NCBI GenBank assembly: GCA_041677685.1
Contig: JBAYPN010000023.1
Location: 1-11,138 of the forward strand
DNA: 11,138 bases
Source of the DNA: an archaeon
GTDB taxonomy: Archaea > Iainarchaeota > Iainarchaeia > Iainarchaeales > CSSED10-239
Direction: 5' to 3'
Both the position numbers and the translations under genes were made by a program. This document shows, in pieces, positions 1 through 11,138 of this stretch. The notes under the pieces were generated by a model. The model worked only from the letters and a program-made list of their open reading frames with translations. It did no database searches and was not told the origin of the DNA. Each line of letters begins with the position of its first letter. Within the stretch, counting starts at the first letter, position 1.

Positions 1-1
1 A

Positions 2-586
2 GTTGAAGATTATAGACAAGCTTCAACCATGTATGTTATTGCTGCTTTGAGAGACATTATTGGAGACTTTGAACTTACAGAAGTAATTACTAACATTGAA
101 AAAATTAATTCTGACTTAAAACAAGCATTAATTGAAATTGGAAAAGACTGGGGAATAAAAGTTACTTCAGTTGAACTAAGTGAAATAAAGATCCCACAAG
201 ACATCTTAGAAGCAATGCACCAACAAAAAGCCGCAGTTCAGAAAAAACTTGCAGTCTATGAACTTGCAGAATCTGAGAAAGCAAAAATTCTTGCTGTTAA
301 GGATGCTACTGACCAGTTGTCTGACAAGACTGTGATCTATTATTATTTAAAAGCTTTAGAGAAAATGGCAGAAGGACAATCTTCAAAGATCATTTTCCCA
401 ATGGAATTAACATCACTTTTAGAGAAGGTCACAGATAATATTGGACAAACAAAAGGAAAACTAAACCCAAATGCTTTAGAAAAAGGAATAAATGAAAAAA
501 GCTTAGAGAAGTTTTTACCATTTATACAAGGATATATCAATTCAGAGAAAAATAAGAAGAAAGGAAAAGTGATTAAGAAAAAATAA
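2..586 (+). CDS. SPFH/band-7 (stomatin/prohibitin-family) membrane scaffold protein, C-terminal part; the 5' end lies outside the window
   Basis: The frame is open from nt 2 (VEDYRQAST precedes the listed Met at 29), so the listed ATG is probably internal. The stretch ALRDIIGDFELTEVI...INSDL...DWGIKVTSVELSEIKIPQDILEAMHQQKAA matches the conserved end of the SPFH core (xxLRxxiG...l.e.l, WGIKVxxVEIkdI.lP, then an Ala/Gln/Lys-rich coiled coil). It ends in a Lys-rich tail. Stop TAA at 584-586. Confidence 0.8.
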   Translation, partial: VEDYRQASTMYVIAALRDIIGDFELTEVITNIEKINSDLKQALIEIGKDWGIKVTSVELSEIKIPQDILEAMHQQKAAVQKKLAVYELAESEKAKILAVKDATDQLSDKTVIYYYLKALEKMAEGQSSKIIFPMELTSLLEKVTDNIGQTKGKLNPNALEKGINEKSLEKFLPFIQGYINSEKNKKKGKVIKKK

Positions 587-589
587 AAA
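578..589 (-). terminator. Oligo-T tract (TTTTTATTTTTT on the minus strand) immediately 3' of the taw3 stop codon; candidate archaeal intrinsic terminator
   Basis: Plus strand 578-589 reads aaaaaataaaaa. The same bases encode the KK* end of the convergent SPFH gene. Archaeal RNA polymerase terminates at oligo-T runs. In DNA this AT-rich, chance occurrence is likely. Confidence 0.35.
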
Positions 590-1189
590 CTATTTAAATT
601 TTTCTAAAAAAGACTTTGAGAATCTTGAAAGTCTTTCAAAATTAATTTCCATTTTTTTGTTTGCTCTTTCTAAAACCAATTTTAAATAATCATCTGAAAT
701 TAAAACAACATCATAAACTTTTACTGGCAAAGCCATAAACTGTGTGCTTGTAATTTCTAAAATATACTTACCATCCTTTGCTGTAATTATTCCAGCTTTT
801 TTAAGACCAAACTCTTGAGAAAAAGAAAGAACTTCTTTTGCTTTTTGGTAATCTTTACACCCAAAATGAAAGATAAATGACTCTATCTTTAACCAAAGAT
901 CATTTTCTGAAACTTGGGCAATATCCCTTTTAATTTCTTCAAAAGAAACAGTTCTGTGATATTTTTTATGAAAAGAAGAAATCTTTTTTGACTCTTCTTC
1001 ATTTGTAGAAAGTAACATTATTCTTCCTGCACAACTACTTGAGGTAAAAATATCAGGAATCTTTACAACCTCTAAAAGAAAGGGAACAAGAATCTCATCA
1101 ACTTTTTTCTCCACAATTGCTTTGTTTAGAGTATCTGTATGATATTGTTTTAACATACTAAATCTTTGATTAGTTACATTATTATCCAT
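590..1189 (-). CDS. taw3: tRNA(Phe) wyosine-derivative N-methyltransferase, TYW3/Taw3 family
   Basis: 199-aa ORF. There is an exact match to the family signature (S/T)xSSCxGR at TSSSCAGR (nt 1022-1045). Flanking family-like blocks are VDEILVPFLLEVVKIPDIFT upstream, and FIFHFGCKDYQKAKEVL and GLKKAGII...ILEITSTQFMALPV downstream. ATG at 1187-1189, stop TAG at 590-592. Confidence 0.8.
   Translation of the reverse strand: MDNNVTNQRFSMLKQYHTDTLNKAIVEKKVDEILVPFLLEVVKIPDIFTSSSCAGRIMLLSTNEEESKKISSFHKKYHRTVSFEEIKRDIAQVSENDLWLKIESFIFHFGCKDYQKAKEVLSFSQEFGLKKAGIITAKDGKYILEITSTQFMALPVKVYDVVLISDDYLKLVLERANKKMEINFERLSRFSKSFLEKFK
599..603 (+). terminator. T5 tract 13 nt after the SPFH stop, inside the 3' end of taw3; candidate terminator
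   Basis: ttttt at 599-603 on the plus strand. This is weak evidence because T5 is common in this sequence. Confidence 0.25.
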
Positions 1190-1212
1190 AAGTTATACTT
1201 CCTTTTAATAAA

Positions 1213-1224
1213 CATATATTTTTA
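1213..1224 (-). promoter_or_regulatory. TATA-like element centred about 27 nt upstream of the taw3 ATG (leaderless-type geometry)
   Basis: The minus strand reads ttaaaaatatatg. The spacing to ATG 1189 fits an archaeal TATA box at -26/-27 with the transcription start at or near the start codon. TATA-like strings are frequent here, so this is tentative. Confidence 0.3.
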
Positions 1225-1234
1225 AGATATTAGA

Positions 1235-1248
1235 TTATATAATATATA
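1235..1248 (+). promoter_or_regulatory. TATA-like element for the divergent plus-strand gene starting at 1283
   Basis: ttatataatatata lies about 40 nt upstream of ATG 1283. An AGGTG (1267-1271) Shine-Dalgarno-like string lies between them. If this is the promoter, the TTG at 1250 listed in the ORF track falls outside the transcript or at its very 5' end. Confidence 0.3.
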
Positions 1249-1282
1249 CTTGAAAAGATATTTAATAGGTGTTGTGGACAAT

Positions 1283-2104
1283 ATGGACTTAAAGAAAATA
1301 ACAATAACAATTTTTATATTATTAATTTTTATAAACATCAACCATTCTGTTTTTGCAGTAAAGATATTAGAGCCTGTCTATGAGGACCTAAGATACACAA
1401 ATGTTGTTGACCTTGGGTTTGCTTCCCCTGGAGAATCTTTTTTAATTAGCTTTTTAATTGAGAAAGGAGAAGACTACACAGACATTAAAATTAATCAAGA
1501 ACAAAAACAAAAGGTAATTATTGAAAATGTGAAAAATACAAAAGAAAGTATATTTACTACAATTAAATTAGATGAAGAACTAAAAGAAGGAGAATTACTT
1601 TTAAAAATAATATTGGTTGGAAAAGAACAGCAAAAAGAAATTATCTTAAAATTAGATGTTTCTGATAAAGTCATATACACAACATTAGATGAGTATTTGG
1701 AAACTGGAAACTATGATGAACCTAAAACCATTAAGTTTAATGTCATTAATAAATCTATAACTACAAAAACAATAATTGTAAGCTCTGACTTATCTGATTA
1801 TTGGTTTAATAAAGATATTAAAAAACATAAAAAAATGTACTTAACACCAAATTCAATAACAAACATAACATACACCTTTACACCAAAAGAAATTGGAACC
1901 ACTAACTTTAAAGTTTACATCATCCCTATTATTAATGAAAAGACAATGTTTATAAACACTGATGACTATATAATTTATAATTTAAAAACAGATATTAAAA
2001 AAAGCATTAGTGGAATATACGGTACTAAGGAACACTATTTTCCTCTATTTAATAATAACCTAATACCAATTTATTTCTTTAATAAAATAATTAAATTAAT
2101 TTAA
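1283..2104 (+). CDS. Secreted or membrane-associated hypothetical protein with a CARDB/COG1361-like beta-sandwich segment
   Basis: From ATG 1283 the N-terminus is MDLKKITITIFILLIFININHSVFA|VK: a charged n-region, a hydrophobic core and an A-x-A-like cleavage site. The downstream segment PKTIKFNVINKSITTKTIIVSSDLSD...LTPNSITNITYTFTPKEIGTTNFKVYI shows the alternating pattern of adhesion-type beta-sandwiches. There are no Cys residues and no catalytic motif. The start is chosen over TTG 1250 because the signal peptide then begins at the N-terminus. Confidence 0.6.
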   Translation: MDLKKITITIFILLIFININHSVFAVKILEPVYEDLRYTNVVDLGFASPGESFLISFLIEKGEDYTDIKINQEQKQKVIIENVKNTKESIFTTIKLDEELKEGELLLKIILVGKEQQKEIILKLDVSDKVIYTTLDEYLETGNYDEPKTIKFNVINKSITTKTIIVSSDLSDYWFNKDIKKHKKMYLTPNSITNITYTFTPKEIGTTNFKVYIIPIINEKTMFINTDDYIIYNLKTDIKKSISGIYGTKEHYFPLFNNNLIPIYFFNKIIKLI

Positions 2105-2126
2105 TCTAAAAAGAATACTTACTTTC

Positions 2127-2137
2127 TTTTTATAAAA
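2127..2137 (+). promoter_or_regulatory. TATA box (tttttataaaa) for elp3; the geometry implies a leaderless mRNA
   Basis: The TATA core is centred about 22-26 nt upstream of ATG 2154, and no Shine-Dalgarno sequence lies in between. It is preceded by a T-rich run (2123-2130) that could also terminate the upstream gene. Confidence 0.4.
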
Positions 2138-2153
2138 GTTACTTAGAGAAATT

Positions 2154-3686
2154 ATGAATAAAAAATATATTGATCAATTAAAATCTTTTTTTCAAAAAAT
2201 AGATGTGAAGGTAATAACTAACCAAGAGCTACAAAAATTAAAATCAGACTTTGCAAAAAAACACAACCTTACAAAAATACCATTAACCTCAGACATCCTT
2301 CTAGCTCTAGAGATTAAAAATCCAACAAAGACTTTTGTAACCAAACCAAAAAGAACACTTTCAGGAGTAACTGTTATTTCTGTAATGACTAAACCTGATC
2401 CTTGCCCAGGAAAATGCATCTACTGCCCAACATATAAAGATGCACCTAAAAGCTATACAGGCTTTGAACCTGCAGCCATGAGAGGACAACTAAATAACTT
2501 TGATGCCTATAAACAGGTAAAAGAAAGACTTAGACAATTAAATTCAATTGGACACCCTACAAACAAATTAGAACTTATAGTTATGGGGGGAACTTTTCCT
2601 GCAACACCTGTAACTTACCAAAACAAATTTATAATTGACATTTATAAAGCAGTTACTGGTTCTAAAAGTAATAACATAAACACCCTTAAAAAAAAGGCAA
2701 TGACCTCTCAAAAAAGAATAATTGGACTAACCTTTGAAACAAGACCTGACTTTTGTAATAAACAAATAATTGAAAAACTTCTTATTTTTGGAGGTACAAG
2801 AGTAGAGCTTGGTGTTCAGACAACACATGATGATGTTTTTGAAATAGTCAAGAGAGGACACACAACAAAAGAGGTTATAGAGACTACAAAGTTATTAAAG
2901 GACTCAGGATTTAAGGTACTTTACCACATGATGCTTGGGCTTCCTGGAAGTAACTACAAAAAAGATCTAGAAAGCTTTAAAGAAATATTTTCTAACCCCG
3001 ATTATTGTCCTGACATGATAAAGATATACCCTTGCCTAGTAACAAAATACACAATCTTAGAAAAGATGTACTACTCAGGAGAATATAAAATTTATAGCTT
3101 TGAAAAAATAGTAAAATTGATTGCAGACATTAAAGAGATTGTGCCTAAATGGGTAAGGATTATGAGAGTGCAAAGAGATATTCCTGCAACAAAGATAATA
3201 GCAGGTATTCAAAAAAGCAATCTTAGAGAATATGTTTTTATGGAGTTAGAGAGAAGAAAAAAGAAATGTAATTGTATAAGGTGTAGAGAACCTAACAATA
3301 ATTTAAAAAATATAAACAACTATAAAATTAAAGAAATAGTTTATGAGGCATCGGGTGGAAAAGAATATTTCATATATGCAGAAAAAGAAAACTATTTGTT
3401 AGGTTTTATTAGACTAAGAGTTCCTCACAAACCATTCATAAAAGCAATTGATAAAAATACTGCAATTGTTAGAGAATTACATGTGTATGGGCAAGCAACA
3501 AACTTTGAAGATAAAAATGTACAACACCAAGGAATTGGAAAAGAATTGTTGACTCTTGCAGAAAAATATGCAAAATTTGAAAAAAAATCAAGAATTGCAG
3601 TCATCAGTGGGGTTGGAGTTAGAAAGTACTACGAGAAGCAAGGTTATAAACTTATTGAACCATATATGATTAAAAAAATAAAGTGA
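2154..3686 (+). CDS. elp3: Elp3-family tRNA uridine(34) carboxymethyl-modifying radical-SAM enzyme with a C-terminal GNAT acetyltransferase domain
   Basis: 510 aa. The radical-SAM cysteine triad is CPGKCIYC (C84/C88/C91, nt 2403-2426). Elp3-typical blocks are LELIVMGGTF, GLTFETRPD, TRVELGVQT..DDV, GH and YHMMLGLPG. There is a CNCIRCRE Cys cluster. The GNAT acetyl-CoA loop is QHQGIGKELL (nt 3522-3551), followed by VISGVGVRKYYEKQGY. Confidence 0.95.
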   Translation: MNKKYIDQLKSFFQKIDVKVITNQELQKLKSDFAKKHNLTKIPLTSDILLALEIKNPTKTFVTKPKRTLSGVTVISVMTKPDPCPGKCIYCPTYKDAPKSYTGFEPAAMRGQLNNFDAYKQVKERLRQLNSIGHPTNKLELIVMGGTFPATPVTYQNKFIIDIYKAVTGSKSNNINTLKKKAMTSQKRIIGLTFETRPDFCNKQIIEKLLIFGGTRVELGVQTTHDDVFEIVKRGHTTKEVIETTKLLKDSGFKVLYHMMLGLPGSNYKKDLESFKEIFSNPDYCPDMIKIYPCLVTKYTILEKMYYSGEYKIYSFEKIVKLIADIKEIVPKWVRIMRVQRDIPATKIIAGIQKSNLREYVFMELERRKKKCNCIRCREPNNNLKNINNYKIKEIVYEASGGKEYFIYAEKENYLLGFIRLRVPHKPFIKAIDKNTAIVRELHVYGQATNFEDKNVQHQGIGKELLTLAEKYAKFEKKSRIAVISGVGVRKYYEKQGYKLIEPYMIKKIK

Positions 3687-4003
3687 TTAGAAAAATGGCA
3701 AAATATGAATTCTTAATTAATATGCTCCAAAAGGATCCTGACCTCTATAAAATACTTAACTCTAAGCCACATTTGGAGATTTTAGAAGAAATTTCTAAAA
3801 AACCAATACTATTTAAAGATTTACAAATAAAAATATATTTTAAAAGAGTATCTATATTATATAATATATTAGATATGCTTATAGAGAAAGAATTTATTAA
3901 AAAAATAGTATTATCAGATAAAGAAACATATTATATAACAGAAACAGGAAATAAATTTATTCAGAACTATAAGGCATCTAAAGAAGAACTTAATTTAATT
4001 TAA
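3683..4003 (+). CDS. Small winged-helix-turn-helix DNA-binding protein (ArsR/MarR-like fold), putative transcriptional regulator
   Basis: 106 aa from GTG 3683, which overlaps the elp3 TGA stop as GTGA. The alternative start is ATG 3695, giving 102 aa. The pattern PHLEILEEISKKPILFKDLQ...VSILYNILDMLIEKEFIKKIVLSDKETYYITETG matches helix-turn-helix, a recognition helix and a beta-hairpin wing (the ..yY.lTe.G signature). The family call is by pattern only. Confidence 0.55.
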   Translation: MIRKMAKYEFLINMLQKDPDLYKILNSKPHLEILEEISKKPILFKDLQIKIYFKRVSILYNILDMLIEKEFIKKIVLSDKETYYITETGNKFIQNYKASKEELNLI

Positions 4004-4015
4004 AAATGAAAAAAA

Positions 4016-4019
4016 GGAG
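4016..4019 (+). promoter_or_regulatory. Shine-Dalgarno site (GGAG) 8 nt upstream of ATG 4028
   Basis: The sequence reads aaaaaGGAGaaaatattATG. It is complementary to the conserved 3' end of 16S rRNA. Internal operon genes in archaea typically use Shine-Dalgarno sites. Confidence 0.55.
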
Positions 4020-4027
4020 AAAATATT

Positions 4028-4378
4028 ATGGCAAATTTTTTAGGAGTATTGAGTATAGGAAAAGGAACTTGGGGACAAGTAGCACACATTATTGATAACT
4101 CAGAATATGAAAATGTATTCCTTGTTTCTAATGAATGGGCACAAGATAAATTTACTTGTACAAAAAAAGTAAATTGGATAATTATTGACCCAAGAAAAGG
4201 ATTTAGTGAAATTTTAGAAGACATTAGTAAACAATGGTCAGAGAAACTAGAAGACCTTGAACTTAACCTGCATTCTGGTAGTGGAAAGGAACATAGTGCT
4301 ATATTAGCAATATTAAAACAAAAAAAGATAAATTATAAGATAGTAACTATCAACGCAGATGGAATTGTGAAATATTAG
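4028..4378 (+). CDS. Orphan 116-aa cytoplasmic alpha/beta protein (Rossmann-like beta-alpha alternation); function unknown
   Basis: There is a good Shine-Dalgarno site and no signal peptide or transmembrane helix. Hydrophobic strands alternate with amphipathic helices: FLGVLSIG / QVAHIID / VFLVSN / NWIIID / FSEILEDISKQWSEKL / LELNLHSGSGKEH / SAILAILKQ / YKIVTIN. Gly-rich loops follow the first and fourth strands. I recognise no family. Confidence 0.7.
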   Translation: MANFLGVLSIGKGTWGQVAHIIDNSEYENVFLVSNEWAQDKFTCTKKVNWIIIDPRKGFSEILEDISKQWSEKLEDLELNLHSGSGKEHSAILAILKQKKINYKIVTINADGIVKY

Positions 4379-4393
4379 AATTGATATATCGAA

Positions 4394-4397
4394 GGAG
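4394..4397 (+). promoter_or_regulatory. Shine-Dalgarno site (aaGGAG) 10 nt upstream of GTG 4408
   Basis: The sequence reads cgaaGGAGtttaaaaactGTG. It supports GTG 4408 as the true start of the giant ORF rather than the TTG at 4381. Confidence 0.5.
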
Positions 4398-4407
4398 TTT
4401 AAAAACT

Positions 4408-7400
4408 GTGAAAAAATATTTAATTTTTTTTTTACTTTTAATAATACTTTCATTGTCAGGTTGTATACACTTACTTAACACACAACAAAAACAAATGTGC
4501 CTTACAGTCACACACTATTCTAAAAATAGTCTCCCTAACTGTGCAACCCAAAGTGCTTGTCTTGAGAAGGTAAATGAGATTAATTATTCTAATAAACTAC
4601 CATTCCAAATTTATAATGAATTAACTGTTTATAAAAACAATATTGCATCCACTTATCTGTTTTACAACAATAGTGTAAAGAATATAGAAAAAATAAATAA
4701 TAACTGCGACACAAATAATCCAAAGGAACTAATCGATGGGTTAAATGATTTCTTTTACTATGTAACTAATATCTTTAAATATAATGATTATGCCTCAGAA
4801 CAAAGTATAATCATCATTAAAGACCTAACTGTTTATTTACAAAACCAAGATGTAGAATTGATTCCTGAAGAAGAAATATATAATGATTATATATTGTTGA
4901 ATAAAAATTTAAATGAATTAAAGATCAACAAAAGTAATATACACTATATAAATAAACTAAACAAAGAAATTAAAAATCTACATGTAGTCGCAGAAGACTT
5001 TGGTTTTAAAAAAACATATTTGTCTGAAACAAACTACACTGATTTGATTAGCTATTATTATAATGTTGCACAAGTGCCTTCTGCTGATATTAAAATACCA
5101 AAAGCCTATCCTGCCATTAATTACTTGATCACTAATGTTTCAAAGTTAGAAACCTTAGAAAAAATTAATAAAAATTTAGGAAATGCAAATACTTATAACT
5201 TTTATTTATTATTGGATAGAATTGTTGGAACTAAAGATTCTGTGCATACAGATTTTGTAGAAATTGTAAACAGATTTAATAGAAATTATGATACTATTTT
5301 TTTAAAAATTAAAGAACTTGAAAAAAACATTTCTGAAAATAAGGATTATCTTTTAGATGAAAGATATAATGACTTTTTGGTAGAGAAAAGAAACTTTGAA
5401 AATAAAGAAATTAGCTTTGGAAAATATCTAGCTGATTTAAAAATTATAGAAAATGAAATCTATAATAATAAAATTACATCTCAGATAGATGATGAAGAGA
5501 AAAGTAAAGAGTTGTTAGCTTGTCAAGAACTTATCTTAGAAGCAAAAAACTATAAAAATCCATATTTTAAAAACAAAATTAAAGAATATGAAAACACAGA
5601 TAATTATAATGTGAAGATAGAAATTTGTAATCAACTAGAAGTTAGTTTGCAAAATGAAAGTTGCCTTGAAGAATTAAAAACTGTGCAAGAATCTGAAAAA
5701 ATCAATTTTGAAGAATTTCTATTTTTAAAAATAAATGATGTTTTTGAATGTAATGAATATCTGCAAACTATTAATCAAAAGTTAGAAGGGGATTCAACCT
5801 TAGTGTACATAAACAAACTGATTTTAGAAAACAAAAAAATAATCTCTGAAATCAAGAATAAAGAAAAAACCTTAAAACAAGATTCTGAAATATTAGATCT
5901 TGAAAATAAAGTTGATGTTGATCGGTTGTTACAAAATTATAAAAAAATAATTAATTCAGAAAATATTATTAAACAAGAATTAGAGATTAATGGCTTGTTA
6001 CTTGACATCACCAAACAATTAATAAATAATGAAAAGTATACTTTTGAAATTGTAAATAACAAATATTATTTTACACTTACTAATCCTTTCTCTTTTAACC
6101 TAGAGGGGGTGGTTTACACACAAGTGCCTATCTCTGACAAGATTATAAGTAAAGATAACTTACTTACAATAAAAAAAAATAAGATATATTTACAAAAATT
6201 ATTGCCAAACAAAAATTATTATCAAGTAGAAATTGAAAATCACAAAAATATTATTAGAGAAATAATTAAATTAGATTTAGATAAGACAATTGTGAGATTA
6301 ATCATAACTAATGATGTTATTAATTTTATAGACACTTTTTATTTACCTAAAAACCTAATCATTACAAGCAGTAACACTGAATATTCTTTAGTAGAAGAAA
6401 ATGAAAATAGAACTTTGAGATATCTTACAAAAGAACAGACAGAATTTATATATGTAGCTGATGTTTTAGAGAACAATCCTGAAATTGAAAATATAGAAAT
6501 GTTGACAGAAGAAAAATATATTATCACAAGTCATTTTAGTTTAAAAAACATCTTTGAAGAAGATATTATTACCACCCCAGTAACAATTTACAAAATAGAT
6601 AGTGATGATGAGATAATTGTTAAAGAAAATAATAAAGAGGTTTATTTTGAAAAAGAAAATAACAGCATAAATATTAATTTAAGTCTTAAAAGGAATGAAA
6701 CTAAAAACTACACCTTACAAATACTTAAAGACAAAGATGGGGTTTTAGAAGAGATCCAAGAACTGAACCTAATTATTAATGACTTAAAGTTAAGCTATTT
6801 TGAAGATGTGCAAAAAATAATTAATTTAAATAAATTTTTGCAACTTGACACAGAAAAAATTGATTATTCCTTTGAAGATATAAAACAATATTATTCTTTA
6901 AAACAAGAAATCTATGATGTCTTGAAATTAGAAACTGAAAATAGAATTGTTGAACAAAAATATATTAGCTTACACTCTGAGCTTTTAGAAAAATTAGATG
7001 AAGAAGAACTTCTAAAATTAAGTGAAATTGATTATGATAAATATAAAAATATCAAATATAGTTTGTATCTTTTAGAAAATCTAAAACAAAAAATAATAAT
7101 AAAAAATAAAAAAGAAACAGATAAATTGATTGAAGAAAATATAACTAAACAAAGAGAAGTTGAAAATAAAATAAGTTACTTAGAAAATGAAGATGTTAAA
7201 AACAAATTGTTAAAAGAAATTACAAACATTAACTTTGATGAAAATAATCAAACCCTATTTTCAAATATTTTAGAGAAAGTAAATAACTCTGCAAAAACAG
7301 AAGCTACAACTATATATGAGCTACTAATTAAACTTGATAACATCATAGAAGAAGACACCACAAACAAACTATTAGAGGATATTGAATGGTTGTATGAAGA

Positions 7401-7956
7401 TTATGGTTTACAACAAATATATGCTGTTAAATATTATCCATTAATTACTCTTAAAGATTTAGAAAGATATGTTAAAAAACAGGATTTCTTGGACACGCAG
7501 ACTTATAAAAAACTTTACTATAAATTTGTAGAAAACTATGAAGAAAAAGATTATGTTTCTGCAATTAATTCTATAGACAAAGTTACAATTAATAGGTTGG
7601 TGGAGATAAATGCTGAAAAAGAATTATTGGAGAATGGGTTAGAACAGATTAAGAGAGATTCAAAAGAAATATTAAATAATTTTATTGAAGAAAATTCTGA
7701 TAACGAAAATATACAAGGAATAATCTCAAAGGCGGTTGGTTTTTATGACTCTAAAAAATATCTAAATATAATTATTCTACTTAAAAATAATTCAGAAATT
7801 AAAGACCAAAATGAGAACACTTCTAAAAAACAAATCATAATTATTTTGATATTCTTAATCATACTTTTCTTACTCTATATTCTATTAAATACTAAGAAAA
7901 ATAAAAAGAAAGAAACAAAAATAAATAAGAAAAAAAAGATATTAAAAAATAACTAA
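4408..7956 (+). CDS. Giant (1,182 aa) orphan envelope protein: lipoprotein-type signal peptide, Cys-containing N-terminal region, beta-rich middle, long helical or coiled-coil-like C-terminal half, C-terminal TM anchor with poly-Lys tail
   Basis: From GTG 4408 the N-terminus is MKKYLIFFLLLIILSLSG|C, with lipobox LSGC at nt 4453-4464. Eight further Cys residues all lie between ORF-track residues 40 and 457 (nt 4498-5751), and there are none afterwards. A beta-pattern region spans about nt 6031-6735, for example YTFEIVNNKYYFTLTNPFSFNLEGVVYTQVP and ININLSLKRNETKNYTLQIL. E/K/L/I/N-rich helical stretches lie on either side. The hydrophobic helix IIIILIFLIILFLLYILL (nt 7834-7887) is followed by NTKKNKKKETKINKKKKILKNN. 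No enzymatic motif is recognised. Confidence 0.85.
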   Translation: MKKYLIFFLLLIILSLSGCIHLLNTQQKQMCLTVTHYSKNSLPNCATQSACLEKVNEINYSNKLPFQIYNELTVYKNNIASTYLFYNNSVKNIEKINNNCDTNNPKELIDGLNDFFYYVTNIFKYNDYASEQSIIIIKDLTVYLQNQDVELIPEEEIYNDYILLNKNLNELKINKSNIHYINKLNKEIKNLHVVAEDFGFKKTYLSETNYTDLISYYYNVAQVPSADIKIPKAYPAINYLITNVSKLETLEKINKNLGNANTYNFYLLLDRIVGTKDSVHTDFVEIVNRFNRNYDTIFLKIKELEKNISENKDYLLDERYNDFLVEKRNFENKEISFGKYLADLKIIENEIYNNKITSQIDDEEKSKELLACQELILEAKNYKNPYFKNKIKEYENTDNYNVKIEICNQLEVSLQNESCLEELKTVQESEKINFEEFLFLKINDVFECNEYLQTINQKLEGDSTLVYINKLILENKKIISEIKNKEKTLKQDSEILDLENKVDVDRLLQNYKKIINSENIIKQELEINGLLLDITKQLINNEKYTFEIVNNKYYFTLTNPFSFNLEGVVYTQVPISDKIISKDNLLTIKKNKIYLQKLLPNKNYYQVEIENHKNIIREIIKLDLDKTIVRLIITNDVINFIDTFYLPKNLIITSSNTEYSLVEENENRTLRYLTKEQTEFIYVADVLENNPEIENIEMLTEEKYIITSHFSLKNIFEEDIITTPVTIYKIDSDDEIIVKENNKEVYFEKENNSININLSLKRNETKNYTLQILKDKDGVLEEIQELNLIINDLKLSYFEDVQKIINLNKFLQLDTEKIDYSFEDIKQYYSLKQEIYDVLKLETENRIVEQKYISLHSELLEKLDEEELLKLSEIDYDKYKNIKYSLYLLENLKQKIIIKNKKETDKLIEENITKQREVENKISYLENEDVKNKLLKEITNINFDENNQTLFSNILEKVNNSAKTEATTIYELLIKLDNIIEEDTTNKLLEDIEWLYEDYGLQQIYAVKYYPLITLKDLERYVKKQDFLDTQTYKKLYYKFVENYEEKDYVSAINSIDKVTINRLVEINAEKELLENGLEQIKRDSKEILNNFIEENSDNENIQGIISKAVGFYDSKKYLNIIILLKNNSEIKDQNENTSKKQIIIILIFLIILFLLYILLNTKKNKKKETKINKKKKILKNN
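4424..4433 (+). repeat. T10 homopolymer inside the signal-peptide coding region of the giant gene
   Basis: The sequence tta aTT TTT TTT TTa ctt encodes L-I-F-F-L. It is the longest homopolymer run I noticed in the window; other runs I saw are 9 nt or shorter. Confidence 0.9.
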
Positions 7957-8039
7957 TTGTCTAAAACAAGAAGATCTTACCAAACCAATTATTAAAATAC
8001 ATTTAAACAAAAGATACAAATAAGAATAAAAAGAGTTTG

Positions 8040-8055
8040 TTAATATATATTTAAT
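8040..8055 (+). promoter_or_regulatory. TATA-like element (ttaatatatatttaat) upstream of the 390-aa surface-protein gene
   Basis: It is centred about 26 nt upstream of roughly nt 8073. This would place the transcription start after ATG 8056 and just before GGG (8071-8073) and ATG 8080. Confidence 0.35.
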
Positions 8056-8079
8056 ATGGATTTGTTATTAGGGAAAAAT

Positions 8080-9252
8080 ATGTATAGACTAATTAAAGTG
8101 TTTTCAATAATTTTAATAATAAGTATATTTTTTAGTAGCCTTAGTTATGCATCTGTAATTGATGAAAAACAATTTAAGGACTTTGGATATCTAGATAATG
8201 CAATTGAAAAAAACCAAAATAAATGTTATGAATACACAAATATTGAATTAAACACAGAACCTAATTACTCAACAGTATTACAATTAAAGATTAAAAACTA
8301 TATTCCTGTTAATGATGGTGTAACAATATCTATTTATTTGAATGATATTATAGAAAAAACAATAGCCAATAAAGATATTAAGGAAAAAAATATTATACCT
8401 TTAAATAAACTTAAAAATAATAATTCTTTAAAAATATGTGTGGATAACTCTTTTCTACCAACAATCACAATCTCAAAAGAAAGCACCATTGGAACATATC
8501 TTCTTGCAGAGATAAAAGAAGAAAACTTTTTTCAAACAATACAAAGTACTGTGCCTATAAATAAATTAATCCCAATTATAGTTTCTGTAAAAAATACTGG
8601 TTATGATAGCATCTACATTGAGTTAGATAATGCAAATAACTTATATATTGAAAACTCAAAGTTAAAAAATGTTTCAGGAGATGTTGAGTATAAGGGCTTA
8701 CTTGCCCCAAACGAAACTAAGACACTTACCTATTATTTTAAAACAAATAATGAAGCAAACTTAGCAACCCCCAGAGCAATCCTTAATTACACAACAGAAT
8801 TTGGAGAAGCTATTAAACTTTTAACAACTCCTGAGATTATTAAAGGTTATGAAGATCAATCTAAATTAGAAGTTTTTATAGATGTTTCTAAAGAGAATGT
8901 TGTAGAGCAAGAGTTATATGGAAAACTTATACTAAGAAATGTTTCAGAAAATGTCTTAAAAGATGTTTATATAATATCAAATTTTAATGGAACTATTGAA
9001 CTTGAAAAAAATAAAGTATATGAAATAAAGCCAAAAGATGTTATTGAAATTCCATTTAAGATTAAAACTTATGAAATTAAAGATTATAGATTAAATTTTA
9101 ATGTATATTATTTTACAAACGATTTAGAAAAAAATATTGGAACAAATGAAATAATAATAAAGTCAGTTGACCAAGATAACACTTTAACAAAATTAATTGC
9201 TAGTCTGCTAATTATTAGTGCAATCTTATTTATTTGGATTGTAAAATTTTAA
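8080..9252 (+). CDS. Type-I membrane-anchored surface protein with two CARDB/COG1361-like beta-sandwich segments
   Basis: From ATG 8080 the N-terminus is MYRLIKVFSIILIISIFFSSLSYA|SV, a classic signal peptide. The CARDB-like strings are LIPIIVSVKNTGYDSIYIELDN...LAPNETKTLTYYFKT and YGKLILRNVSENVLKDVYIISN...IKPKDVIEIPFKIKT. There are two Cys residues in the N-terminal part. The C-terminal TM helix LIASLLIISAILFIWIV (nt 9193-9243) is followed by KF*. ATG 8056 is possible but adds 8 residues ahead of the signal peptide and overlaps the TATA-like element. Confidence 0.8.
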   Translation: MYRLIKVFSIILIISIFFSSLSYASVIDEKQFKDFGYLDNAIEKNQNKCYEYTNIELNTEPNYSTVLQLKIKNYIPVNDGVTISIYLNDIIEKTIANKDIKEKNIIPLNKLKNNNSLKICVDNSFLPTITISKESTIGTYLLAEIKEENFFQTIQSTVPINKLIPIIVSVKNTGYDSIYIELDNANNLYIENSKLKNVSGDVEYKGLLAPNETKTLTYYFKTNNEANLATPRAILNYTTEFGEAIKLLTTPEIIKGYEDQSKLEVFIDVSKENVVEQELYGKLILRNVSENVLKDVYIISNFNGTIELEKNKVYEIKPKDVIEIPFKIKTYEIKDYRLNFNVYYFTNDLEKNIGTNEIIIKSVDQDNTLTKLIASLLIISAILFIWIVKF

Positions 9253-10991
9253 ACAATTCTTTTAAATAATTTTTCAAGTTCTGATTTAGAAAAATAAATT
9301 ATAGTTGGTCTTCCGTGGGCACAAATACCTTTGTCCTTACAGAGATTTAATTTTTTTATCAATTGAATTTGTTCAGGTAAAGTTAGTTCTTGGTTTGCTT
9401 TTATCGATTGTTTACAAGATTTTAATTTTAATAGATTATCTTTTAACTTATCTACGGTGTTTGTGCTTTCTTTTATATCTTCTAAAATATTTATAAACAT
9501 ATTTTTGTCTAAGTATTTGTCTAAGAATAGAGCAAGGGTGGTTAAGTAAAATTTATTATCTTTATAAACATAATTAAAACCTAATTCATTTAATTTTAAT
9601 TTGTTGTTTAACAAAATATCTTTATGTGCTTCTGACAGATAAGGTAAAGGCAATTCTGAAATTAAGTTTTGTTTTTCAAAAGTAACTTTTTGTCTATTCT
9701 TTTCTAAATTTATTCGTTCATCAGCAGCATGTTGGTCAATAAATAAAACTCCTTCTTTAGTTTCGCAGACAATGTAGGTGTTGTGTAACTGTCCAACAAA
9801 TCGTGTAATCTTGTGTTCAAACAAAGTAGGTAGCTCTTCTCTATCTGTTGTCTCTGAATTGAAAATAGATTGAGTTGGCTTATAATAATCATTAACTGTA
9901 TATTTTGTATTTCTAGAAAAATTGGTGTTTGATAGGGCTTTATTTTTATCATACTCAAATTTGTTTGAAGGGTTATCCATTTTAAAATAATCATTTAAAG
10001 AGTTTATTTGAGGGGTGCTTTTTCCTAAATTTTTTTCTAAAATAATATTTAGTTCTTTTTTTAATTCTGATAAAAAGAGCATCTCATTTAATAATTTTAC
10101 AACTCTTTTTTTAGGATGAACATTAACATCAACTGTTCTAGAATCAATTTCAAAAAATAAAATAAAAAATGGTTTTTGTTGAATCATCAAATAATCTTTG
10201 TATGCCTCTGTTATAATTTTATAAATCTGTGGAGAATAAACAAATCTTTTGTTAATAAATAAAAAATTTGTAGGAAAATAGATTTGGTTACTTGGGTTAC
10301 TAATTACACCTTTAAGTTTAAAGAAGTCATTTGAGATGTCTATAAAGATACCTTTAGATTTTATATCAGTTCCAAAAACTTGTAACAACCTATTTTCATA
10401 ATTTGTTTTTGGAAAAATTACTTTTTTCTTTTCAGAATTAAATTTAAAAGTGATTTGTGGATTTAAAAAAACATTTGCTAAAAAAATATCATAAAGCTTA
10501 GAAAATTCTACAGAGTTTGATTTTAAGTATTTTTTTCTAACTGGCAAATTATAAAATAGATCTCTGATCTCTATTTTTGTGCCTTTCTTAAAAGAGGTTT
10601 CTTTTACATCTAAATTTTCTACAAAGTAAGCTTTACCAGAATCATCTACAGAACTTGTAATCTTTAGTTTAGAGACTGCATTAATACTTGAGAGTGCTTC
10701 TCCCCTAAATCCAAAACTATTAATTGTTAACAGATCATCAATAGATTCTAATTTACTTGTTGTATATTTTTCTAAACAAAATAAAAGATCGTCTCTTTCA
10801 ACACCAAAACCATTATCAGTAACTTGTAATAAAGAGATTCCTGCATCTTTAACATCTACTGTGATTTCTGTAGCTTTAGCATCTATAGAATTCTCTAACA
10901 ACTCTTTTAAGATATCACTTGGATTTTCAATAACCTCTCCAGCACTAATTAAATTAATTGTTTCCTTACTTAATTGTTTTATCTTACCCAT
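9249..10991 (-). CDS. mutL: DNA mismatch repair protein MutL, endonuclease-proficient type (MutH-independent class)
   Basis: 580 aa. The GHKL ATPase motifs are ELLENSIDA, DNGFGV, GFRGEALSS and GTKIEIRDLFYNLPVRKKYLK. The transducer block is VDVNVHPKK. The C-terminal domain carries the full endonuclease signature DQHAADERINLE, which is DQHA(X)2E(X)4E (nt 9702-9737). It also has SCK (LKSCKQSIKAN) and CAHGRP (nt 9306-9323). Confidence 0.95.
   Translation of the reverse strand: MGKIKQLSKETINLISAGEVIENPSDILKELLENSIDAKATEITVDVKDAGISLLQVTDNGFGVERDDLLFCLEKYTTSKLESIDDLLTINSFGFRGEALSSINAVSKLKITSSVDDSGKAYFVENLDVKETSFKKGTKIEIRDLFYNLPVRKKYLKSNSVEFSKLYDIFLANVFLNPQITFKFNSEKKKVIFPKTNYENRLLQVFGTDIKSKGIFIDISNDFFKLKGVISNPSNQIYFPTNFLFINKRFVYSPQIYKIITEAYKDYLMIQQKPFFILFFEIDSRTVDVNVHPKKRVVKLLNEMLFLSELKKELNIILEKNLGKSTPQINSLNDYFKMDNPSNKFEYDKNKALSNTNFSRNTKYTVNDYYKPTQSIFNSETTDREELPTLFEHKITRFVGQLHNTYIVCETKEGVLFIDQHAADERINLEKNRQKVTFEKQNLISELPLPYLSEAHKDILLNNKLKLNELGFNYVYKDNKFYLTTLALFLDKYLDKNMFINILEDIKESTNTVDKLKDNLLKLKSCKQSIKANQELTLPEQIQLIKKLNLCKDKGICAHGRPTIIYFSKSELEKLFKRIV
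9260..9274 (+). terminator. T4...T5 tracts (ttttaaataattttt) just after the plus-strand stop, embedded in the mutL 3' end; candidate terminator
   Basis: Read directly from the sequence. Specificity is weak in AT-rich DNA. Confidence 0.25.
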
Positions 10992-11066
10992 AACAAATCA
11001 TCTTTATTTTGTGTAAAATTAATTTTATTAACTTTTAATTTTGTAAATTACTCTTCTACACTTCTA

Positions 11067-11138
11067 CTCTTCTAATATTCAAATAAACTACTCTTCTAAT
11101 ATTCAAATAAACTACTCTTCTAATATTCAAATAAACTA
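11067..11138. repeat. Three perfect head-to-tail copies of a 24-bp unit (ctcttctaatattcaaataaacta), truncated by the window end; degenerate ctcttcta and cttcta seeds lie just upstream (11051-11066)
   Basis: The copies are at 11067-11090, 11091-11114 and 11115-11138 and are identical at every base. There are no spacers, so this is not a CRISPR array. The array may continue beyond the window. Confidence 0.95.

Follow-up and report, generated by a model that had tools for sequence, protein, structure and literature searches.

Gene content and integrity of the locus

The window, by which we mean the whole stretch of DNA analysed (11,138 nucleotides), carries a gene for a 1,182-residue protein, apparently of the archaeal cell envelope, followed by a gene for a smaller partner, p398/p390. 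The features on which our analysis draws are the following.

4393..4396, + strand: GGAG, a Shine-Dalgarno-like motif read from the sequence, 11 nt before the GTG start
4408..7956, + strand: gene for the 1,182-aa envelope protein, stop codon at 7954-7956 (basis: the ORF list, an identical database product and family alignments)
4408..4464, + strand: signal peptide with lipobox (MKK n-region, hydrophobic core, LSG before C19)
4465..5307, + strand: N-terminal helical domain bearing the family signature, residues 20-300, which includes C31, C45, C51, C100 and the motif LIPEEE-Y-DYILLN-NLNEL
5308..6027, + strand: second helical region, residues 301-540, with C372, C407, C419 and C448 (pLDDT mostly 77-92)
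6040..6726, + strand: central region of beta strands, residues 545-773 (strands assigned by DSSP in the AF2 model)
6733..7797, + strand: C-terminal helical arm, residues 776-1130 (helices in the AF2 model)
7831..7887, + strand: C-terminal transmembrane helix, residues 1142-1160 (Kyte-Doolittle maximum 3.34; helix in the AF2 model)
7894..7953, + strand: basic tail, predicted to be cytoplasmic, KKNKKKETKINKKKKILKNN
8080..9252, + strand: partner gene p398/p390, encoding a signal peptide, three Ig-like beta sandwiches and a C-terminal transmembrane helix; its start was set from an identical 390-aa database protein (P0159)

The open frame of the large gene spans 4381-7956, and the GTG at 4408 gives a product of 1,182 aa. 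In the protein collection, a gene call made independently (P0001) has the same start and is 100% identical over 1,182 aa, which agrees with the Shine-Dalgarno-preceded GTG start proposed in an earlier reading of this DNA made from its letters (hereafter the sequence-only reading). Only 29 nt separate the large gene from p116 upstream, so the two are likely co-transcribed. The biased composition of the gene (25% GC, with L, I, K, N and E making up 59% of residues) is what one might see if, in an AT-rich genome, it were a chance frame, an artefact of annotation or a gene in decay, and one homologue (L022) does carry in-frame stops. That copy is the only genuine interruption in the 42 homologue loci examined, the apparently split copy in L032 being a product of N-rich poor sequence, and the routine frameshifts or truncations that the sequence-only reading had named as the mark of decay did not appear. 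Together with 125 full-length homologues, found at E-values as low as 0, in which motifs, cysteines and anchors are conserved, this leaves such an explanation effectively refuted and with next to no probability; the gene is real.

Anchors, cysteines and predicted fold

The N-terminus of the protein reads MKKYLIFFLLLIILSLSG followed by C19, arranged as MKK-YLIFFLLLIIL-SLSG-C19 with a charged n-region and an uncharged core. It fits the classical SPase II-type lipobox, defined here as [LVI][ASTVI][GAS]C with the cysteine about 15-35 residues from the start, a positively charged n-region and an uncharged hydrophobic core. Across 41 diverse family members C19 never varies, and conservation of G18 is at least 90%. 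The strict lipoprotein regular expression, which is a bacterial pattern, is satisfied by 81 of 126 members, and those outside it mostly have x-x-G-C ending the hydrophobic core (LFGC, LLGC, FFGC, SSGC) or mis-called starts. Weak NCBIfam matches at this end lead to bacterial lipoprotein signal peptides, the protein's only near-match being one such family, lipo_NF038104 (E 0.15, residues 1-21). A type IV pilin-like class III signal does not describe this N-terminus, in which the G-C site comes after the hydrophobic core, and the Class_IIIsignal model of Pfam gave no match to it while detecting a neighbouring gene in another locus (L014). The textbook lipoprotein signal of the sequence-only reading is upheld as a sequence pattern, and its remark that it is open how archaea would process a lipobox proves partly outdated: lipidation of lipobox proteins in Haloferax has been shown experimentally to require AliA and AliB (arCOG02177 and arCOG02178), and in DPANN lipoproteins are predicted to be prevalent and AliA occurs, with gaps (PMC12462473).

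Only two hydrophobic segments exceed the Kyte-Doolittle threshold, residues 1-26 and 1137-1165, and the second is followed by KKNKKKETKINKKKKILKNN, which holds 12 K within 20 residues. A C-terminal helix at least some 19 residues long with a positive tail behind it is the signature of a stop-transfer bitopic protein, and the pair is kept in 118 of 125 full-length members, whose tails have a median length of 22 aa with 9 K/R. A terminal hydrophobic-hydrophobic-[RK]-[HNK]-x motif ends the chain in 41% of members, compared with 14% in shuffles. The PGF, PEF and VPXXXP motifs of archaeosortase and exosortase substrates are absent from the protein, and the NCBIfam CTERM sorting-signal models matched none of 41 members even at E<=1; in subfamilies other than that of the window, the outer end of the helix bears a hydrophobic-P-x4-P-[LI] motif. 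Both the stop-transfer anchor and the double-anchored extracytoplasmic topology proposed earlier gain support from this conservation at the two ends.

Apart from C19, cysteines occur at positions 31, 45, 51, 100, 372, 407, 419 and 448 and nowhere else; in the 41 diverse members the first four are invariant and the last four at least 90% conserved. Such an even number of conserved cysteines outside the signal is consistent with extracytoplasmic disulfides. The sequence-only reading had correctly counted eight non-lipobox cysteines with none C-terminal of them, although the span that it gave, 40-457, was numbered from an upstream TTG and is in fact 31-448.

An AF2 model of the protein, of only moderate confidence, was built on 13 sequences (pTM 0.38) and is unreliable at residues 1-50 and 198-263, so that the helical character of residues 20-300 is of low confidence in those parts. 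Its helices are 10-42 residues long (the longest 37-42) with loops between them, and the flanks therefore look like helical bundles in the model rather than a long continuous coiled coil, whose heptad-repeat helices would run for many tens to hundreds of residues; of the coiled-coil-like flanks suspected earlier, the helices stand and the coiled coil applies only loosely. The strands of the model at nt 6040-6726 cover nearly the same span as the beta-sandwich-like middle previously placed at about nt 6031-6735. We read residues 545-773 as two Ig-like sandwiches that presumably form a distal tip. The best Foldseek matches of the model have two-sandwich folds, namely the AP2 mu2 C-domain, Fab and titin Ig pairs, but none of them reaches significance. 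The last ~230 residues to the C-terminus make up a second conserved module (YYP-IT--D--R-EKK-KFLDT), in which D1017, R1020, K1023 and A1052 are invariant in the family alignment. No internal repeats were found by hhalign, and the N-x-S/T sequons remarked on earlier show no enrichment, with 17 in the protein where its composition predicts about 14.

Database searches bear out the earlier statement that no known family can be recognised. Searches of Pfam, NCBIfam and PDB sequences gave no significant match, Foldseek with the model returned nothing at E<=1e-3, and a PDB profile search with the family yielded generic helical matches only (E>=0.005). Across the 41 members there was no consistent Pfam match and no significant NCBIfam match. 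The protein belongs to none of the archaeal S-layer families sought (S-layer domains of Pfam and NCBIfam, SlaA and SlaB folds in the PDB), and neither Pfam nor Foldseek searches revealed a lattice-forming or S-layer-type domain.

Family distribution, conservation and the downstream partner

The sequence-only reading had called the protein an orphan, a description overturned by 13 full-length homologues at 30-37% identity and by a profile search that gathered 208 clusters (50% identity) of proteins 900-1,430 aa long, 189 of them at E<=1e-10. All named sources of the family are Iainarchaeota/Diapherotrites (DPANN) genomes, and its distribution in the Iainarchaeota is apparently phylum-wide. Contigs of the lineage measure ~1-1.2 Mb, and the host does prove to be a DPANN archaeon with a small genome, in the phylum Iainarchaeota; a small-genome host was the condition under which the sequence-only reading considered host attachment. 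Every locus examined holds one copy of the gene, at a syntenic position among housekeeping genes.

Conservation is concentrated at the two ends of the chain. Among 101 distant full-length members, profile positions ~1-300 were matched in ~100% and positions ~950-1178 in ~35-38%, and between ~300 and ~950 the profile becomes unrecognisable, so that the central beta region is not conserved across subfamilies. The two ends are also the best-conserved parts within the subfamily of the window. Mean identity among close relatives is 34% for the protein, compared with 55-74% for housekeeping neighbours and 42% for two secreted neighbours, making it the fastest-evolving gene of its neighbourhood.

The AF2 model of the partner p398 has a pLDDT of 86, with Foldseek matches at E 2.5e-10 to 1e-7 to tandem Ig-like/ASH domains, hydin/CFAP-type ASH domains, transglutaminase C-terminal domains, CEP192 SPD-2 and RbmA. 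These resemblances exist at the level of the fold only (7-15% identity), weak Pfam matches to Transglut_C and Cep192_D4 stay short of threshold as does every other Pfam family, and the fold resemblance carries nothing specific about function. In each of the 28 loci whose sequence extends ~1 kb or more beyond the large gene, a p398 homologue comes directly after it, co-directional in 11 (the subfamily of the window) and convergent in 17 (all other subfamilies). Since those other subfamilies share wider synteny among themselves, the pairing amounts to about two independent contexts plus an inversion, not to 28. The surroundings include TYW3, ELP3, MutL and MutS genes in the subfamily of the window and NFACT, PRC-barrel, AMMECR1 and kinase genes in the others. 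Among the neighbours that the sequence-only reading proposed to follow in homologues, the ~390-aa protein is thus retained, and the wHTH and small proteins are found only in close relatives. One homologue locus (L003) has a DUF373 7-TM gene nearby, a tentative candidate for AliA.

Proposed architecture, alternatives and known systems

We propose that the protein is a conserved cell-envelope component of the Iainarchaeota, a stalk anchored by a lipid and a transmembrane helix with an Ig-like tip, acting as a structural module with p398, and we regard this proposal as evenly balanced between right and wrong. The protein would be exported through Sec, its lipobox cysteine would be lipid-modified, presumably by an archaeal pathway of the AliA/AliB type, and its C-terminus would remain in the membrane through the stop-transfer helix, with the lysine-rich tail in the cytoplasm. 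If both ends sit in the same membrane, the ectodomain of ~1,120 residues must fold back on itself. A helical N-arm, probably stabilised by disulfides between its eight conserved cysteines, would rise to a tip of two mid-chain Ig-like sandwiches, from which a helical C-arm would return to the membrane. Consistent with such a hairpin, the beta block at 545-773 lies near the midpoint of the chain and in distant members only the two ends can be recognised. The N- and C-modules, conserved and close to the membrane, would probably pack together and touch p398, a bitopic Ig-like protein. The two proteins might then constitute a structural surface module that exposes a fast-evolving tip and serves as a coat, as a spacer or to anchor an outer layer.

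The same stalk could instead present its variable Ig-like tip to another cell or surface, as an adhesin or host-contact protein of a possibly episymbiotic DPANN archaeon with p398 as co-receptor or scaffold. The protein's rapid evolution, a middle that differs between subfamilies within lengths of 900-1,430 aa, Ig-like domains in both the tip and p398, and the small-genome DPANN lineage all speak for this; however, adhesins are more often patchy, multi-copy and built of recognisable domains, whereas this gene is single-copy per locus, syntenic among housekeeping genes and apparently phylum-wide, and Pfam searches of the protein and its relatives recognised no adhesion domain. We therefore consider an adhesin unlikely. 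Less probable still is that the N-terminal segment is an uncleaved signal anchor, which would make the protein a two-helix hairpin with both termini in the cytoplasm and give Cys19 another role, for example in a disulfide at the membrane surface. The atypical -3/-2 residues of many members and the gaps in AliA among DPANN leave room for this, but a Gly and then the +1 Cys close the hydrophobic core, the Cys is invariant in diverse members, the near-match to lipo_NF038104 covers precisely this segment, and the nine conserved cysteines form an odd total that leaves one without a disulfide partner, as expected if one is lipidated.

At the other end, the helix and basic tail might be a sorting signal cut by an archaeosortase-like enzyme, comparable to PGF-CTERM, so that the mature protein would be held by lipid only or transferred to another structure. 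The order of motif, helix and basic cluster does resemble sortase-type signals, and the proline motif of the other subfamilies also speaks for this; yet the absence of the known motifs and of any CTERM match, and a tail of ~22 aa with its own conserved terminal motif, unlike the short tails of sorting signals, make this very unlikely. PGF-CTERM/archaeosortase substrates such as the haloarchaeal S-layer glycoprotein likewise end in a hydrophobic helix followed by basic residues, with lipid anchoring possible, and differ from our protein in these same respects.

Returning to the double-anchored structural stalk, a bolder and rather doubtful extension is that the protein and p398 form a phylum-wide, undescribed archaeal envelope apparatus in which a hairpin stalk fixed at both ends carries a fast-evolving Ig-like head and uses the conserved motif of the cytoplasmic tail as a link inward. 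If true, this apparatus might replace or anchor the S-layer of Iainarchaeota or mediate contact with partner cells, and the family would be the first in which double anchoring by lipobox and transmembrane helix is an invariant, selected feature. To our knowledge, DPANN cell envelopes are almost uncharacterised at the molecular level, and we know of no cultured representative of the Iainarchaeota. Our analysis defines a conserved pair of surface proteins across this phylum, marked by well-defined anchors, by conserved cysteines that probably form disulfides and by a variable tip that is presumably exposed. The pair can be sought directly by metaproteomics, labelled for cryo-ET or expressed in a heterologous host. 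Current concepts would change only if the function proves unusual.

Among known systems, SlaB is the membrane-anchored stalk of the Sulfolobales S-layer and is encoded beside its partner SlaA. Its Sec signal, its beta sandwiches, its long stalk of helices and its C-terminal transmembrane helix have predicted counterparts in our protein, which also shares the archaeal envelope setting and an adjacent partner gene. SlaB, however, lacks a lipobox and has a single anchor, so that its beta domains are N-terminal and free, and our protein differs in its central beta domains, in having both ends anchored and in the lack of any sequence or fold match. Unlike SlaA, p398 is small and membrane-anchored rather than a large canopy protein, and with both proteins held in the membrane the pair departs from a classical S-layer canopy. 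The ectodomains of the EsaA/YueB/PIP type in Firmicutes have membrane anchors at both ends, an elongated helical hairpin and a beta-rich distal tip. These bacterial proteins are polytopic, with transmembrane helices at both ends, and are part of or related to the type VIIb secretion apparatus; the large protein would share their up-and-back geometry, but its N-terminal anchor is a lipobox and there is no homology. Set beside tandem Ig-like/ASH-PapD-like and CARDB-like surface domains, p398 and the predicted tip invite comparison, with the likeness of p398 confined to the fold.

Substrates of AliA/AliB such as Haloferax volcanii HVO_1176 have in common with our protein a Sec-type signal, a K-rich n-region, a hydrophobic core and [L][S][G]C (PMC12462473), and Pfam and NCBIfam searches found no sequence homology between it and any characterised lipoprotein. 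The known archaeal lipoproteins cited in that work have a lipid anchor alone, and a C-terminally transmembrane-anchored protein served there as the non-lipoprotein control (PMC12462473), whereas the present family combines both anchors in one chain and conserves them family-wide. It is a natural case in which to test the newly found AliA/AliB lipoprotein pathway beyond the haloarchaea, and to ask what a protein already anchored by a transmembrane helix gains from a lipid anchor.

Gene, termini and membrane anchors

The gene for the 1,182-aa envelope protein lies in a window of about 25% GC, where the ORF list places its frame as follows.
4381-7956, plus strand: open reading frame of the envelope protein
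Translation from a GTG at 4408, preceded by a GGAG at 4393-4396, gives 1,182 aa, and a public protein collection holds an identical 1,182-aa product with the same start (P0001). Its N-terminus, MKKYLIFFLLLIILSLSG directly before C19, matches the classical lipobox pattern, and the sole other strongly hydrophobic stretch, residues 1137-1165, is followed by KKNKKKETKINKKKKILKNN. The start, the lipoprotein signal, the C-terminal hydrophobic helix with its basic tail and the eight non-lipobox cysteines (31, 45, 51, 100, 372, 407, 419 and 448, besides C19) had all been described from the sequence-only reading, and that description is accurate except for the word "orphan" and the weight placed on N-x-S/T sequons, which are not enriched (17, where composition alone would give about 14).

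The lysine n-region and the hydrophobic core ending in an invariant Gly-Cys indicate that the protein would be exported by Sec and then modified at the predicted lipobox Cys19. Archaeal lipobox cysteines bear thioether-linked archaeol, lipidation in Haloferax volcanii requires AliA and AliB, and lipoproteins are predicted to be prevalent in DPANN archaea, where AliA is reported to be present (PMC12462473). Anecdotal support for the lipobox reading may be seen in a weak NCBIfam match of residues 1-21 to lipo_NF038104 (E 0.15) and in similarly weak matches of several other family members to bacterial lipoprotein families. As a side observation, a multi-pass membrane protein of the DUF373 type (PF04123) is encoded some 5 kb upstream of one homologue (L003:1550-2851, minus strand) and might be a candidate AliA-type lipidation enzyme (arCOG02177).

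At the other end, the helix and its strongly basic tail would form a stop-transfer anchor with the tail inside. Conservation lends good support to the double-anchored topology proposed earlier: C19 is invariant across 41 diverse members that share 15-37% identity with the window protein, and 118 of 125 full-length members have a C-terminal TM helix. If both anchors sit in the same membrane, it follows from this topology that the ectodomain must return to the membrane. Two minor rivals each read one end differently. The N-terminus might serve as an uncleaved signal anchor instead of being lipidated, a reading to be set beside the invariant Gly-Cys; or an archaeosortase-like enzyme might remove the C-terminal helix, against which stand the lack of a match between the protein and any known CTERM motif or model and a tail that is long and conserved. 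Across the family the tail has a median of 22 residues with 9 K/R, and its final residues fit a hydrophobic-hydrophobic-[RK]-[HNK]-x motif in about 41% of members, compared to 14% of shuffled tails.

A lineage-specific family and its predicted fold

The envelope protein is a real feature and no orphan, as had been supposed. A word-indexed search recovered 13 full-length homologues (1,126-1,186 aa, 30-37% identity) plus one distant match, and a profile of these, run against 1.84 billion cluster representatives, recovered 208 proteins at E<=1e-3, of which 189 also passed E<=1e-10; most are 900-1,430 aa long. They fall into subfamilies of 45, 24 (that of the window protein), 15 and 10 members, plus smaller groups. 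Since all sources that carry a name are MAGs of Candidatus Iainarchaeum, ainarchaeum or Diapherotrites, we assign the family to Iainarchaeota, a phylum of the DPANN group (Nanobdellati); some members are carried on contigs of 0.95-1.24 Mb, consistent with small genomes. No relevant publication came up in a literature search on surface or S-layer proteins of Iainarchaeota or Diapherotrites.

Besides C19, the cysteines C31, C45, C51 and C100 are invariant across the 41 diverse members, and G18, C372, C407, C419 and C448 are conserved in at least 90%. When distant members are compared to the subfamily profile, positions ~1-300 are matched in about 100% and positions ~950-1178 in about 35-38%, while the middle is unmatched; the two ends are also the best conserved parts within the protein's own subfamily. 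It is the fastest-evolving gene of its neighbourhood, averaging 34% identity as compared to 55-74% for Band 7, TYW3, ELP3, the 116-aa protein p116 and MutL, and 42% for two secreted neighbours. Disrupted copies are rare. One metagenomic homologue is broken by two in-frame TAA codons (L022:4946-4963), which may reflect a pseudogene or an assembly error; an apparently split copy at L032 was rejected, as N-rich poor sequence explains the split.

An AlphaFold2 model built from the 13-sequence alignment (mean pLDDT 73, pTM 0.38; residues 1-50 and 198-263 unreliable) predicts the following elements.
Residues ~60-540: helices
Residues 545-773: strands, read as two beta sandwiches
Residues 776-1130: helices
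Residues 1142-1160: TM helix
The beta-rich middle anticipated from the sequence thus reappears in the model. The flanks had been thought helical and coiled-coil-like; they are modelled as helical, and since the longest helices span 37-42 residues they resemble helical bundles, not one long coiled coil. Comparison of eight slices of the protein by hhalign revealed no internal duplication or spectrin-like repeats, and the domains of the presumed distal tip share no significant homology with those of p398, the protein encoded downstream.

The earlier view that no known family is recognisable also holds. No family emerged consistently when the window protein and the 41 diverse members were compared to Pfam and NCBIfam, searches of PDB by sequence and by profile with the same proteins returned generic helical-bundle or apolipoprotein-like noise only, and Foldseek comparison of the full-length model to PDB and BFVD gave no match at E<=1e-3. 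The best Foldseek matches fell on the beta block and were generic folds of two sandwiches; the top PDB match, 8b6l_O (an OST/TRAP translocon subunit, E 0.037), was treated as generic beta-sandwich similarity, and matches to AP2 mu2 were set aside likewise.

The proposed partner p398 and the gene neighbourhood

Three neighbours of the envelope protein gene recur in what follows.
1250-2104, plus strand: p284, with a signal peptide and weak matches to Ig-like Pfam families
4028-4378, plus strand: p116, a 116-aa protein, 24 nt after the wHTH gene and 29 nt before the envelope protein gene
From 8080: p398, a 390-aa surface protein, placed by an identical database protein (P0159)

The housekeeping genes of the window encode an SPFH/Band 7 fragment, TYW3, ELP3, a wHTH protein and MutL, and close relatives keep whole a block of Band 7, TYW3 (minus strand), p284, ELP3, wHTH, p116, the envelope protein, p398, MutL and MutS (both minus strand), Trm56 and TFIIE-alpha. 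The wHTH GTG start overlaps the ELP3 stop codon at 3683-3686, and this overlap, together with the 24- and 29-nt gaps around p116, suggests that ELP3, wHTH, p116 and the envelope protein gene are co-transcribed in this subfamily. An AT-rich spacer of about 120 nt separates the envelope protein gene from p398. In other subfamilies the surroundings are instead NFACT_N, a PRC-barrel protein, a small Cys-containing membrane protein, AMMECR1, the envelope protein, p398 (minus strand), an AAA_18 kinase and an S24-like peptidase.

Besides the envelope protein gene itself, a p398 homologue is the sole gene common to both contexts. It lies directly downstream in all 28 loci with at least about 1 kb of downstream sequence, co-directional in 11 (the window protein's subfamily) and convergent in the 17 others. 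Shared synteny among the non-window loci implies about two independent contexts plus an inversion, a pattern of gene order that is suggestive, not proof, of a functional pair. Conservation of the ~390-aa neighbour is thereby borne out, while the wHTH protein and p116, also put forward as possible conserved neighbours, are kept in the close subfamily only and were rejected as partners.

p398 has a cleavable-looking signal peptide, two invariant cysteines and a TM helix at its extreme C-terminus. Its AlphaFold2 model (pLDDT 86) comprises three beta sandwiches and matches tandem Ig-like, ASH, transglutaminase C-terminal and CEP192 SPD-2 domains (E 1e-10 to 1e-7); no catalytic domain was found in p398. 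wHTH proteins drawn into its profile by jackhmmer were judged compositional drift and ignored. The signal and first two domains of p398 show weak profile similarity to p284 (hhalign probability 49%, E 1.7e-4), so p284, which is kept in the close subfamily only, may be a remote paralogue.

No gene of the block is better conserved than p116, whose product keeps 68-79% identity in close relatives and carries invariant GKGTWGQVAH and HSGSGKEHS motifs. It matched nothing in Pfam, NCBIfam or PDB, and a nucleotide- or ligand-binding (CARF/Rossmann-like) function may at most be guessed at. A 116-aa gene upstream of distant homologues was rejected as its counterpart, being an unrelated small membrane protein. 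All other subfamilies have, immediately upstream of the envelope protein homologue, a gene for a different small protein of 80-116 aa (L017:9534-9884, L013:9050-9307 and 17 more loci). This protein, with a single TM, conserved cysteines and a weak CX9C-like Pfam match, has no detectable homologue in the window and could be a third component in those subfamilies. Just past the p398 homologue, alongside the AAA_18 kinase, they encode a short S24/S26-like peptidase (L013:15333-15746, minus strand), possibly a type I signal peptidase.

Architecture, role and relation to known systems

A hairpin or arch is in keeping with the way conservation is distributed: both modules next to the membrane are conserved, the Ig-like block between them varies and lies near the chain midpoint, and all eight non-lipobox cysteines, an even number, sit in the N-terminal arm. 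In such a structure the conserved feet would pack together, probably with p398, and the exposed distal tip would evolve fast. We favour a structural role in the envelope, in which the protein would act as a coat, as a spacer or as the anchor of an outer layer. What speaks for this is that the gene is conserved, syntenic and apparently spread across the whole phylum, that it sits among housekeeping genes beside a partner conserved to the same degree, and that neither an adhesion nor an enzymatic domain can be recognised in its product. The main rival to this role is an adhesin or host-contact protein, a role to which the variable tip and the DPANN lineage lend weight.

The protein resembles archaeal lipoproteins at its N-terminus. 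It also resembles SlaB-type S-layer stalks in combining helices and beta sandwiches with a C-terminal TM and a gene adjoining its partner's, and EsaA/YueB-type proteins in its proposed up-and-back helical ectodomain with a beta tip. Wherever testable, no sequence, profile or fold match places it in the lipoprotein, SlaB or EsaA/YueB families, and of the features that define known classes it possesses the lipobox signal alone. It represents an uncharacterised, lineage-specific family among membrane-anchored archaeal surface proteins, with an anchor combination that is unusual, yet not unprecedented. Nothing about the family is conceptually surprising so far; it is useful for DPANN envelope biology and could serve to test how archaeal lipoproteins are made. 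One Iainarchaeota MAG encodes a further large surface protein of the phylum, on a gene running divergently from that of the envelope protein homologue (L014:1088-5449, minus strand); this 1,453-aa protein combines a signal peptide of class III (pilin-type) with a BACON_2 domain.
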